Source of the DNA: a virus | Strand: one strand, 5' to 3' | Length of the DNA: 64,000 nt | IMG/VR virus record: IMGVR_UViG_3300044629_000431 | Location: 82,478-146,477 of that record | Notes under the pieces: model-generated | What the model was told of the DNA's origin: nothing | Seen by the model: the letters and a program-made list of their open reading frames with translations, nothing else | The model's database searches: none | Made by a program: the position numbers and the translations under genes | Part shown: positions 1-64,000 of the stretch, one piece after another | Position numbering within the stretch: position 1 is the first letter of the stretch | Layout: the number at the start of each line of letters is the position of its first letter

Positions 1-874
1 AGAACACCTCACGGTTGACCTTCTGACCGTCGATGATAGCACCAGTCTTGGACGTGATATACATCCAAGAGAAACCACGCTCCTCCAGTTGAGTGCAGAA
101 GTCAGTCTGAGAAACCAGAGAAACGATCTGCTTGGTTGCTTTAGAGCAGATCAGAACCTTGCCAACCTCTTGAGCATCAATAGTCTGAATGAGGTTCTCA
201 CAGTCAACGTCAGCGACGATCTGACCCTTGCTGAGCATCTCAAACTGCTGCACCACAACCTTAGGAGGAACGATGAAACCACCGTCCACCAGTTCAGGAG
301 CAGGAACATTGCAGATCACGTTGCCATAAACGGCAGCGTCATTCATACCAGGTTTGGAAATAGTAGCAGAATGCTTAGGAGTAGCAGTGAAGAAATAGCA
401 GCGGTCAGCATTAGCAGAGAAGTGCTCCGTAGCAGGGAAAAAGTGACGCTGAACGCTGTTGTGTGCCTCATCAAAGTAAATGGTATCAACGTGAATATCT
501 GCCTGCTGAAGACGCTGCAGGGAGTTATAGGTGGTAAAAATGAGTTTGTGACCCTTCGCTTGCTCATACCAGGCACGAATCACATTGGGGCGAGTGCTGC
601 TGAAGTGGTGCGTCTCACCAGAATGGACGTGCAGAACCTGAGCATTTGTGATAAACTCAAGGAACTCGCTGGACAACTGCTCTGCCAGGAGGATGCGCGG
701 AGCACAGACTACAATAGTCTGAGGAGTATTTTTCAGAAACTCACGAATAGCATCAAAGATAGCGATGTTGGTCTTGCCGCCGCCAGTCGGGATAATCACC
801 TGACCCTTGCGGTGTTGCAGCAGGGCATCCAGAGCACGTTGCTGGTGGGGACGGAGTTGAATCACTGACCTCAT
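1..874 (-). CDS. SF2 DEAH-box helicase (type III restriction Res-subunit-like), runs off the window start
   Basis: Hand-translated from ATG 874: MRSVIQLRPHQQRALDALL...IIPTGGGKT (Q motif and Walker A)...TIYFDEAHN (motif II)...YFFTATP (motif III). Absent from the ORF track because it is truncated. Confidence 0.9.
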   Translation of the reverse strand, partial: MRSVIQLRPHQQRALDALLQHRKGQVIIPTGGGKTNIAIFDAIREFLKNTPQTIVVCAPRILLAEQLSSEFLEFITNAQVLHVHSGETHHFSSTRPNVIRAWYEQAKGHKLIFTTYNSLQRLQQADIHVDTIYFDEAHNSVQRHFFPATEHFSANADRCYFFTATPKHSATISKPGMNDAAVYGNVICNVPAPELVDGGFIVPPKVVVQQFEMLSKGQIVADVDCENLIQTIDAQEVGKVLICSKATKQIVSLVSQTDFCTQLEERGFSWMYITSKTGAIIDGQKVNREVF

Positions 875-887
875 TGCGTATAGGACT

Positions 888-942
888 ATTATAGCACTAA
901 AAAAGGGGGTCGGAACCCCCTTGTGCCAGTTGTAAAACTGTC
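888..942 (-). promoter_or_regulatory. Extended -10 promoter (TGcTATAAT) with upstream palindrome CAGTT-N4-AACTG for the helicase gene
   Basis: TATAAT at 893-888; inverted repeat at 927-940. Confidence 0.55.
899..922 (-). terminator. Rho-independent terminator after the tail fibre gene
   Basis: AAGGGGGTTCCGACCCCCTTTTTT hairpin plus U-tract. Confidence 0.8.
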
Positions 943-944
943 TA

Positions 945-3419
945 TTAGAACAATGTGAAACTTGTAGAACCTACACCAGGAACAGTGAACACTAACTGAT
1001 TGCCCACCGTTGTAATTTGAACAGCAGTTCCAATACCACTTAAGAAACCATTGGTTGCTGTTACTATACCAGCACTTACCGTAACACCAGTTCCAACTCT
1101 AAGAGATGATGTTGTTGTAACACCAGATACATTAAGTTGATCCAACTCAGTGTGTCCCAATACATCAAGTCCACCATTTGCATCAATAAATCCTTCAATT
1201 ATGGTGTCACCGGTATTGGCGACAACAAAGAATTTATCACCACCTGAGGGATTTCTAACAGCAAAGTCGTCATCAACATCGACCGTACCATTAAATTCAG
1301 AATTACCATTAATAGTAAGGTTTCCAAATGTAGAAACACCAGATACATTCAATTGTTTAGTAAAGAATGTAGGACCAGTAACTGTTGTAATGCCACTGAA
1401 AGTAGAAATACCTCCGCCTGCGCCAGGGAAAACATTCAATGAGGTGCAAGTTACAATACCACCAATTACATTGGAAGCATCAGTTGCGAAACCAGTAAAG
1501 TTAGCATAAGTTGCAATACCAGATCTTTCAGCATAAGAAATTGTTCCGCTTGCCGCCATTTGAACCCAAGCGGAACCAGTATAATACTCAGGAACTGCAG
1601 TGGTGGTATTAAATACGACTGCTCCTCTGATATTATCAGTCGAAGTATCTAAGTTATTTCTCTGAGTTGTATTCAGACGAGGAAGTATCATAAAGCGATA
1701 CGCATCGCTGAAATATCCAACTCCTGCTTCAGAGAAATCGACAGCAGCCTTTGGTCGTGTGGTTCCAACACCAACAGATCTTATAAGAACTCTCTTGCCA
1801 ATAGCATTAATATCAATTTGTGGATATGATGCTGTACTACCAACACCAATAAATGATGAAGAAGCAACTAAACCTAAACCACCAACTAGATCTTGATTAG
1901 TACCCAGTTGAAGAGAATAGTTGGTAGTATCAGTTCCGATAGCTACATTTGACAAACTTGCAAGATTAGTTACATCAATATCATAAAATGTTGATACCCC
2001 AATAGTATTATTGAGATTTGCACTAATGCCACCAAGAACATTTAAATTATTTGTGGTAAAGTTTCCACTAACACCTAAGTCTCCATATAAAGTTGAGTCT
2101 CCAACAACAAATAAGTCATCACCAATGTAAAGATCTTGAGTAATTGTTGAAGTTCCAACAACGTGCAACTCATGGTCTGGATTTGTTTTTGCAATACCCA
2201 GTCTACCACCATAAGTCAGAGTCATTTTTGCACTCTGATCTTGACCATAAACCCAGTTGAAGTTACCGGTTCCAAGACCAGCAGCACCACGATGAATATA
2301 ATAGTTTACGCTTCCTCTATCGTAATTGACAAGATCTAACGATGTTTGCCCACTAAAGGTATCTGCTAAGTTACCAAAACGAATCTCACCACCCTGTTGA
2401 CCTCTAGTTAAAGTTCTAGCAACACCAACATAAGATTCTTGAGTGCTGGTTAACTGAACTCCACCAACACCATTCTTTACAACATGTATTTCTGCAGTTG
2501 GAGAATGAGTATTCAGACCAATGTTATTTTCAACATAGAGTCTATTTGAAACAGAAGCAATTCCTGTTGTTGAGTTATTTGATACAGTTATGTTTGATGC
2601 TGTTACAAAACCCACAATAATATCAGGGGTTCCTGTTAATGAACGAGCAGTAGATGCTATTCCAGTTACGTTTCCAGTTACATCACCAGTTACATTACCA
2701 ATTAAGTTTCCTACAAAACCACCACTAGATGTCGTGACTCCAGTTACAACAAGATTATTAGTTCTTACAAATGGGGAAGTTAAAATGCCACTAATATTAA
2801 TATTTGATGCAAGGCGAGCATTGTCTAATGTTCCTGCAGAAATATTAGATGCATTTAATGCTGTAACTCCAGCTCCAGAACCAACATAACTTTGAGCAGT
2901 AACAATACCTGTCGAGTAGATATTACCAGTCGAGTCAATTCCAACACCTGTTGCACCAACATTTGCAAAGATTCTGCTTTGGTCAGAACCACCAACTTGG
3001 AAAGGATAGAATGGAGATACTGTGCTGACTCCAACAAATCCTTGTGCATAAATGCTCGTAAAACCTAGACCAATATCTACATCTAACCATTGAGATGTTG
3101 GTAGGTTAAGAAGTCTTCCACCATCACCATAATAAGTTACGATTCCAGCGACACCAGTAACAATTCCAGACTGACTAACTGAAACTATACCTGCTCTGAT
3201 ACCACCACTAAACGTAGAAACACCCGATGCTCTAATATTTGCAGCAAAAACTTCCGTAGCAGTGACTAGCCCGACTACCTTTGCAGTTCCTCTTACATCA
3301 AGAAGTTCGGTTGGAACTGATGTACCGATTCCAACCAAACCATTAGGGTTTACGATTAAATTGTCATCATCTACCTGTACACCATTACGAAAGTTAAAAG
3401 TTTTTCTAATATTAGCCAT
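945..3419 (-). CDS. Tail fibre / virion structural protein
   Basis: 824 aa; repeated VGIGT, GIVTA and GNVTG fibre motifs; cyanomyovirus-type N-terminus; late promoter ATAAATA upstream. Confidence 0.8.
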   Translation of the reverse strand: MANIRKTFNFRNGVQVDDDNLIVNPNGLVGIGTSVPTELLDVRGTAKVVGLVTATEVFAANIRASGVSTFSGGIRAGIVSVSQSGIVTGVAGIVTYYGDGGRLLNLPTSQWLDVDIGLGFTSIYAQGFVGVSTVSPFYPFQVGGSDQSRIFANVGATGVGIDSTGNIYSTGIVTAQSYVGSGAGVTALNASNISAGTLDNARLASNINISGILTSPFVRTNNLVVTGVTTSSGGFVGNLIGNVTGDVTGNVTGIASTARSLTGTPDIIVGFVTASNITVSNNSTTGIASVSNRLYVENNIGLNTHSPTAEIHVVKNGVGGVQLTSTQESYVGVARTLTRGQQGGEIRFGNLADTFSGQTSLDLVNYDRGSVNYYIHRGAAGLGTGNFNWVYGQDQSAKMTLTYGGRLGIAKTNPDHELHVVGTSTITQDLYIGDDLFVVGDSTLYGDLGVSGNFTTNNLNVLGGISANLNNTIGVSTFYDIDVTNLASLSNVAIGTDTTNYSLQLGTNQDLVGGLGLVASSSFIGVGSTASYPQIDINAIGKRVLIRSVGVGTTRPKAAVDFSEAGVGYFSDAYRFMILPRLNTTQRNNLDTSTDNIRGAVVFNTTTAVPEYYTGSAWVQMAASGTISYAERSGIATYANFTGFATDASNVIGGIVTCTSLNVFPGAGGGISTFSGITTVTGPTFFTKQLNVSGVSTFGNLTINGNSEFNGTVDVDDDFAVRNPSGGDKFFVVANTGDTIIEGFIDANGGLDVLGHTELDQLNVSGVTTTSSLRVGTGVTVSAGIVTATNGFLSGIGTAVQITTVGNQLVFTVPGVGSTSFTLF

Positions 3420-3446
3420 CGTGTATGGTATTTTTAGTTATTTATC

Positions 3447-4622
3447 CTATTTCTTAATTGCTTTAAAAATAATGCAGGGCGACGCTGCATCTTGTCTAGT
3501 AGATGCACCACTAACATATTCATCGTTTACGTCTTCTTTCATTGGAAAAACATTGTAAAACAAGAAATCAATTAAATCACGATGTCTTCTACCAAGTGGT
3601 GTCAAAATATCATACATTTGCACATTATTTCCCATTTTTTCAATAACTTTTTCCCAGAAATTAATGGAGGTCCCATCTTTAAATCTCAAAGTCAGGTTTC
3701 CATTGTTACCCTTTTTATTGACAAAAAATTCATGCACTTCATTAATAAAAAATGTTTTTAAGTGAATTGTAGAATCCGTTTGTGGAATAATATGACCATC
3801 AGGAACTGAAAAATTATACTGTTCAAGTCTACGAATAAATGCTGGGACGTTCATTAACATTCCTAGACTTTGATCAGAGTATCCATATTCCCTGGATATT
3901 GGTGACATCACATTAAATGGGTTACGTTGGTTTTTAAACCTATCCCAATGCCTTTGCTCCTCTTCAGTCCAATAGTTCACAGTATATTTTTTCTCACCAG
4001 TTCGTAAATCGTAAGTTTTTTCTGCTGTAGATTCAATCATATACTCGGTATATCTATCAACATCGGACATAATTTTACTTTCCTGAGATATGGTCATTAC
4101 CTTTTCAAAATCAACTGTTAAATCAAATTCAGATATTACGCCAGGCATTGCAGAACCTGGATGCTTGCTAAACAAAGTTCCACCTGGTTTTAATACCCTA
4201 TAGCATTCTTTTATCATTTGCTCAACATCTTCAGCATAACCTATTGTTTCTAAAAACAATAACGTGTCAAAATAGTTGTCTTCAAATGGAAGTTTGTCCC
4301 AACTTGCTATTTTAAATCTTGATTCATATCCTGGATTTCTTTCTTTAGCACATTTTATTTGCTCTTCAGAAATGTCAATACCATAATATTTGACAGATTT
4401 TTTCTTTTTAATAAGTCTTTTAAAAAAATATCCTCCACCACATCCACACTCCAGTACATATTGTCCCATTTTGGACATTTTAATAATATTATCTACATCT
4501 TGATCAATAAATGTACTAGGATCAGAGTCTAGATCAACTAAAAGTGCTCCATTGTAATAGTTACCTTCATCATTACTCAATAAAGGTGCAATAGCATTAT
4601 AGTATTCAAGAGTATTGTCCAT
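3447..4622 (-). CDS. Class I SAM-dependent methyltransferase (paralog of 7145..8302)
   Basis: VLECGCGGG, YYGIDISEEQI, LPFEDNYFD, RVLKPGG motifs. Confidence 0.9.
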   Translation of the reverse strand: MDNTLEYYNAIAPLLSNDEGNYYNGALLVDLDSDPSTFIDQDVDNIIKMSKMGQYVLECGCGGGYFFKRLIKKKKSVKYYGIDISEEQIKCAKERNPGYESRFKIASWDKLPFEDNYFDTLLFLETIGYAEDVEQMIKECYRVLKPGGTLFSKHPGSAMPGVISEFDLTVDFEKVMTISQESKIMSDVDRYTEYMIESTAEKTYDLRTGEKKYTVNYWTEEEQRHWDRFKNQRNPFNVMSPISREYGYSDQSLGMLMNVPAFIRRLEQYNFSVPDGHIIPQTDSTIHLKTFFINEVHEFFVNKKGNNGNLTLRFKDGTSINFWEKVIEKMGNNVQMYDILTPLGRRHRDLIDFLFYNVFPMKEDVNDEYVSGASTRQDAASPCIIFKAIKK

Positions 4623-4636
4623 TTTTTTATTTTTAT

Positions 4637-5377
4637 TTATTGAATATATGGATTGGTGGAGTTATATGTTCTATAGAATTTGATAGTTGGTTTTTGATCT
4701 TTATAGAGCTTTACTTTGAAATGAAAATGGAACTTATTTGGAGTGTATCCATCAAAAATACGTTCATACTTATTAAAAATAGTTTTATTGATATTTGGAA
4801 AACACTCAAGCAATATATTTTTTGTATTTAAAAAAGTATCAACTGAATAGTTTGGTAGTAGTTCTACATTGATATTATCATGAATTACATTTCCATTTTT
4901 ATCAAAGTCAAAAGCATATAAAACATTATATGTGCCACCACCAAGAACTCTTGCTAGGTCTACAGCATCACTTTTCATCTTATGATCTATATTATTAAAC
5001 TCACCAAGCAAAAACCCACATTTAAAATCTGTGTCTTTACCAATATTATCAATTAATTTGGTAAAATAACTGTATCTATATTTTGTATTAAGTCCAAATG
5101 ACTTATTAATTAAATCATATTCTTTTTCGGTGACACCATTTACAGATAAATGAAAATATGGAGACTCAATAAACTTATTCTGTGGTGTTATTGCTTTGTG
5201 AAATGTTCTCAGACCTTGAACTTCATTTAGTTCATTTGTCAGAATATTGTAGATATAGTTGTAGTCATTTTTTATTTTCGACTTTTCTTTAAAAGAAACT
5301 TCACTATAGTCTAAAAAACAATAATGATATGAAACATGGTCAGAGGTCAAGTCCCTCTCAAAAAGATAATAAGTCAT
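4637..5377 (-). CDS. Hypothetical protein (paralog of 8295..9014)
   Basis: 246-aa ORF coupled within the operon; shares SY(H)Y, FD..G....D.(I/V)..EL.P and H.K.K......IK(F/Y)YR motifs with 8295..9014. Confidence 0.7.
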   Translation of the reverse strand: MTYYLFERDLTSDHVSYHYCFLDYSEVSFKEKSKIKNDYNYIYNILTNELNEVQGLRTFHKAITPQNKFIESPYFHLSVNGVTEKEYDLINKSFGLNTKYRYSYFTKLIDNIGKDTDFKCGFLLGEFNNIDHKMKSDAVDLARVLGGGTYNVLYAFDFDKNGNVIHDNINVELLPNYSVDTFLNTKNILLECFPNINKTIFNKYERIFDGYTPNKFHFHFKVKLYKDQKPTIKFYRTYNSTNPYIQ

Positions 5378-6063
5378 AATTGATTGTTATGAATACCAAG
5401 CCAGAATACAATTGTATATCTATTTCCAGAAGTAATAGGAGTTACTCCATGATAGTACATCCAGTTACTGGGGAAAACAATAACATCACCAGTTTTAAAA
5501 CCAAATGTTTTTCCTATTGATGGAAAATCTAAATATCCCCCCTCATAGTTCTCATTTAAGTAAACACATACTGTCAGTAACCTAGAGAAGTTTAGTGACT
5601 CTGCATAATGATCATGATGTATTCTAAAAAAGTCATCTTTAGAATAGTCTAAAATGTGGGAATCGCTGATATTTAATCTATCACCATAGGCATAATAAAA
5701 TGGTCTAACATCTCTTACATATCTTCTACCAACTTCTGCAGATATGTCACGAATAATTTTATTTGAAAATGTTTTGAACTCATCATCAACAGCAAAAAGA
5801 TTGACATATTCACCTGTCCTTAACAGGTCTGTCATTGGACTATCAAACTCATTCTTGTGCTTCTCATTATGAATTTTTTGAGAAAATTCCTCACAAATTT
5901 CTTTTTTTACCAAATTTGTATAAACTTTCACATAATCATCCATGTTTAAATTAAATTTGTTATCTTTAACTTCGGATAACATTTCAAGGTATTCCTTATT
6001 AAATCCATTCCTATACTCTTGATTATTAAATCTAGAATATAAATTTGTAAAAGTATTATGCAT
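5374..6063 (-). CDS. 2OG-Fe(II) oxygenase, prolyl-4-hydroxylase-like
   Basis: HHD...YLNENYEGG...FPSNWMYYHGVTPITSGNRY. Confidence 0.9.
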   Translation of the reverse strand: MHNTFTNLYSRFNNQEYRNGFNKEYLEMLSEVKDNKFNLNMDDYVKVYTNLVKKEICEEFSQKIHNEKHKNEFDSPMTDLLRTGEYVNLFAVDDEFKTFSNKIIRDISAEVGRRYVRDVRPFYYAYGDRLNISDSHILDYSKDDFFRIHHDHYAESLNFSRLLTVCVYLNENYEGGYLDFPSIGKTFGFKTGDVIVFPSNWMYYHGVTPITSGNRYTIVFWLGIHNNQL

Positions 6064-6562
6064 CTTCTACACAAATATCAATACTAATAAATTCGAAATC
6101 TTTATCTGAGTTATTTTTTGCAGAATGTTTTATATGTCTTACATCAAAGAAGTATAGTTCTCCTTTTTTCCAATTAATTTCTTCATCGCCATAGTAAAAC
6201 ATTGCCTCAGTATCCATTAAAGGAATGTGTGCTCTAAAGAATTCTTTATGCCAATAGCAAGTATCAACATGCTCTCCAACATGCTGACCTGATGGAACTG
6301 TTATTTTTGAGAATGCCAGGATACGATCATCATTAGCAAACTTTTCAATTGTTTCTGTAGAATACTTATCTTTTGGAATGGTTGCTTCTTCTCTTGGAAT
6401 CTTCTTGAATGCATAAAGAACGCATCCACTGTCATCATCAATATTCCAAGAAATTTTCATATTTGTTTTTGGACTAAAGTATTCATCCAAAATCAACGGT
6501 TTTAACTCATTAATTTTATTATAAAAGTCAACATAATAAGGTCTAGAAAAATCAATAGTCAT
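6056..6562 (-). CDS. Aspartyl/asparaginyl beta-hydroxylase-like Fe/2OG oxygenase
   Basis: EHVD...FRAHIPL...WKKGELYFFD...HSAKN. Confidence 0.8.
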   Translation of the reverse strand: MTIDFSRPYYVDFYNKINELKPLILDEYFSPKTNMKISWNIDDDSGCVLYAFKKIPREEATIPKDKYSTETIEKFANDDRILAFSKITVPSGQHVGEHVDTCYWHKEFFRAHIPLMDTEAMFYYGDEEINWKKGELYFFDVRHIKHSAKNNSDKDFEFISIDICVEDA

Positions 6563-7170
6563 AATTTCTCATAAGCTCCCATATCAATATTTAGAACCTT
6601 CAAGTAAAGGGGGTCATTTGTAAAGTGTGAACCTAGATATTCTCTATCATTCTCATAAAGAATGTCAAAACAAAGGAAACAAAGATCTACGTCTTTTGAC
6701 TTGTTCGTTCCACTATGAGAGTCGTAAACAAAATCAAGTATAAAGGGTTTTCCTACTTCAACTTTAATAGTTCCAAAACTTTCAGCAGTAATATAACTTT
6801 CATCAGCGGTAATAGGAACTAAAATTCTCCAAAGGTTTTTGCCATAATAAGGAGGGTCTACATGCTCCTTAATGTCAGAACTTGCTGCAAAAGTATTCAA
6901 ACTCACAGTTGGAATATTCTCATCTAGAATAATATCCTTAAGTTTATCACTATAAAAGTTTTTAAGTTGAAGTCCATCCGTTGGAGACTTGATAACTCTA
7001 AATCTCCAGTCTCCATATTCATATTTTGATGGAACTTTATATTCAGGAACTTCTGTGAAGTCTTGTTTTAAAACATCTGGAGTTACATCAAGAATTTTTT
7101 GAAAGTAACTCTTTACATACTTAGACTCTAGATCTAAAAAGGGCTTATTCTGGGGAGTCGTCGATTTCAT
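6559..7170 (-). CDS. Aspartyl/asparaginyl beta-hydroxylase-like Fe/2OG oxygenase
   Basis: EHVD...WRILVPI...GKPFILD...HSGTN...FDI. Confidence 0.75.
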   Translation of the reverse strand: MKSTTPQNKPFLDLESKYVKSYFQKILDVTPDVLKQDFTEVPEYKVPSKYEYGDWRFRVIKSPTDGLQLKNFYSDKLKDIILDENIPTVSLNTFAASSDIKEHVDPPYYGKNLWRILVPITADESYITAESFGTIKVEVGKPFILDFVYDSHSGTNKSKDVDLCFLCFDILYENDREYLGSHFTNDPLYLKVLNIDMGAYEKL

Positions 7171-8302
7171 AACTTACATCTAGATTAACAACACGTGATT
7201 CTGAAGTATCTTCTGCTACAGCATCACTTGAGAATGATGTTGAGTATGAAAGTGTAGTAGAAGAATCTGTAGTTGATGTCACACCAACACCATCATAAGA
7301 TATTTTTTCTTCACAAGGAACTTGAACAAATTCAGCTTGTTCTGGGTGTTGTGAAATATAGTTTTCTCTATACTCAGAATATCTCTGCATGTATGGAGCA
7401 TTTGGATGCGTAGGATCAATTTGAGACTTTTCAATACCTTCGTTATATGTCTTATTGATATGAGGAAGTTCGGAAATATGATTGATAGCATCGGCAACTT
7501 TTTTGAACACAAATATCATACACTCATGATATCTGTTTGGGGCATAATTTTGAGTCTCATTCTTTCTAATATGTTCAATATAAGATGGATGTGCTTCACA
7601 AAATTCATCAGATGAACAGAAAGTTTCATTATAAGTCATTACATCATATTCTGGGACTTCAATTTTTTCAACTTCAAAACCATTCTCAAGAAAACTTTCT
7701 TCTATGAGACTTTTGTTTGGAAGCATACCAAGAGATGCCTCACTATATCCATATTCTTTTTCTATGTCAGCAAACTTTTCTTGATATTTTGAATCAAGTT
7801 CTTCATCATGAACTACTTTAATTGGGTTTTTAATAATTACTCTACCACCAATTTTAAGTCCTGTTGATATAGTCTTAATAAGAGTATCAAGATTTGTTGT
7901 GTAACCAATACTTTCAATAAAGTAAACCGCATCAAAATACGGTTCAGCCATTACAAGTTCATTCATATCTTTACAGAAAAAAGATGATGCATAACTTTCT
8001 GCAGATTTTGATGCGTTATCAATTTGCTTTTCACAGCAATCTACACCAAGATATCTACAATTTTTGTAGTTTGGATGAGTTTTTAAGAACTTATGAAACT
8101 GACCATTACCGCAACCAACATCGGCAATGAATGAATCGTGATTAAGTTCCCCCAAGTCTGCTAAGTACTGATAGTTTTGTTCCCTAAGACCTAAAGATCC
8201 ATACTTTTCACTTTTAATCAAAGCAACTTGATATCCCTGAGGATACTTTTCGTTGATTACATCAGCAAGAGAATCATAATAAGATACGGTTGTTTCATCC
8301 AT
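7145..8302 (-). CDS. Class I SAM-dependent methyltransferase with acidic Ser/Thr-rich tail
   Basis: IADVGCGNG, YLGVD, FDAVYFIESIGY, LKIGG; shares EYGYS..SLGML with 3447..4622. Confidence 0.9.
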   Translation of the reverse strand: MDETTVSYYDSLADVINEKYPQGYQVALIKSEKYGSLGLREQNYQYLADLGELNHDSFIADVGCGNGQFHKFLKTHPNYKNCRYLGVDCCEKQIDNASKSAESYASSFFCKDMNELVMAEPYFDAVYFIESIGYTTNLDTLIKTISTGLKIGGRVIIKNPIKVVHDEELDSKYQEKFADIEKEYGYSEASLGMLPNKSLIEESFLENGFEVEKIEVPEYDVMTYNETFCSSDEFCEAHPSYIEHIRKNETQNYAPNRYHECMIFVFKKVADAINHISELPHINKTYNEGIEKSQIDPTHPNAPYMQRYSEYRENYISQHPEQAEFVQVPCEEKISYDGVGVTSTTDSSTTLSYSTSFSSDAVAEDTSESRVVNLDVSYEIDDSPE

Positions 8303-9014
8303 AGTAAAATTCTGGAATGTTTACGTTGATTGATCTGTAATACTTTATGTTTTTAATTTCCCCGTTTTCAATTTTAAACTTAACGTGGGAAAACTTTTTG
8401 AAGTTTAAAAAATATCTTTCAAATGGATCTGTATTGATACCATAAATCTTCAAAATATTTATAAAGCCCTTTGAACCATCAATAGTATTTTGTGGATATA
8501 ACTCTAAATGAACTGTGTCGTAATTGAGTTTTCCTCCACATCCATCAAAACCCAAACAATAAAAAATTGGATTGAACTTAGATATAATTTCTCTGGTCAT
8601 ATCTAGAGTATTAGTTCCCATATCAAATTCATCTAAATTTGCTTTGGGAAATATTTCTCGATGAGGAATATCATCTCCAATATCATCTAGATTAAAAGTA
8701 AAAGAGTTTTGATTTCTAATAGGGATAATTCCTAGTTTATTCACCTCATCGTATTTACTCTGGTCCTTCAGAGTAAAGTTTACAAAAGTTCCCCTGCGAG
8801 AAATATTCAAAAATAGAATATGAAAATTTATATTCTCAAACTTTTCTTTGATAGTTGCCTCTATTTTAAATAATTTTGAACTATTTTCACGTTCTGGTAT
8901 TTGAGATAAACTCTTATAACCATAATGATATGAAAAATATGGTTGAGAGTAAATCTCCCGTTCTATTCCAATACCAAAATCAGAATGTAACTGTACTACC
9001 TGCTGTTGTTCCAC
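8295..9014 (-). CDS. Hypothetical protein (paralog of 4637..5377)
   Basis: 239-aa ORF overlapping both neighbours; C-terminal FSHVKFKIENGEIKNIKYYRS. Confidence 0.7.
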   Translation of the reverse strand: MEQQQVVQLHSDFGIGIEREIYSQPYFSYHYGYKSLSQIPERENSSKLFKIEATIKEKFENINFHILFLNISRRGTFVNFTLKDQSKYDEVNKLGIIPIRNQNSFTFNLDDIGDDIPHREIFPKANLDEFDMGTNTLDMTREIISKFNPIFYCLGFDGCGGKLNYDTVHLELYPQNTIDGSKGFINILKIYGINTDPFERYFLNFKKFSHVKFKIENGEIKNIKYYRSINVNIPEFYYG

Positions 9015-9984
9015 TTGTCAATACCACATAATAAGCACTACTTCTACGACGAATTGCATCTCCACCAGAACCTCCACTACCTCCACCACTCGCGCCCCAT
9101 CCTCCACCTGGTGATCCAGAATTAGAGCAAATAGTTCCTTGAGGATATCCTCCACAACGTCCACCACCGCCGCCGCCAGAACCAGGAACGGTGCTTGTGT
9201 CCTCATCACCATCTCCACCAGATCCACCACCACCTGCCGGGAAGTTTGATGGTGGTGCGCCGCTGCCCCCGCCGCCTGCACCACCACCTTTTCCACCACC
9301 TCCACCAGATCCACCAATAGAAGTATTACTTACGTTACAGCAATAACATTCATTAAATGATTGTGTTTTGCCGCCACTACCGCCTCCACCACCTCCACCA
9401 CCAAGAATACGGTTATTATTTTTAAGATAGATATTTGAAGCAACAGAAAAAGCCGTTCCACCTGGAGATCCAGATCCTCCACCATCTCCACCCTTTCCAC
9501 CTTTTCCATAAATTGCATAGTCATTAGTCAAATAGCAAGTTGTATTTGATCTAGAACCTTGTGGAATTGTCAAACCATAGTTTGATGTTAGAGTTGCTCT
9601 ACAATTACCAGTTGTTTCTGCATCAAAAAATACCGTATTGTTGCTATTAGATTTTAATGCTTCATTTTCAATCGTATTAACATCAATTGAAGCATTATTT
9701 CCACTTAACTGGACTACCGCTTGTCTAGCATAATAGTATACTTTATTGTAAAAATTAGTAAGAGCAATAGTTGTCCCAGCTCCAGCAACAGGAACATTAT
9801 CAAAATGAGATGCTTTTGTTGGATGACTTGAATCAGTTCTTGCTTGATCAGTGCATTTATTTTTCTTCAAATATGTAGAACCATAATAAAACTCATTCAT
9901 TGCAACCTGACCCTGTGGACCTAAGTTTGTATACTCTGTTCTTAGATCCGATAAAGCAATTTGTCCGCTTGATTGTAAGGTCAT
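8980..9984 (-). CDS. Gly-rich receptor-binding adhesin (T2 gp38-like fibre tip)
   Basis: N-terminal MTLQSSGQIALSDLRTEY attachment motif; IYGKGGKGGDGG and NNNRILGGGGGGGG polyglycine motifs; Cys-rich variable loops. Confidence 0.75.
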   Translation of the reverse strand: MTLQSSGQIALSDLRTEYTNLGPQGQVAMNEFYYGSTYLKKNKCTDQARTDSSHPTKASHFDNVPVAGAGTTIALTNFYNKVYYYARQAVVQLSGNNASIDVNTIENEALKSNSNNTVFFDAETTGNCRATLTSNYGLTIPQGSRSNTTCYLTNDYAIYGKGGKGGDGGGSGSPGGTAFSVASNIYLKNNNRILGGGGGGGGSGGKTQSFNECYCCNVSNTSIGGSGGGGGKGGGAGGGGSGAPPSNFPAGGGGSGGDGDEDTSTVPGSGGGGGGRCGGYPQGTICSNSGSPGGGWGASGGGSGGSGGDAIRRRSSAYYVVLTSGTTAGSTVTF

Positions 9985-10634
9985 TTTTGTATTGAAAATG
10001 TATATGGTCCTGATTTGAATTTTGATGGAACAAAATTCATAGAGATAGAGACTCTTCCATTACCGATATTTATATCATACCCATGATCTAAATGAGATGA
10101 CCAAAGAACCAAATCACCTTCTTCAATAAAGTCACAAACTATTTCTTTTTGATTGAATGCTGTTGTTTCCGCGATGTTCAAATCAAAAAATGGTTCTACG
10201 TGAAGATTAAGAAATGGATTCAAGAATATAAGTGTAGAATGAATAGATGGAATATAGTTTACATAATAAGTTGCAGATACAAATGAGTTTCCGTGACTAT
10301 GAAATCTTTGAAACCCATTTTTATAGCAAGTGTTTATCCAGCAGTCAGTAATAATCAAATCATCCTCAAGGTCATATCCCATCACCCCCCTCACAAATCC
10401 ATATGAAGACTCAAGCAAAAACTCTTTAAAGTCTTCATCATTGATATAATCAAAGAAACCTTTTTCTAGTTCGGAAGAATTAAAGAAATGTTTAAGTTCT
10501 GGAGAAGTAATACCATCAACTTCTAGTTCTTTATTTTCTTTAATAAAGTCTAGAATTTTATCTTTAAACTCATTACGCTTTGGATATTGTACCTTTGCAA
10601 TAGGAACTGGAAATAAAGGATATACGCCTAGCAT
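9981..10634 (-). CDS. Putative 2OG-Fe(II) oxygenase (TIGR02466-like)
   Basis: LFPVPI...WIN...HSHGNSFVSATYY...EGDLVLWSSHLDH...RVSISMN. Confidence 0.85.
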   Translation of the reverse strand: MLGVYPLFPVPIAKVQYPKRNEFKDKILDFIKENKELEVDGITSPELKHFFNSSELEKGFFDYINDEDFKEFLLESSYGFVRGVMGYDLEDDLIITDCWINTCYKNGFQRFHSHGNSFVSATYYVNYIPSIHSTLIFLNPFLNLHVEPFFDLNIAETTAFNQKEIVCDFIEEGDLVLWSSHLDHGYDINIGNGRVSISMNFVPSKFKSGPYTFSIQK

Positions 10635-10648
10635 ACTTTAAAAAGATA

Positions 10649-10677
10649 ATACCAGTACTATAAACTAGCACTGGTAT
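10649..10677 (-). terminator. 12-bp hairpin between the large fibre gene and the enzyme operon (weak terminator or attenuator)
   Basis: ATACCAGTGCTA-GTTTA-TAGTACTGGTAT followed by TATCTTTT. Confidence 0.5.
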
Positions 10678-10681
10678 TTTG

Positions 10682-13600
10682 TCAACCTATTTTCTTTTCC
10701 AGAGCATCTACCTTAGCAGAGAGTTCCTTGATAGCTTCGATAAGCAGAGGAACAATCTTCTCATACTGAACAGTGATGTAGTCTCCACTTACAGGTGCTG
10801 GTTTGACTGCCTCAGGAAGAACTGCCTGAACTTGTTGTGCAGAAACACCAACGTGAGTTTCTTCAGTATTAAAACCAAGTGAACCAGCGGTTTCATTGAA
10901 TGTATAAGTGAAACCACTTAACTGAAGAACTTTATCGAGTGCATTCTCAAGAGGTTGAATGTTTGTCTTGAGTCTTTCGTCAGAAACGAAAGCAATGACA
11001 TCACCAGTTGCACTGAACTCACCAGTGACTCTAGCACCATCAGAACGGGTATTGATTCTAACTGTGTTGTCATGATAGAGGTTGATTGCACCATCAGCGA
11101 CGGCATCAATCATGCTTTCGCCAGTATACTTCTGAATGTATACTCCACCATTTCCACGAATGAATAGTGAACCAGTTCCTCTATCATCAATATAACTGTT
11201 CGAACCATCATGGAATAGATCAAGGTCATCACTATCACCAAGATACAGGTGATCGTTATCACCAAATCTTATGGTTCCATTAGCAGTAATATTTCCAGTA
11301 ATCGTTGCAACTCCAGCAACGTTGAGGTTTCCACAGATATTCAGATTCTTAGCAATACCTGCACCACCAGCAACAACTAAGGCACCAGTCGTGCAACTGG
11401 TAGACTCGGTGGTTCCAGCAATAGTTTGAACGCCACCAATGTTCAGGTTCTTCTCAACACCTAGACCACCTTCAAGAACCAGAGAACCAGTATCCTTGCT
11501 TGTTGATTGTGTTGTTCCATTTACTGTGACATCACCACCAACATTCAGGTTCTTTTCAATACCAACACCACCATCAACAATCAGAGCTCCAGTGTCTTTG
11601 TTTGTTGATTGAGTTGTATTTGTAATTTCTACAGTATTGTTAACTTTCAGAGCACCATTGATTTGAACATCATCATTCATCTTCAACTCTTGGTTGAAGG
11701 TGACAGGACCATCAAACTGTGAAAGAATCTGACCAGAGTTTCCACCTTCAACAAGAATTCTTTCCTTGACAATAACTTCATCAAATACAACAGAAAGACG
11801 TGAAGGATCTTGTCCAGTTATGGTTGGAACTGGAATATCAAAAGTAATTTGCTCACCAGACTGTGCAGAATACTTGGTATTTCCAATAAAGAAGTCGCCA
11901 TCGCTGTTCATACCAGTGTAAATAACAGAACCGCAAGAACTTTCTTGAGACTGAGCAAGGAAGTCTTCTCTTTCAGTCAGAGTTCTGTTCTGAACCTGTG
12001 GTAGACCAGTTGAGTAGTTACCTGGTCCATATCCCATATATTCAAAAGTATGACCAGATGCACGAACAATCGATGGTCTACGAAGTTCAATAGGTACGGG
12101 TTTGATCTTGCGAATCATAGACCCTGAAGTATGGTTCTCTTTCAGAGTACCCATCGCTCCACGAATGACCTGGATTTCATCGTTTCCAGAACCAGACAGC
12201 GTGCTGCTGGTGATTCTCATAATCTCATTATTGATTTGAATATAAGAACCAAGTGGGAATCTTCTTGTGGTTCCAATACCAGCATTTGGTACGCTTACCT
12301 TGAACTGAGTATCATTTGTAATAGTTTGTCCAAGAGTCAGAACTTCATTCTGATAGAGAGAAACACCTCTAGTTCCAAGATTTTCACCAAGTGAATCTGA
12401 TGTTGCTTCGTTTGCAGAAAGTGCGTGCTTTAAGAGTTTTACTGAAGCAGGAATACTCTTTCTCGTTTTGGATGTGAATGATGTTGGTGAAATAAGTTCA
12501 TTAACAACAAAGTCTCCAAGATTATTATGAGAAGAGTCAAGAACTCTAAACTTATTACCTGCTACAAGACCGTGAGGAGTTCCACAAACAAAAGTCGAAA
12601 TACCCGTTGCTGAATCGTAAGATGGAGCAGAGCTAACATTGATTGAAGGGGCAATGTTAACGAAGTACTGACCTACAACAATACTTGGATCTCCAGAAGT
12701 TTGACCAACGGCAATTTGATTCTTAGCAGGAATATCAAGAACTCTATAGTATCCATCTGTGACTGTACCAAGTCCAGTAAACTGAACTGAGTTTCCAATA
12801 GATGTTGAAATACCAGAAGTTGCAATGGTAATAGCAGCACTTGGAGAACCACCAATTTGGTTGCTATCAAGATATAGTGTTTCACCAGTGGTGTATCCGG
12901 AACCACCAGTAATAATATCTAAGGAAGTAACTGAACCACCAGCAGATACAACTACCTTTGCAGTTGCACCATCCCAGTTTGTAAGAGTATTTTCATTATA
13001 AAGTTTGACGTTATAGTAGGTTCCTGGATTATGACCAGTTCCAGCAGTCAATGCATTGTAAGTTACAACACCATTCAGTTGATGCTCTCTGTTAAAGGTA
13101 ACAGTGGTAATACCAGAAGAGGAGGTTGTGATGCCAGTTACAATTGGACTTAAACCAAAGTAATGGAAGAACTTATCAACTGTTTCTCTAGTGATACTCT
13201 TTCTCAGATCGTTAGTTACGGTCTTACCAAGAGGATCTCTGTAGGCAAAAGTGACCGATGCCGCAGGGTTCTCATTTACATTATCCTTATCCAACTGAGG
13301 ATAAAGATCGACAACACTCTGAGAATACTTAAGGTTGGTAAACTCAGTTTGAATTGCATTAGAAGAGTTTAACAGATAAACGTGATATACACCATCTTGT
13401 GTATTGTAGATGTATGGTGTGATAACCTCACTTCTGTAAACAAAGAAGTTTCCTTTCAGGTCGTTTCTTTCAAAGCGAGGAAGTGAAACCGTTCTGTTAT
13501 TTGTATTATTAGTAAATGCACCTGGAGTATGAACGGTTCCGAAGATGTCTGTTGCACTGTATCTGAATGACTTATCATTAACAATTTCAGTAATTAGGAA

Positions 13601-16297
13601 TGTACCATTGTATCCAATGTTAATGGTTCCAGAAGTATTCGTAGTGCTGGTAACATTCTTAATGATAACTTGATCACCCGCTTTAAGATTGTGTGGGAGA
13701 TCAGAAGTAACAGTTACAATACTTGTTACAGCATTGAACGTACAAGTGCTAATGAATCTTGGATTACGCTCAAACAGATAGTCAGCTGCGGTAATACTTG
13801 AGAGTGAGAAGTCTGCATCACTTCTTGCACCTGTTGTGCTTGATTCTTGAATGATGAATCCTTCATTAGGATCTCTACCATTTACAAGTTCTTTTGGAAC
13901 AACAATACGAACTTTGTAAAGTTTTTCATCCAGACTTCTATTATCTTCAAAGCGTTTGAAGTAAGAAACTGCTGTTCTTTCTGTCAGTCCCGCTATGCCA
14001 AGTGTATTGATAGTAGTGTAAATATCATTATTCGTATTTGCATGAACATACCAACCAGAGTTTACCGAGTCCCATTGAATTGGTGAACCAATTTCACTAG
14101 CAGACTTATCAGATACTCTACTTACAACTTTGAGTTGCACACCACCATAAATGGTAATTGGTTGTGGAGTTGCTGCTTCTGCATTTGTTTTGGAAGAAGC
14201 AATTTTAATTTGAGTTGACGAATGACGAATTGCATAATAGATAACGTTTTCTTCCAAGTTTTCTGGAAGATCACCAGCATCACTAATGACTCTAATTTTT
14301 TCACCAGTTTGAATAGTATGACTTCCTAGAGTTAGAATATTAGAACCAGATGATGTTGCACTGTATACTTTTTCAGATGACCAAGTTCCAAGAGCAATAG
14401 TTGTTCCCGAACCAATGATATTATCAAGCATTAAAATGCTTGCACTCTTTGTTCCTGATGGAGTTTCTAAGTAGAGAGTATCATTAACTCTTGCACCAAC
14501 ACGATATCCTTGTGTGATAACTGGTGGTTCAATGTCTGGGTTATTGAAACCATACAGATAAAGATGACTTGAGATACCAACTTGCTTAACTTTGTTTACG
14601 TCAAAAGAAATCCAGTCAATATTTTGTTCTTCATTAACAACTGCTCTTGGCGTAACAATCGATGTAATGAATGCTTTATTGTCTTTATCAAAGGCTTCTT
14701 TTTTGAAACCGTCTGCAGATAGTGAGAACTGACCAAAGTTAGAGTTTGAGTTGGTGATAGAGGCATCACCACCAGACTCTACAGCAAAGTGCTTGTTGAA
14801 ACCGATTGCGAATACAGAAACAACCTGAATAAATGAATCATTTGTTGTTTTGATGTGAACTGGTTGCCAACCGTGTCTGTAAATTGCACCAGAATCAAGG
14901 TGATAAACTGTTGCAATATTTGTTGAAGATGAACCAGCAGAAAGTGCTGCTCCAGTTACTTTAGTATAAGAAATTGAGTCATATACTCTATTTGACTCAT
15001 TATATTTTACGAATGCACGGTCGTCTTTTTGCAGAGACACAGCGGTGAACTGTGCAACAACCATCGAACGGAAACCTGATGCTTTGCTACCATCAGCGTG
15101 CATACCTTGCATACCCCACACGGAGCGTAGCGAGATATTGAAGATATATGGAGATGCACCTGAAACCGTATCTGTTTCAATGGTTACTGTTGCTGAAGAA
15201 CCACTCAGTCCAGCAGCAGGACCTGCAGGTAGATTATCTCTTACGAAAGGAAGAACATAAGTAAACTGAGTTGCACTTGTAACTACCTGAACTTTTGTAG
15301 AGATATTATAGTCATCTACGTTGACTCCACGAATTTTAATTGGAGTTCCAGCAGTCAGTCCATGAGCGACTGTTGTTGTGACTGTTACAATTGAACCAGG
15401 AGTTGCACCATCACCAGAAATGATGGAGCTCATATTAATTGGGTCTGATGCAAAAGCACCAACGATTTCCCACTCAGGACGTTGCTTGGCGAAACCTAAA
15501 GTTTGATCTGGATATTTTTGATCAATATCTCTACCAGATGCCAGATTAAAGGCATTCGATAGTTTACTATAATACATATCAAGATCGGTCAATCCATATC
15601 CAGTAGGAAGATTGACACCATCACAATATTCAAAACAGGTTAGTTTATGGTGAGAGAATGTTGGTTTTGCCTGATTATTTGAAGAAAAATCGGCAGCATC
15701 AGTATAGACTAGTGTGTTTTCATCACCATCAAAGATAGAAAACTGCCAGAAATAGCAAGCGCCAGTAATTCTAAAGATGGCAGAGTTTGCTAGAAGATCG
15801 TCTGTTGGGTTAGGAACATATCTTGGACGAATCTTGGTCTTTCTTAAGTCTAGACCAACGATCGAAGTTCCACGAGGTACAACAACACCACCGTAGACAC
15901 TATTAAACTTATAAAGAATATTTTCCGACTGAGTTAAATCAAAATTACTGGTTAAGGTTAAACTTAACTCATTTTGAGCGACTGATTCTGCACCAGAAGG
16001 AGATACTGCAGTTGCAACTCCACCAACACTCTTAATTGCATAACCAGGTCTGTTATCAATAAGGTGCTCACCTGGAAAGAGCAAAATTGTGGTTTTCTCA
16101 ACAATATCGTTATTATCCCCTCTTAAATACGAAAATCTAGCAGATTCAAGCAGTGCTCTCTGAATCGTTTTAAAAGGTTTTGTTAAAGAGTTACCCTGAT
16201 TTTCAATACTATCCGTTGCATCAAGGTCATTAGGGTTTACATAAAGAATGCGACCTTCAGTATTCCTAATAAAATTTTCTAGCTTATTCAGTGGCAT
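10682..16297 (-). CDS. Large tail fibre / virion structural protein with C-terminal peptidase S74 chaperone domain
   Basis: 1871 aa; KPFKTIQRAL N-terminus; 3x TT(Q/E)ST..TG repeats; SDERLKTNI...QYEKIVPLLIEAIKEL. Confidence 0.85.
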   Translation of the reverse strand: MPLNKLENFIRNTEGRILYVNPNDLDATDSIENQGNSLTKPFKTIQRALLESARFSYLRGDNNDIVEKTTILLFPGEHLIDNRPGYAIKSVGGVATAVSPSGAESVAQNELSLTLTSNFDLTQSENILYKFNSVYGGVVVPRGTSIVGLDLRKTKIRPRYVPNPTDDLLANSAIFRITGACYFWQFSIFDGDENTLVYTDAADFSSNNQAKPTFSHHKLTCFEYCDGVNLPTGYGLTDLDMYYSKLSNAFNLASGRDIDQKYPDQTLGFAKQRPEWEIVGAFASDPINMSSIISGDGATPGSIVTVTTTVAHGLTAGTPIKIRGVNVDDYNISTKVQVVTSATQFTYVLPFVRDNLPAGPAAGLSGSSATVTIETDTVSGASPYIFNISLRSVWGMQGMHADGSKASGFRSMVVAQFTAVSLQKDDRAFVKYNESNRVYDSISYTKVTGAALSAGSSSTNIATVYHLDSGAIYRHGWQPVHIKTTNDSFIQVVSVFAIGFNKHFAVESGGDASITNSNSNFGQFSLSADGFKKEAFDKDNKAFITSIVTPRAVVNEEQNIDWISFDVNKVKQVGISSHLYLYGFNNPDIEPPVITQGYRVGARVNDTLYLETPSGTKSASILMLDNIIGSGTTIALGTWSSEKVYSATSSGSNILTLGSHTIQTGEKIRVISDAGDLPENLEENVIYYAIRHSSTQIKIASSKTNAEAATPQPITIYGGVQLKVVSRVSDKSASEIGSPIQWDSVNSGWYVHANTNNDIYTTINTLGIAGLTERTAVSYFKRFEDNRSLDEKLYKVRIVVPKELVNGRDPNEGFIIQESSTTGARSDADFSLSSITAADYLFERNPRFISTCTFNAVTSIVTVTSDLPHNLKAGDQVIIKNVTSTTNTSGTINIGYNGTFLITEIVNDKSFRYSATDIFGTVHTPGAFTNNTNNRTVSLPRFERNDLKGNFFVYRSEVITPYIYNTQDGVYHVYLLNSSNAIQTEFTNLKYSQSVVDLYPQLDKDNVNENPAASVTFAYRDPLGKTVTNDLRKSITRETVDKFFHYFGLSPIVTGITTSSSGITTVTFNREHQLNGVVTYNALTAGTGHNPGTYYNVKLYNENTLTNWDGATAKVVVSAGGSVTSLDIITGGSGYTTGETLYLDSNQIGGSPSAAITIATSGISTSIGNSVQFTGLGTVTDGYYRVLDIPAKNQIAVGQTSGDPSIVVGQYFVNIAPSINVSSAPSYDSATGISTFVCGTPHGLVAGNKFRVLDSSHNNLGDFVVNELISPTSFTSKTRKSIPASVKLLKHALSANEATSDSLGENLGTRGVSLYQNEVLTLGQTITNDTQFKVSVPNAGIGTTRRFPLGSYIQINNEIMRITSSTLSGSGNDEIQVIRGAMGTLKENHTSGSMIRKIKPVPIELRRPSIVRASGHTFEYMGYGPGNYSTGLPQVQNRTLTEREDFLAQSQESSCGSVIYTGMNSDGDFFIGNTKYSAQSGEQITFDIPVPTITGQDPSRLSVVFDEVIVKERILVEGGNSGQILSQFDGPVTFNQELKMNDDVQINGALKVNNTVEITNTTQSTNKDTGALIVDGGVGIEKNLNVGGDVTVNGTTQSTSKDTGSLVLEGGLGVEKNLNIGGVQTIAGTTESTSCTTGALVVAGGAGIAKNLNICGNLNVAGVATITGNITANGTIRFGDNDHLYLGDSDDLDLFHDGSNSYIDDRGTGSLFIRGNGGVYIQKYTGESMIDAVADGAINLYHDNTVRINTRSDGARVTGEFSATGDVIAFVSDERLKTNIQPLENALDKVLQLSGFTYTFNETAGSLGFNTEETHVGVSAQQVQAVLPEAVKPAPVSGDYITVQYEKIVPLLIEAIKELSAKVDALEKKIG

Positions 16298-16333
16298 TTT
16301 ATGATATTTCTTTTGAGGTTTATATGCCTTTAT

Positions 16334-16636
16334 TTATCCCATTAAATCCTCCTCATCATATTCAATAACATCATCTGGCATATCTTCAGGGTTCTCTAAC
16401 TCAACTGGAAAGAAGCAAGGATGCACCTCTTCATCTATTAGGTAGAATGAATTTCTGTATAGGTCTTCTGGTTCAAAAGATCTTTCTTTGTCTGCTGCTC
16501 TACAAAGATCTTGGTCGTATAAATGACCGTCAGGAAGTTCGTCAAATGTAAATGGAATGTGATTGATAAAGTACATCTTCACGATCATACTGCCATTATT
16601 GTACCAGCAGTATGCGTGATCGATACGATAAGACAT
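16334..16636 (-). CDS. Conserved cyanophage hypothetical protein
   Basis: 100-aa acidic ORF with upstream late promoter ATAAATA. Confidence 0.7.
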   Translation of the reverse strand: MSYRIDHAYCWYNNGSMIVKMYFINHIPFTFDELPDGHLYDQDLCRAADKERSFEPEDLYRNSFYLIDEEVHPCFFPVELENPEDMPDDVIEYDEEDLMG

Positions 16637-16668
16637 AGGAAACTTCCCATATCTTATATTTATTTTTA

Positions 16669-16752
16669 TAGGGCGAGCGGGAATCGAACCCGCACGGGAA
16701 TACTCCCAGCAGATTTTAAGTCTGATACGGCTACCAGTTACGTCACCGCCCC
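16669..16752 (-). tRNA. trnL: tRNA-Leu(UAA)
   Basis: Cloverleaf with long variable arm; anticodon loop CT-TAA-AA; GGTTCGATTCC T-arm. Confidence 0.92.
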
Positions 16753-16764
16753 ATTTATGAGACC

Positions 16765-16793
16765 ATTATAACTCAGAAAGTCTTTATGGTCAA
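16765..16793 (-). promoter_or_regulatory. sigma70-type promoter for tRNA-Leu
   Basis: TTGACC-N17-TATAAT. Confidence 0.8.
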
Positions 16794-16797
16794 GAAT

Positions 16798-16875
16798 GCC
16801 GTGTGTTTGTGAGACTAAATCAAAACCGTTTGATAGATGCCCCACTGGATTCTATCATAAGTTTTGAACCACGGC
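16798..16875 (-). ncRNA. Unassigned structured ~78-nt RNA element immediately 3' of tRNA-CAU
   Basis: Nested stems GCCGTG/CACGGC, TCAAAAC/GTTTTGA, TGATAGA/TCTATCA. Confidence 0.5.
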
Positions 16876-16878
16876 AAG

Positions 16879-16951
16879 TGCTGGTTGTCGGGATCGAACC
16901 GACCTGTCTTGCCTTATGAGGGCAGTGCTTTCTCCAGAGAGCTAAACCAGC
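16879..16951 (-). tRNA. tRNA with CAU anticodon (Met or Ile2)
   Basis: GCTGGTT/AACCAGC acceptor stem; CT-CAT-AA loop; GGTTCGATCCC T-arm. Confidence 0.88.
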
Positions 16952-17362
16952 GTTTGCAGAAATTCTTTCCAACTATCACCATAGTGTATCATATGATGGC
17001 AGTTGTGGCAAAGAAGATCGCATTTATCAACTTCTTCTTTGATAAGTTCCCATTTTCTATTTGCGAAACTTCTCCCGTCAAGTTTTAGTTTTTTTTTGGG
17101 AAGGATCTCTATGGTGAAAACATAAAGTTGCTGGATTATCTTCACCACATTTTTGACACTTACCACCTTTATATTGAAGTGCCTCCCATTTATTGGAATA
17201 TGCACGTTCTTTTTGTTCAGTATAAGTGTTTCTGTTCATAACAAAAGGATCATTTTTATAACGCCACTTTTGACGGCAGGTTTCATTACAATAAAGTTTT
17301 GCTCTTCCACCTTTTCTTGTGTGTTGTAGAACTTCTTTCCCACACGCTTTACAATTAATCAT
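16942..17362 (-). pseudogene. HNH (homing) endonuclease split by a frameshift in an A9 run
   Basis: Frame 1: CKACG...C.KCG...FHHRDPSQKK; frame 2: KLKLD...KCDLLCHNCHHMIH. Removing one A from 17089-17097 fuses the two frames. Confidence 0.75.
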
Positions 17363-17409
17363 TTATGTTATGAACTTATACATACACCTATTTAGATAAA
17401 GGCGTATTT

Positions 17410-17490
17410 TGGGCGAGGGTGTCTGACCACGATAATCTACGATTCAGCAGAGGGGACCCTTCGTTTAATACAACGTTCCTTGTTGTACCC
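17410..17490 (-). ncRNA. Unassigned structured ~81-nt RNA element immediately 3' of tRNA-Ile
   Basis: Stems GGG/CCC, TACAAC/GTTGTA, CGA(A)GGGT/ACCCTCG, TCTG/CAGA. Confidence 0.45.
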
Positions 17491-17492
17491 GA

Positions 17493-17564
17493 TAGGAACA
17501 CTGGGAGTTGAACCCAGACTAACCCGTTATAAGCAGGCCGCTCTAACCATTAAGCTATGCTCCC
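17493..17564 (-). tRNA. trnI: tRNA-Ile(UAU)
   Basis: GGGAGCA/TGTTCCT acceptor; anticodon loop CT-TAT-AA; GGTTCAACTCC T-arm. Confidence 0.9.
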
Positions 17565-17571
17565 TTACGGT

Positions 17572-17745
17572 TTATGATGCCTCGTTGTTTAACTCGGTGT
17601 GTATTCGTATGAGGTCATCATCCGCAGGTATCATAACTGCTACTCTACCGTCTTCGCCCACTATTCCTAAATGCTCTCCGTTTTCTACCCTTTCAATCAG
17701 TTCGTCAAAACGTTCTTGAAACTCTGCCACAGTGAAAACTTCCAT
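17572..17745 (-). CDS. Phd/YefM antitoxin-like small protein (57 aa)
   Basis: Hand-translated MEVFTVAEFQERFDELIERVENGEHLGIVGEDGRVAVMIPADD..., which fits the Phd/YefM N-terminal pattern. Confidence 0.65.
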   Translation of the reverse strand: MEVFTVAEFQERFDELIERVENGEHLGIVGEDGRVAVMIPADDDLIRIHTELNNEAS

Positions 17746-17759
17746 TTTTGTGTTTTTAT

Positions 17760-17969
17760 TTAGTTGTTCTCCTGACCTTTGATAGCGAGGTCAGCATACT
17801 CAATCTGATCTGGGTCAAGTTGGTCGGTGACAACTTCCAGCACGTTCATAAACTCTTCTACAGTCTCACACTCAACCAGACGCTCGCTTCCCTGATCACT
17901 AATCAGAAGGAAGGTGCGAGTGCAAACGTCGATGACAATACCGAGAACAGTTTCTTGTGCGGTGCTCAT
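17760..17969 (-). CDS. Conserved cyanophage hypothetical protein
   Basis: 69-aa ORF directly downstream of a consensus promoter. Confidence 0.7.
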   Translation of the reverse strand: MSTAQETVLGIVIDVCTRTFLLISDQGSERLVECETVEEFMNVLEVVTDQLDPDQIEYADLAIKGQENN

Positions 17970-17994
17970 GGGTGGTTTTGTTGATTACCTGAGT

Positions 17995-18023
17995 ATTATA
18001 GGGCAGATGGGGGCGGGTGTCAA
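17995..18023 (-). promoter_or_regulatory. Consensus sigma70 (early) promoter for the small-ORF/tRNA operon
   Basis: TTGACA-N17-TATAAT, perfect consensus. Confidence 0.9.
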
Positions 18024-18706
18024 GCGGTTGGTGAAGTATCTTTAATAGCCTGTATTGCTATGCTGATTTGAGTATTCTTATCGGTCAAAAGTCTAGTGGT
18101 TTTATTTTGTCCGTATCTTGCAATTTCATATTCAGATCGTTCACCTTTTACAGCATTTGTTTTTGTAACTAGATTTGTTACTTGAGATTGCAATGCTGAT
18201 ATTTGACTTTGTAATGTTGTTATAGAAGAAGCGTGTGAAACACAGACAGAAGATGTACAAGGTGTTCTAAAACAACTTCCTATAGTACCAAATAGGCTTC
18301 CAATGCCAGTTTGAGATGTATCAGACTGTGTATAAACGACAAAAGAACCTATACCAACATTTGATGCTGTTAAAGTATTGTTTGTATTTCCATAAGGATC
18401 ATTGCCATCATAGGTTGAAGTGGAATAGTTTGGAGTTTTTGCAACGATACTATCTGGGAAAATATTTGTTACTCCTACCGTAGTTCCACATCCAACTGCA
18501 AATGCATTTGTTGATAAGACAACAATTTGTGACTTTAGACTATTAATTTGTGAAACCAAAGACACAATATCACTATCCAACTTTACACAAGTGGGACTGA
18601 ACATCTCAATATCTGCCTGAGTCTTCGGCGTTTCTTGTGCCACATAACCAAGAGCATTTTCATTATTTTTAATTTTATTTTGAAGGTTATCAATTAACTG
18701 ACTCAT
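18020..18706 (-). CDS. Hypothetical virion protein (coiled-coil)
   Basis: 228 aa with heptad repeats; last gene of the baseplate hub operon. Confidence 0.65.
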   Translation of the reverse strand: MSQLIDNLQNKIKNNENALGYVAQETPKTQADIEMFSPTCVKLDSDIVSLVSQINSLKSQIVVLSTNAFAVGCGTTVGVTNIFPDSIVAKTPNYSTSTYDGNDPYGNTNNTLTASNVGIGSFVVYTQSDTSQTGIGSLFGTIGSCFRTPCTSSVCVSHASSITTLQSQISALQSQVTNLVTKTNAVKGERSEYEIARYGQNKTTRLLTDKNTQISIAIQAIKDTSPTA

Positions 18707-19398
18707 TACCCTACTCCATTTTTAAGTTCTTCAACGGTTGCTTTTAATTGATTTATCTGCTCTTGTTGCTCCTTAATTGCTTCGATGAGAAGACCAACTA
18801 GATTTCCATATTGAACACCTTTATACCCATCTGGTCTATTCACAACAACTTCTGGAATAATTTCTTCAACTTCTTGGGCAATAACTCCTATTTGTTTTTG
18901 CTTATTTTCTTTAAAGTCAAACGTGACTCCACGAAGCGCAGATACTTTTTTCAGAGGTTCTTGAATAGTCTCAATATTTTCTTTTAGGTTTTCATCCGAA
19001 GGTAATGACTTACCTAAAGCAAGTTCTGCTTCAAGATCTTTTCCATTAATTTTAACACTTCCAAATAAATTAACATCACCGATATAAGTCATTGACCCTA
19101 CAGACATAGAAAGTCCTGTATGCAATAATGTTGAAAATCCAGCAAGAATACCACCACTTGCAAACAGACTTGGAATGACTGGAATAATGTCAAATGGATT
19201 TTTAATTAGAAAAACACTTCCAGTTTTAATAGTTTGACCTAGAGTAACACTATTACCACCAGTTAAATGATTCTCATTTGCAATTACATTATCCTGAAAG
19301 ATTGACTCCTCAGAATAAGTCTTCTGTTTTCCAGGAATGTTACCACCCTTTAGAATGTCAAAAATTTTAAACAGACTTGTTAAAGCAGAAAAAGACAT
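18706..19398 (-). CDS. Short structural protein with C-terminal peptidase S74 domain
   Basis: SDENLKENI...IGVIAQEVEEIIPEVV...VQYGNLVGLLIEAIKE. Confidence 0.8.
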   Translation of the reverse strand: MSFSALTSLFKIFDILKGGNIPGKQKTYSEESIFQDNVIANENHLTGGNSVTLGQTIKTGSVFLIKNPFDIIPVIPSLFASGGILAGFSTLLHTGLSMSVGSMTYIGDVNLFGSVKINGKDLEAELALGKSLPSDENLKENIETIQEPLKKVSALRGVTFDFKENKQKQIGVIAQEVEEIIPEVVVNRPDGYKGVQYGNLVGLLIEAIKEQQEQINQLKATVEELKNGVG

Positions 19399-19399
19399 A

Positions 19400-19951
19400 T
19401 TATCCTCCTAAAAATTGTTCCGTAATACTACAGTTGCGACTGCGAGCTGCACTTGAACCTACATGAGACTCTTCGAAACATTTCTCTTTAAATGATTCAC
19501 CTTCTGGAAGCATATTACCAGTCTGTGCTTGAAGATTTGCAACGTTTGCGCTAATACCTAGACCGCCGCCTACTTTTATGTTCAAATCTTTTCCTACATT
19601 CATATCTAATGTTCCGTCGCAATCAATTTTAATACGACTACCACGTATTCTAACTTGTCCTGTTTTATCTGCTGTTAAGCAAATATCACCACCAGCAGTC
19701 ATAATCTCAATATCTATGCCTCCACCACTTTTCTTTCCAGCATGTATTTCAATTTTACCATCATTATAAATGCTCATTAAACCACCTTCAGACAAACTTA
19801 CAGAACTCTGCAGTTTATCTGCTGTTACCGCATAAAACTGATATACACCAGTTCCAGTTCCACCCATTATTGGGCTATGCAATGTTAGTTTAACATCGGT
19901 TGAGAAATTAACAAAATCTCTTTTATCCCAGTTCTTTTTTCTTTCTGCCAT
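19400..19951 (-). CDS. gp5 C-terminal-like beta-helix spike protein
   Basis: Beta-repeat pattern (IKIDCDGTLDMNVGKDLNIKVGG); directly follows gp5. Confidence 0.55.
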   Translation of the reverse strand: MAERKKNWDKRDFVNFSTDVKLTLHSPIMGGTGTGVYQFYAVTADKLQSSVSLSEGGLMSIYNDGKIEIHAGKKSGGGIDIEIMTAGGDICLTADKTGQVRIRGSRIKIDCDGTLDMNVGKDLNIKVGGGLGISANVANLQAQTGNMLPEGESFKEKCFEESHVGSSAARSRNCSITEQFLGG

Positions 19952-19952
19952 T

Positions 19953-21977
19953 TTATGTTGTTACACAATCTACAACTTGTTTAACTTCACCTTGTAAATC
20001 TGGTACATCTAGTTTTGGTTTTAAAATAGCACCAACACCAGTTTCTGTGACAACGCTTAAAACTGGTAAAGAAGTAACATTAACCCTATTTATTGGTGTG
20101 ACCTTAACGATGTATCCACTTGCAATTTGAGTTTCATATTCATTTCCTAGATCATCAATGACTTTATCTCCTGGTGAGTATCCACTTCCGGTATTAATTA
20201 CAGATACATCGGACACGATATATGGTTGTTCTACAGCAGGGTAGTTCTCACCCTCTGAAACAATGTAGATAGAGTTTACTTGACCATCCTTAATTGTCGC
20301 TCTAGCAACAGCACCATATCCTTGGTTGCAACTGTCGGTAATTTCTACGAATGGGGGATAAACATAACCAGAACCAGGATTGGTCATTTTAACTCCTATG
20401 ATTCCTCCTGTTACACCACCATTTGCGGCATCAACAATATTACCAAGTAAAGGAATTCCAGAAGCACCGCTTCCACCGCCACCAAAGATATTGATTGTTG
20501 GAGGACCACAGAACTGAGGAATACCAGCAAAACAATCGCTGATACCACTAAAGTCTGGTGATGAAATACCTGCATTGAAAATATCAAATGCACCGACGAT
20601 TTGCGATACACCTTCGATTGGATTACCTGCTCCAGTCTGTGCATCTGCAATTGAAAATGCAGTATTTGCAAGTTCAAGAATTGAATTGATATCAGTTACT
20701 TTTGGCATCTTTGTTCCATATCCAACAATCCATTCTTTCGTATCATTATCATCTTCATCTTCTTCACATTTAGGAATACCAAGCATTCCCAAGAATGACT
20801 CTCCAGTGTTGCGTAAAAAGTCTTCCGTATTAAATCCACCAACATATTTAAGAATAGATTGTAATCCACCAATAGCAGACTGAAGACCAGTTGCAATCTG
20901 ACCAATAATGCTGTTCATTATTGATCCCATAAATTGCTCCGCAACACAAGACACAAAGTTAGCAATATTATCAACGATTGCATACAACATTTGTCTAATG
21001 ATATTACCAATAGACTTAATGATACTTTCTATCAAACAAGGAATTCTTTTTTCAAGTTCACATATTACAGGAATCATTGCTTTCTCTGCAAGTTCACCTG
21101 CTTTGTTTGCAGTTGTTGGGTTTAGTGTTGCAGCAAATACTAGACCATAAACTGTAGAATAAAGAATTTTAAGACCTGCTTTAATGAGGGGGATAAGTGC
21201 TTTGAATACTGCATTAACTGCACCACCAACTTGCTGACTAACAATATCCTCTAACTGCTTTACACGAAAATCAATTTCTTGTTTTAACCATTCTCTTGCT
21301 TCCTCAATACCATTAGCAATCTTATCTTCAAACTCTGCATAGTCTTTTAAAAAATTGCCAAGAGCATTTTCAATCTTATCAAGAGTAGAAGGTTTTTTAG
21401 TTGCATTTAATACTTTATCACCAATTGCATCAGAAAGACCAACGGCACCCTTTCCACCAGCAGATTCTACTTGACTTTTCTGTAGAGCAACTGGTGATGG
21501 TTGAGATGTTGAAGACTGTTCGTTTGTGTTTCCACCTAGTATCTGAGATGTTGCTCCATCAGGTGGTTTGATATCATTTGTAAACCCAGTAAATGGAATA
21601 AAAGGTCCCGAATATGCTTTTTCTGGTTTATATGCAGTATGACCAAATGCACCGACAATTACAGGAACTTGAGCATTGTCCCCATCCATAAAAAATCCAA
21701 ATACCACATCTCCAGGTGCGACACGAACTTTTTGTGCCGAACCTTGACCACCAGTTCCTGCGGTCATTGGTAATACTATTTGTGCCCAAGGAAGATCTTC
21801 ATCTTTTAGTTCAACCGTATTTGCGGGATGATATCCCATAATACGGACCTTAGCCCTATTTCCCCACCCTTTACCATCTTTTTGGTCAGCCCATACCTCT
21901 TTAAGTGCTACTTGACCAATCCACCAACGGAATCCATCTCTACCAATAAAATTAGATTTTAATAAGGACTCTTCCAT
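19953..21977 (-). CDS. gp5: Baseplate hub subunit gp5 (OB-fold N-terminus)
   Basis: FIGRDGFRWWIGQV...RAKVRIMGYHP...DLPWA...VFGFFMDGDNAQVPVIVG. Confidence 0.85.
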   Translation of the reverse strand: MEESLLKSNFIGRDGFRWWIGQVALKEVWADQKDGKGWGNRAKVRIMGYHPANTVELKDEDLPWAQIVLPMTAGTGGQGSAQKVRVAPGDVVFGFFMDGDNAQVPVIVGAFGHTAYKPEKAYSGPFIPFTGFTNDIKPPDGATSQILGGNTNEQSSTSQPSPVALQKSQVESAGGKGAVGLSDAIGDKVLNATKKPSTLDKIENALGNFLKDYAEFEDKIANGIEEAREWLKQEIDFRVKQLEDIVSQQVGGAVNAVFKALIPLIKAGLKILYSTVYGLVFAATLNPTTANKAGELAEKAMIPVICELEKRIPCLIESIIKSIGNIIRQMLYAIVDNIANFVSCVAEQFMGSIMNSIIGQIATGLQSAIGGLQSILKYVGGFNTEDFLRNTGESFLGMLGIPKCEEDEDDNDTKEWIVGYGTKMPKVTDINSILELANTAFSIADAQTGAGNPIEGVSQIVGAFDIFNAGISSPDFSGISDCFAGIPQFCGPPTINIFGGGGSGASGIPLLGNIVDAANGGVTGGIIGVKMTNPGSGYVYPPFVEITDSCNQGYGAVARATIKDGQVNSIYIVSEGENYPAVEQPYIVSDVSVINTGSGYSPGDKVIDDLGNEYETQIASGYIVKVTPINRVNVTSLPVLSVVTETGVGAILKPKLDVPDLQGEVKQVVDCVTT

Positions 21978-23275
21978 TAGTTGTTATTTTTTCCGTATTT
22001 TCCAAATGTATCTCTAATCAGTTTCATAGATGTGAATGATCCATCTAGGTCAAAGTGATGACAGAGTTCTTTTATCATATATAGACCGCTTTGCTCTTCG
22101 TCAAAAACATTTTTATCAGAGTCTGTAATTTTTGGAATCTGACAGTTAATTAAATCTCCCGCTCTTAAGTTTGTATTTAACGGAACAGTCATACTTACAG
22201 TTTGAGTAAACATAATATTATATCTCATAATTGCTTGAGACTGATATTCAAATGGATTTGCATTTGGTTCCGTAGATATACCCTGATCCATTGTCCCAAT
22301 ATCAAGAACTTGAGTAATAATTCGAGTAGGAAGATTTCCTAAGTTTCCTGGTAGATTGAGGTTTGCTTGACCAAGATTTTTAGTTTTACCAACATAATTT
22401 TCTAGTTTAAATATTGCCTGACTTTGAGGAGTAAATGTTCCATCTAGAGGATTGAAAAACATTCTATAACTTGAATATGTTCCCAGTCTAAGTTTTTCTA
22501 TTAGGTTTTGGTTTCTTTCAGTTGTATAATCAATAATTGCAAAGTCATTATTTCTAAAGAAGTCAGACTCATTTGGTCCATAGTAAGTATAAGTTGCTTT
22601 TGACTCTGCCTGAATTAAATTATCAATGGCACGAAACTGAAATCCATCTTGTGTTTGGTAAAAGAAAAAACCAGCAGTTGCACTACCCGATGAATCTGGA
22701 ACTGCCTTAGACGCTAACCAAACCAATACAGTAAATGGTTTTCTTAAATTTCCAATAAAGGCATATTTGTTTGAGGTTTTATCAATTGTTCCTACTTTTG
22801 TTGCCTTAAGTTTATCATTTAATATTTGAGTTACTGCACTATCAATAGAAGTTCCTGGAGAAAACTTTCCACCGACTCTTGAAGTTTCATTTGTAATTGC
22901 TTCTCTTGAAACTAAGTGTAGTTGGAATACTTCTCGTTGACTTTGACTGATAACGTTTGAAATACTAGAAACATGAAGTAGATCGTCTGGTTTAGAAAAA
23001 TCTAGATCTGGATTTGTTGGCGAGTTTCCACCTATTTTTAACGCAAGTCTTTCGCCACCACGCAAGGGAAGACCATTATAAATTGACTGAAGTTCCCCAC
23101 TTTTACCTCTGATACTTCCACCGGTGTCCATTACAACTATTTTTGCAGTCACAGTTGGTGAGAATACATCTTCATAATAGTCAATAGAATATGTTCCAAG
23201 TCTAATGTCAACCGTCTTTGACTGATCCGTAGATTCTAGTATGAGTTTTTCGTATAGAGATCTTTTAGTTGACAT
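21977..23275 (-). CDS. Baseplate hub protein (gp27-like)
   Basis: YYEDVFSPTVTA..., FFFYQTQDGFQF, SGLYMIKELCHHF...KLIRD; position upstream of gp5. Confidence 0.6.
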   Translation of the reverse strand: MSTKRSLYEKLILESTDQSKTVDIRLGTYSIDYYEDVFSPTVTAKIVVMDTGGSIRGKSGELQSIYNGLPLRGGERLALKIGGNSPTNPDLDFSKPDDLLHVSSISNVISQSQREVFQLHLVSREAITNETSRVGGKFSPGTSIDSAVTQILNDKLKATKVGTIDKTSNKYAFIGNLRKPFTVLVWLASKAVPDSSGSATAGFFFYQTQDGFQFRAIDNLIQAESKATYTYYGPNESDFFRNNDFAIIDYTTERNQNLIEKLRLGTYSSYRMFFNPLDGTFTPQSQAIFKLENYVGKTKNLGQANLNLPGNLGNLPTRIITQVLDIGTMDQGISTEPNANPFEYQSQAIMRYNIMFTQTVSMTVPLNTNLRAGDLINCQIPKITDSDKNVFDEEQSGLYMIKELCHHFDLDGSFTSMKLIRDTFGKYGKNNN

Positions 23276-25200
23276 TAGGTATAAGCAAGCTCCAACAACA
23301 TTCTTTGTTTGATAAGACTATTTAAGCTTGGTCCAGCAATAATAATTGGAGACCCCTCACCAGAACCGGTCATCATTGCTGGATTCTGATATAACTGTGG
23401 TGGAGCGGCAACAACCAATGTTTTTCCACTAGACTCCGGAGTAATACCATCAGATACTGTTGCTCCTTGTCTTCTTCCAGTTATTTGTGCTGGAACTGCT
23501 GTTGTGTTTCCAGGAGCATTAAAAGCAGCCTTGTTTGGTTGATTTGTGAGTAATAAAAGTGGAACATAAGGTGATGGATCAGCATCACTTCCATAACCCA
23601 TTTTTCCTTTTTGTCTTGTGTATTCAAGATGAATGTGAGGACCACTTGAACGACCACTGCTTCCAACTTGAGCAAATGACCTGCCTGCTTTCATTGTGGT
23701 AAACGCTCTCGGTTTTGCAAGCAAATGACCTAAACGAAGTTGGACTCCATATGAAGGAACCCATACATCTACAACGTGTCCATATCCACCATCATCCCAA
23801 CGATATCCAACCCACTCACAATCAACTCTCAATGCAATCCAAGTTCCAGAAGGACACGCAATATCAAGACCCAAGTGTCCAGGTCTATCTGGGTCCTTAA
23901 ATGAATCTGTGATTTGAATGAAAGGAACTCCTCTTCCAATGGATTGAGTCAATACATCTCCACTCACTAATGGTCTAGAACCAAGTCCACCAGGAGTTGC
24001 AGGTGGTGCTGGAGTTGTTTGTGCTGGTGGTGCAGTTGGTGTTCTACCTTTTAAATTTTTATAGGCATCAAGAATCTTATCCCCATGCGCCTTTCCACTA
24101 GTTCCATTTACATCTCTACTATTTGGATAATCACCACCAGTTAAATGATAAACTCCGAACTTTTGAACTAAAAAGAACTCATCAGCATTTGGGTATTTTC
24201 TTTTTATTTGAGTTAAAGTATTTTGTGCGTGAGTTGCAAATAAAGCATCTTGATCTTTTGGTGGAAAATATTTTATTAACTGTTGAGCAGCAGAACGATC
24301 TCCACTTAAAGATCTGTTTATTAAAGACTGTACTTGTGCTTTATTATTACCCGCATTTTTCAATAAAATTTGTTGGGTATCATTTCTTCCAGTCATAAAC
24401 TGGTATCTTCCCAATCCGTGACCAAGATACGTCGTTGGACCTACAGATCCATAGTTTCCTTCTGCTTTAGAAGTTGCATCAGCAAGAGCTTTTAGATTGA
24501 CTCCATAAGAAGTTCCAGTTGGACCACCTGGTGCTGATGGGGGAGTTGGTTGTCCTGTAGTTGGTGCTGGTTGCTGCTCTTCTTCACCAAAATCAAATGG
24601 TTGAACTAGAATATTAATTGCATTAAAAAAATCAACTTCCATTCTACTGAAAGTTGTTCTGACCCTCGACAACGAAGCATCGATTTGCTTACCCATATCA
24701 GAAAAATCAAAAGCAATTAAGTTACGAATAAATGCTGATGAAAGTGTTCCTATTTCTCGAAATATTGAAAGGGTATTCCCCATGAAATTAGACATCGTTC
24801 CAGATATCTTTACGATTCTTTCCCCTAGTTGTTTAGATAATGAAATAATAGTTGGTAAGTTTATAACTGCCCAACCAACCATTGTAATTGCAATGGCATC
24901 AAGTATTCTACCCAAAAATCCTTTGGTTGAGTTTGTGACTGCTCTACCTACACTTCTTATAGAACCAGTTGATCTTGATGCTTCAAATAGGTCTCTTTGT
25001 TGTTTTCTGCGAATACCGTCTTTTCTTTTTTGATAAATGCTTTGTCTTTTCGCAATAGACTGTCTTTTAAAAACAGACTGTTGTTGTAAAGTTCTTCCAA
25101 CACTTTTTGCAATACTATTACTCTGCTTTGATCTCTTTTCAAGATTATCTGTTGACTTGAACAGTTTATTCGAAGTAACTTTAATGAATGAAACGCTCAT
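23275..25200 (-). CDS. Tail-associated protein with lysozyme-like domain and M23 metallopeptidase domain
   Basis: AEGNY...GLGRYQFM; HLGLDI...GHL...GRSSGPHIHLE (HxxxD/HxH). Confidence 0.75.
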   Translation of the reverse strand: MSVSFIKVTSNKLFKSTDNLEKRSKQSNSIAKSVGRTLQQQSVFKRQSIAKRQSIYQKRKDGIRRKQQRDLFEASRSTGSIRSVGRAVTNSTKGFLGRILDAIAITMVGWAVINLPTIISLSKQLGERIVKISGTMSNFMGNTLSIFREIGTLSSAFIRNLIAFDFSDMGKQIDASLSRVRTTFSRMEVDFFNAINILVQPFDFGEEEQQPAPTTGQPTPPSAPGGPTGTSYGVNLKALADATSKAEGNYGSVGPTTYLGHGLGRYQFMTGRNDTQQILLKNAGNNKAQVQSLINRSLSGDRSAAQQLIKYFPPKDQDALFATHAQNTLTQIKRKYPNADEFFLVQKFGVYHLTGGDYPNSRDVNGTSGKAHGDKILDAYKNLKGRTPTAPPAQTTPAPPATPGGLGSRPLVSGDVLTQSIGRGVPFIQITDSFKDPDRPGHLGLDIACPSGTWIALRVDCEWVGYRWDDGGYGHVVDVWVPSYGVQLRLGHLLAKPRAFTTMKAGRSFAQVGSSGRSSGPHIHLEYTRQKGKMGYGSDADPSPYVPLLLLTNQPNKAAFNAPGNTTAVPAQITGRRQGATVSDGITPESSGKTLVVAAPPQLYQNPAMMTGSGEGSPIIIAGPSLNSLIKQRMLLELAYT

Positions 25201-25201
25201 C

Positions 25202-26557
25202 TTATGCTACCACGTTATAGTTTGCCATCGAATAATACACGTAGAAATTATCAGGATTTGACGAAGAAATAGATGGAATATTATTTGCGACTGGGTTCAT
25301 GTTTGCAGGCACATCTCTTGGTTGCTGTTGCTGTCCTGCAGTCACAACGACGGTTGTTTCTGGTTCAGGAGCTGGACCAAGATTTTGTGCTCTAACTAAT
25401 GCAGGAGATGCAGTTGTTTGAACATTTGCTTGAACGGTCGCTGCAGCGTCAGACATTCCTGCCATAGTATATCTGGATGCATCTAATGCACCTTCTGGAA
25501 GATTAAATCCAGCCATTGTGCCAGAAGCTTTAGTAAAGAGATCTTGTCCTAAGTTATTAAGAGGAGAATATAAAGCAAATCCACCCAGTAGTTTAAGTGG
25601 TAATGGTAAGAATGGTATTTTTGAAAGTGCGGTTAGACCTGCTACTGCTGTTCCAGCACCCATAACTGCTTGTCCTGCAGGAACTCCAGAAGCAATATTA
25701 GCAGCAGTTCCAGCAGTTCCTTGCACAAATGGATTTTGAAACAGATTTCCAACTGACCTAAGCATCTGTCCCATTTGAGAAGATGGAGTTGCTGCTATTC
25801 CACTTGTTGGTGCTGCAGCAGGTGGTGGTGGATTTGTTGTGCCAGGACGAACAATGTTTCTAATATTATCTATTGTCCCCTGTGCAGCATTTTTTACAAC
25901 TTGAAAAGGATATTTGAATAGTCCGTTTGCAATTGCTTGCGAGATTCTAGATGTGGTTCTAGTGATTGATCCAACAATTCCTGCAAGACCCGTGTAGATA
26001 TTTCTGAATACATTTCCGGCAAGATTAAAACCTTTACCTACTTGGTTTTTAACTCCATTTAAAGCATCAGTCGTAAACTTAACTGCAGATGCAATACCAC
26101 CAATAACTTTTGGTGCTAACCATCCAGTCAATAATAAGGTAAAGAATCCCATCAAACGGGAAAGAGAAGACTGCGCTTTGACTGCAGCTTTTTGTGCTGG
26201 CGCAACAGTTGCATTCTCAATCTTTCTTTCGACTAATGCTTCTTGACCTTCCCTGAGTTGTTGCTCTGCGACTCTTCTTTCTCTTTCTTGCTCTATCGCT
26301 TCTTTCTGTCTTTCTAGAAAGGAATTTTGTGTAACCGATGCAGAAACAGTTTGCAATGACTGACTTAGACCAACCATTTGTCCGGTGATACGGTCAAGTC
26401 TAATATTCAAACCACCAACTAAATTTGAAACAGAAGACATTAACTGCTGTCTTTCTTGCTGTCTTTCTATTTCAATAGCACCACTCATCTGTCTAGGAGA
26501 AACCATTCCCCTAGCACTATTGATTCCACCTAAGATGGGTGATGCCAGTTCAGCCAT
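25202..26557 (-). CDS. Hypothetical tail/baseplate protein (tape-measure-like)
   Basis: 451 aa, helical, Ala/Gly-rich; located in the hub operon. Confidence 0.55.
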   Translation of the reverse strand: MAELASPILGGINSARGMVSPRQMSGAIEIERQQERQQLMSSVSNLVGGLNIRLDRITGQMVGLSQSLQTVSASVTQNSFLERQKEAIEQERERRVAEQQLREGQEALVERKIENATVAPAQKAAVKAQSSLSRLMGFFTLLLTGWLAPKVIGGIASAVKFTTDALNGVKNQVGKGFNLAGNVFRNIYTGLAGIVGSITRTTSRISQAIANGLFKYPFQVVKNAAQGTIDNIRNIVRPGTTNPPPPAAAPTSGIAATPSSQMGQMLRSVGNLFQNPFVQGTAGTAANIASGVPAGQAVMGAGTAVAGLTALSKIPFLPLPLKLLGGFALYSPLNNLGQDLFTKASGTMAGFNLPEGALDASRYTMAGMSDAAATVQANVQTTASPALVRAQNLGPAPEPETTVVVTAGQQQQPRDVPANMNPVANNIPSISSSNPDNFYVYYSMANYNVVA

Positions 26558-26723
26558 TTACTTTGTTTTTAAGATTTTCTTCTTCTATGAAATTATGGAG
26601 AAGAGAAACATAAACTTCTCTTTCCCAAGGTATCATATTTTCAAGTTCTGTCAATGAGTATTTATGATGCTGAATCAAGGCAAAGTTGGTTTTGAAGTAT
26701 GACTCAAGACTTTCATGAGCCAT
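26550..26723 (-). CDS. gp51: Baseplate hub assembly catalyst gp51 (57 aa)
   Basis: Hand-translated MAHESLESYFKTNFALIQHHKYSLTELENMIPWEREVYVSLL... Confidence 0.85.
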   Translation of the reverse strand: MAHESLESYFKTNFALIQHHKYSLTELENMIPWEREVYVSLLHNFIEEENLKNKVNG

Positions 26724-26725
26724 AC

Positions 26726-27448
26726 TTACCCGAAAAAAGCCGTTAAACCCTCCAAGACAACATCACTCTCTACACCAGTGTTTGGATTCTTAACCGTAAG
26801 TGTGTGAGAAAGTTTTGGCATTGTTTCAAAGAACTTTTCAATTTCTTTGAATTGCTTTGAACTCAGTCCTTCTAAAAATTCTAGAAGTTCTTTTTTAGAG
26901 TAGTCGGAGGCACTCCAAGATTCTTCTTCATTATAAATCTGCTCTACGCAAGTTGAAATAAGATCAAATGTTTCATCTACAGTTACAGAACTACCATCTA
27001 CGCTAAAGTTACTCTTAATGAACTCAGTCATTGAAGGATACTTCATTCTCAAACTTAGATTATCATCTAGTTTAATATCTTTGGTGTGTTCTGAACTGAT
27101 TTGAACTTTGATTTCATCCAGAGTAATCAAAGTTGGAACTTGAGTCATTCCGTCATCAGGACAAGTAATTAAGACTTCAATATCTTCTCCAACAGACTTT
27201 CCGCGAATGTTCAAGAAAAGATATTCAATATCAAAAGTAGAAAGTTCATCTACTTTGATACCTTTGGTTAAAATACAGTTCGTAATTACGTCCTTAACCG
27301 CTCTTGCAATTTGCTTTGGATCCTCACTCTCCATTGCAATAATGAGAATCTTTTCTTCTTTGACTAGAAAAGGACGATACTTAACTTTCTTTTTATTTGA
27401 AGGCAACTCAAGTTCATAAGTTGGAGTCGCAATTGTTGGTAAAGGCAT
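26726..27448 (-). CDS. gp26: Baseplate hub subunit gp26
   Basis: MPLPTIATPTYELELPS...YRPFLVKEEKIL...FDIEYLFLNIRGKSVGE. Confidence 0.9.
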   Translation of the reverse strand: MPLPTIATPTYELELPSNKKKVKYRPFLVKEEKILIIAMESEDPKQIARAVKDVITNCILTKGIKVDELSTFDIEYLFLNIRGKSVGEDIEVLITCPDDGMTQVPTLITLDEIKVQISSEHTKDIKLDDNLSLRMKYPSMTEFIKSNFSVDGSSVTVDETFDLISTCVEQIYNEEESWSASDYSKKELLEFLEGLSSKQFKEIEKFFETMPKLSHTLTVKNPNTGVESDVVLEGLTAFFG

Positions 27449-27484
27449 AATATCCTATAAAGTTCAGTTATTTTTATTTAGAGG

Positions 27485-28324
27485 TTATTGCTGAGGTCCA
27501 GACATACCAACAGAGTTCCACTGGTTTACCGGAACAATACCACTTGCATTATTTGCTTCGGTGACAGTATTATATTGATTTGCATCATAAGCACCAACTC
27601 CACCACCATAAAAACCAGGTGATACTGGGCGGAAAGATGGTCTGGTTACATTTCCAGTATCATTAGAATTTAAGAAGCTTGTCTTCTGACCAGAAACTTT
27701 GTTATTATCCGATCCAACATAAACACTATAACTGGTTGTCTTACCACAAACATACCTATCAAAGTTAAAAGATGCGGTAACTTTTAAAATATCCGAGTTT
27801 GCATATGAAACTGGAACGGAGTTCATTGCAATGGGAAACATACCATAAAAAGTGTATTCAATTTGTTGATTATAATTTCTATCAAATTTAATAATACGAG
27901 TTGCATCAGTTTTGTATTCTTGAGGATATCTCATTCTGAAAAAATATCCATCTCTTGCTGGAGATACACCAGAACCAAAAGAAATAAACTCAATCCAATG
28001 CTCTACAAACTTCAGTGCTTTATAAGATGCATCAACATAAAACTCAAGATCAATTTGAGTAAACAAACGAGTATGAGCAAACTTCTCAACCACACCCATG
28101 TAGTTTCCTGCAATATCTGCTGTTCCAAAAGAACTTCCTGGTAGAACTGCAGAACTACAGAGCAATCCCATACTTTCCCCAATGAAGTTGGCATCTAGAC
28201 CTCTATATGCTAGGTGACCTCTTAATGGAGCAGATAAACCAGCAAAGACTACTTCATAATGAGAAGTTTGTGCTAGGTTAGTTATCAGAGGTTTGATATC
28301 TGATATCCTTCTGGGAGTAGGCAC
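27485..28324 (-). CDS. Tail tube / baseplate-tube initiator (gp19/gp54-like)
   Basis: LCSSAVLPG, IDLEFYVD, FPIAMNSVPVSY tube-fold motifs. Confidence 0.65.
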   Translation of the reverse strand: MPTPRRISDIKPLITNLAQTSHYEVVFAGLSAPLRGHLAYRGLDANFIGESMGLLCSSAVLPGSSFGTADIAGNYMGVVEKFAHTRLFTQIDLEFYVDASYKALKFVEHWIEFISFGSGVSPARDGYFFRMRYPQEYKTDATRIIKFDRNYNQQIEYTFYGMFPIAMNSVPVSYANSDILKVTASFNFDRYVCGKTTSYSVYVGSDNNKVSGQKTSFLNSNDTGNVTRPSFRPVSPGFYGGGVGAYDANQYNTVTEANNASGIVPVNQWNSVGMSGPQQ

Positions 28325-28361
28325 TCTAAATATCTTATATGGAATTGTTATAGTTATTTAG

Positions 28362-28799
28362 ATGTCGTATAGGGGAAAATATAAACCGTCTTATCCGAAC
28401 AAATATAAGGGAGATCCCACAAACATTGTCTATCGCTCTTTGTGGGAAAGAAAATTTATGGTTTATTGTGACACTAATACAAACATTTTAGAATGGGGTT
28501 CTGAAGAAATGTTTATTTGGTATCGTTCCCCTATCGACTCAAAACCTCATAGATATTTCCCAGACTTCTATATCAAAGTTAAAGAAAGCACCGGTCATAT
28601 TAAAAAGTATCTGATTGAAATTAAACCACATAAACAGACTGCGCCTCCACCAAAACCTCAAAGGCAAACTAAAAAATATCTTTATGAGGCATATGAGTAT
28701 GCTAAAAATCAGGCAAAGTGGGAAGCAGCAAAAGAATGGTGCGCTGATCGTGGATATGAGTTCAAAGTTCTCACAGAAAACGAACTTGGTATCAAGTAA
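28362..28799 (+). CDS. gp4: Head completion nuclease gp4
   Basis: KYKGDPTNIVYRSLWERKFM...HRYFPDF...EIKP...NQAKWEAA. Confidence 0.92.
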   Translation: MSYRGKYKPSYPNKYKGDPTNIVYRSLWERKFMVYCDTNTNILEWGSEEMFIWYRSPIDSKPHRYFPDFYIKVKESTGHIKKYLIEIKPHKQTAPPPKPQRQTKKYLYEAYEYAKNQAKWEAAKEWCADRGYEFKVLTENELGIK

Positions 28800-29206
28800 T
28801 GCCTAGAAAAAGTCTCAAAGAAAGACAGCAAAAAAAAGTTACAGATACTGATCGTAACCGTAACCGAGTTCGTCCTGTTCTTGATGGCATTATTGGAAAT
28901 GAAGATCCAGACGACTTGATGCTTGAGTTACTTGAAGTCATTCAAGAGTCTCCTAAAGTTCCAACTCCTGGTAAGTTTTATATTTTTGTTTATCGCCCTA
29001 AAACTCCAAATATTCAATACGATCAAAATCCCTTTGTTGCCGTGACAGATGTTTTTCAATGGGGATTTCGTGGCATTAACTTTCACTGGGGAGAAACAAG
29101 ACAATATACGTGGGATGAGATACCTGGAAAAATATACGAAGTCTTCCCATCCGAAGTCAAAGACTTGCAAGAGATACCATTTCAAAATATTAGACTAAAT
29201 AGTTAA
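28799..29206 (+). CDS. DNA end protector gp2-like protein
   Basis: GKFYIFVY.PKT...YDQNP...GFRGINFH. Confidence 0.6.
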   Translation: MPRKSLKERQQKKVTDTDRNRNRVRPVLDGIIGNEDPDDLMLELLEVIQESPKVPTPGKFYIFVYRPKTPNIQYDQNPFVAVTDVFQWGFRGINFHWGETRQYTWDEIPGKIYEVFPSEVKDLQEIPFQNIRLNS

Positions 29207-29215
29207 AAAAGGATA

Positions 29216-30232
29216 ATGCTGGATCCATCCATAGGGTTTAACTCTGCAGTTAATGGTTTTGTTTCAAACACTCAAAACTCTAGCAATGATGGCACACCCA
29301 AAGCTAAGAGTTATAGGTATCCGCTGCGTAGAATTGAAAGCAAGAGCGACTATCTGGAAATAAGAATTGTAAAGTATGAAGCACCAAAATTTGTACCTGG
29401 AAATTTAGAAACTAAAACAGTAAATAATCAAACTACCATAAATGAAGAGACTGTTTCTTTGGCATCAATCCCAACAGGAACGGAAGCAAATAGAAATACA
29501 AAACCTTTAAAATACATTTACTTACCAATTCCACAAAACTTATCAGATGCAAACTCAATAACTTGGGGAGATGATACATTAAATCCTTTAGAAGCTTTTG
29601 GTTTAAAAGCAGGAACGAGTCTTGTTGGAAACCCTCTTGGTGCAGCAGCAGCTGCTGGAACTTTTTTCAAAAAATTTGGATCAGAGGTGCAAGGATTAAC
29701 AGAAGCAAATAAAGATTTGATTGCATCAGCAGTCGGTGGAGCATTAGTTAATGCTGTTGGTGGAAGTGTTAGTTACCAAAGCATTCTCGCAAGAGCCTCT
29801 GGACAAATTTTAAATCCAAACCTAGAACTTCTCTTTCAAGGTGTAAATCTTAGAAGTTTTCCATTTGTATTTGATTTTGCCCCGAGAGATGAAAGAGAAG
29901 CAAGAGAAGTTAAAGAAATAATTAGAGCATTTAAAATTCATATGACTCCCAAATCAACATCAACTGGCAGTCTTGGAAAAGTTTTTATCAAATCTCCAGA
30001 TGTATTTTTAGTTGCCTATAAAAGTGGTAATAAAACGCATCCATTCTTGAATAAGTTTAAACCAATGGCTTTGACTGATATGCAACTTTCTTACACTGGT
30101 TCTGGAACTTATTCAACTTATCAAGATGGGACACCAGTTCATATGCAAATGACCTTGACATTCAAAGAACTCAATCCAATTTACTCCGAAGATTATGAAA
30201 CCGAAGAAGGAAAAACAGGAGTAGGTTACTAA
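29216..30232 (+). CDS. gp48: Baseplate tail-tube cap gp48
   Basis: IYLPIP...NPNLELLFQGVNLRSF.F.FDFAPR...LTFKEL. Confidence 0.85.
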   Translation: MLDPSIGFNSAVNGFVSNTQNSSNDGTPKAKSYRYPLRRIESKSDYLEIRIVKYEAPKFVPGNLETKTVNNQTTINEETVSLASIPTGTEANRNTKPLKYIYLPIPQNLSDANSITWGDDTLNPLEAFGLKAGTSLVGNPLGAAAAAGTFFKKFGSEVQGLTEANKDLIASAVGGALVNAVGGSVSYQSILARASGQILNPNLELLFQGVNLRSFPFVFDFAPRDEREAREVKEIIRAFKIHMTPKSTSTGSLGKVFIKSPDVFLVAYKSGNKTHPFLNKFKPMALTDMQLSYTGSGTYSTYQDGTPVHMQMTLTFKELNPIYSEDYETEEGKTGVGY

Positions 30233-30233
30233 A

Positions 30234-30881
30234 ATGTCTTATTTCAGAGAACTTCCAGAAATTCAATACCAGTCACCCATTGAAGATAGAAATTCTTCTC
30301 TTGACTATGTGACTGCAAAAAACTTATTCAGAAGAGTCAAACTTCGTGATGACTTACAGAACGTTTTTACTCTCTTCAATAAGTATGAAATCAGAGAAGG
30401 AGAAAGACCAGACACAGTTGCAGAAAAAATTTATGGTGCTCCAGACTATGATTGGGTCGTTCTTTTATCTGCAAATATTACCAGCGTAAGAGATCAGTGG
30501 CCATTATCAGATAAAGACTTATATCTTTATGCTGAAAATAAGTATGGAACTATTTTAAATGATGTTAAGTTCTACGAAACAACTGAAGTCAGAGACTCAA
30601 AAAACAGACTTATTCTTCCTGCTGGTAAAGTGGTGGATAAAACATTTACAATACCAAATCCAAATAATCCATACACAACGTTAAATCCAGTTGTTGGAAT
30701 TTCTAACTTTCAATATGAAGTTAGAAAGAATGAGAAAAAACGTTCAATATATGTTCTAAAACCAGGATACCTACAACAATATGTAAATGACTTTAAGGAT
30801 ATTATGTATTATCCAAAGTCTTCTCAGTATGTCAACAACCGACTTATAAAAACAGAAAATACAAGAAATACTTCACCATAA
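30234..30881 (+). CDS. gp53: Baseplate wedge subunit gp53
   Basis: YFRELP...GERPDTVAEKIYG...WVVLL.N...QWPL. Confidence 0.88.
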   Translation: MSYFRELPEIQYQSPIEDRNSSLDYVTAKNLFRRVKLRDDLQNVFTLFNKYEIREGERPDTVAEKIYGAPDYDWVVLLSANITSVRDQWPLSDKDLYLYAENKYGTILNDVKFYETTEVRDSKNRLILPAGKVVDKTFTIPNPNNPYTTLNPVVGISNFQYEVRKNEKKRSIYVLKPGYLQQYVNDFKDIMYYPKSSQYVNNRLIKTENTRNTSP

Positions 30882-31460
30882 GAGTTCCAAACTCTTATCA
30901 AACATCATCACATAACGGTGCTTACGGGAGCGGTCTTTCCATTCTCCTTCAGCACCTTTTATTTTACCTCTTGAATGTTTGGTGCCGTCTGAATAGTAGA
31001 AGTCTTTCTTAGGGTCTGTAAGACCGCAATATTTAAAGTTGCAAGCACGATAAATTGTACCATCGTGAAAATCAGAATCCGCGTAAGATATGATTGCTGA
31101 TACCTTTGTGTCTTTGCGAAACTGTCTAATCGCTTTTGCAACGAACCAAGAAGTAATGTTGTACTCCTGTGACTGTGTATCGGGGTGGATGCAAAGTCTT
31201 GAGAGTTCGAAGAGTCCTTGTTGTTCATTTCTTCCAAGTCCAAATGCTCCTTGCGCGACTTCTGGAACTGGGAGTCCAGTAAAGATAATAATTCCCTGTA
31301 TTCCACCTATATTTAACGGACAAAAATCATTTTTCTTGAAAAGACCATAATTGTATCCTGACTTGAACCCTTTTGAAAAGTCCTTAAGATAATGAAACCG
31401 CAGAAGTAACTCTGCGGCTTCGGACTTACTTACACGTTCAATGTAGTAATCAGACTTCAC
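30873..31460 (-). CDS. Mom-like (GNAT-fold) DNA adenine-modification protein
   Basis: FHYL...ELSRLC...SWFVAKAI...IISYAD...HDGTIYRACNF.Y.G. Confidence 0.7.
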   Translation of the reverse strand: MKSDYYIERVSKSEAAELLLRFHYLKDFSKGFKSGYNYGLFKKNDFCPLNIGGIQGIIIFTGLPVPEVAQGAFGLGRNEQQGLFELSRLCIHPDTQSQEYNITSWFVAKAIRQFRKDTKVSAIISYADSDFHDGTIYRACNFKYCGLTDPKKDFYYSDGTKHSRGKIKGAEGEWKDRSRKHRYVMMFDKSLELLW

Positions 31461-32380
31461 TCTTCGGCAAGACGGGCAAAGTAGGACAGGGCATCATCAT
31501 CCTCATCTTCCTCAACCGCAGCAGCACGACGAGTGGGTTGAAGATTGCTAAGTTCGGAACGAAGGTCTTCGGTCAGTTCACGGGTCGAACCACGGGTGTT
31601 GTCCTCATCAAGGTCTTCAGGATCCTGATAACGAGGAGTGCCTTTGGAACCCAGCACATACTCAAGACGCTTCTTCAGTTCATCATAGGTCTTGAACTGG
31701 TCAGCAGCAACGAGTTCGGCAAGGGAATACTGCTTCTTCCACACTGCTTCCATTGCGTCATCATCGTCCAGCAGAGGGGCAGCAGCGGCAAACTCACTAG
31801 AGTCATAGTTACGATAACCAGCAACATTCTTTGCCTTCAGTTTGAAATTGGCACCTTGCCAGAAGTCAAACGGATCAATCGCCTCTTCATCCTCAAACTC
31901 AGGTTGCATCGCTGCAGTCAGTTTGTCAAAGATCTTCTTACCATACTTAAACAGGAAGACTTTACCTTCGTTAGCAGGGTTGGCAGGATCCTTCACAACA
32001 TAGATGTTGCTCACATAAGTCAGTTTACGCTTCTGCTTACGTGCCAGTTCCTTACCAGCATCGGTGCCGTTGTTCCAGAGTTCGGAGTTCAGTTCCGATA
32101 CAGGATCCTTCTGACCCAGAGTAGTCAGAGAGTTCTCAATATACCAACCACCAGGACCTTGGAATGCGTGACTGTAGAGTTTCACGAACGGAAGGTCCTC
32201 ACCGTTCGGAGCAGGAAGGAAACGGATCACGGCATAACCATTGCCGCTCTTATCTACATCCAGTTTCCATACGCGGTCGTCACTAGAACCGCTACCAGTA
32301 TTCATTTTTTCAACTTCTTTGACCAGTTTGGCGGTCAAAGAACCAAGTTTAGACTGCTTTTTAAGGTCAGCAAAAGACAT
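31457..32380 (-). CDS. gp32: Single-stranded DNA-binding protein gp32
   Basis: DKSGNGYAVIRFLP...WYIENSLTT...GANFKLK; acidic C-terminal tail. Confidence 0.97.
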   Translation of the reverse strand: MSFADLKKQSKLGSLTAKLVKEVEKMNTGSGSSDDRVWKLDVDKSGNGYAVIRFLPAPNGEDLPFVKLYSHAFQGPGGWYIENSLTTLGQKDPVSELNSELWNNGTDAGKELARKQKRKLTYVSNIYVVKDPANPANEGKVFLFKYGKKIFDKLTAAMQPEFEDEEAIDPFDFWQGANFKLKAKNVAGYRNYDSSEFAAAAPLLDDDDAMEAVWKKQYSLAELVAADQFKTYDELKKRLEYVLGSKGTPRYQDPEDLDEDNTRGSTRELTEDLRSELSNLQPTRRAAAVEEDEDDDALSYFARLAEE

Positions 32381-32423
32381 TTGGATACCTCGGATAGTTT
32401 GGATTCGGGGGATTTACTTAGAT

Positions 32424-32452
32424 ATTATAGCAAAGATGCTCTCAACGGTCAA
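32424..32452 (-). promoter_or_regulatory. sigma70 promoter of gp32
   Basis: TTGACC-N17-TATAAT with TG extension. Confidence 0.8.
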
Positions 32453-32774
32453 CGTATTTCTTGAGAGATTCGATTGTCTTGTCCATACTGCTGAACAGGA
32501 TGCTCATATCAGTCTCTGGTGGGAAACCCATCAGTGCCACTGACTTACGAAGGTTCTCTTTCATCTCAACCGCTTCTGGGTCATCTGAAAGAGATAGACG
32601 TGTATACATTACACGCTGTTTTTCAAGGAGCAACTGTAGTTTTTCAATGTGTTCCAGTTTTGTTTCACGGGACATTCCACCAAAAGTGAGAATACTTCCG
32701 TATATCTCCTCTTGCAACTTATTGATTTCTTTCAGTTCGTCTTGAATAATATCGGAGTCAAAAAAGTTACTCAT
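32442..32774 (-). CDS. DUF1825-family protein
   Basis: FFDSDIIQDE...LLEKQRVMYTRLSLSDDPEA. Confidence 0.8.
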   Translation of the reverse strand: MSNFFDSDIIQDELKEINKLQEEIYGSILTFGGMSRETKLEHIEKLQLLLEKQRVMYTRLSLSDDPEAVEMKENLRKSVALMGFPPETDMSILFSSMDKTIESLKKYVDR

Positions 32775-33357
32775 CTATGATTTCCCTTAAAATCTTCTTA
32801 TACTGGAATACATCAATATTTAGAAATGGATTATATTTTTTGATTTTCAAACTGACGGTTTCCCACACTGGGTCCAAAAGTTTTTTATCAAAATCTTTTA
32901 CGATTGAAAATATTTTGTCGTAGATGACGAATGTTTCTGGCGATAATTTCCCGCTTAGAAATTTTTTGAGGACTATGGGGTGTCCTTTGGAACAGTTGAA
33001 CACAGTTTCTAATTCGTTCTCTGAGAACAATTCCGTTGATTGTTCTTTGAACAAGTAGGTCAAACTCTGTTGCCTCCGCATCCAATCTGCGTAGGTCCTT
33101 TCTCCAGAATTGATAATTTCTCCAATCCATAAGTTCTGTGGGTTGTCTGCGGATACAAAGTTTGAGAGTAAAAAATCTACTATTTCTTTATCTGAATATT
33201 TTCTTGAACTTTTTTCGAACCAGTATTTGTCTTTGCGTTTATTGAACGAAGTGACTGTTGCTCTGGATTTGCCTCCATACTTAAAAAAGTCATATTTACT
33301 GTTCGTAAAATGACTTTTCATCGAAAGATAAGTTTGATATGTCTCAAAAGGACTCAT
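32767..33357 (-). CDS. gp59: Helicase loader gp59
   Basis: YLSMKSHF...YDFFKYGGK...F.KRKDKYWFEK. Confidence 0.9.
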   Translation of the reverse strand: MSPFETYQTYLSMKSHFTNSKYDFFKYGGKSRATVTSFNKRKDKYWFEKSSRKYSDKEIVDFLLSNFVSADNPQNLWIGEIINSGERTYADWMRRQQSLTYLFKEQSTELFSENELETVFNCSKGHPIVLKKFLSGKLSPETFVIYDKIFSIVKDFDKKLLDPVWETVSLKIKKYNPFLNIDVFQYKKILREIIDE

Positions 33358-33614
33358 AACGGAAGTTTTGCTCTTGATGTTCGTTTCATAAAGTTAAGAC
33401 GAGTTGCGTCCCACTTTAGTTTCTCTTTCAAAGGTTTTGAAATGAGTTTCGTAACTGATTCTACCTCAAGACAATTGATTTCGCAATAGTGACAAATTGC
33501 ATCAATATAGTTAAAGTTTTCTTCTGCTACGATCTTTTCAATCTCAAGAGCAAACTTGGAAGGCGTTAGAAACTTATTCTCGATGGCTTGTTCTAGTTCT
33601 TTATTTGGTTCCAT
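33354..33614 (-). CDS. gp33: Late-promoter co-activator gp33
   Basis: KFALEIEKIV...YIDAI...KLISKPLKEKLKWDA; start refined to ATG 33614. Confidence 0.88.
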   Translation of the reverse strand: MEPNKELEQAIENKFLTPSKFALEIEKIVAEENFNYIDAICHYCEINCLEVESVTKLISKPLKEKLKWDATRLNFMKRTSRAKLPL

Positions 33615-34281
33615 AGAGCTCCAGTTTATCTCTAACAAACTTTCTAATGTATTTGCTGAGCAGTTTGATGTATTTTGATTTGTCATATTCTTCATAAACG
33701 ACGCATTCTCCATTTTCACAAGCCATGATAATTACAAGTTTTTTAACAGTCAGTCCTGTTAGTTCGTATAGCATACATCCATATGCCATACATTGAACAA
33801 AATAGTGTTCAATCCACTCACGTGGTTTTGGTTTTTTAGAAGTCTTAAAGTCGATTATTGATAACTCGCCATTATATTCGGCAATACAATCAACAGTCCC
33901 AGCAATACCCAGTTGCTTACTATATAGGGACCCTTCAAGGGCGTAAATATTATTTATACGATTGAGTTCTGATTTTGAGATCTTAAACAGAAAATCTGAA
34001 AGAGGTTGCACTTCTGGCAGTTCTTCATTTTTAAGGTAATGCTCAGTAAGAGAGTGCATATCAGTTCCACGACTTGTTGCCGCTTTAGTGACACGCTCTG
34101 CCTCTTCTTCACCCACCTTCTTACGCCAGTTAACAAAGATTTCCTTGTTAAAATGACTGGTCACCGAAGTGATGGAAACCAGTCGAATAAGTTCTTCTTC
34201 GTCTGGAACTTTGTAGTACCTTACACCATCAATGGTTTCACGCTCCAACTGAGGGAGTTCAATATCAACATGATTAAACAT
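33601..34281 (-). CDS. PD-(D/E)XK exonuclease (Cas4/RecB-like)
   Basis: SITSV...RGTDMH...AGTVDCIAEY...IIDFKTS...Q..AY. Confidence 0.88.
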   Translation of the reverse strand: MFNHVDIELPQLERETIDGVRYYKVPDEEELIRLVSITSVTSHFNKEIFVNWRKKVGEEEAERVTKAATSRGTDMHSLTEHYLKNEELPEVQPLSDFLFKISKSELNRINNIYALEGSLYSKQLGIAGTVDCIAEYNGELSIIDFKTSKKPKPREWIEHYFVQCMAYGCMLYELTGLTVKKLVIIMACENGECVVYEEYDKSKYIKLLSKYIRKFVRDKLELYGTK

Positions 34282-35039
34282 TAAAAACCTGCTTCCATTT
34301 TCGCAATGATGTATTCTTTAACAAGTCCAGAACGAACAATATCGTCTACACCAAACTCAATTATATCAAATGATGGCATTTTACGCAATACCGTCATAAA
34401 GTCCACAATACCATTACGCTCATTTGTTTTCTGCAAGTCTGACTGAGAAGCATCACCACAGAAACAAATCTTGGTATTTTCACCGACACGAGTAATAATA
34501 GAATCTAGTTCGTGGAAGTTTAGATTCTGAAACTCGTCCACAATAATGATTGCATTATCAAGCGTAGTTCCACGAAGAAAAGAAGTTGACCAGAACTTGA
34601 TGGTTTCCTGTGCTTTCAGATTGCCATAAAGCATTTCAAACTCAGAGTCACTTGGCATCTGGAACATGTACTTCACCATATTCTTATATGGAATCTGGTA
34701 AATATCTGCTTTGTCATCATGTGTTCCAGGAAGGAAACCAATTTCACGAGTGGCAACTAGTGAACGAACCAGATAGATTTTCTCATAAGGAGACTGTTCA
34801 TCTAGAACATCCTGAAGAGCATTATAAAGAGTAATGAAGGTCTTACCAGTTCCAGCACAACCATAGGCAACAATGTGTTTACCATCATTATAAGACTCAA
34901 AAAGTCTTTTTTGATTGTCTGTAAGAGGATCAATATCAATTAAGTATTCAGCACTTAGAGGTTTTCTCCTCTTCATTTGTTTTGCAGTCAGACCAACTCC
35001 GATTGGTTGATCGGTGTTTCCTCTTTTTCTTCTTGCCAT
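34281..35039 (-). CDS. phoH: PhoH-family ATPase
   Basis: GCAGTGKT, REIGFLPG, LRGTT, IIVDEFQN, GD..QSDL. Confidence 0.95.
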   Translation of the reverse strand: MARRKRGNTDQPIGVGLTAKQMKRRKPLSAEYLIDIDPLTDNQKRLFESYNDGKHIVAYGCAGTGKTFITLYNALQDVLDEQSPYEKIYLVRSLVATREIGFLPGTHDDKADIYQIPYKNMVKYMFQMPSDSEFEMLYGNLKAQETIKFWSTSFLRGTTLDNAIIIVDEFQNLNFHELDSIITRVGENTKICFCGDASQSDLQKTNERNGIVDFMTVLRKMPSFDIIEFGVDDIVRSGLVKEYIIAKMEAGF

Positions 35040-35040
35040 A

Positions 35041-35292
35041 TTAGAGTTTTTTTACTTGTGATTTTGGTGCCTTACTTGCCTTAGAAAGAACTTCGTTCCA
35101 TCCAGGATGCTTATTAACGAGTTTATCCCTCCACTCACCAACTTCTCCAGGAGAAGGGCAAGTAGATGGATCAGACCAGTCACGAGTCCAGTCTGGATTA
35201 TCATTTTTCCACTGGTCCCAGACGTGGATACTCATTTCCACTTCTTTCTGTTCACCAGTTTTAGTATTAATTACAGGATATACGGGACACAT
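35041..35292 (-). CDS. Conserved cyanophage hypothetical protein
   Basis: 83 aa, YPVIN.KTGEQ...HPGWNEVL; lies between thyX and phoH. Confidence 0.75.
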   Translation of the reverse strand: MCPVYPVINTKTGEQKEVEMSIHVWDQWKNDNPDWTRDWSDPSTCPSPGEVGEWRDKLVNKHPGWNEVLSKASKAPKSQVKKL

Positions 35293-35317
35293 AAGTTACG
35301 AATTCAAGATAAAATAT

Positions 35318-35953
35318 TTAGACCCATTCAAGGGCTTCGGCAACCGTTGGAAATTGTTCGGAAAACACCTTCTTACATTCCAGAGCAATGTCCATATGCT
35401 CCTTCTGAGTGCCATTAGCAGAACGAAGATTGATATAGTGAATCCAACTACGGCAAGAACCCGTCATATAGATGCGTGTAGGCGTCGCTAAGGGCAGTAC
35501 AAACCTTGCACACTCTTTTGCCACACCGTGTGCAAGAAGTTCCTTGTAGAGTTGCATAGAGTGTGCAAAATGGTCTTGAATTTTACTCTGAAGACTTAGT
35601 TTCTCATAGTCACCAATATCATCAATTGAGTTCTGACGGTTCTTAGTGTCCTGGCGGCGAAGGTCAGGAACAGGGATATAATCACTCAATAAAGAACTAT
35701 CAGCATATCGCTGCGAAAATTCTTGAAAAGTGAAACTACGGTGGCGCAATATCTGAGCTGCGATACCACGGTTTGTTTCAATCTCCAAACTCATAGACGA
35801 CTGCTCAAAAACAGACCAATGATTGTGCTTAATACAATAACGTAGCAAACCCGCATAGTTTTCAGAATCTTGATTCGCTGGATTAGAAACCCTAGCAATA
35901 TATGCCATTGTTTGTTCTGCATCGGGAGTCACACTGATAAGTTTTACGGTCAT
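35318..35953 (-). CDS. thyX: FAD-dependent thymidylate synthase
   Basis: HWSVFE, QILRHRSFTFQEFSQRY (RHRx7S) signature. Confidence 0.97.
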   Translation of the reverse strand: MTVKLISVTPDAEQTMAYIARVSNPANQDSENYAGLLRYCIKHNHWSVFEQSSMSLEIETNRGIAAQILRHRSFTFQEFSQRYADSSLLSDYIPVPDLRRQDTKNRQNSIDDIGDYEKLSLQSKIQDHFAHSMQLYKELLAHGVAKECARFVLPLATPTRIYMTGSCRSWIHYINLRSANGTQKEHMDIALECKKVFSEQFPTVAEALEWV

Positions 35954-36117
35954 TTCTTTCCAAATCCTTTTGATGTTTGTGCTTCAAGGTTTGCAAGTTC
36001 TTGTTTCACTACTCGCAGTTGTTTTTTCATTTCTATAAGTTGCTCAGCAGAATATAAGTGTTCTTTTTTGGTTAATTTCTCAAGCAACTTTACTAGTTCT
36101 CGTGCTCTACTAGTCAT
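35950..36117 (-). CDS. Small hypothetical protein (55 aa)
   Basis: Hand-translated MTSRARELVKLLEKL...SKGFGKK; ATGA-coupled to thyX. Confidence 0.7.
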   Translation of the reverse strand: MTSRARELVKLLEKLTKKEHLYSAEQLIEMKKQLRVVKQELANLEAQTSKGFGKK

Positions 36118-36283
36118 CTAAATCAGAATCCTCAAAAATTTCGTCGTAATCTAAAATCGGTCTTCTTCTGACCTCTGCTTCGGTGTAGGAATAGGCAGAC
36201 GTATCAGAATAAACTTCTGCTTTCAAAGAATCAACAAGAAGTTCTAGATTACGGACAATAAGTTTTAGTTTGTCTTTGTCCAT
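36110..36283 (-). CDS. Small conserved cyanophage protein (57 aa)
   Basis: Hand-translated MDKDKLKLIVRNLELLVDSLKAEVYSD...DYDEIFEDSDLDD. Confidence 0.75.
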   Translation of the reverse strand: MDKDKLKLIVRNLELLVDSLKAEVYSDTSAYSYTEAEVRRRPILDYDEIFEDSDLDD

Positions 36284-36314
36284 AAGATACTATTCTCTTG
36301 AGGCATTTTAACAT

Positions 36315-36341
36315 AAAAAAAGGAGGGGATCAACCCCTCCT
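36315..36341 (-). terminator. Rho-independent terminator of the microprotein operon
   Basis: AGGAGGGG-TTGAT-CCCCTCCT followed by a U-tract. Confidence 0.85.
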
Positions 36342-36497
36342 GTTAAATATTGGTTCCATATCTAAAACTTGTTCAAACCACTCTTTAAGATGTATGCGGT
36401 AACAAGACCAATACTTACACCCACGATATGTAAGTTGATAACAGGCAGGTTCTCTGCTGTCCTTATCCATATCGTCCCAGTGGTAATGGTAATCCAC
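36330..36497 (-). CDS. Microprotein (55 aa) with DUF4278-like LTYRG.KY motif
   Basis: GTG start overlapping the previous stop; MDYHYHWDDMDKDSREPACYQLTYRGCKYWSCYR... Confidence 0.55.
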   Translation of the reverse strand: MDYHYHWDDMDKDSREPACYQLTYRGCKYWSCYRIHLKEWFEQVLDMEPIFNRRG

Positions 36498-36580
36498 TAT
36501 TTAAAAAGAAATTGAATATAAAGCGACAATAAAGTAATTACAACCGCACAACCTGCGGTAATTTGTAATACTGCGAACAT
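36497..36580 (-). CDS. Hydrophobic microprotein (27 aa, single TM helix)
   Basis: MFAVLQITAGCAVVITLLSLYIQFLFK; TGATG-coupled. Confidence 0.55.
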   Translation of the reverse strand: MFAVLQITAGCAVVITLLSLYIQFLFK

Positions 36581-36678
36581 CACTTTGCTCCAACGAGTTG
36601 TGCTAGTTGTGCTTGGTGACGGCGCTCTTCTTTTTGTTTTTGTTCTTTGATAAGTTGTAGGAAGTTTAGCTTTTGCAT
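36580..36678 (-). CDS. Gln/Lys-rich microprotein (32 aa)
   Basis: MQKLNFLQLIKEQKQKEERRHQAQLAQLVGAK; TGATG-coupled at both ends. Confidence 0.6.
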   Translation of the reverse strand: MQKLNFLQLIKEQKQKEERRHQAQLAQLVGAK

Positions 36679-36815
36679 CACTTATGCCCCTCCTTTACGA
36701 ACTTAACACCACGATAGGTTTCGTTGTATTGTTGGGCTTGTTGTTGCATTTGCTGTTGGTATTCGATACGCTTTTGGGTATCGTATTCAACACCTCTGTA
36801 AACGACTTTAGACAT
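36678..36815 (-). CDS. DUF4278-family microprotein (45 aa), Gln-rich
   Basis: MSKVVYRGVEYDTQKRIEYQQQMQQQAQQYNETYRGVKFVKEGHK; two YRGV motifs; strong SD AAGGAG. Confidence 0.8.
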   Translation of the reverse strand: MSKVVYRGVEYDTQKRIEYQQQMQQQAQQYNETYRGVKFVKEGHK

Positions 36816-36847
36816 TAGGTTTTCTCCTTAGTTTTTTAGGTTAAAGA

Positions 36848-37017
36848 GCGTTCCTTCAGTCGGCTTTTGCGTCTATTTTACACTCCTTTGGAGCAATCTG
36901 TTTGATTTCCCAAATCAAGTCATTTTTTGCTTGTTTTGGAATATCAACTTTATAAACTCTTCCAATCATTAACTGTGCTTGTAAACAAGTTAATAAGAGT
37001 GTTTCCATAGATGAACG
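36848..37017 (-). ncRNA. glnA (glutamine-I) riboswitch-like aptamer 2, with a 130-nt P2 loop
   Basis: CGTTC-A-TCTAT[...]ATAGA-CGCAAAAGCCGACTGAAG-GAACG-C. Confidence 0.7.
36856..37008 (-). CDS. Microprotein (50 aa) encoded inside aptamer 2
   Basis: METLLLTCLQAQLMIGRVYKVDIPKQAKNDLIWEIKQIAPKECKIDAKAD. Confidence 0.65.
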   Translation of the reverse strand: METLLLTCLQAQLMIGRVYKVDIPKQAKNDLIWEIKQIAPKECKIDAKAD

Positions 37018-37020
37018 ATC

Positions 37021-37271
37021 CGTTCCGAGTCGGCTTACTTCCGTCCTATTCAGTTTAGCACTTAAGTCTCACAACATCCTTTCGGAGTTCTGATAGCAAT
37101 CGGTCTTCTTTTCTTTGGTCTACTACATCGTCGTTTTTAACGATGTCCATTAGTTCCCACGCTGCGTCACAACTTATTGTCACTTGATTTGATTTGGCAA
37201 GTTGAGGCGTAGAGATAGAAAGAAGTGGAACCCATGCTAAAAGCAAAAGTGCCTTAGACATAGGATGAACG
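37021..37271 (-). ncRNA. glnA (glutamine-I) riboswitch-like aptamer 1, with a 210-nt P2 loop
   Basis: CGTTC-A-TCCTAT[...]ATAGGA-CGGAAGTAAGCCGACTCG-GAACG. Confidence 0.7.
37055..37261 (-). CDS. Small protein (68 aa, signal-peptide-like N-terminus) encoded inside aptamer 1
   Basis: ORF track; two Cys with spacing similar to 36856..37008. Confidence 0.65.
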   Translation of the reverse strand: MSKALLLLAWVPLLSISTPQLAKSNQVTISCDAAWELMDIVKNDDVVDQRKEDRLLSELRKDVVRLKC

Positions 37272-37281
37272 TTAGAGGGAT

Positions 37282-37341
37282 ATTATACCTCTATTCTTCT
37301 TATATATACAAGTTTTATGTTGAAACAGTAACAATAGATAC
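37282..37341 (-). promoter_or_regulatory. sigma70 promoter (TTGTAT-N18-TATAAT) with upstream NtcA-type box
   Basis: TATAAT at 37287-37282; GTA-N8-TAC at 37328-37341 (TGTATCTATTGTTAC). Confidence 0.6.
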
Positions 37342-37436
37342 AAAAATGTATCCATATTATACTAAAAAGAATGAAGATTTATGAAAACCCTCACGCAAAG
37401 AAATTTTGCCGGGAAATTTTCCCCCGATATGGGAAA

Positions 37437-37790
37437 CTACTTCCGCTTTTTGGTTTTGGGTGCTTGATAACCCCAGGTCTTTGGATTGTATCGACCATAT
37501 CCAAAGTCAATACTCTTTAAGTTTTCACGAAACTTATCCCAATACATATCAAACAAACGAGTTCTTGTTCCTCTAGTTAGGTCATAACAAACTTCTTCGT
37601 CTACAAGATATTTTACAATGTAAGCATCATTCGGTGCTTCTTTGGTGCAGACATCAGCATATGAACCATTTTCAATCATAATTTCACAACTGTAGCGTGA
37701 CTTGCAAGTTTCTTTTTCTGCTGATGTCCAATGATCCATATGCTTTTCCTGTGTTTTTTCAACAACTTGACTCACGAACGCCCTCCCCAA
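37437..37790 (-). CDS. Conserved cyanophage hypothetical protein
   Basis: PNDAYIV.Y...FDMYWDK...GYG..NPK.WG. Confidence 0.7.
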   Translation of the reverse strand: MGRAFVSQVVEKTQEKHMDHWTSAEKETCKSRYSCEIMIENGSYADVCTKEAPNDAYIVKYLVDEEVCYDLTRGTRTRLFDMYWDKFRENLKSIDFGYGRYNPKTWGYQAPKTKKRK

Positions 37791-38416
37791 ATAATATCAG
37801 GGAATGCTTGCGAAACAACATCTTTACCAATTTTGTACTTGGTTTCAAGTTTCTTATCTTTAACAAGGCAAACAATTTCTGCCTCAAGAGGATGAAGACC
37901 TTGAAGAAGATTGATAAACATTGTTTCTCTGCGAAGAGAACTCAGACTATCATTGCCACCTTTGACAAAGTTATAAAACTTTTGATACTCTTTGCGAATC
38001 GAAGAGCGTCCTTGATCCTGAGAACCAAGAGAGTTAGTTCCAAGTTCTTCCATCTTATCAACTGCATCAGCAATCTTCTCACTCAGAGTTCCCTTGAATG
38101 AGTCCATCTCATTTACCGCAGAGTATGGAACATCGCCAGGAGGAAGTGCTGATTGAATGGTCTCATCAAAGTTCCAAATGAACAGTGTTTTCAGACAAGG
38201 ATGAGCATACTTTTGAAGTGCTTCTACTTTCTTAACAGTGCTCTTTTGTTTTGCAGCAACATTCAGAATTTCAAAAACAAAAGGATTTGCTGGAAGGTCT
38301 GGAATCGGTGCTTCTGCAACTTTTGCTTTTGGTGCTGCTGGTTTTTTTGTTGCGGTAGTTTTTGCTCTACTCGTTGTCGCTGTCGTCTTCTTCGTCGTAG
38401 TCATGATAGTTTTCAA
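37772..38416 (-). CDS. Conserved T4-like hypothetical protein
   Basis: IWNFD...LPPGDVPY...RRETMFINLLQGLHPLEAE. Confidence 0.8.
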   Translation of the reverse strand: MKTIMTTTKKTTATTSRAKTTATKKPAAPKAKVAEAPIPDLPANPFVFEILNVAAKQKSTVKKVEALQKYAHPCLKTLFIWNFDETIQSALPPGDVPYSAVNEMDSFKGTLSEKIADAVDKMEELGTNSLGSQDQGRSSIRKEYQKFYNFVKGGNDSLSSLRRETMFINLLQGLHPLEAEIVCLVKDKKLETKYKIGKDVVSQAFPDIIWGGRS

Positions 38417-38597
38417 AATTAAATGCGATTACTTCGTCAGGTATAAGATTACCTTGCTGGTCAAACATCTCAGGATGTGGTCTTGGAATCTCCCGATAGT
38501 TCATCATGTATTCTCTTGCCACCCAACCTGCCATTACTCCCACTATAAGAAACAATACGGTTAGAAAGGAACCGAATACTAGACTAACTGCTAACAT
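38367..38597 (-). CDS. Small membrane protein, conserved in cyanophages
   Basis: N-terminal TM helix plus HPEMFD..GN..PDE. Confidence 0.75.
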   Translation of the reverse strand: MLAVSLVFGSFLTVLFLIVGVMAGWVAREYMMNYREIPRPHPEMFDQQGNLIPDEVIAFNFENYHDYDEEDDSDNE

Positions 38598-38862
38598 TTC
38601 TTTTTCTCCGGGAAACTACTTTTTTCTTCCTTGACTTTAAGGAAAATTCAAAATAGATAGTGACTTCCCGATTGAGAAAGCAAACTATCTTTTCAAAGAT
38701 AATATGAAATGGTTGAGTCTGCTTTCTTTTACCTCCATTAAGAATGAGTTCAATGCCACGATTAAAGTGGTCTTCAGGTTTATTTATGTTCGTATCAGAC
38801 GATTTGGTTTTCTTTGAGGAATTTGATTGTGTCAACGGATCCTCCAATCTTTTTATCATCAC
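38584..38862 (-). CDS. Hypothetical protein (start uncertain)
   Basis: Open frame filling the gap between neighbours; annotated start overlaps the glutaredoxin gene. Confidence 0.45.
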   Translation of the reverse strand: MMIKRLEDPLTQSNSSKKTKSSDTNINKPEDHFNRGIELILNGGKRKQTQPFHIIFEKIVCFLNREVTIYFEFSLKSRKKKVVSRRKRNVSS

Positions 38863-39031
38863 AAATTACCTGTGGAAAAGTAGAACCTTCTCCAAACTCA
38901 GAATAAAATTGTTCTCTTGTAAAATCTTCACCTAAAGTATAGACCACAAATGACTGTTTTGTCAACTCCAATACTTCTTTAACCTTAGTGCAATAGGGGC
39001 AATCGTTTTTACTATAAACAGTGAACTTCAT
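38795..39031 (-). CDS. nrdC: Glutaredoxin
   Basis: CPYC, TFPQV, IGG motifs. Confidence 0.92.
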   Translation of the reverse strand: MKFTVYSKNDCPYCTKVKEVLELTKQSFVVYTLGEDFTREQFYSEFGEGSTFPQVICDDKKIGGSVDTIKFLKENQIV

Positions 39032-39062
39032 ATTTCTTTAGATACGCTTAATAATTTATAAG

Positions 39063-39089
39063 AAAAAAGGAGGGCATAAACACCCTCCT
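39063..39089 (-). terminator. Rho-independent terminator
   Basis: AGGAGGGTGTTTATGCCCTCCTTTTTT. Confidence 0.85.
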
Positions 39090-39162
39090 CATTATACCAC
39101 CAACTCACCTCTCCCACCACAGAGAGGGTCTTCATTCCCAAAGTTACAAGGATGTTGAAGAC
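39063..39162 (-). ncRNA. Candidate ~100-nt sRNA with its own promoter and terminator
   Basis: Hairpins GTCTTCA/TGAAGAC and CCTCTC/GAGAGG, then terminator GGAGGG..CCCTCC-T6. Confidence 0.6.
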
Positions 39163-39168
39163 TTGAAT

Positions 39169-39197
39169 ATTATAAGGGATTCTGAGTCAGGTGTCAA
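39169..39197 (-). promoter_or_regulatory. Consensus sigma70 promoter
   Basis: TTGACA-N17-TATAAT, perfect consensus. Confidence 0.9.
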
Positions 39198-39200
39198 GGG

Positions 39201-39229
39201 TTGACAAAGTATAATTTTGGGTCTAGACT
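39201..39229 (+). promoter_or_regulatory. Divergent sigma70 promoter pointing antisense into the fibre island
   Basis: TTGACA-N17-TAGACT. Confidence 0.65.
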
Positions 39230-39256
39230 CTGCTTTGTGGCGGTTGAAGATAAGTA

Positions 39257-39535
39257 CTATGATAAATTTAAAGACGTTGCTTGTACTTCTTCGTTTCTTT
39301 GTGCTGCTGTTTTGACTAGACCTTCTTCATAAGCCGCTAGAACCATATCATCTTTGTTGATAACAGTAATGGGTTGATTGCTTTCTAGTTTAGTCTTGAC
39401 ATACAAGTCACATATTTCGTCAATCGCAATGCGAGCACGGTTAGTTGCTACGTTTGTAATCCAAAAATCTACATCAGCAGCAATGTATTCCATTGCCTTC
39501 TGTTCTGCTTCTGTTAAAGTAACTGTGTAGTCCAT
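39257..39535 (-). CDS. Small fibre-associated protein (assembly-chaperone-like), paralog of 40466..40738
   Basis: Near-identical to 40466..40738; follows a C1q-like fibre gene. Confidence 0.75.
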   Translation of the reverse strand: MDYTVTLTEAEQKAMEYIAADVDFWITNVATNRARIAIDEICDLYVKTKLESNQPITVINKDDMVLAAYEEGLVKTAAQRNEEVQATSLNLS

Positions 39536-39557
39536 ATTGAGTCTTTTTGAGTATTTA

Positions 39558-40445
39558 TTATCCTAAAAGGTATCCGCAAAACCAAGCATAATAAACCGCA
39601 TAACCACTAGCTCTACGTCTTGCTGATACAGTATCACCAGCAGTCAAATTCATTATTTGTGTGTTAGTTCCGGGTTGATATACAACACCATAATTCAACA
39701 TATTATTTGGGTATACGCTACCATTTTTTACTAAATTTACAAAATGAGAATTAGTATCTTCTGTTGAGAATGAAAATGAGAAAAAATATTTTCCAGAAAT
39801 TGGAGCAGTAAAAAGTCCAGTAGTTGTACTAAAATGATTTCCTACATTATGATCCACATTACTACCAAGATATATCTCTGGGGTTGTTGAATTAAAAGTA
39901 GCTCCATGAACCATAAATGATGGTTGAGAAGGTAGAGTTAATCTACCAGAACCATCAATAGTTGCTCTGACTGACGCATTACTTACATCAACAAAACGAA
40001 GAGATGGTGTTGATGTATTGCCATAAACATCAATATACCAACCAGTTGCATTATCAGTTGCTCTACCAAAACTTACTTGTCCACCCTCTTGAGATGCATC
40101 AACTCTACCTGCTTTGATTTCTCCACCAACAACTTCAAGTTTTTGTGATGGGACTGCGGTTCCTATACCAATATTAGCACTACTATCAATTCTTAATGCT
40201 TCTACACCACCTTCAGCAAAGGCTATAGTATCAGCACTCGGAAAGAATATTCCGGTGTTTGAATCGCCTGTTGGTGTTATGGACGGAGCACTAGCACTAC
40301 CGGCAGCAACGGTTGTAACACCACTATTTGTAATGCTTGTGCCAGATACTGAACCTACTAACGTTACACTTCCAGTCGCAGTTCCAATCGCAACATTGGT
40401 GCTGGTTGATGGTAATATCTGGTCTACACGAAGATTACTCGCCAT
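39558..40445 (-). CDS. Short tail fibre with C1q-like tip
   Basis: NTGIFFPSADTIAF; QPSF...NVGNHF.TTTGLFTAPISGKYFF...FCGYLLG. Confidence 0.8.
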   Translation of the reverse strand: MASNLRVDQILPSTSTNVAIGTATGSVTLVGSVSGTSITNSGVTTVAAGSASAPSITPTGDSNTGIFFPSADTIAFAEGGVEALRIDSSANIGIGTAVPSQKLEVVGGEIKAGRVDASQEGGQVSFGRATDNATGWYIDVYGNTSTPSLRFVDVSNASVRATIDGSGRLTLPSQPSFMVHGATFNSTTPEIYLGSNVDHNVGNHFSTTTGLFTAPISGKYFFSFSFSTEDTNSHFVNLVKNGSVYPNNMLNYGVVYQPGTNTQIMNLTAGDTVSARRRASGYAVYYAWFCGYLLG

Positions 40446-40465
40446 AGTGTGAGTTTTTTAGGTAT

Positions 40466-40738
40466 TTATTCGGGAAGTTGTGCTGCTGCTTCTTCGTTTC
40501 TTTGTGCCACTGTTTTGACTAGACCTTCTTCGTATGCCGCTAGAACCATATCAGGTTTGTTAGTTGCGGTGATGGGTTGATTACTTTCTAGTTTAGTCTT
40601 AACATATAAGTCACAGATTTCGTCAATAGCAATTCTTGCCCTATTAGTCGCAGCGTTAGTGATCCATTCGTCCACATCAGCAGCAATGTATTCTATTGCC
40701 TTCTGTTCTGCTTCGGTTAAGGTAATTGTATAATCCAT
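40466..40738 (-). CDS. Small fibre-associated protein (assembly-chaperone-like)
   Basis: Paralog of 39257..39535. Confidence 0.75.
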   Translation of the reverse strand: MDYTITLTEAEQKAIEYIAADVDEWITNAATNRARIAIDEICDLYVKTKLESNQPITATNKPDMVLAAYEEGLVKTVAQRNEEAAAQLPE

Positions 40739-40768
40739 ATAAAGTCTTTTTGAGTATTTATTACACTA

Positions 40769-41695
40769 TTATCCTAATAAAACCCCACTAAATCCACTAT
40801 ATGATGGTCCATAAATACGCAAATTATTATCTCTAGCAAATAAACTAACATAATCATTTACTGCTAATTGCAATAGAATACTATTAGATCTGCCCCTCTC
40901 TGCACTCATATACATTCTTGCTTGGGCAGTTGCGTCAGTACCATTAATAGCAAATGTGAGAGATCCTGACTGATCTGTTTCAGTTAGAACTGTAGTTGTA
41001 AATAAATACACTCCTGCTACAGGTGCTGTAAATCTACAAGTTGTAGTATTATAATGTGACCCAATATTATATGTTGTAAAAGTAAATTTTGTTATTTCTG
41101 CATTCGCCGAATAAGTAGTATAGCTGCCATCACCATATGCTTGAAAGGCTGGTTGAGAAGGTTTTGTTACTCTACCACTTGAATCTATACGAACTCTTTC
41201 TGATCCATTTGTATCAAAACGAATAAAACTATTCTCACGATTGCGAATAATAAAACTACCATCATCATTTAATGTTATTTCAGATCCATCGGAAGCAGAG
41301 CTTCCAGTATTGTTGTTCGTTAAATGAACAACTGGATATGATGGTGCTGATACGTGTATAGTAGTTTCATTTCCGTTTCCAGTTGGGTTATTCGTTCCTA
41401 TACCCAAACGACCACTACTATCAAACCTACCTACTTCAACACCACCTTCTGCAAACGCAATGGTATCAGCACTCGGGAAGAGGATACCGGTATTTGAGTC
41501 GCCACTTGGACTTATAGGGGGAGCACTAGTGCTACCGGCAGAAACTACAAGACCACTAGAAAACGTAGCAATACCAGAAGAATTAACAGTTCCAGTAACA
41601 TTACCAATCAAGTTACCCTGAATGTTACTACCAAAAGTAACCGTAGAAACTCCAGCGTCTGCTTGTATGTTATTAACAACTATCTTGCTAGTCAT
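40769..41695 (-). CDS. Short tail fibre with C1q-like tip
   Basis: QPAF...NIGSHYNTTTCRFTAPVAGVYLF...FSGVLLG; start refined to MTSKIVV. Confidence 0.8.
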   Translation of the reverse strand: MTSKIVVNNIQADAGVSTVTFGSNIQGNLIGNVTGTVNSSGIATFSSGLVVSAGSTSAPPISPSGDSNTGILFPSADTIAFAEGGVEVGRFDSSGRLGIGTNNPTGNGNETTIHVSAPSYPVVHLTNNNTGSSASDGSEITLNDDGSFIIRNRENSFIRFDTNGSERVRIDSSGRVTKPSQPAFQAYGDGSYTTYSANAEITKFTFTTYNIGSHYNTTTCRFTAPVAGVYLFTTTVLTETDQSGSLTFAINGTDATAQARMYMSAERGRSNSILLQLAVNDYVSLFARDNNLRIYGPSYSGFSGVLLG

Positions 41696-41934
41696 ACGAT
41701 TCTCCACTCTCCTTGTACTGTGACGGTGTAACCACTACTGACTGTTACCGTTCCGGCAGTGACTCCATTGGTTCCTGCTGGTATCGTCACATTCTCATCA
41801 ATCGTGTTCTTGTTTGCTTTAATCACACCATAAGTATCTAGCCACTGTGAGGCACCATTCGCACTGATGATGTCTTTAAAGTCAACGGTGCTTCCAGTTT
41901 GTGAGCGAACGGTATTAACAATTAAAGTTGTCAT
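41692..41934 (-). CDS. Mini fibre-adaptor-like protein
   Basis: 80 aa; paralog of 41931..42170; C-terminal TIPAGTNGVTAG...GEWRIV. Confidence 0.7.
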   Translation of the reverse strand: MTTLIVNTVRSQTGSTVDFKDIISANGASQWLDTYGVIKANKNTIDENVTIPAGTNGVTAGTVTVSSGYTVTVQGEWRIV

Positions 41935-42170
41935 ACAATCACCCACTCACCAAGTTGTGTGACGGTATAACCATCGGCAATCGTGATGGGACCAGCAGAA
42001 AGTCCATTGGTGTCTGCTGGAATTGTGATGTTCTCAGCGATGGTATTACGATTGGTCTTGATGACTCCATAAGAATCCACCCATTGCTTATCACCATTTG
42101 CGGTGATTTGGTCCTTGAACTCTGTTGTAGAGGTCGTGGAGTCAATGATGTTAGCTTTGAGTGTGCTCAT
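41931..42170 (-). CDS. Mini fibre-adaptor-like protein
   Basis: 79 aa; MSTLKANII...TIPADTNGLSAGPITI...GEWVIV. Confidence 0.7.
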   Translation of the reverse strand: MSTLKANIIDSTTSTTEFKDQITANGDKQWVDSYGVIKTNRNTIAENITIPADTNGLSAGPITIADGYTVTQLGEWVIV

Positions 42171-42187
42171 TGGAGGTTTTTAGGTAT

Positions 42188-43381
42188 TTATAGACCAGCG
42201 GCATCTAAACGTGCTTGAAGTTCTGAAATGATAGTTTGCTGCTCTTGAATAGCTTTAAAAGCAACCGCAACTAAACTTCCATAGTCTAGACCCTTATATC
42301 CTGTTGCCCCATCACCAGTTGATACAACTTCAGGAATAATTTCCTCAACTTCTTGAGCAATAAATCCAATGTGAGTCTTATTATCACTATTCATTTCATA
42401 ATGTCTTGGTACTAAACTTAAAGCAGTTGTTAACCCATATCCTATTGGTCTAATATTTTGCTTGAGTCTTTCATCAGAAGCATTAGTCCATGCTCCAGCA
42501 GAACTTAAATATCCTTCATTTGTACCATTGTAAAAATAAAGATTACCAGAGGAGTTCGTATATATTGAACGATACACACCAGATGTACTATCTCTAACTC
42601 CTATTCCAGCTTGAGAACCTACAACTTGAAGGACGGCATAAGGACTATAACTACTAAAAGAACTATATGTTCCCCCAGTGTTGGATATAACAACCATACC
42701 AGCATTGTTACTGTCTGATATACGAAGTTTTTCTGTGCCTCCTGCCCCAAAGTTTAAAATATCAGTAGCGTGTTGATAATTTACCCATCCTCGGTACTGT
42801 GATGCAGATGCTGAATTATCACCAAACTGAACCCAGGAATTGCCATTTGTTGGATTTGCCCATAGTTGTAAACCTCCAGAAGAACCAGAAGCAGTTGATC
42901 CAACAGAAATTGTTTGAGTTCCAGCATTACTATCAACAGTATCACCAATATGAACATCATAAGATCCAGCAGGCATTTGTAAATGACCACTTGAAGATAT
43001 CCGAACTCTTTCAATATTATCAGTTCCTAAAATTAATGGTCTAGAGGATCTACCATTTATAGCAAAATGATCACTATCTCCTCTTGTTGGAGATCCAAAA
43101 AGTTGATATGCAGAACCTATCTCACCAATTGTTGTTCCATTTGTTTGCCACTGTAACCATCCACCCGTTGTTCCACCAATATTAACCAAAATAGATGGAC
43201 CATAAGATAAAGATTCTGGTTGAAAAATTTTTAATTTTGCAGTACTACTAGAAAATGTTGTGGATCCTATACCAACAGAATCATTAATATTGAACGTCCC
43301 AGCACTAATATTCGCAGCGTTTATCGTGACTGTCTGACCGCTTCCGACTGGTTGTATACGATTAACATTCAGAATACTCAT
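42188..43381 (-). CDS. Tail fibre with peptidase S74 chaperone domain
   Basis: ERVRISSSG repeats; SDERLKQNI...IGFIAQEVEEIIPEVV. Confidence 0.85.
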   Translation of the reverse strand: MSILNVNRIQPVGSGQTVTINAANISAGTFNINDSVGIGSTTFSSSTAKLKIFQPESLSYGPSILVNIGGTTGGWLQWQTNGTTIGEIGSAYQLFGSPTRGDSDHFAINGRSSRPLILGTDNIERVRISSSGHLQMPAGSYDVHIGDTVDSNAGTQTISVGSTASGSSGGLQLWANPTNGNSWVQFGDNSASASQYRGWVNYQHATDILNFGAGGTEKLRISDSNNAGMVVISNTGGTYSSFSSYSPYAVLQVVGSQAGIGVRDSTSGVYRSIYTNSSGNLYFYNGTNEGYLSSAGAWTNASDERLKQNIRPIGYGLTTALSLVPRHYEMNSDNKTHIGFIAQEVEEIIPEVVSTGDGATGYKGLDYGSLVAVAFKAIQEQQTIISELQARLDAAGL

Positions 43382-43398
43382 TTGAGTTTTTTAGGTAT

Positions 43399-45540
43399 TT
43401 ATGATGGGTAAGCGATGATAACGATACCAGAACCACCGGAACCAGAAAGATATCCACCATTCCAAACTCCTCCTCCGCCGCCGCCAGTTCCCATTGTTCC
43501 AGAAGTAGCATTAGTATTAGTACCAGCTCCTGGAGCGCCTCCACCCAATCCACCACCAGCAGCTCCTGGACCAGTGCCACCGCCGCCGCCACCTGCATAA
43601 TAAGTAGCAGTTCCAGAAATCGTTGATATTAAACCATTTCCACCAAGACCAACTGGACCAGCAGTACCTGCGGCACCTGCTCCTCCTCCTCCTCCACCGC
43701 CACTAGCACCGGCGCCGCCAGCACCATTATTACCTTGTGGTGGTGATACTGGTGGGGTATTTCCAGAACCTCCAGTAGTTCCTGGACGACTTGATCCTCC
43801 ACCACCAGAACCACCAGGTCTTCCATTATAGTTTGGGGTTGATGGATTATTGTAATCTCCCCCCCCTCCACCACCAGTGGAAGTTATTGTGGAAAATATT
43901 GAAGGAGATCCATCATTACTTAAAGATGGTCCAGTTATTCTAGCACCACCACCGCCAACAGTAACTGACATACTTCCAGAAACAGATAATCCACTACCAG
44001 TTCTAAAACCACCAGCGCCTCCACCCCCCTCATAACCACCGGCGCCACCACCAGCGACCACAAGGTAGTCAACGGACGTTAACGCTGGGTTAGTGACCGT
44101 AAAGGTTCCTGATGAATAAAAGGTATGAACGGTCGTGGTTGGAGTATAAGAAATGGCACCACCAGTTGCTTTAGCGGTTCCTCCGACCTGTCCGATCTCA
44201 TAACGGACGACTACGATACCAGAACCACCAGCACCTCCCTCAGCTCCACCACTATGAGTATCTCCTCCCCCTCCACCGCCGCCTCTAGAAACAGTTCCAT
44301 TTGTATTTGTTGTTCTATTTCCAACTGGAGAAGAAGCTATTACCCCATCTCCGGCACCAAAAACAGCAGGTCCAGTTGGTCCACCACCATAACCACCATT
44401 TACGGTAAACCCATATCCACCAGCACCGCCACCTCCAGCATATCCAGTAGACGTTCCAGTAATACTATAGTTTAGTCCAGCACCACCATTTCTAGCCGAT
44501 GGAGTTGGTGTACTAGGTCCTGTACCACCAGTTCCACCCGCGCCGCCGCCTCCGCCGCCGCCAGTTCCAGGTGTATTACTTGGGTCATAAGTTCCTACTC
44601 CACCGGTATTTCCCCAACCAGATGGTGGAGAAGAACTATTATCTGTTCCAGAAGAAGAACCAGTAGCAGGTCCAGCTGGTGTAATCGCACCATTTCCACC
44701 AGATCCACCACCACTAGATCCCCCCGGACCTCCGGGATTACCATAACCACCACCATAACCGCCACCAGGAGAAGTTATAGTAGATGGAAAAGCAATTGAA
44801 GATGAAGAACCAGCAACACCATTTGGTGATGGTGTAGTTCCACCATTTCCACCAGCACCAACAGTTATGGTATAAGAACCAGTAGAAACTGGTTGCCCCG
44901 TTGCGTATTTTAAAGTTCCAGCACCGCCACCTCCACCATAGTATTGCCCGCCTCCACCACCACCTCCAGCAACGACAAGATAGTCAACGGTTTCGGTAGG
45001 AGACGCAGACTGAACCGTAAAGAAACCTGATGAAGTAAAGATATGAGCCCTATAAACCCTACCACCTTCAATGTACTCATTAACAATACCACCAGTGGCA
45101 CTCATTGCCTCTTTGCCAACATCACGCCAGGCATTACCATTGTATACTTGGACACTTCCAGTATCTGAATTAAAAATTAAAGTTCCTTGTGCTGTTGATA
45201 CACCAGCATTTCTACCAGTCGTTGAAGTTGTTCCAATACCAATAGCACCTCTTCTTATAAAAGTATCACCAATAGTAATACTTGAAGAAGATCCAACTTG
45301 AATACCACTAGAAAACGTGGCAATACCAGAAGCATTGACTGTACCAGTTACGTTTCCAGTTACATTTCCTGTTACGTTACCAGTTAAAGGTCCAGTGAAA
45401 CTTGTCGCACTTACAACACCTACAACACTCAAAGCACTGGTCGGTACTGAACTTCCGATACCAACACGTCCAGAAGAGTCCTGATAGACTCCTCCAGACC
45501 CTGTTCGATGTAACCAAGTGTTGAACCTTATATCAGACAT
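43399..45540 (-). CDS. Gly-rich fibre/adhesin protein (two glycine-rich domains)
   Basis: HIFTSSG..VDYLVVAGGG...GSGIVVVRY and GSGIVIIAYPS. Confidence 0.8.
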   Translation of the reverse strand: MSDIRFNTWLHRTGSGGVYQDSSGRVGIGSSVPTSALSVVGVVSATSFTGPLTGNVTGNVTGNVTGTVNASGIATFSSGIQVGSSSSITIGDTFIRRGAIGIGTTSTTGRNAGVSTAQGTLIFNSDTGSVQVYNGNAWRDVGKEAMSATGGIVNEYIEGGRVYRAHIFTSSGFFTVQSASPTETVDYLVVAGGGGGGGQYYGGGGGAGTLKYATGQPVSTGSYTITVGAGGNGGTTPSPNGVAGSSSSIAFPSTITSPGGGYGGGYGNPGGPGGSSGGGSGGNGAITPAGPATGSSSGTDNSSSPPSGWGNTGGVGTYDPSNTPGTGGGGGGGAGGTGGTGPSTPTPSARNGGAGLNYSITGTSTGYAGGGGAGGYGFTVNGGYGGGPTGPAVFGAGDGVIASSPVGNRTTNTNGTVSRGGGGGGGDTHSGGAEGGAGGSGIVVVRYEIGQVGGTAKATGGAISYTPTTTVHTFYSSGTFTVTNPALTSVDYLVVAGGGAGGYEGGGGAGGFRTGSGLSVSGSMSVTVGGGGARITGPSLSNDGSPSIFSTITSTGGGGGGDYNNPSTPNYNGRPGGSGGGGSSRPGTTGGSGNTPPVSPPQGNNGAGGAGASGGGGGGGAGAAGTAGPVGLGGNGLISTISGTATYYAGGGGGGTGPGAAGGGLGGGAPGAGTNTNATSGTMGTGGGGGGVWNGGYLSGSGGSGIVIIAYPS

Positions 45541-45559
45541 TCGTTTTTATTTGTATTTA

Positions 45560-47707
45560 TTATGATGGGTAAGCGATGATGACGATACCAGAACCACCAG
45601 AACCTGCTTGTTGATTTCCTGTTCCAGTTGGTGCATTATAAGAACCTCCACCGCCTCCACCGCCAAGATTAACAGTTCCATTGGACGCTACCCCAGTCGT
45701 TGGACCACCAGCACCACCTCCACCAGGTCCTCCGGCAGCTCCGCTAGTGGGTGAGAAATTTGCACCATCAGCAGATCCTCCTCCGCCGCCACCACCAGCA
45801 TATGTTATTGAAGAACCACTAATACTAGATGCTAAACCAGATCCACCAATTCCACCAGCAGGTGGATTACTTCCAGAACCACCAGCACCTCCACCTCCAG
45901 ATCCAACGTATGGAGAAGCTGATGGTGATCCGGGTGATGCTCCTGGTGGACAGAATCCACCATTATTGCCTTGCGATGGGACAGTTGTTGCCGTTGGTTG
46001 ATTAGTTCCATCACCTCTATTTCCAGTTCCAGCAGTACTTTGGAAACGAGCAGCGCCTCCACCACCAGATCCACCATTTTTACCTGCGTTATTATCTCCT
46101 GCTCCACCTCCACCACCACCTTGCGATGTTATTGTTGAAAATATAGAAGCACTTCCAGGAGTTCCATCCGAAGCACCATTAGTACCCGTTCCACCAGAAC
46201 CTGCTCCACCACCACCACCAGATCCAACAGTGATTGAATATGAACCAGGAGATACAGAAAAACCACTTCCTGTTCTCATTCCACCAGCGCCTCCGCCGCC
46301 ACCAAAACGAGAACCACCACCACCAGCGCCACCAACTACAAGGTAGTCAACAGAACTTAAAGATGGGTCAGTGACTGTAAAGGTTGCTGATGAAGTAAAT
46401 GTATGAATGGTCTTACCACCGGAATAAGAAACTGTTCCACCGGTTGCTTTGACTGACTGTTGACCGACCTGATAGCGGATGATGACGATACCGGAACCAC
46501 CGGAACCGCCATTTGATACATTTGATCCACCTCCACCACCACCCAAATTAGCAGTTCCGGATACTCCAGTAACAGAAGGAGTATATCTAGCGCCTGCACC
46601 ACCACCTCCAGATCCTCCAGTTCCAGGAGTTCCATTATAAGTTGCTCCACCACCACCACCTGCATAAGTTACTGAAGAACCAGAAATAGCAGAGGCAAGT
46701 CCATCTCCACCAGCGCCGGCAACTGATGCTCCACCAGACCCTCCAGAGGAACTAGATCCTCCACCACCGCCTGCTTGAATATTGGGGTCAGAACTATTAT
46801 GATCTCTTCCAAAACCACCAGGATTTCCTTGTCCAGAAGTTCCAGAACCACCACTACCACCCGGACCAGGAGTTCCGGGAGTGCAACCACCTCCACCACC
46901 CGATCCACCAGGAACACCAGATGTTGGACCTGTACCCCTTCCACCACCACCTCCACCTGTTGAAGTTATTGTTCCAAAAACAGAATCATTACCATTAGCA
47001 CCAACAGTTCCTAAAGCAAATGCACCGCCAGAACCAACAGTAACTGTATAAGAACCGGGAGCAGCACTTACTGTAATTCCAATACCAGTTCTAAAACCGC
47101 CGGCACCGCCGCCACCGCCACTATATCCAGAACCAGACCCTCCACCAGCACCACCACCAGCAACTACAAGATACTCAACAGTATTATTGTAAGAAGGGGC
47201 ACTTAATACATTAAAAGTTGATGATGCTGTAAAAGTGTGAGCAGCCCATAAGACTCCACCACTGTAATAAGTTGTTACAATACCACCCGATGCTTGAATA
47301 AACCTATCAGACGTAGACTGCCAAGAAGAACCATTATAGACTTCTACAAGACCAGTTGAAGAATTATAAACCAGAGTTCCAGTCGCAGTCCCAACACCAG
47401 CATTACGTCCAGTGGTTGTTGTAGCACCTAGACCAACGCTTGTGGGTCTAATAAAAGCACTACCAACAGTCAGACCTGTGGTAAGAGTTAAGTCTGAACC
47501 AGTCGCAGAAGAAGTCAAACTTCTTGCGGTTGATGCGATACCAGTTACAGATCCCGTGATATTTCCCGTTACATTTCCAGTGACGTTACCAGTTACATTT
47601 CCTATTACATTTCCACTAAAAGATGCTGCCGTAACAATACCAGATGTGGTAAAGTCGCCATTAATACCATTAAATGTGAGTCCGACACCAACTCTTAATA
47701 TTGCCAT
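45560..47707 (-). CDS. Gly-rich fibre/adhesin protein (two glycine-rich domains)
   Basis: Same architecture as 43399..45540. Confidence 0.8.
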   Translation of the reverse strand: MAILRVGVGLTFNGINGDFTTSGIVTAASFSGNVIGNVTGNVTGNVTGNITGSVTGIASTARSLTSSATGSDLTLTTGLTVGSAFIRPTSVGLGATTTTGRNAGVGTATGTLVYNSSTGLVEVYNGSSWQSTSDRFIQASGGIVTTYYSGGVLWAAHTFTASSTFNVLSAPSYNNTVEYLVVAGGGAGGGSGSGYSGGGGGAGGFRTGIGITVSAAPGSYTVTVGSGGAFALGTVGANGNDSVFGTITSTGGGGGGRGTGPTSGVPGGSGGGGGCTPGTPGPGGSGGSGTSGQGNPGGFGRDHNSSDPNIQAGGGGGSSSSGGSGGASVAGAGGDGLASAISGSSVTYAGGGGGATYNGTPGTGGSGGGGAGARYTPSVTGVSGTANLGGGGGGSNVSNGGSGGSGIVIIRYQVGQQSVKATGGTVSYSGGKTIHTFTSSATFTVTDPSLSSVDYLVVGGAGGGGSRFGGGGGAGGMRTGSGFSVSPGSYSITVGSGGGGGAGSGGTGTNGASDGTPGSASIFSTITSQGGGGGGAGDNNAGKNGGSGGGGAARFQSTAGTGNRGDGTNQPTATTVPSQGNNGGFCPPGASPGSPSASPYVGSGGGGAGGSGSNPPAGGIGGSGLASSISGSSITYAGGGGGGGSADGANFSPTSGAAGGPGGGGAGGPTTGVASNGTVNLGGGGGGGSYNAPTGTGNQQAGSGGSGIVIIAYPS

Positions 47708-47734
47708 TTATCTAAATAAACTCCTTTTCAATAT

Positions 47735-48502
47735 TTAGACTATTACAAGTGTAGATCCTGTCTCAACAATAATCGTAGAACCTAATGAGACTTCTGCTGG
47801 TCCGATGATCAGACCATTCTTACCAGCAGGAATTGTGACCATTCCATCAACAACTTGATCGGTAAGAACCGCTCCATCAGTAATTGAAATGTTACCAACG
47901 ACTTGTAGTGCTCCTGCAGAACTTGCTGCGCCAGCAATTGTTGTTGTGTTAATACCAATAATCTTTGTGGTGCTTAAACCTACAGAGTTAGAAGCAAAAA
48001 TTGTGTTTGCTGCACCACTTTGAATACTAATATCAACAGTATTTGTAGAAACATTATATGAAAAAGTATTTCCTGTTCCGACAAAATTAAGTGCAGTGAC
48101 TCCAGTACCAATGATAAGACCACCAGACTGAATACCAACACCTCTTGCTGATGGATCAAGTTTTTCAAAAGTTACAGATTGATACTGTAACTTATTCGTT
48201 GAAACAGTTCCTTCACCTGGAACTCCAATACCCAGTGCTTCTCCAAGAGAAATGCAGAAGAAGTCGTCAGTTGATTGTGGAGCTGCCGCAAAGATAATTT
48301 GGTTTTCATCAATTTCATATGCTGATGATGGTTCTTGTATAACACCACCAAGAGATACTAAGATTGAAAATGCTGAACCTGGATAATGTGGATTACCACC
48401 AGAGGTTAAGTTGAATCTTACGGTAGACCCATTAAACTGTGATGAGATATCATCCAGTTTGAGATAATTTCCAGCATTTAGTTGTCTACCAATATATGCC
48501 AT
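47735..48502 (-). CDS. Fibre anchor / structural protein
   Basis: MAYIG...LDDISSQFNG...VSLGGVIQEP; C-terminal TIPAGKNGLIIGP motif. Confidence 0.7.
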   Translation of the reverse strand: MAYIGRQLNAGNYLKLDDISSQFNGSTVRFNLTSGGNPHYPGSAFSILVSLGGVIQEPSSAYEIDENQIIFAAAPQSTDDFFCISLGEALGIGVPGEGTVSTNKLQYQSVTFEKLDPSARGVGIQSGGLIIGTGVTALNFVGTGNTFSYNVSTNTVDISIQSGAANTIFASNSVGLSTTKIIGINTTTIAGAASSAGALQVVGNISITDGAVLTDQVVDGMVTIPAGKNGLIIGPAEVSLGSTIIVETGSTLVIV

Positions 48503-48519
48503 TATGGTTTTTTAGATAT

Positions 48520-48984
48520 TTATGATGGTTCTACTAAAACCCAACCTTTAGTATTATCAGACTGATATAACTCATCATTCCAAACATATCCAATGCCAGC
48601 AACTATTTGATCTCTTGTAACTTCTGGTTTAGGTAAAGGTGGATCCCATCTTCCAGTAGTTGAATTTAAAGTCCAAGAATTACATCCTTCTGGTTGTTTT
48701 TTATGAAAGATATCTAAATTTGAGTTGTAATACCAAGGATCTTCTGGATTATATTGACCTCCTGGAAAATTTGCTCTTAAAGGAGGTTTACCATACATAT
48801 GAACTCCATCAACTGTATTGTAAGAACATTTAACCCAAGTTCCAGCATCACCGTGAACTTTTTTTAATCTTTCTAGAGCAAGTTCTTCTATTTCAATTCC
48901 ATCAGGAGTCATACAGTCCCTATTATCAACGGAGTCAACTCTCAAAACTACATTATCAATTCCAAGTCTTGCGTAGTATGCCAT
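48520..48984 (-). CDS. Fibre-associated small protein (paralog of 51894..52295)
   Basis: MAYYARL...W..CSYN...SWTLN...W.PP.P.P. Confidence 0.7.
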   Translation of the reverse strand: MAYYARLGIDNVVLRVDSVDNRDCMTPDGIEIEELALERLKKVHGDAGTWVKCSYNTVDGVHMYGKPPLRANFPGGQYNPEDPWYYNSNLDIFHKKQPEGCNSWTLNSTTGRWDPPLPKPEVTRDQIVAGIGYVWNDELYQSDNTKGWVLVEPS

Positions 48985-49764
48985 TTACTTCCAAAAGTTT
49001 AAGGTTGAGTAATAACTCAAAAGTTCTTCTGATATGTATTTAGAAACTTCATATTGAGTTTTTTCAATCCTGTTAGTTTTGATGTGATGTAAGTTTATAC
49101 CAACAACCGAATCATCATATTCATTATTATTTGATGAAAATTGTTTTAAATTCGTAAAGTTATGGGGATAAACTTTCATATCTAAAAATTCATACAAACT
49201 ACTTAATATTTCTTGTGGTTTAGATATTAAATTATCATATTCAATTAAATAATATGGGTAACCGGACTTAATAACATTGTAAATTGAACAATAAGATTGA
49301 ACGATTTGTAAATCTTCCCTCATCAAATGTTTGCATTTTGACTCTCTTGTTCCATCAGTCTCTTCATCTAAAAAGTTTGGTTTATTTTCTTCACTCCACT
49401 TAATAAAAGATGCAATTATATCTTGAATATCTCTTACTAGAACTACAAACTTTATTTCATTTGGACAATATTTTTTAAGCAACTTTAAGTTATTTGGACT
49501 TCCCCAAGAAGAGCGGTCTAAAATAATTTCATAATTCCAGTCTTTATAATAATTAGAAATGACATTGTTTAAAACATTATCATATGATAATGAGTCTGGA
49601 AAGTTCAAAAAAGTTCTATGAGTTTTTAGATTATTCAAGTTCCATAAGATATCAGAAACAATACTATTAGCGGTAACTTGAACTTTTGGATTTTGATTTA
49701 AAAGTGATCCAAGTAAGGTATTACCAGAACGAGGTAATCCAGTCAAATAATAAATTTTTTTCAT
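48985..49764 (-). CDS. PAPS-dependent sulfotransferase
   Basis: GLPRSGNTLL (5'-PSB loop), VLVRD...IIAS (3'-PB), IEYDNL..P. Confidence 0.85.
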   Translation of the reverse strand: MKKIYYLTGLPRSGNTLLGSLLNQNPKVQVTANSIVSDILWNLNNLKTHRTFLNFPDSLSYDNVLNNVISNYYKDWNYEIILDRSSWGSPNNLKLLKKYCPNEIKFVVLVRDIQDIIASFIKWSEENKPNFLDEETDGTRESKCKHLMREDLQIVQSYCSIYNVIKSGYPYYLIEYDNLISKPQEILSSLYEFLDMKVYPHNFTNLKQFSSNNNEYDDSVVGINLHHIKTNRIEKTQYEVSKYISEELLSYYSTLNFWK

Positions 49765-49769
49765 TCAAA

Positions 49770-51521
49770 TTAACCAGGTGAAGCAATTACTGAATTATCG
49801 CCAGTTGGATAAGCAATTATAATTATACCAGAACCTCCTGCTCCTCCTGTGGTTGTTGAGTTATTGAATGGTCCCCCAGCACCGCTTCCATGAGCACCTG
49901 CTCCCCCACTTCCAGTGTTTGCTACCCCATTAATATTTGGTGAAGACCCAGAAACGCCATTTTGTGCTATTGCACCATTTCCCCCACCACCATTTCCACC
50001 TCTTCCGACTGCAGTTGCTGGATATGGTGGATTAAAATATATAGATGCAGAACCGCCAGCACCATAACGAACAGAAGAACCAGTAATACTTATTGGTTGT
50101 CCATCACCACCATTACCACCACCAGGAATAGTACCAAGATTTCCTACGCCGGCGCCCCCTGCGCCGCCGCCGCCAGCAGGTGCGTAACCACCAGGAATAC
50201 TTGGATATGCCCCTCCATCATTTCCATAATTTGTTCCTGGTTTTCCTGGATTTTGAGATGGTTGTGTTGCTGATCCACCAGGAGAAGGTCCAAGAGATCC
50301 TGCACCACCACCAGAACCGCCAGGTGCTCCAGCGTTTAAAGGTCCTCCAGGAGAAGTATATACACCACCTCCACCACCACCTTTTGAAATTCTATAAAAT
50401 GGTGATGGGGATGCTGGACCAAAAATTGAATCTGTTCCACTACCACCCCTTGCGTTAATAGATCCTCCAGATCCGCCAGGTCCAATATCTGCCGGATGAG
50501 TTCCTGAAGTAATTGTTAATCCGGTAGCATAATGAACTCCGCCGGCGCCACCGCCGGCGCCATATAATGACCCTCCGCCGCCGGCTCCACCAGCAACAAC
50601 AAGAAGTTCTGCATTTGTTAAATCACCGCCAGTAATAGTAAAGTTACCATCGGCAGTAAATGTATGAACTTTAAAACCAGCTCTAGCATCACTGACTGTT
50701 CCACCAGTTACAGTTATTGTATTTCTTATTCCAGTCCAAGATGTTCCATTATAATATTGAATCTGATTATCAGTAGAATTGTAAATGATAGTTCCAGCCG
50801 CAGTCCCAACTCCAGCATTTCTACCAGTCGTTGTTGTTTGACCTAGACCAATTTGATTATTTCTTATAAAACTTTGTCCAACAGTAATACTTGATGCTGA
50901 ACCAACAATTACATTTCCAGTAAGTGTAGAGATACCAGAAATGTTTGCTTGTTGTGCAGTGAAGTTAGTTGCAGTTGTGACTCCAAGAGTTGATATGCCA
51001 GAAATATTTGCTTGTTGTGCCGTAAAGTTAGTCGCAGATGTGACTCCAAGAGTTGTGATGCCAGAAGATTGAAGTCCTTGAGTCTGTAAAATTCCAAAGA
51101 CAGTCGCACCATATCCAGTTGTTTCAAGTTCTTTAGAATTATCAAACCATAATTCCACAGCACCATCCTGATTAAAGACTGCATAAGTCTCAATACCAGT
51201 TGGGTTGGTCATCTTAATCCGATTACCACCTTCAATCAATAGATCACCAGTTCCATTATCACGAATGATACTATCGGTGCTGTTATGCCAAATTAAAAGA
51301 TCTTGACCATCTCCAAAATAAGCAACGTCCCCATCACCCCAGAAAGAAGATGCCTGGAATGTGGAGACGCCTGATGCATTAATGGTAGTGGCATTTACAC
51401 TACCGTAGTTTGTAGCAGTGATCGAAGTCGCAGTAATAACACCGGTGATATTAATACCTGTTAGGGGTGAGGTACTTGAAATACCAGAGGCGGTAATTTG
51501 CGTAAGACGATCAAGTGTCAT
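49770..51521 (-). CDS. Gly-rich fibre protein (single glycine-rich domain)
   Basis: Fibre shaft with an internal 22-aa tandem repeat; HTFT..ELLVVAGG...GSGIIIIAYP. Confidence 0.8.
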   Translation of the reverse strand: MTLDRLTQITASGISSTSPLTGINITGVITATSITATNYGSVNATTINASGVSTFQASSFWGDGDVAYFGDGQDLLIWHNSTDSIIRDNGTGDLLIEGGNRIKMTNPTGIETYAVFNQDGAVELWFDNSKELETTGYGATVFGILQTQGLQSSGITTLGVTSATNFTAQQANISGISTLGVTTATNFTAQQANISGISTLTGNVIVGSASSITVGQSFIRNNQIGLGQTTTTGRNAGVGTAAGTIIYNSTDNQIQYYNGTSWTGIRNTITVTGGTVSDARAGFKVHTFTADGNFTITGGDLTNAELLVVAGGAGGGGSLYGAGGGAGGVHYATGLTITSGTHPADIGPGGSGGSINARGGSGTDSIFGPASPSPFYRISKGGGGGGVYTSPGGPLNAGAPGGSGGGAGSLGPSPGGSATQPSQNPGKPGTNYGNDGGAYPSIPGGYAPAGGGGAGGAGVGNLGTIPGGGNGGDGQPISITGSSVRYGAGGSASIYFNPPYPATAVGRGGNGGGGNGAIAQNGVSGSSPNINGVANTGSGGAGAHGSGAGGPFNNSTTTGGAGGSGIIIIAYPTGDNSVIASPG

Positions 51522-51526
51522 TTATT

Positions 51527-51868
51527 TTACTGCGGTGGTTGTCCTTCTGGTTTTGGATGTCTTGCTTTCACTGATTCTACCATCTGAACCCATTTACCAT
51601 TCTCCAAATTACCAGACTTGATATCATCATAGAGAAGGTTCAGTTGGTCTTTCCAATCTCCATACTCCGTTTCACGATTACGGGCATAGAGATAATAGTT
51701 ATAGGTTTCTACATCCTTTTGGATTTGTGCTTCAACTTCTTCCCACTCAGGTGGTTCAGATCCGTTTGGACATTCCCACCTTGTAAAGGTCCTATTGTAT
51801 AAGTCAAACTTAGCATCAGGACGAAGATATTTAATAGCAGTGTCAACACCAGGCAAACGAATATTCAT
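51527..51868 (-). CDS. Fibre assembly-chaperone-like protein
   Basis: AIKYLRPDA...Y.RNRETEY..WKDQL..LYDD...VK..HPK; related to 56019..56351. Confidence 0.7.
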   Translation of the reverse strand: MNIRLPGVDTAIKYLRPDAKFDLYNRTFTRWECPNGSEPPEWEEVEAQIQKDVETYNYYLYARNRETEYGDWKDQLNLLYDDIKSGNLENGKWVQMVESVKARHPKPEGQPPQ

Positions 51869-51893
51869 CTCAGTAGTCTCCTAATATAAAGTA

Positions 51894-52295
51894 TTATTCT
51901 GGGTCGTGAGTATGGACAGTATAAAGTTCCCACACTCCGTTTTCTTCATCCCAACGATAAGCAGATCCTGCTTGTTCTTCGGTCAGTTCTGGAGCAGGAC
52001 CAACAGGTGATTCCCAGTCAGCAGTTTCGTTGTTCAGAACCCAAGATTCATAAGGCTTTGGTGGAACAAAAGCATCGAGTCCAGCGTTATATGTGTAACC
52101 AATACCAGCGTAACGCTTTCTGATGTTGCTGTTATAAGAGGTCTGAACCCACTTACCACCTAGAAGCTTTTTACAGAAAGCAATACCTAGAATCTCATCC
52201 TCTTCACCAGTGTGAGGATCGGTAATGTCTTTGTTATCTACTACGATAACTTGTGTGACGACGTTGTTCTCGTCGAGTTGAGCAAAGTGTGCCAT
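51894..52295 (-). CDS. Fibre-associated small protein
   Basis: MAHFAQLDENNVV...WVQTSYN..IRKRYAGIGYTY...DAF.PP.PY.SW. Confidence 0.75.
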   Translation of the reverse strand: MAHFAQLDENNVVTQVIVVDNKDITDPHTGEEDEILGIAFCKKLLGGKWVQTSYNSNIRKRYAGIGYTYNAGLDAFVPPKPYESWVLNNETADWESPVGPAPELTEEQAGSAYRWDEENGVWELYTVHTHDPE

Positions 52296-52346
52296 AAGTC
52301 TTTATTCGTGAATATAATAAATGAATGGTATGTTTTTATTTATGCT

Positions 52347-54443
52347 TTATGATGGATAAGCAATGATGACGATACCGGAACCACCGGAACCACCAAGACC
52401 TGGATTTCCTTTACCACCTCCACCATTTCCAGTGTTTGCTGCTGCTGGTACTAAGTTTACTCCTGGACTAAATCCACCATCAGAACTTCCACCAACAGCA
52501 TAAATTAGTGCCTGACCACTATAAGTATTAACTCTTCCGGCTCCTCCTAGTCCAGGATTAACTGGTGCTGTCCCATTACTTCCAGCACCACCTGCACCAC
52601 CACCGCCACCTCCAGAACCACCAGGACTTGCAGTACCACCTGGATTACCAAAACCAAATAAAGTTCCTGCTGTGGTTCCAACTGAATAGTTAAATGGTGC
52701 TTGTGTTCCAGACGCATTTGTTAAATTATTTCCACCGGCACCACCACCACTACCACCAGAAAGCCCAGCACCATTAGCGCCAGAACCACCACCTCCACCA
52801 GTAGCAGTAGCAGTTCCAATATTTGGATTTTGTAAAGATGAATTTGATCCAGAAATTCCATTTCCACTAGGATTTCCCATTGGTCCACCAGAACCAACAG
52901 TAATAACATAGTTACCAGGACTTGTGCTTAAAGGTATTAAACCTTCTAATAAACCACCAGCGCCGCCACCGCCAGCACCGTTACCGGGGAACGATCCTCC
53001 TCCGCCACCACCACCAACAATTAAAACATTGGCAGAAGTCAAAGCAGGGTTGGTGACCGTAAAGGTTCCTGATGAATAGAAGGTATGAACAGTCGTGGTT
53101 GGGGTATAAGAAATCGCACCACCAGTGGCTTTGGCGGTTCCTCCAACCTGTCCGATCTCATAACGGACGACTACGATACCGGAACCACCAGCAGCACCAC
53201 TACCATAAGTTCCAGGTGTGTCTCCTTGTCCTGACCCACCACTACCACCACCGCCACCACCAGTAGCAACAGTGCCATTAATTCCATTTAAAGTTGCTGG
53301 GAATGGTGGAGTTGACTGTACTGTATTAAATCCACCGGCACCTCCGCCCCCAGCGCCCCCAACGCCCCCAGCAGTTCCATTAACACCACCACCACCGCCA
53401 CCGGCGTATGTTGTTGTTATACCAGTAATAGAATACGATAGTCCATTACCACCTGCTCTTCCAACAGTTGATGGGGAAGTAAATGATGTTTGTCCTGGAG
53501 CGCCTGCACCTCCTCCACCCCCAGAACCACCATCATCATATTTTCTTCCTTGACTTCCTGAATTACCCCATCCACTTGATGGTGAAGTACTATCACTAGA
53601 ACCACCAGCAGCTCCAGGGCTTGTTCCGCCAGCAGCACCAGAAGTGTTGGGGTTATTAGCACCACCACCTCCACCAGAACCACCACTAGATCTTCCATTT
53701 ACTCCCGAAACTCCACCGGTGGTATTCCATGTACCACCACCACCGCCGCCTCCAGCAGTTATTCCAAAAACTGATGAATCACTACCATTATTACCAACCG
53801 CACCTTCGTTTGGTGTTGCTGGATTTACATCTTGATTAGCCGCTCCAGCCCCAACAGTAATCGTATAAGAACCTGGAGAAGACGATACTGGATGTCCGGT
53901 TTTGTAATGAAGACCTCCTGCTCCCCCGCCGCCACCATAAACAAGTCCTCCTCCTCCACCGCCACCAACTACAAGGTAGTCAACGGTTTCTGTTGGAGAC
54001 GCCGACTGGACGGTAAAGAAACCAGAAGAGGTAAAGATGTGAGCCCTATAAACCCTACCACCTTCAATATACTCATTCACCAAACCACCAGTAGCGGTCA
54101 TTGCTTCTTTGCCGACATCACGCCAGGCATTGCCATTATAAACCTGAACGGACCCAGTATCTGAGTTAAAGATTAAAGTTCCTTGTGCCGTTGATACTCC
54201 AGCGTTTCTTCCAGTCGTGTTTGTAGTTCCAATACCAACACTTGTTGCTCTTAAAAACGTATTGCCGACATTGATACCACCAGTCGCAGTGATAACTCCA
54301 ACAACAGAGGCACCAGCACCAACTGTAAGTCCACCAGTCGCTGTTACAATACCCGCAACCGAAATACCACCATTCGCAGACAACTGAATGTTTGTCGATG
54401 CGGAGTCTGGATTTTGGACGTTATATGTGCGGAGTATCGACAT
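52347..54443 (-). CDS. Gly-rich fibre/adhesin protein (two glycine-rich domains)
   Basis: Framework nearly identical to 43399..45540. Confidence 0.8.
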   Translation of the reverse strand: MSILRTYNVQNPDSASTNIQLSANGGISVAGIVTATGGLTVGAGASVVGVITATGGINVGNTFLRATSVGIGTTNTTGRNAGVSTAQGTLIFNSDTGSVQVYNGNAWRDVGKEAMTATGGLVNEYIEGGRVYRAHIFTSSGFFTVQSASPTETVDYLVVGGGGGGGLVYGGGGGAGGLHYKTGHPVSSSPGSYTITVGAGAANQDVNPATPNEGAVGNNGSDSSVFGITAGGGGGGGTWNTTGGVSGVNGRSSGGSGGGGGANNPNTSGAAGGTSPGAAGGSSDSTSPSSGWGNSGSQGRKYDDGGSGGGGGAGAPGQTSFTSPSTVGRAGGNGLSYSITGITTTYAGGGGGGVNGTAGGVGGAGGGGAGGFNTVQSTPPFPATLNGINGTVATGGGGGGSGGSGQGDTPGTYGSGAAGGSGIVVVRYEIGQVGGTAKATGGAISYTPTTTVHTFYSSGTFTVTNPALTSANVLIVGGGGGGGSFPGNGAGGGGAGGLLEGLIPLSTSPGNYVITVGSGGPMGNPSGNGISGSNSSLQNPNIGTATATGGGGGSGANGAGLSGGSGGGAGGNNLTNASGTQAPFNYSVGTTAGTLFGFGNPGGTASPGGSGGGGGGAGGAGSNGTAPVNPGLGGAGRVNTYSGQALIYAVGGSSDGGFSPGVNLVPAAANTGNGGGGKGNPGLGGSGGSGIVIIAYPS

Positions 54444-54462
54444 ATTGTTTTTTAAATATTTA

Positions 54463-54693
54463 TTAGAGACCTAGAAGTTCTTTGAGTTCTTCTATTGAAA
54501 GTCCTGCTGCCTCAAGTTTTTGTTGTGGAGTTGGAGGTTCTGGTTCGGGGATAGGGTCTGGTGGAAGAGGGGTGTTGCCTTCTTCTAACCATTTGAGATA
54601 CTGTTGATAGTCTTTGTTTTCTGGGTCTGGTGGAATAAAAGCATTGTCCGAAAGACGCTTAATTGTTTCGTAATTTGTTAATTGATAAGTCAT
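54463..54693 (-). CDS. Small fibre-associated protein
   Basis: FIPPDPENKDYQQYLKWLEEGNTP. Confidence 0.75.
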   Translation of the reverse strand: MTYQLTNYETIKRLSDNAFIPPDPENKDYQQYLKWLEEGNTPLPPDPIPEPEPPTPQQKLEAAGLSIEELKELLGL

Positions 54694-54725
54694 AGTTCTT
54701 ATAATTTTATGTAATTAATTAGAAG

Positions 54726-55994
54726 TCATAATTCAGCATCAGCAACATATGTGAAAGATAATCCAAATGATGTAGAGGCACCATCATTACCCCATCCATG
54801 AGAAGTTGTTCGAACATTTTGTGCTGCAATTGATACAGATGCTCCGCCAGAATTTGTAACATTACTATATGTCATCGTGGGAGCAGTTCTTTTAGAAGTC
54901 ACAAACGGTTGGCCTGCTCTAATATATGCACTATGGTATCCAGTGGAAGACCAAATTATACCGTCACTAGTTTCATAATATCTCTGACATAATGCCAGTT
55001 CTTGTCCATAACTTCTTCTTTCAAACGGAGTCGCAACAGTGCCGGATTCTAACTGAACTCCTGTAAGATACCAAGTCGCACCGTTAGTTTGTACTAATTT
55101 AGTAACTCCCGTCCCACCAAAAACGTTTTGCCCATAAGTCCAGGTATTTGTAGTTGTAGTGTACGTTGTACCATTTCCCATATCAAAATAAATTCCCAAT
55201 CCAGCAGTATTATCAGTTGGCCAAGTACCAGATGTTGGACCAGGAACGGTCATTGCCTTGTATTCCCAGGTATTGGCACTATTAATTGTATAAGTTGCTG
55301 GATAATTTCCTGCTCCTTGAATGACCAAAGAAACGGAATAAGTTCCAGTTACACTTGAACGAACCCAAAAAGATAAAGTTACTGGTTTAGCATTAGCAGT
55401 TCCCCACATTAAGTCGGCAACATTATATCCTTCAATATATTGCCTTACAATATTATAATCACTAGATGCAACAACTCCATCTGTAGAAGTTACGGTAAAT
55501 AATAATGAACTTGTAAACCCTACTGGTGCAGTTCCACTTCTTTGAATGGTATATGCTTTATTATTAGAATTTTTAGTACCATCCCACCTATCTACTGTAT
55601 ATGTTTGTCCAGAAGTAAGTGTAGTAAAGGTAACTGCTGATCCATTATTTCTCTGATCCAGCCTCATATCTCCATTAATTATTCTATTCCGGGCACCGGA
55701 GATAGGACCATCATTCACAGAACCAATATAAGCAGTGGTAATACCAGCAGTTGTTACACCTACGATATTTGTTGCTCTTAATGTTGTGACAGTCGTGACA
55801 CCACTTGTTGCGTTTACGTTACCGCTAAAAGTCGCAGCGGTCACAATACCACTAACACTTACATTGCCAGCACTATCAGAACCTACAAGTCTTGTATTGC
55901 CTGATGGTAGTTCAAGCGTGTTGTTTCCTGCTGCATTTGGAGCAGCAATTTCAACATATCCACTTGAATCACCAACAATACGTATCTTAGCCAT
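54726..55994 (-). CDS. Tail fibre with carbohydrate-binding-like domain
   Basis: RNRIINGDM..DQR...VDRW...GVQLE.GTVATPFERR.YGQELALCQRYY. Confidence 0.8.
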   Translation of the reverse strand: MAKIRIVGDSSGYVEIAAPNAAGNNTLELPSGNTRLVGSDSAGNVSVSGIVTAATFSGNVNATSGVTTVTTLRATNIVGVTTAGITTAYIGSVNDGPISGARNRIINGDMRLDQRNNGSAVTFTTLTSGQTYTVDRWDGTKNSNNKAYTIQRSGTAPVGFTSSLLFTVTSTDGVVASSDYNIVRQYIEGYNVADLMWGTANAKPVTLSFWVRSSVTGTYSVSLVIQGAGNYPATYTINSANTWEYKAMTVPGPTSGTWPTDNTAGLGIYFDMGNGTTYTTTTNTWTYGQNVFGGTGVTKLVQTNGATWYLTGVQLESGTVATPFERRSYGQELALCQRYYETSDGIIWSSTGYHSAYIRAGQPFVTSKRTAPTMTYSNVTNSGGASVSIAAQNVRTTSHGWGNDGASTSFGLSFTYVADAEL

Positions 55995-56018
55995 TAGGTA
56001 TTATAGTTTTTTATGTAT

Positions 56019-56351
56019 TTATTCTGATTTAGGATACTTTAACTTGACTTCTTCACATTTAGCATAATACTCATCAAGTTTTGTAGTATCGCCTTTCGAT
56101 GCCCAATAACAAGCATCAACATAGTCAGTTATAGGTGGATATTCTGGCACTCTTTGCCTTTGATATTCTTTCTGATTATATTCTGTTTGAAGTCTTTCTA
56201 TTTCTAGATTAACTTCTTCTTCTGTTGGTTTCTTTTGACCACCTTCTGATACTGGTGGTTCTGACCATTCAATATCTCCATAGGAGTTTCCTCTTAAAGT
56301 CCATGATGCTCCTGGACAAATAGAAAAAAGTGCTTCTGGTATTGAAATCAT
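56019..56351 (-). CDS. Fibre assembly-chaperone-like protein
   Basis: AL.S.CPGA.W...EYQRQR..EYP...VKLKYPK. Confidence 0.75.
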   Translation of the reverse strand: MISIPEALFSICPGASWTLRGNSYGDIEWSEPPVSEGGQKKPTEEEVNLEIERLQTEYNQKEYQRQRVPEYPPITDYVDACYWASKGDTTKLDEYYAKCEEVKLKYPKSE

Positions 56352-57040
56352 GCCGCTATCTCCATTAAGATTAAAGAAGAAAAAGTTCCTTGATATGGTG
56401 GTGGATTCACTGCGAATCCTGGAGTCGCTTGATAAGCAAGTATTTTTGGAGTATAAGTTACGCTTGTAGATCCTGGAGTATCAAGGTTCATAATCGTAAA
56501 TTGAGTTCTTAATGTATTGCTGTCATAACCAGATCCAAGATTGGCACTATCATATTCCCAATGCATATATGCAGAAGAAGTTGAATCTCTAGTTAATGCA
56601 GTCGATCCTCTGTAAAGAGCAATCGCACCCACTCCAGAAACTCCATAATTTACAAGAACCAAAACTTTATTTGATGAAGATGATAAAGTTATTGATTGAG
56701 ATTCAATATCAGTCCAAGATGAAGTATTTGTGGTTAAAACTTGCGTAGTTAAATTTTTAGTTATAACTTGAAGAACACTTCCAGTGGTATTCAGGATAGG
56801 TTTTCCAGCAGTGGTTTGAATCGCACCTGTCTGTAGCGTAGTTATAGTAGAAACACCACTAGAACTTACATTACCTGTTACATTACCAGTTATGTTACCA
56901 GTTATGTTACCAGTTATGTTACCGACAACGTTGCCAGTCAAATTCCCAACAAAACCACTTGAAGCAGTAACAACACCAACAACATTCAATCCTTGGTCAA
57001 TACCAGTTACAGCACCATCTCCACTAATAGATACAGACAT
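56348..57040 (-). CDS. Short tail fibre
   Basis: GN(I/V)T repeats; GSVLQV...SSSNKVLV...LMEIAA. Confidence 0.78.
   Translation of the reverse strand: MSVSISGDGAVTGIDQGLNVVGVVTASSGFVGNLTGNVVGNITGNITGNITGNVTGNVSSSGVSTITTLQTGAIQTTAGKPILNTTGSVLQVITKNLTTQVLTTNTSSWTDIESQSITLSSSSNKVLVLVNYGVSGVGAIALYRGSTALTRDSTSSAYMHWEYDSANLGSGYDSNTLRTQFTIMNLDTPGSTSVTYTPKILAYQATPGFAVNPPPYQGTFSSLILMEIAA
56866..56940. repeat. 12-bp tandem repeat (TTACCAGTTATG-like) encoding GN(I/V)T
   Basis: 3 perfect plus several degenerate copies. Confidence 0.7.
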
Positions 57041-57052
57041 TTGTTTATCTCC

Positions 57053-57553
57053 TTATACTACGGTCCAAACGGAACCTGATGGTATCGTGACCACGACTCC
57101 TGCGTTCAAAGTGATCGGTCCGGCACTCATCGCATTCTTTCCTGACGTGATCTGATATGAGGCAGTCACACTCGTATCATTCTCATAAAAGACTGCATTA
57201 CCACTTGCACCTGACGCACCACCAAAACCGCCCCAGGCAGCAGCATAACCTTCAAACTGTTGGTTCTCGGTATTATAACGAATCATTCCAGGAACAGGAG
57301 TACCAGGTCTCTCTGATGATGTTCCTTTCGCAATTAAAATATGAGAAGTCGTTGTAAAACCAGCATTTCCAGTAACGGTAAGAACACCGACTGTGCTGAC
57401 TCCACTAACGACTAAACTATTGGTTCTTACATGTGCAGTTGATGCCGCACCAGTAATGATAGGAACATTTAGAACACCTGTAATGTTTAGGTTTTCTAAT
57501 GTTACCGTTCCTGTGCTCCCAATACCAGCGGCGGCAATCTTGGTAAAAGCCAT
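57053..57553 (-). CDS. Fibre anchor/adaptor protein
   Basis: GMIRYNT...FEGY; C-terminal KNAMSAGPITL...TIPSGSVWTVV. Confidence 0.72.
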   Translation of the reverse strand: MAFTKIAAAGIGSTGTVTLENLNITGVLNVPIITGAASTAHVRTNSLVVSGVSTVGVLTVTGNAGFTTTSHILIAKGTSSERPGTPVPGMIRYNTENQQFEGYAAAWGGFGGASGASGNAVFYENDTSVTASYQITSGKNAMSAGPITLNAGVVVTIPSGSVWTVV

Positions 57554-57575
57554 CTATATGATGTTTTTCTTTTAT

Positions 57576-58106
57576 TTATCGCACTAACATATCCCAAGAA
57601 GTTACAACACGCTCTTTGTTACTTGCGTTTGACTGTGCGTAATGTAAAAGCACACTTGGAACAATATACATCACTCCTTCTTTGGCATCAGGAGCAAAAG
57701 CAAGTTGTGTGGTATCACTTACAGGGTCATTCCAGGGTCCAACAAATACCGTTGGTTTATGAACTTTCTCATCGTACTCAACATATAAGATACCACTGTA
57801 ACCGTGACTACGATGGTTGTGTACGGTCTGATAGTCTTCTTTCTTATATTTGATGGTCCAGATGTCGGTGATCTGATACTCTGAAACACCAGACTCTTCA
57901 CAGAACTTTTTCAGTTCTTCATTGAAGAGCATATCAAAGTCCAGAGCATAACTTCTGCCGTCCTTCTGGCGGTCTGTATAAAAGTGTTGAAGACCTTTCT
58001 TTTCAAAGTTCTTTCTTTCAATCTTCTTATACAGTGCCGCCTTTTTTCTGGACCAGTCTTCTACCTCATAACGGTAGATGGGTACAAAGAATAGGGGGTG
58101 TATCAT
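57576..58106 (-). CDS. Putative 2OG-Fe(II) oxygenase (TIGR02466-like)
   Basis: HNH...SGILY...EG....PS.LLH...R.V.SW. Confidence 0.8.
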   Translation of the reverse strand: MIHPLFFVPIYRYEVEDWSRKKAALYKKIERKNFEKKGLQHFYTDRQKDGRSYALDFDMLFNEELKKFCEESGVSEYQITDIWTIKYKKEDYQTVHNHRSHGYSGILYVEYDEKVHKPTVFVGPWNDPVSDTTQLAFAPDAKEGVMYIVPSVLLHYAQSNASNKERVVTSWDMLVR

Positions 58107-58814
58107 TCAGCGAACTGCGTCAAAAGCACAGTGACAGAAAGGACCATTAGCATCCACGTAGTGAAGGAAGATCTGATGGTGGTAAGTATCATCAGGAAGT
58201 TTTCTAATCTTTCTCCACAGTCTTTGACGCCTTCCATATGCGGAAGGAAGTGGGTCACGCCAGTGTTCTCTTTCACAACCCTTATAAACCGCTGCGTCAC
58301 CATCATTCATCAATACACAACTTTCAGAACCATCAGGACGCTCAAACCAAATGGGCCAAGGATCATTAGGATGATTGGAACTGATTTGAAGAGTCACACT
58401 GACTTCACAAGCAGGACGGTCACTATGGCGCTTTAACTGTTGTCCAACAAAATAGAAACGGTCATAGAAATAAGTTGGGTGAAGGTCCATTTCAAGACGC
58501 TTTTCTATTTCTTTCTTGACCAGAAAGTGTAGTTCACGATAGGTCGGAATATTATAACGGGCAAGTGAACCATTGACTTGCTTCTCATCAGGACAGTAAT
58601 CATACTTGTCCATTCTGTTATTATAATAAGTTATTTGTCCGCGTTCTGCTGGTACATCAACCTTTAAGTTTTGTGGGTCAGCAATGAGACCTGGAATGAA
58701 TAAGTATCCATTCTTTTCAAAGGACTCATTCTTGGACATCTTACGAGGAGGCATCGCACAACGCTGATACCCTTCCTCATAGACTCCACCAGTGGACTTA
58801 TATTCTTTACTCAT
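58107..58814 (-). CDS. 2OG-Fe(II) oxygenase-like protein
   Basis: RHSDRPACEVSVTL...GDA.VYKGC..EHWR...QIFLHYV. Confidence 0.75.
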   Translation of the reverse strand: MSKEYKSTGGVYEEGYQRCAMPPRKMSKNESFEKNGYLFIPGLIADPQNLKVDVPAERGQITYYNNRMDKYDYCPDEKQVNGSLARYNIPTYRELHFLVKKEIEKRLEMDLHPTYFYDRFYFVGQQLKRHSDRPACEVSVTLQISSNHPNDPWPIWFERPDGSESCVLMNDGDAAVYKGCEREHWRDPLPSAYGRRQRLWRKIRKLPDDTYHHQIFLHYVDANGPFCHCAFDAVR

Positions 58815-58817
58815 AAC

Positions 58818-59435
58818 TCACCTCCAACGGGGTCCAACCACCCAACCTACAAGGCTCTTACGCATACCAGACTTGACCTTACGAACTCGGTGAGGAGTGC
58901 GTGAGTCAAACAAAATCAGAGTGCCTCTCTGCTTGGGAGCAAAATAGGTCTTGCGTCCATTATCCATAAACTGAACTTCACCACCAGTATAGTCTTCTGG
59001 GTCTGATAGTTGCAGTGAGAAGGAAAGTTTTCTTACATACTCACCCTGAACCGTCATCAGGTCCTGGGCAATGTTGGTGCCAGAACTGACGATTTGTTGA
59101 GGTTTATAGGCAGTATCAATACCAGCATCAATATGCCAGTCATAAAACTGTCCAGCACCATATTGAGTGTATTGAATACTTTCGCCATCAATCGCAGTCA
59201 GGTCATACAGAAAATTTTCTCTGTTGGTTCTCTGAATATAATGCCAGATAAAACCACCGACCCAGTGAGAGGTGGGAATCCAAGCATTCTTGCTATCACG
59301 GATGACTTTATCTACTGCGTCTCCGTGAAGTCTGGACTCTTGTGCGATGGGGTCAAACTTCTTGATATCTTCTTCAAGAATTTCTATAATATCTTTGGGT
59401 AAGTCAGTCGTGTACCACGTCGTAAGAAATGACAT
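58818..59435 (-). CDS. 2OG-Fe(II) oxygenase (P4H/PKHD-type)
   Basis: YDWHID...RKLSFSLQLSDPEDYTGGE...HRV..V.SG.RKSLVGW. Confidence 0.9.
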   Translation of the reverse strand: MSFLTTWYTTDLPKDIIEILEEDIKKFDPIAQESRLHGDAVDKVIRDSKNAWIPTSHWVGGFIWHYIQRTNRENFLYDLTAIDGESIQYTQYGAGQFYDWHIDAGIDTAYKPQQIVSSGTNIAQDLMTVQGEYVRKLSFSLQLSDPEDYTGGEVQFMDNGRKTYFAPKQRGTLILFDSRTPHRVRKVKSGMRKSLVGWVVGPRWR

Positions 59436-59466
59436 AAAAGAATAATGTGTTTCAGTTTTATTATAT

Positions 59467-59475
59467 ATTATACCA
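59467..59475 (-). promoter_or_regulatory. Extended -10 promoter for the oxygenase trio
   Basis: TGGTATAAT about 30 nt upstream of ATG 59435. Confidence 0.5.
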
Positions 59476-59489
59476 CAAGAAGTGATGTT

Positions 59490-61685
59490 TTATGATGGGT
59501 AAGCAATGATGACGATACCAGAACCACCAGAACCACTACCTCTTCCACCTGGTGATGGGGCTGGAGATAATTGACCAGCACCGCCGCCACCGGCACCAGT
59601 ATTTGTTAGACCATTTCCGGCAGTTTGAGAGCTTCCATCACCACCAGGACCACCACCAGCATAAGGTCCACCAGGTCCACCACCAGAACCTCCAGGTCCA
59701 ATTGCCACAGGGCTTGGGAAAGATGAAGATCCACCTCCACCTCCACCACCAGCAACCCAATATCCACCACCACCAGGACCAGGAGCACCTACTGATGATT
59801 TTGGATCTCTAAATGTTGCTGGCAATTGAATTCCAGGTCCACCGTAACCAGCAAGTTTTGGACTATTTGAACCAGCTAGACCTCCTCCGCCAGCACCACC
59901 GCCGCCGCCGCCACCACCATCGGGAGGATATGAAGCACCTCCTCCGCCAGTAAAACCTTGTCCAGGTACAGCTGGTCCTGGTCCCCCACCAACTGGATTA
60001 CCAGATCCACCGCCACCACCAGAACCACCAGGACCACCAGCAGCATTATATGCGCCACCATATCCCCCACCAGTTGCTGAATATGGTCCAGATGGATGAG
60101 TTATTGAACTGTTTCCCCCTTGCGAACCTGATGATGTACTTCCTGATGCAAGTCCAGCACCCCCAGATCCTACAGTAATTGTATAAGATGATGGTGCTGG
60201 AAAGGCAATTGATGGTTGTAAATTATATCCACCTGCTCCACCACCACCAGAAAGAATATTGCCACCGCCACTTCCGCCGCCAGCAACTATAACTACTTCT
60301 GCTGATGGAATTGCTGATATTGTTTGGAAAGTCCCCGTAGATGTAAAGGTGTGGATGATCTTACCATTATAATAACTAATAAGACCACCAGTTGCTTTTG
60401 CGGTTGCTGCTAAGTTTCCAATTTGATAACGGACGACTACGATACCTGAACCACCGGAACCACTAGCTAATGGTCCTCCCGATGGTCCTCCATATCCACC
60501 CCCACCACCACCGCCAGTGGAATAAGTTCCACTTGTTGCTGCTACTGCATTTTCTCCACCATTTCCACCGCCACCAGATCCTCCAATTCCCCGTGTACCA
60601 GGATCTGGAGTACCGAATATAGATACACCACCACCTCCTCCTCCAGCGTAAGGTGCTGTTATTCCAGTAATAGATGATGATGTTCCAGAACCACCTGGAC
60701 CTCCAAGGCTCGCAGTTCCGCTAGTTCCAGAACTACCAGCACCTCCTCCTCCACTAGCTCCATAAACACCTGAGCCGCCAGATTGGGTTCCACCAGGATT
60801 TCCTTGTGGTGGTGCTGTTGGTGGTGTATTTCCAGTTCCACCTGCCCATCCGGGCCAACGTCCTCCACCACCAGAACCACCTGGATCTCCAAATCCACTT
60901 GAACCACCACCTCCACCGCCGCCAGTAGAAGTAATGGTGGTTATAGTTGGATTTGCGATGGAGGACGAACTTCCTGGATTTCCATTGAATTGTGAGAGCG
61001 GTGCCGGTGGCGATGATACAACAGAATTACCACCAGCACCGACAGTAATTGTATAAGAACCAGGAGAAGCACTTACAGGTAATCCAGTACCAGTTCTAAA
61101 ACCTCCTGCTCCACCGCCGCCTCCACCAACTGAAACGACAGACGCTCCAGAACCACCTCCCGCAACTACAAGGTATTCAACAGTATTATTAGTTCCAGGA
61201 GCACGAGAAACAGTAAAAGTTCCAGACGATGTAAAAATATGTGCTCTATAAAGAACTCCACTTTGAGTATAGTCACTTATAGTTCCACCCGTCGCATTAA
61301 TATATTCCCCACCACCAACTATAACCCATTCTCCACCTGTCCATATTTCTAAATTTTTAGTGTCCGAATTATAAACAAGAGTTCCCGACGCAGTTCCAAT
61401 ACCAGCATTACGTCCTGTGGTCGTTGTAGCACCAATACCAATACTTGTTTCTCTTAAAAACGTATTGCCAACATTGATACCACCAGAAAACGTAGAGACC
61501 CCAGAAGTGTTTACTGTTCCAGTTACATTTCCAGTTACATTACCCGTTAAGTTTCCAGTGATACTCGTCGCACTCAAAATACCGACCGTTGTGATACCTG
61601 AAAGAACCACACCAGTATCACTGAATGTTACGGTGCTTAATCCACTTCGGTTTTGTATTTGATTGACACGAATTTCAGAAGCCAT
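59490..61685 (-). CDS. Gly-rich fibre/adhesin protein (two glycine-rich domains)
   Basis: Same architecture; ends GSGIVIIAYPS. Confidence 0.8.
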   Translation of the reverse strand: MASEIRVNQIQNRSGLSTVTFSDTGVVLSGITTVGILSATSITGNLTGNVTGNVTGTVNTSGVSTFSGGINVGNTFLRETSIGIGATTTTGRNAGIGTASGTLVYNSDTKNLEIWTGGEWVIVGGGEYINATGGTISDYTQSGVLYRAHIFTSSGTFTVSRAPGTNNTVEYLVVAGGGSGASVVSVGGGGGGAGGFRTGTGLPVSASPGSYTITVGAGGNSVVSSPPAPLSQFNGNPGSSSSIANPTITTITSTGGGGGGGSSGFGDPGGSGGGGRWPGWAGGTGNTPPTAPPQGNPGGTQSGGSGVYGASGGGGAGSSGTSGTASLGGPGGSGTSSSITGITAPYAGGGGGGVSIFGTPDPGTRGIGGSGGGGNGGENAVAATSGTYSTGGGGGGGYGGPSGGPLASGSGGSGIVVVRYQIGNLAATAKATGGLISYYNGKIIHTFTSTGTFQTISAIPSAEVVIVAGGGSGGGNILSGGGGAGGYNLQPSIAFPAPSSYTITVGSGGAGLASGSTSSGSQGGNSSITHPSGPYSATGGGYGGAYNAAGGPGGSGGGGGSGNPVGGGPGPAVPGQGFTGGGGASYPPDGGGGGGGGAGGGGLAGSNSPKLAGYGGPGIQLPATFRDPKSSVGAPGPGGGGYWVAGGGGGGGSSSFPSPVAIGPGGSGGGPGGPYAGGGPGGDGSSQTAGNGLTNTGAGGGGAGQLSPAPSPGGRGSGSGGSGIVIIAYPS

Positions 61686-61705
61686 TATGGTTTTTTAGGT
61701 ATTTA

Positions 61706-63889
61706 TTATGATGGATAGGCGATGATGACGATACCGGAACCACCAGCAGCACCATTTCCACCCAAACTACCTGGAGGTCCATCATTTCCTCCTCCTCCTC
61801 CACCGCCGCCGAGATTGACGCTTCCAACTACTCCTGGTGTTGTTCCAGTACCACCAGCACCTCCTCCACCAGATCCGCCCGATGGTTGGGGATTAGATGG
61901 TGGTGCATTACCAATACCACCAGCTCCACCACCGGCATAAGTTACTGATGTTCCAGAAATAGCAGATGCTGTTCCGTTTCCACCACCACCTGTTCCAAAA
62001 GAACCAGTTCCATTTGAACCTGCTCCACCAGCTCCGCCACCACCACCGGCAGTATAAGCAGGACCTCCAGTATCTGCAGTCCCACCATTATTTCCTTGTG
62101 GTGGTGATACTGGTGGGGTATTTCCAGTTCCCGCAGTTCCTCCATAAGCAGCACCACCAGCACTTCCACCAGGTTGTCCATTTTGACTTGGAGGACCATA
62201 ACAACCACCAGCTCCACCACCAGTTGAAGTTATTGTACTGAATATAGATGGAGTTCCAGAAGAACTTAATGTTCCTGATGGAGCAATGCTTCCATTTCCT
62301 CCACCACCAACTTGAATGGGATAAACACCAGGAGAAGCACTTACAGGTAATCCAGTACCAGTTCTAAAACCTCCTGCTCCACCGCCACCACCATTTCCAA
62401 TATTGGATACTGATAATCCAGCACCACCACCTCCACCACCTGCAACTACAAGATAGTCAACGGAAGTTAAACTAGGGTTAGTAATCGTAAAAGTTCCTGA
62501 TGATAAGAAGGTGTGAACTGTTGTGGTTGGTGTATAAGAAATTACACCACCAGTTGCTTTTGCTGTGGTTTTAAGCGTTCCAATAGGGTAACGGACGACT
62601 ACGATGCCAGAGCCACCATTACCACCAAGTAATCCAGCACCTGGATTACTGGTTCCACCAGCACCACCGCCTCCGCCACCAGTAGAATAAGTTCCACTAC
62701 TTCCAGGTCCAGTTCCAGTACCGTCGCCAGCTCCACCACCAGCATATGGTCCACCTGGTCCACCACCAGGTCCTGGAGTATTGGGTCCAACACCACCACC
62801 GCCACCGCCGCCGGCAAACCATTGAGTTCCACCACCAGGTCCAGGTGCTCCAATGGAAGGAGAAATTTGAACTTGAGATCCAACTCCACCATAACCACCT
62901 GTAGGCTGTGGAGCAGACTGTCCTGCGCCACCAGCACCACCGCCACCACCGCCTGCATCATTTCCACCAGCATCATTTCCAGCACCGCCAGGATTTCCTT
63001 GTGGTGGAGATGTTGGTGGAGTATTTCCTGTTCCACCTGGTTGAACACCACCATTTCCTCCACCACCGCCGCCAGAACCACCTGGACTTCCTTGGTGTGT
63101 TGTTAAAGCAGTAGGAGCATTATAACCATGACCGCCACCACCACCACCATCAACAGTAACAGTGGTTATAAGTGGATTTGCAATAGAAGAAGAAGATCCA
63201 TTTGTGCCTCTTCCACCTGGAGCTGCTCCAAGACCACCATTACCACCAGCACCTACTGTTACAGTATAAGAACCTGGTGCTGACGACACCAAAAGTGTTG
63301 ATCCTGCTAATGGATGTCCAGAAAGACTAGTTCTTAAACCACCGGCGCCGCCGCCACCACCACCACCCGAATTCGTTCCACCAGCACCGCCACCGCCACC
63401 TCCAGCGACTACAAGGTATTCAACACTACTATTTGCTGGTGGAGCACTATTGACTGTAAAAGTTCCTGATGATGTAAAAATATGAGCCCTATAAACAGTT
63501 CCACTTTCAGTGTAGTCACTTATGGTTCCACCAGTGGCATCAATATAGTTTTCTCCAACGTTTCTCCATCTTACTCCATCCCATATTTCAACTCCTTTGG
63601 TATCAGAGTTAAATACAAGAGTTCCAGTAGCAGTCCCTATACCGGCATTGCGTCCTGTGGTCGTTGTAGCACCTAAACCAACACCAGAACTACTAATAAA
63701 TTTATCACCGACCGTAATACTAGTTTGTATTCCAGATATCTGACCAGTGACATTACCTGTTAAATTACCACTAAAAGACGTAGCAGTAACTCTATCAGTT
63801 CCGATTGATACATTGTTTCCAACAGTAATTGAACTCGCTACCGAGATCGTACTAACACCAGAAATACTGTTGAAATTAATGATTGCCAT
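61706..63889 (-). CDS. Gly-rich fibre/adhesin protein (two glycine-rich domains)
   Basis: Same architecture; ends GSGIVIIAYPS. Confidence 0.8.
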   Translation of the reverse strand: MAIINFNSISGVSTISVASSITVGNNVSIGTDRVTATSFSGNLTGNVTGQISGIQTSITVGDKFISSSGVGLGATTTTGRNAGIGTATGTLVFNSDTKGVEIWDGVRWRNVGENYIDATGGTISDYTESGTVYRAHIFTSSGTFTVNSAPPANSSVEYLVVAGGGGGGAGGTNSGGGGGGGAGGLRTSLSGHPLAGSTLLVSSAPGSYTVTVGAGGNGGLGAAPGGRGTNGSSSSIANPLITTVTVDGGGGGGHGYNAPTALTTHQGSPGGSGGGGGGNGGVQPGGTGNTPPTSPPQGNPGGAGNDAGGNDAGGGGGGAGGAGQSAPQPTGGYGGVGSQVQISPSIGAPGPGGGTQWFAGGGGGGGVGPNTPGPGGGPGGPYAGGGAGDGTGTGPGSSGTYSTGGGGGGAGGTSNPGAGLLGGNGGSGIVVVRYPIGTLKTTAKATGGVISYTPTTTVHTFLSSGTFTITNPSLTSVDYLVVAGGGGGGAGLSVSNIGNGGGGGAGGFRTGTGLPVSASPGVYPIQVGGGGNGSIAPSGTLSSSGTPSIFSTITSTGGGAGGCYGPPSQNGQPGGSAGGAAYGGTAGTGNTPPVSPPQGNNGGTADTGGPAYTAGGGGGAGGAGSNGTGSFGTGGGGNGTASAISGTSVTYAGGGAGGIGNAPPSNPQPSGGSGGGGAGGTGTTPGVVGSVNLGGGGGGGGNDGPPGSLGGNGAAGGSGIVIIAYPS

Positions 63890-63922
63890 CTATCTTATAA
63901 TAAGACTTCCAGTTTTGAATAT

Positions 63923-64000
63923 TTATACGACGACCCAAACTCCATCAATCGTCAGAGAACCATTGACATTCACAGGTCCTGCCATCAGACCATTAAAGTT
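63923..64000 (-). CDS. C-terminus of a fibre anchor/adaptor protein (truncated by the window end)
   Basis: ...NFNGLMAGPVNVNGSLTIDGVWVVV*, the same motif as in 57053..57553. Confidence 0.65.
   Translation of the reverse strand, partial: NFNGLMAGPVNVNGSLTIDGVWVVV

Follow-up and report, generated by a model that had tools for sequence, protein, structure and literature searches.

Organisation of the locus

The window, a stretch of 64,000 nt (positions 82,478 to 146,477) of the IMG/VR virus record IMGVR_UViG_3300044629_000431, carries on its minus strand a chain of four consecutive micro-protein genes (o1 to o4) that is preceded by tandem glnA-type aptamers and followed by an intrinsic terminator (Table 1). 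At each of the three junctions the neighbouring ORFs overlap by 1 nt, the sequences being TGATG (o1/o2), TGATG (o2/o3) and TAGTG (o3/o4). The chain is present from position 36815 to position 36330 with the ORF lengths, the overlaps and the terminator that had been reported in the first-pass annotation.

The source record is a 146 kb IMG/VR virus contig. Among cultured phages it is most closely related to Synechococcus myoviruses (Kyanoviridae) from freshwater and estuaries.

Table 1. Features of the micro-protein locus (positions in the window; SD, Shine-Dalgarno sequence).
Feature	Position	Strand	Details
Tandem glnA-type aptamers	36848-37272	minus	one ORF in each P2 loop: 68 aa (37055-37261), 50 aa (36856-37008)
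o1 leader	36816-36873	minus	3' half of aptamer 2 (36848-36873), then anti-SD CUCUUUA (36842-36848); o1 SD AAGGAG (36824-36829)
o1	36678-36815	minus	ATG start, 45 aa
o2	36580-36678	minus	ATG start, 32 aa; alternative in-frame GTG at 36681, one codon upstream
o3	36497-36580	minus	ATG start, 27 aa
o4	36330-36497	minus	GTG start, 55 aa
Intrinsic terminator	36314-36341	minus	8-bp G+C-rich stem (36341-36321), then T7

Conservation and coding potential of the four ORFs

IMG/VR was scanned with o4, which matched 310 contigs; 80 of these were fetched and the neighbouring genes were mapped by tblastn. Most of the loci that reach far enough upstream show the order o1-o2-(o3)-o4-d57-(d55)-thyX, and the more divergent loci carry type-B or type-C forms in place of o1 and o2. 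The thyX identities of the chain-bearing loci range from 62 to 100%.

The same chain was recovered in 44 distinct o1-to-o4 segments of cyanomyophages from IMG/VR, in which all ORFs are open, without any in-frame stop codon, and under frame-specific purifying selection. Expressed as pooled Nei-Gojobori ratios, for which the pooled pairs are non-independent, pN/pS in frame was 0.27 for o1 (1.09 and 1.72 in the other two frames), 0.25 for o2 (1.03 and 2.46), 0.58 for o3 (0.74 and 0.93) and 0.19 for o4 (1.61 and 1.24), the in-frame value of the control gene thyX being 0.30. Judged by this pattern of conservation, each of the four ORFs is a protein-coding gene subject to purifying selection and not a chance ORF.

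In public gene calls the exact sequence of o1 was detected in 159 contigs and that of o2 in 84, and no exact match was found there to o3 or o4 of the window. In annotation, genes as short as these (27-55 aa) are routinely overlooked or given a wrong start. No description of the downstream cistrons of the phage chain was found within the literature searched.

Aptamers and leader of o1

In the MFE fold the CUCUUUA segment located directly after aptamer 2 pairs with UAAGGAG, which comprises the SD of o1. This SD-sequestering segment is kept in the relatives, where it occurs in two sequence variants.

According to an Rfam scan, the window does not contain an aptamer match, and RF01739 (gathering cut-off 35 bits) gave none at E<=1. 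Both halves of each aptamer are nevertheless present in the window with 145-227 nt of ORF-bearing P2 between them, and Rfam is silent because each P2 hairpin has an ORF inserted in it (68 and 50 aa, respectively). Relatives with a short P2 scored 35.6 bits (DSL-LC02) and 33.5 bits (S-CREM1) against RF01739. Both aptamer halves were seen in the relatives as well, and all four combinations of the P2 inserts occur among them. Where enough upstream sequence was available, the 3' half of a glnA-type aptamer was detected at least once in 47/47 loci and twice in 41, which agrees with the earlier proposal that the chain sits under riboswitches. We infer from these relatives that the split aptamers of the window would bind glutamine.

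The glutamine aptamer has been described as a translational ON switch for genes encoding DUF4278 proteins, namely Synechocystis gifB and a gene of Prochlorococcus MED4 (PMC6212724). The o1 leader with its SD-sequestering platform matches this arrangement, and the analogy suggests that it acts as a translational ON switch of the gifB/Prochlorococcus type.

Similar glnA RNA elements are known from T4-like cyanophages (RF01739; S-CREM1, PMC9964418), so that the window shares both the aptamer family and the phage family with them. The published description of the S-CREM1 element covers the RNA only and does not include an analysis of the downstream ORFs (PMC9964418). In S-CREM1 the glnA-annotated aptamer is followed by an ORF of 48 aa in which the o1 N-terminus is fused to the o2 helix (Y-H fusion). 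This downstream peptide is a single cistron, and o3 and o4 are absent, whereas the window contains four cistrons.

Terminator and downstream genes

The 56-nt fold around the terminator has a free energy of -17 kcal/mol, and the 5' arm of its stem doubles as coding sequence for the final residues and the stop codon of o4. A hairpin (dG <= -8) with a U-run was detected in 51/51 distinct o4 3' ends of the relatives. Compensatory stem changes occur among these 51 terminators despite the coding function of the 5' arm for the end of o4.

The genes on both sides of the chain raise the possibility that the micro-proteins tune the nucleotide synthesis of the phage and not the nitrogen assimilation of the host, with glutamine, which donates amide groups to purines and pyrimidines, serving as the cue. 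d57, sometimes d55, and thyX are almost always located downstream of the chain, and a gene for the ribonucleotide reductase beta subunit precedes it in DSL-LC02 and WH25-B. However, the terminator lies between o4 and d57/thyX in all 51 versions, and in T4-like phages the gene neighbourhood is frequently a matter of timing and not of function. The host homologues of o1 and o2 are, as far as examined, not located beside nucleotide genes either. A role in nucleotide synthesis is thus considered improbable, and a target in the nitrogen metabolism of the host is preferred.

o1, a DUF4278-type protein

As described in the first-pass annotation, o1 contains two YRGV motifs (residues 6-9 and 34-37) which flank the ten-residue stretch QQQMQQQAQQ with its eight Gln. 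Y6, R7 and G8 as well as Y34, R35 and G36 are invariant in the alignment of the o1 family. In this respect o1 corresponds to DUF4278 proteins, for which one or more conserved YRG motifs within about 45-135 aa and a cyanobacterial context are typical. The HMM search supported the proposed DUF4278 type at the level of the family, since 14 of its 15 aligned members match DUF4278 at E<=0.01 and no other family. The window copy itself reached 19.7 bits (E=1.1e-3) against PF14105 (DUF4278) and stays under the gathering cut-off of 25.3 bits, which is exceeded by a Gln-poor type-B relative (L064, 26.8 bits). Furthermore, o1 matched phrog_5049 with E=1.7e-10. By these profile matches o1 is a DUF4278-type double-YRG protein. 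Its AF2 model, which is of low confidence (pLDDT 58.6), predicts a hairpin that bears the YRG at its turn and leads into a helix. A word-index search did not detect any longer fused proteins related to the DUF4278 module.

The Gln run of o1 had also been proposed to serve as a third sensor, responding to the charging of tRNA-Gln and gating the coupled downstream ORFs. This would be in line with the accumulation of eight Gln in ten codons within a gene whose translation is presumably required for re-initiation downstream, and with the conservation of the run in all type-A relatives. However, the run is confined to one lineage, since neither the type-B and type-C versions of the phages nor the host homologues contain it, although they show the same coupled architecture. 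In addition, a glutamine signal would already be provided by the riboswitch, a tRNA-Gln gene is absent from the window, and neither a stalling motif nor an alternative-structure logic was found. A sensor function of the Gln run therefore seems very improbable, and we retain the riboswitch as the predicted glutamine-responsive element.

o2 and the downstream peptides of the hosts

The earlier characterisation of o2 as Gln/Lys-rich is correct with respect to its composition but incomplete, since the profile search identified o2 as the helix module of host downstream peptides. Neither Pfam nor NCBIfam contains a match to o2. Among 1.84 billion representatives the o2 profile detected 44 clusters, which are stand-alone proteins of 27-43 aa with two longer ones of 58 and 60 aa. 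It also matched 9 of the 401 sampled cyanobacterial genomes, the lowest E being 3e-8; these genomes are 1.9-2.9 Mb in size, except for one weak match in a 4.7-Mb genome. The matched host ORFs encode 48-aa peptides or helix-YRG-YRG fusions, and a Glutamine-II aptamer (RF01704, 38-54 bits, cut-off 33) was detected directly upstream of the o2-like ORF in 7/7 scanned host loci. Based on the profile matches, o2 is a homologue of the N-terminal helix of the picocyanobacterial downstream peptides, i.e. a 32-aa predicted basic helix (H module).

A 55-aa helix-YRG-YRG (H-Y-Y) fusion followed by o4 was found in three IMG/VR contigs (L065, L067, L073) and in the marine cultured phages S-RSM4, S-WAM2 and WH25-B, and the H-Y-Y fusion also occurs in a host locus (L246). 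S-RIM8 is a further cultured phage that carries the H-Y-Y form together with o4. The position of the o2-like host peptides behind Glutamine-II aptamers together with these fusions indicates that o1 and o2 are two modules of the host downstream peptides which have been split into coupled cistrons. A host origin of both modules is well supported by the sequence comparison. Moreover, the two modules probably act together, because other phages, and hosts as well, encode them as a single fused polypeptide.

Glutamine riboswitches with DUF4278 downstream peptides are among the commonest regulatory units of marine picocyanobacteria. The phage locus resembles the glutamine-riboswitch DUF4278 genes of the hosts (gifB/IF17 leader; PMM1846-type ORFs; PMC6212724) in the position of an aptamer directly upstream of a very small basic YRG protein, in the SD-sequestering platform, which suggests a translational ON switch, and in the match of the o2 profile to host peptides. 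In contrast to the host genes, the unit in the window is phage-borne and its aptamers are of the glnA type (type I), arranged in tandem and provided with ORFs inside P2. Furthermore, the single host gene is split into o1 and o2, and o3 and o4 have been added. The phage chain also lacks the IF7-like C-terminal domain of Synechocystis gifB/IF17. The chain represents a new multi-cistronic, phage-borne version of an arrangement already known, in which a glutamine riboswitch is paired with a DUF4278 small protein.

o3, an optional membrane peptide

The third ORF had been described as a single transmembrane (TM) helix, and o3 is indeed hydrophobic with a predicted TM segment (Kyte-Doolittle 19-residue maximum 2.18). 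The 33 distinct versions of o3 contain 0 stops in frame, whereas the other two frames average 2.5 and 1.1 stops per sequence. All 33 have a Kyte-Doolittle 19-residue maximum of at least 1.7 and a C-terminal K or R. The versions form two subfamilies with little mutual identity. In 5/44 segments (L024, L036, L063, L074 and L079) o3 is missing and o2 abuts o4.

The absence of o3 from these five segments might indicate that only o1, o2 and o4 are genes and that o3 is a chance-open spacer or a ribosome bridge encoding a functionless peptide. Its pN/pS is just modestly lower than that of the other frames, o3 has never been called in public gene sets, and an alternative frame of the same interval is often open, too. 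On the other hand, the o3 frame is free of stops in all of its distinct versions, each of which starts with an ATG overlapping the o2 stop and ends with a stop codon overlapping the o4 start. The hydrophobic core of TM grade and the C-terminal K or R are likewise common to all versions, and these features hold across both subfamilies despite their low identity. We therefore regard a mere spacer or bridge as unlikely and consider o3, which is the weakest gene case of the four, an optional peptide with a single predicted TM segment.

o4, a phage-only YRG protein

The LTYRGCKY motif reported for the fourth ORF is present in o4. The protein is composed of an acidic His/Tyr N-terminus, a predicted YRG hairpin and a helix, with H6, C19, the YRG segment, C32 and H36 being invariant. 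Most relatives start with ATG in place of the GTG used in the window. Besides the 310 contigs of IMG/VR, o4 occurs in 37 records of cultured phages, all of them Synechococcus myoviruses, and there was no convincing match to o4 in 401 cyanobacterial genomes.

The o4 of the window has no Pfam match at E<=10, and a comparison with positions 40-57 of the DUF4278 profile gave 10.6 bits (E=0.12). DUF4278 was weakly matched by 11 of 30 o4 relatives (best E=0.0049), which matched no other family. Aligned to o1 by hhalign, o4 covered 14 columns with a probability of 45%. The resemblance of o4 to DUF4278 is thus restricted to the level of the motif and does not reach the significance of the family model. 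Based on these comparisons, o4 is a divergent YRG/DUF4278-like module which is phage-only among the genomes searched.

The AF2 model of o4 is of moderate confidence (pLDDT 68.8) and predicts strands at residues 20-24 and 27-31, with the YRG at the turn of the hairpin, and a helix at residues 33-45. The models of o1 and o4 share this hairpin-helix pattern, in the case of o1 at lower confidence. A Foldseek search of the o4 model against the PDB revealed no match at E<=0.001; C2H2 fingers ranked on top, but with E>3 and TM scores of 0.2-0.3. A zinc-finger-like beta-beta-alpha fold of o4 is thus not supported by a significant structural match. An assignment to the viral DUF7441, a lead from the ESM Atlas (0.81), was not confirmed by the Pfam scans. 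Sequence searches of the PDB with the profiles of o1, o2 and o4 returned chance matches only. Altogether, neither the profile searches of the PDB nor Foldseek nor hhalign against the IF7 core revealed a structural or sequence relative of known function.

The phages S-SRM01, DSL-LC02 and S-CREM1 encode o1 and o2 modules without o4. Conversely, a YRG or helix module was present upstream in every o4 locus whose upstream ORFs were read.

Junctions and translational coupling

The junctions in the 44 segments consist of 1-nt overlaps (TGATG, TAATG, TAGTG) or 4-nt overlaps (ATGA, GTGA). Two junctions deviate from this pattern, one being a zero gap and the other, in a segment lacking o3, an overlap of o2 and o4 by 26 nt. 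An SD-like motif was detected upstream of o1 in 42/44, of o2 in 44/44, of o3 in 24/39 and of o4 in 3/44 segments. The SD of o2 (AAGGAGG) is located inside the 3' end of o1 in the window, and o4 is preceded by no SD, its start overlapping the stop codon of o3. The stop/start geometry is that expected of termination-reinitiation, on which o4 would depend most, and it argues for a translational coupling of the four cistrons.

A programmed frameshift joining o1 and o2 was rejected, since the junction lacks a slippery site, a strong SD precedes o2, and stand-alone relatives of o2 are common.

Coupled overlapping small genes (ATGA or TGATG) are common in phages and operons, and the chain resembles them in its 1- or 4-nt overlaps and in the lack of an SD before the last cistron. 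It differs from them in comprising four consecutive cistrons of 27-55 aa, with predicted coupling, under one metabolite-sensing leader. The locus would represent a clear example from nature in which a single metabolite sensor sets the dose of four micro-proteins via translational coupling.

Possible function in the infected host

We consider it fairly probable that the locus is a conserved unit of T4-like cyanophages of Synechococcus (Kyanoviridae) which produces glutamine-dosed, coupled micro-proteins acting on a target in the nitrogen metabolism of the host. The unit would consist, in this order, of a promoter, the tandem glnA-type glutamine aptamers, the four overlapping micro-protein genes and the terminator. 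High glutamine would open the SD of o1 as described for the gifB leader, and ribosomes terminating on o1 would re-initiate on o2, o3 and o4, so that one glutamine signal doses all four products. Following the logic of the fusions, o1, o2 and o4 may form a small complex with o3 as an optional membrane partner. At plentiful glutamine this complex would bind a target in the host nitrogen metabolism, for which glutamine synthetase (GS) is one candidate only. Considering the regulatory logic, i.e. a presumed production at high glutamine, together with two modules that derive from the host, the most economical explanation appears to be that the proteins sense or manipulate the nitrogen status of the host.

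With respect to the earlier suggestion of phage effectors that retune host nitrogen assimilation, it is plausible that the proteins act on the nitrogen status of the host, but an inactivation of GS did not find support. The peptides might in principle be GS-inactivating factors of the IF17/IF7 type which shut down the host enzyme. The N-terminal moiety of IF17 is a DUF4278 domain, IF17 and the picocyanobacterial DUF4278 genes are under the control of glutamine aptamers (PMC6212724), and o1 and o2 are basic and predicted to be made at high Gln like the inactivating factors. A possible co-evolution of picocyanobacterial DUF4278 proteins to bind GS has been left open in reviews (PMC6316151). However, IF17 does not need its DUF4278 part for the inactivation of GS, this part mainly stabilises the protein, the inhibitory part being the IF7-like C-terminus (PMC6316151).

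To compare the phage proteins with this inhibitory core, an IF7/IF17 profile was built from 17 cyanobacterial sequences, which were obtained via an aptamer-pattern match leading to genome G001, a phylum-wide search and the resulting ORFs. The genome-wide aptamer DNA pattern proved too permissive, as most of its 120 matches were due to chance and none but two cyanobacterial loci, L096 and L122, could be used. Against the GS-binding core of the IF7 type (Arg-bearing helix, NRQQSML) hhalign yielded probabilities of 0.3% for o2, 0.1% for o4 and 0.2% for o1, and against a single IF7-type sequence the probability was 1.6%. An IF7-like GS-binding helix, which had been suspected in o2 from the look of its sequence, was therefore rejected. 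The o2 profile search of the 1.84 billion representatives did not reveal relatives of IF7 or IF17 length either. Consequently, no sequence feature points to GS specifically, and it seems unlikely that o1 to o4 are GS-inactivating factors; a less specific effector of host nitrogen status is preferred.

A more detailed scenario is put forward tentatively and is itself rather doubtful. The phage may have split a host downstream peptide and added a phage-only Cys/His YRG protein and a membrane peptide. All four would be made in a fixed ratio, only at high glutamine, and would form a hetero-oligomer which captures a nitrogen-regulatory hub of the host such as GS, PII/PipX or a transporter. If this were true, the locus would for the first time make the function of the picocyanobacterial DUF4278 family accessible. 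From the comparison of split and fused forms two modules can be delimited, which probably cooperate, and tractable phage-host pairs are available for finding their binding partners. The remodelled multi-cistronic copy is under strong selection in Synechococcus myoviruses, where it is represented by hundreds of contigs and by cultured phages such as S-RSM4 and S-RIM8.

Aptamer classes and open reading frames within the aptamers

The host homologues of o2, the 32-aa helix micro-protein, are preceded by Glutamine-II (RF01704) aptamers in the picocyanobacterial genomes L245-L251, whereas the phage copies in the window and in loci L001-L003 lie downstream of Glutamine-I (RF01739-type) aptamers. The same peptide family is thus associated with different aptamer classes in phage and host.

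Both glnA-type aptamers upstream of o1 are split, each carrying an ORF in its P2 loop (see table). Among relatives all four combinations of presence and absence of the insert at the two aptamers were detected, and in more divergent phages the same P2 position is occupied by a different ORF of 59-64 aa. Both P2-loop ORFs have their start codons within the 5' strand of P2; the shorter one terminates within the 3' half of its aptamer.

Features of the aptamer region and of the region 3' of o4
Feature	Window position	Strand	Remarks
Split glnA-type aptamers	36848-37272	minus	ORF in each P2 loop
P2-loop ORF	37055-37261	minus	68 aa
P2-loop ORF	36856-37008	minus	50 aa
Promoter-like site	36305-36333	minus	TTGATC-17-TAAAAT with TG; overlaps o4 terminator
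d57	36110-36283		phrog_878, E=1.2e-14

The promoter-like site at the o4 terminator would drive the next conserved small gene, d57.

Annotation and variation of the micro-proteins and related loci

Some members of the o1 cluster are named "AgaZ/GatZ aldolase subunit" in public records, and some of the o4 cluster "N-glycosylase/DNA lyase". Since these proteins comprise 45-56 aa, both enzyme names are evidently spurious automatic labels.

In one IMG/VR contig (L028:2197-2310) a frameshift within the Gln-codon run of o1 leaves a product of 37 aa whose tail is unrelated; the shift stems either from an error in sequencing or from a CAA repeat prone to indels.

Furthermore, an IF7-like protein of 45-56 aa without the DUF4278 part was found directly 3' of the ACGGAAGTA aptamer motif in 11 cyanobacterial loci (L210-L223); in the same search this motif was not found upstream of the classical longer IF7 forms. 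Two tandem matches to the glnA aptamer pattern were also detected near the end of a contig that had been assigned to a SAR86 MAG (L164:968-1046); they could represent a non-cyanobacterial or a mis-binned occurrence.

Follow-up and report, generated by a model that had tools for sequence, protein, structure and literature searches.

Glutamine-riboswitch-type hairpins closed around complete small genes in the leader of a cyanophage operon

Introduction

Riboswitch aptamers are usually regarded as compact non-coding domains. The closest described relative of the leader analyzed here is the glutamine-I riboswitch (RF01739; Synechocystis gifB/IF17 leader), in which glutamine binding turns on gifB translation via a linchpin and competition for the ribosome-binding site (RBS), and for which a downstream DUF4278 gene is a typical context (PMC6212724). 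Our locus shares with it P1 (CGUUC/GAACG), the bulged A, the UC/GA opening of P2, the CGGAAGUA element (in unit 1 only), the GAAG element (in unit 2 only) and the linchpin, as well as the DUF4278 gene downstream and a linchpin base that also belongs to the anti-RBS strand (PMC6212724). However, the P2 loops of glutamine-I RNAs are 4-20 nt long, whereas those found here comprise 210 and 130 nt and are complete genes. Furthermore, in the fold favored below a helix between the two units would replace the P3 hairpin, and the cores would be nested rather than separate. The second related family, glutamine-II (Downstream-peptide motif, RF01704, marine picocyanobacteria), has the CGUUCA, CGCA and GGAACG core elements and the DUF4278-type genes in common with this locus, and the CGCA junction variant of our leader recalls it; in contrast, glutamine-II possesses a different 3' pseudoknot and no enclosed genes. 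In a survey published in 2017, cyanophage genomes yielded no more than two glutamine aptamers, and riboswitch use by phages was judged to be rare (PMC5473149). Our literature searches found no published description of genes inside a glutamine aptamer. Thus, glnA aptamer elements and their DUF4278 context are known already, and hairpins of the glutamine-riboswitch type that close around complete small genes appear to be new.

Results

Layout of the leader

The window, i.e., the whole 64,000-nt stretch of viral DNA that was analyzed, carries the leader on its minus strand (37271-36848; all features below are on this strand), where two glnA-type half-sites each flank one small gene. Unit 1 starts with CGTTC (37271-37267) and a single A. 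This first CGUUC is invariant in relatives and is the predicted 5' strand of the outer P1; its partner is 36853-36849 in the nested model discussed below, and RNAfold pairs the same two strands at the minimum free energy (MFE) of the window leader. The 5' strand of P2a (TCCTAT, UCCUAU in the RNA; 37260-37265) includes the first two bases of the ORF1 start codon (AU), and the 210-nt loop between TCCTAT and ATAGGA holds ORF1. The 3' strand of P2a (ATAGGA/AUAGGA, 37044-37049) is non-coding, starts 5 nt past the ORF1 stop and is identical in 31 of 31 loci, with a variable spacer next to it. The 3' core of unit 1 reads CGGAAGTAAGCCGACTCG (37043-37026). It contains the putative outer-core junction CGGAAGUA (37036-37043), which agrees with the RF01739 consensus and includes the AGUA loop-E strand and the linchpin base G37041, and the 5' strand of helix H, AGCCGACU (37028-37035), whose partner according to covariation is 36865-36858 and which would be the P3 hairpin of unit 1 in a side-by-side drawing. 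GAACG (37021-37025) closes the unit and is the 5' strand of the inner P1 hairpin in the nested model and the MFE structure; the linker GAT (GAU, 37018-37020) would be its loop, with G37020 as a candidate partner of C36869.

Unit 2 begins with CGTTC (CGUUC, 37013-37017), the predicted 3' strand of the inner P1 hairpin, again followed by a single A; in all 80 loci fetched with the ORF2 protein, this CGUUC immediately precedes UCUAUG. The 5' strand of P2b (TCTAT/UCUAU, 37007-37011) likewise takes in the first two bases (AU) of the start codon of ORF2, the 130-nt loop between TCTAT and ATAGA is coding (ORF2), and the 3' strand (ATAGA/AUAGA, 36872-36876), which covaries and has frozen synonymous sites, is read as the codons AUA GAc. 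The 3' core, CGCAAAAGCCGACTGAAG (36871-36854), comprises the putative inner-core junction CGCAAA (36866-36871; no AGUA strand, C36869 as candidate partner of G37020), the 3' strand of helix H, AGCCGACU (36858-36865), whose final U is the first base of the ORF2 stop UGA, and GAAG (36854-36857), the proposed loop-E 3' strand of the outer core, which agrees with the RF01739 consensus GAAGGAACG. The last GAACG (36849-36853) is the 3' strand of the outer P1 in the nested model and in the MFE structure.

The sequence thus confirms the two tandem glnA-type units of the initial annotation and their 3-nt linker (GAT, 37020-37018). It equally bears out that both start codons lie within P2 5' strands (each ATG overlaps UCCUAU or UCUAU), that ORF1 fills loop 1 (its stop is 5 nt ahead of ATAGGA) and that ORF2 ends inside the 3' strand of the aptamer (TGA 36858-36856, in the 3' core).

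Relation to the glutamine riboswitch families

Rfam revealed no glutamine aptamer in the window at gathering or permissive thresholds, and RF01739 had no match in the whole phage record, in line with the expectation that covariance-model scans would miss the leader: the sensor is invisible to them because its hairpins hold genes. A PreQ1 match over the Shine-Dalgarno (SD) region was at chance level (17.5 bits, cut-off 39) and was rejected.

Relatives with canonical short loops do match RF01739 (35.6, 34.2, 33.5 and 28.9 bits; gathering cut-off 35 bits), which upholds the proposed glnA-type identity. Against RF01704, short-loop relatives score 20.6 and 24.6 bits, below the cut-off of 33 bits. 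It had been suggested that a glnA match should appear once the loops are removed, and natural short forms served for this comparison. For unit 1 the match was found: locus L037, with the exact unit-1 halves of the window and a 9-nt loop, reaches 38.1 bits (E 6.7e-7). Unit 2 did not reach the cut-off: naturally short-looped relatives that carry the window's 3' core score 33.3-33.5 bits, just under 35 (S-PM2, 33.3 bits). As a search of viral contigs turned up no natural unit 2 that combines a short loop with the window's UCUAU/AUAGA stem, the unit-2 comparison is based on S-PM2 and S-CREM1, which share the 3' core with the window and have a different P2. The RF01739 hallmarks present are P1 CGUUC/GAACG, P2 after a single A with opening U-A and C-G pairs and covarying distal pairs, and the linchpin 3' of P1; the short P2 hairpin loop and the local P3 hairpin are absent. 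Given the RF01739 matches of its canonical relatives, the leader is homologous to glnA-type glutamine aptamers.

Long-range P2 pairing

Relatives of the locus support real pairing of the distant P2 strands, as originally proposed, by covariation, slid controls and compensatory changes. At P2 positions 3-5 of unit 2, three to four types of pair occur, and pairing is kept in 58-66 of the 66 unique combinations of strands (pair 3: CG 34, UA 23, UG 9; pair 4: CG 24, AU 22, UA 11, UG 7), and the mean stem of 5.88 bp compares with 3.89 ± 0.18 bp for shuffled partners (0 of 5000 shuffles). Pairs 3-6 are paired in 88.6% of cases in register and in 30-63% when slid. The split P2 of unit 1 covaries as well; covariation spans 144-214 nt in unit 2 and about 220-260 nt in unit 1, and compensatory changes are seen even between 96%-identical loci. 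Note that locus counts and strand combinations, here and below, are not phylogenetically independent. The P2b covariation derives from marine relatives fetched by the 3' core; in the freshwater clade close to the window (RNAalifold, 100 unit-2 sequences), P1 and P2b are invariant and no covariation was detected. The expected covariation of P1 and P2 is therefore present for P2 of both units but not for P1, which never varies. Codon shuffling of the ORF interiors lowers the predicted P2 probability of unit 2 from 0.74 to 0.16, which lends P2 weak model-based support, as the shuffle also deletes extra P2-adjacent pairs.

Each 5' strand matches its own distant partner, as had been noted: cis stems average 5.4 and 6.3 bp, but cross stems only 3.0 and 2.7 bp. 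This bears on the possibility of a circularly permuted aptamer with a cross P2, formed solely by the contiguous piece where the units join (the 3' half of unit 1 and the 5' half of unit 2), with the outer halves as relics. The GAACG-GAU-CGUUC hairpin can indeed form locally and is present in the MFE structure, and by BLAST against phages the junction piece is the best-conserved stretch. Nevertheless, in 36 of 38 doubly split combinations the cross stems are no longer than 3 conserved bp, the outer halves are invariant, the synonymous sites of the 3' core are frozen, and the outermost 3' base takes part in the linchpin covariation. With cis stems longer than cross stems, we rejected this permuted fold, which we consider extremely improbable.

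Covariation favors nested cores over side-by-side aptamers

Tandem glnA RNAs are conventionally read as independent neighboring aptamers, each with its own P1, P3 hairpin and linchpin, and the initial annotation adopted this view. In favor of it, units taken singly align to RF01739, and unit 2 folded by itself yields cis P1 and P2. However, mismatches disrupt cis P3 pairing in 11 of 19 short elements and 28-29 of 122 core combinations, and the cis linchpin is lost in 40 of 122. The inter-unit partners pair in 121-122 of 122 and do so with three types of pair. Moreover, short-core variants drop 3 nt in both units jointly (5 of 7 non-standard combinations are 20+20 nt) and form a perfect 5-bp inter-unit helix. 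The claim of two self-contained aptamers was thus not borne out, the inter-unit helix and the linchpin covariation favoring a nested fold, and the side-by-side arrangement appears very improbable.

In the nested fold, the leader would form one interlaced structure. The outer junction would consist of the outer P1 (first CGUUC with last GAACG), P2a and the shared helix H, made of both 'P3' segments and carrying the loop-E strands AGUA and GAAG; the inner junction would consist of helix H, the inner P1 hairpin (GAACG-GAU-CGUUC) and P2b. Covariation at the discriminating positions favors this fold over the side-by-side arrangement: among the 19 short elements, for which RNAalifold predicts the nested fold, it keeps 19 of 19 at each discriminating pair, whereas the side-by-side fold breaks 11 and 3. 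Across the 122 combinations, an inter-unit helix pair (U37028 with A36865 in the window) is AU in 90, UA in 25, CG in 3, GU in 3 and mismatched in 1. The X1-T2 linchpin pair (G37041-C36848 in the window) is Watson-Crick in all 122 (CG 82, GC 40), and X1 and T2 co-change in 16 of 16 close pairs. For X2-T1 (window candidates C36869 and G37020), 118 of the 122 combinations have C-G. The inter-unit helix and the linchpin pair are in this way supported by covariation. The P1 strands CGUUC and GAACG, two copies each, are invariant in all relatives, and the assignment of outer and inner P1, being without covariation, is favored by nesting, the linchpin partner and energy models; in the whole-leader MFE of the window (z -3.58), both the outer and the inner P1 form, as does P2b.

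CGGAAGUA occurs in unit 1 only and GAAG in unit 2 only, and the two are opposed only in the nested fold. The inner core carries CGCAAA and CG where the consensus has CGGAAGUA and GAAG. This composition could speak for a real fold that does not sense glutamine, being ligand-independent (translational coupling, RNA stability, timing) or responding to another metabolite: neither core follows the validated consensus throughout (CGCAAA for CGGAAGUA in the inner core, CUCG for GAAG after unit 1), and unit-2 types fall under the Rfam cut-off. Yet the nested outer core is complete in consensus elements (CGGAAGUA, GAAG, P1, A bulge, linchpin), the natural short form scores above the cut-off at 38.1 bits, and the downstream gene is the typical one for a glutamine riboswitch (PMC6212724), so that we regard a fold that does not sense glutamine as quite improbable.

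The enclosed genes

ORF1 (68 aa, 37055-37261) fills the P2a loop and encodes a hydrophobic N-terminus followed by a two-Cys domain; ORF2 (50 aa, 36856-37008) encodes a two-Cys helical hairpin (AlphaFold model, pLDDT 82.9). That both are protein-coding genes, as had been assumed, is corroborated by homologues (23 distinct ones for ORF1, 186 protein clusters for ORF2), by conservation and by differences per codon position in ORF2 (0.28, 0.15, 0.44). A profile comparison with broad alignments links the ORF families of loop 1 and loop 2 at E 4e-8, and one with narrow alignments links them weakly (P 0.0044); judging by these profiles, ORF1 and ORF2 are distant paralogues. No function could be assigned to the enclosed proteins with Pfam, PHROGs, the ESM Atlas or BFVD.

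The last codons of ORF2 (I-D-A-K-A-D-stop) are supplied by three RNA elements: P2b (3' strand), the inner junction and helix H. Its codons overlapping the core are GAC in 190 cases and GAT in none (ORF interior: GAC 104, GAT 291), and the core-overlapping Ile codons are ATA in 99 of 99 (interior: 131 of 889, the other 758 being other Ile codons), showing that a constraint at the RNA level acts within the coding sequence over the core. In 184 of 190 cases the UGA stop is found 13 nt inside the core. Inside ORF2, RNAalifold detected no conserved structure among 100 close, freshwater-type unit-2 sequences. P2 takes in the first base of the AUG in 184 of 196 loci for unit 2 and in 54 of 82 for unit 1, the other 28 unit-1 start codons being just beyond the contiguous stem. 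SD-like motifs precede the enclosed start codons in only 7 of 196 (unit 2) and 0 of 82 (unit 1) loci, but are found ahead of the downstream gene in 226 of 229 relatives. Start codons that lie in P2 and lack an SD fit a start-codon clamp.

Promoter and downstream operon

A -10 hexamer TATAAT (37282-37287), present in all relatives, is located 10 nt 5' of the first CGTTC, in the loop of an inverted repeat AGAGG/CCTCT (37292-37274) whose arms covary. The -35-like hexamer of the window is TTGTAT (37306-37311); most relatives have TTGACT, followed after 17-18 nt by TATAAT at the equivalent site, and the weaker TTGTAT copy is not among the listed matches of a scan. Directly after the last GAACG, an anti-SD strand CUCUUUA (36842-36848), whose C36848 doubles as the linchpin partner of G37041, precedes the SD UAAGGAG (36824-36830) of a DUF4278-type gene (45 aa, 36678-36815). 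The predicted anti-SD:SD hairpin has 7 bp, includes C36848 and is weak (-4.6 kcal/mol, z -1.27). The placement of the leader upstream of a DUF4278/gifB-like gene was corroborated by PHROG 5049 (E 1.7e-10); the match to Pfam PF14105 (E 0.0011) is below the cut-off. Three predicted overlapping small ORFs (33, 28 and 55 aa; 36330-36681) belong to the same transcription unit, which ends at an intrinsic terminator (36315-36341; 8-bp stem with 6 G-C pairs, then a T run).

Distribution in phages

The sensor is common in T4-like cyanophages, and hundreds of related phages share the gene-enclosing layout. Split units are present in 80 of 80 loci fetched with the ORF2 protein alone and in 76 of 116 (approximately two thirds) fetched with the 3' core alone, a recurrence far beyond chance. 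The linkers measure 3 nt (157 loci), 4 nt (93) or 20-21 nt (23).

All four combinations of loop 1 and loop 2 exist (short/split 159, split/split 86, short/short 27, split/short 14), and the enclosed genes must therefore be dispensable for the sensor. Among cultured phages, both loops are split in P-SSM4, one in S-SSM7 and none in S-PM2 and S-CREM1. The same fold and sensor could accordingly carry the genes as mere passengers, the P2 loops being the only insertion-tolerant sites and the ORFs riding on an early promoter with no meaningful glutamine gating. The four layouts agree with this, as do the occurrence of one ORF family in loop 1 of some phages and loop 2 of others, and the same downstream platform in phages with both loops short (e.g., S-PM2 and S-CREM1). 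A pure passenger, however, should come with a spacer and a ribosome site of its own; instead, the start codon is nearly always in or adjoining the P2 5' strand and lacks the SD that is strong at the neighboring gene, and the ORFs extend to the final loop base, with the stop codon taken from the core. We therefore consider the passenger explanation rather unlikely.

Discussion

The best explanation of these observations, and one that we consider probable, is that the 430-nt leader of this early cyanophage micro-operon acts as one sensor of the glutamine-riboswitch type, in which two three-way junctions are nested, and gates genes. P2a and P2b each close, by long-range pairing, around a complete small gene. 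L-glutamine would stabilize the nested fold, and formation of the linchpin G37041-C36848 would take C36848 from the anti-SD:SD hairpin; its release would switch the DUF4278 operon on, as proposed for gifB. The folded state would also bury the SD-less starts of ORF1 and ORF2, which would then be translated mainly at low glutamine. A ribosome reading ORF2 would unwind P2b, the inner junction and helix H and stop inside the core, and translation and sensing would therefore be mutually exclusive on one RNA. In this reading, the binding of glutamine and the gating of ORF1 and ORF2 are inferences. The complete scheme, in which one glutamine-dependent fold of ~430 nt shuts two enclosed SD-less starts and opens the DUF4278 ribosome site, ribosomes reset the sensor, and this is the common form in marine and freshwater T4-like cyanophages, is more tentative, and we put it at somewhat below an even chance.

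If glutamine indeed gates the enclosed genes, the leader would be a compact viral readout of host nitrogen status, through which the virus selects one of two small-protein sets encoded on the same transcript. Such a leader would exemplify reciprocal, translation-coupled nitrogen sensing and offer a natural example of an aptamer in which translating ribosomes compete with ligand sensing. With two nested cores, the way 'tandem' glnA RNAs are generally drawn would also need to be reconsidered. P-SSM4, S-SSM7, S-PM2 and S-CREM1 represent ready-made natural controls in culture, with both, one or no loops split.

Several known systems resemble parts of this arrangement. In the tandem glycine riboswitch, two ligand-sensor domains on one leader are in mutual contact and act as one unit, and here too two sensor units per leader are proposed to work as one. 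The glycine aptamers are, however, complete and interact by tertiary contacts, whereas the units described here, which hold genes, would have secondary-structure helices in common. Group I and group II introns carry homing-endonuclease or maturase ORFs in peripheral loops, with a helix closed around an ORF that can move between loops. The leader likewise is a structured RNA that tolerates a whole gene in a terminal loop. In contrast to these self-splicing ribozymes, whose mobile ORFs have a mobility function, the host RNA is here a predicted metabolite sensor, and the start and stop codons of the ORFs belong to the sensor helices and core. In the Mg2+ leaders of Salmonella mgtA and mgtCBR (mgtL, mgtM, mgtP) and in classical attenuators, translation of a leader ORF competes with alternative RNA folds; these ORFs encode short regulatory peptides in the expression platform, whereas those in the cyanophage leader encode conserved folded proteins of 50-70 aa within the ligand-binding domain. 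Finally, in the RNA phage MS2, pairing over long distances across coding sequence governs the translation of another gene, since ribosomes translating the coat gene break it and open the replicase start; this interaction involves no ligand-binding domain.

Architecture of the leader and its operon

The two gene-enclosing half-site pairs that the initial annotation had described at 37271-36848 (minus strand) are present in the window, with the sequence and both ORFs as it gave them. Unit 1, read on the minus strand from position 37271, consists of CGTTC, A, TCCTAT, 210 nt, ATAGGA, CGGAAGTAAGCCGACTCG and GAACG; a GAT linker connects it to unit 2, which consists of CGTTC, A, TCTAT, 130 nt, ATAGA, CGCAAAAGCCGACTGAAG, GAACG and C and reaches to 36848. 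According to the ORF listing, ORF1 (68 aa; 37261-37055, minus strand) lies within the 210-nt loop of unit 1. ORF2 (50 aa; 37008-36856, minus strand) includes the 130 nt of unit 2 and has its stop codon TGA within the 3' core. Downstream of unit 2, a strong Shine-Dalgarno (SD) sequence precedes a DUF4278-type gene (45 aa; 36815-36678, minus strand; Pfam E 0.0011, PHROG 5049 E 1.7e-10), which is followed by three small ORFs of 33, 28 and 55 aa (within 36330-36815, minus strand) with overlapping starts and stops. These four genes look like a translationally coupled micro-operon, and a strong intrinsic terminator (36341-36315, minus strand) closes the transcription unit.

On the same strand, a TATAAT box precedes the first CGTTC by 10 nt. 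This -10 box lies in the loop of an inverted repeat (37274-37292, minus strand), found at the same place in the related loci L005-L121, and the arms of the repeat covary among relatives (AGAGG/CCTCT, GGGAG/CTCCC, GGGG/CCCC, GGTC/GACC); the repeat represents either an RNA hairpin, formed in read-through transcripts, or a property of these early promoters at the level of DNA. The source record is a 146-kb IMG/VR entry of a T4-like cyanophage with relatives in Kyanoviridae. The window also carries a cluster of three tRNA genes (16669-17564, minus strand; 63.9, 47.5 and 46.0 bits).

The enclosed ORFs

Both enclosed ORFs are real genes. ORF2 is represented by 186 protein clusters in a large protein database and has relatives on 372 viral contigs; indels in this family are multiples of three, and pairwise differences at codon positions 1, 2 and 3 amount to 0.28, 0.15 and 0.44. 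AlphaFold predicts with confidence a helix-turn-helix hairpin (pLDDT 82.9) that has one invariant Cys per end; its structural relatives are only uncharacterised cyanophage proteins. ORF1 is conserved as well, and broad alignments relate the ORF family of loop 1 to that of loop 2 (hhalign probability 95%, E 4e-8). In phages P-SSM4 and S-SSM7 the enclosed ORFs are annotated genes (PSSM4_169.2, PSSM4_169.3, SSSM7_289). One ORF subfamily occupies loop 1 in some phages and loop 2 in others: the cassette has switched hairpins.

A near-identical gene (MP.L.YLSLLA.HEPVHWTIKC...) is found in both loop settings (loci L233 and L290 versus L242 and L293). Its span is 196 nt in either loop; the loop-1 copies end with ...GRK at the core UAA, the loop-2 copies with ...DAKAD at UGA.

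Relationship to glutamine riboswitches

Rfam detected no glutamine aptamer in the window at any threshold, as had been anticipated for covariance-model scans. The proposed glnA ancestry is borne out by cultured relatives, which possess the same leader with short hairpins: both loops are short in S-CREM1 (annotated glnA riboswitch) and S-PM2, and in DSL-LC02, DSL-LC03 and S-SRM01 unit 1 is short and an ORF2 homologue splits unit 2. The short units of these phages match RF01739 (cut-off 35 bits) at 35.6, 34.2, 33.5 and 28.9 bits. Removal of the loops, suggested earlier as a check, exists in natural short forms and succeeded for one unit: the related locus L037, in which a 9-nt loop joins halves identical to those of unit 1 in the window, reaches 38.1 bits (E 6.7e-7), and unit 2 of S-PM2, with the 3' core as in the window, remains slightly below the cut-off (33.3 bits). 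The viral collection yielded no unit 2 in which the UCUAU/AUAGA stem closes a short loop.

The A-rich SD region (36822-36860, minus strand) gives a weak PreQ1-I match (17.5 bits, cut-off 39, E 0.89), seen also in L037 (18.2 bits); base composition probably accounts for it.

Long-range pairing of the P2 strands

Among close freshwater relatives of the window, the P2 strands are invariant and therefore uninformative on pairing, for or against. Marine relatives with other P2 stems (UCCUUA/UAAGGA, UCCUCA/UGAGGA, UCCCA/UGGGA, UCUCAUG/CAUGGGA and others) were obtained by fetching loci on the 3' core alone. Among 66 unique strand combinations of unit 2, pair 3 was never broken (C-G 34, U-A 23, U-G 9), pair 4 was broken twice (C-G 24, A-U 22, U-A 11, U-G 7), and pair 5 was formed in 58. 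The mean stem was 5.88 bp in unit 2 and 5.18 bp in unit 1, versus 3.89 ± 0.18 and 3.90 ± 0.23 bp with shuffled partners (0/5000 each). In register, pairs 3-6 are formed in 88.6% of unit-2 and 82.8% of unit-1 cases, compared with 29-63% for slid partners. Compensatory double changes separate loci that are 96% identical (U-A to C-G between L242 and L293; G-C to A-U between L211 and L274). In doubly split leaders, cis stems average 5.4 and 6.3 bp and cross stems 3.0 and 2.7 bp. Thus, the distant P2 strands pair, as originally claimed, and each 5' strand prefers its own partner. The covariation expected in homologues was found for P2 in the marine relatives, but not for P1, which never varies.

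A nested double core

The initial annotation had drawn two tandem aptamers 3 nt apart. Covariation favours a single nested fold, in which an outer P1, P2a and P2b are combined with an inter-unit helix and an inner P1 hairpin. In 122 unique combinations of standard-length cores, the third base of the unit-1 CG_AAGUA always has its pairing partner in the base that follows the final GAACG (C-G 82, G-C 40; this linchpin is G37041-C36848 in the window), whereas its same-unit partner fails in 40. The cis closing pair of each "P3" hairpin fails in 28-29 combinations, and the unit-2 5' segment is paired with the unit-1 3' segment in 121 (A-U 90, U-A 25, C-G 3, G-U 3). Variants with shortened cores have lost 3 nt in both units together, which leads to perfect 5-bp inter-unit helices (AGUCG/CGGCU, AGUCG/CGACU, AGUCA/UGACU). 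Where loci share at least 88% identity in the ORF2 interior, the linchpin bases co-change in 16/16 cases, including L144 and L153 (97% identical).

For 19 natural short/short elements, RNAalifold predicted all five helices of the nested fold unaided. Both discriminating pairs of this fold are intact in 19/19 (A-U 10, U-A 8, G-C 1; C-G 16, G-C 3); in the same alignment, a side-by-side arrangement would have each P3 pair broken in 11/19 and each linchpin in 3/19, and was rejected. Three of these helices (outer P1, the inner hairpin GAACG-GAU-CGUUC, and P2b) are present in the RNAfold minimum free energy structure of the 428-nt window leader (z -3.58). In the nested fold, the outer junction possesses all consensus elements of the glutamine aptamer, AGUA facing GAAG included, and the inner junction is a circularly permuted variant that lacks loop E and has the linker as its cap. 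Since P1 is invariant, the assignment of outer and inner P1 is inferred.

The shortened-core subgroup (20 + 20 nt) comprises L014, L019, L032, L070 and L083, with compensatory changes in the 5-bp duplex. L039, L093 and ~21 more loci have a stretch of 20-21 nt in place of the 3-4 nt inter-unit linker; it can fold into a small hairpin of its own (ACCUA-CUUA-UAGGU), which would extend the inner P1 cap.

Selection on the aptamer halves

The aptamer halves are under RNA-level selection. In 80 loci retrieved solely by the ORF2 N-terminal peptide, CGTTCATCT stands immediately 5' of ATG in 80/80, despite the variable linker preceding it, and the 3' half is likewise present in 80/80. Synonymous sites are frozen in the ORF2 codons overlapping the core, where third-position diversity drops from 0.44 to 0.12: Asp is encoded by GAC 190 times and never by GAT (104 and 291 in the ORF interior), Ala by GCA only (190), Lys by AAA 162 and AAG 3 times. 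The P2-forming Ile codon is ATA in 99 cases and never ATT or ATC (interior, ATA 131 vs 758). The 3' P2 strand of unit 1, non-coding in the window, is invariant in 31/31 loci, and the adjoining spacer is variable.

Distribution

A 2017 survey listed just two glutamine aptamers in cyanophage genomes (PMC5473149). In the literature covered, we found no description of genes inside glutamine aptamers or of a nested double core. The core-2 motif is present in 3 of 185,579 species genomes. The contigs in question (L325-L327) come from an Acetobacteraceae MAG (3.8 kb), a Dehalococcoidia MAG (5.3 kb) and a Prochlorococcus single-cell genome (189,106 nt, the length also of a motif-bearing IMG/VR viral record, L232); all three are probably phage DNA binned with cells.

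Possible regulatory role

The contiguous P2 stem includes the A of the start codon AUG in 184/196 unique loop-2 and 54/82 unique loop-1 loci. An SD-like motif precedes the enclosed ORFs in only 7/196 (loop 2) and 0/82 (loop 1) cases, versus 226/229 for the downstream gene. The ORF2 stop UGA is situated 13 nt into the core in 184/190, and marine loop-1 ORFs terminate at the UAA of GAAGUAAG. Folding would therefore be expected to conceal the start codons of both ORF1 and ORF2, and a ribosome translating ORF2 would have to melt the inner junction and the shared helix as well as P2b. According to the main rival explanation, the enclosed genes are passengers and the loops no more than permissive sites for them; consistent with this, all four loop-1/loop-2 layouts exist (short/split 159, split/split 86, short/short 27, split/short 14). 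If the fold does control the enclosed genes, these and the downstream genes would respond oppositely to glutamine.

The linchpin pair of the Synechocystis riboswitch forms upon glutamine binding, and this binding is proposed to melt an anti-RBS helix and to switch gifB on (PMC6212724). In the window, C36848 has two roles: besides being the covarying linchpin partner of G37041, it starts the anti-SD strand CUCUUUA, which pairs with UAAGGAG. This double role suggests that the DUF4278 operon, by analogy with gifB, may likewise be switched on by a glutamine-dependent linchpin at C36848.
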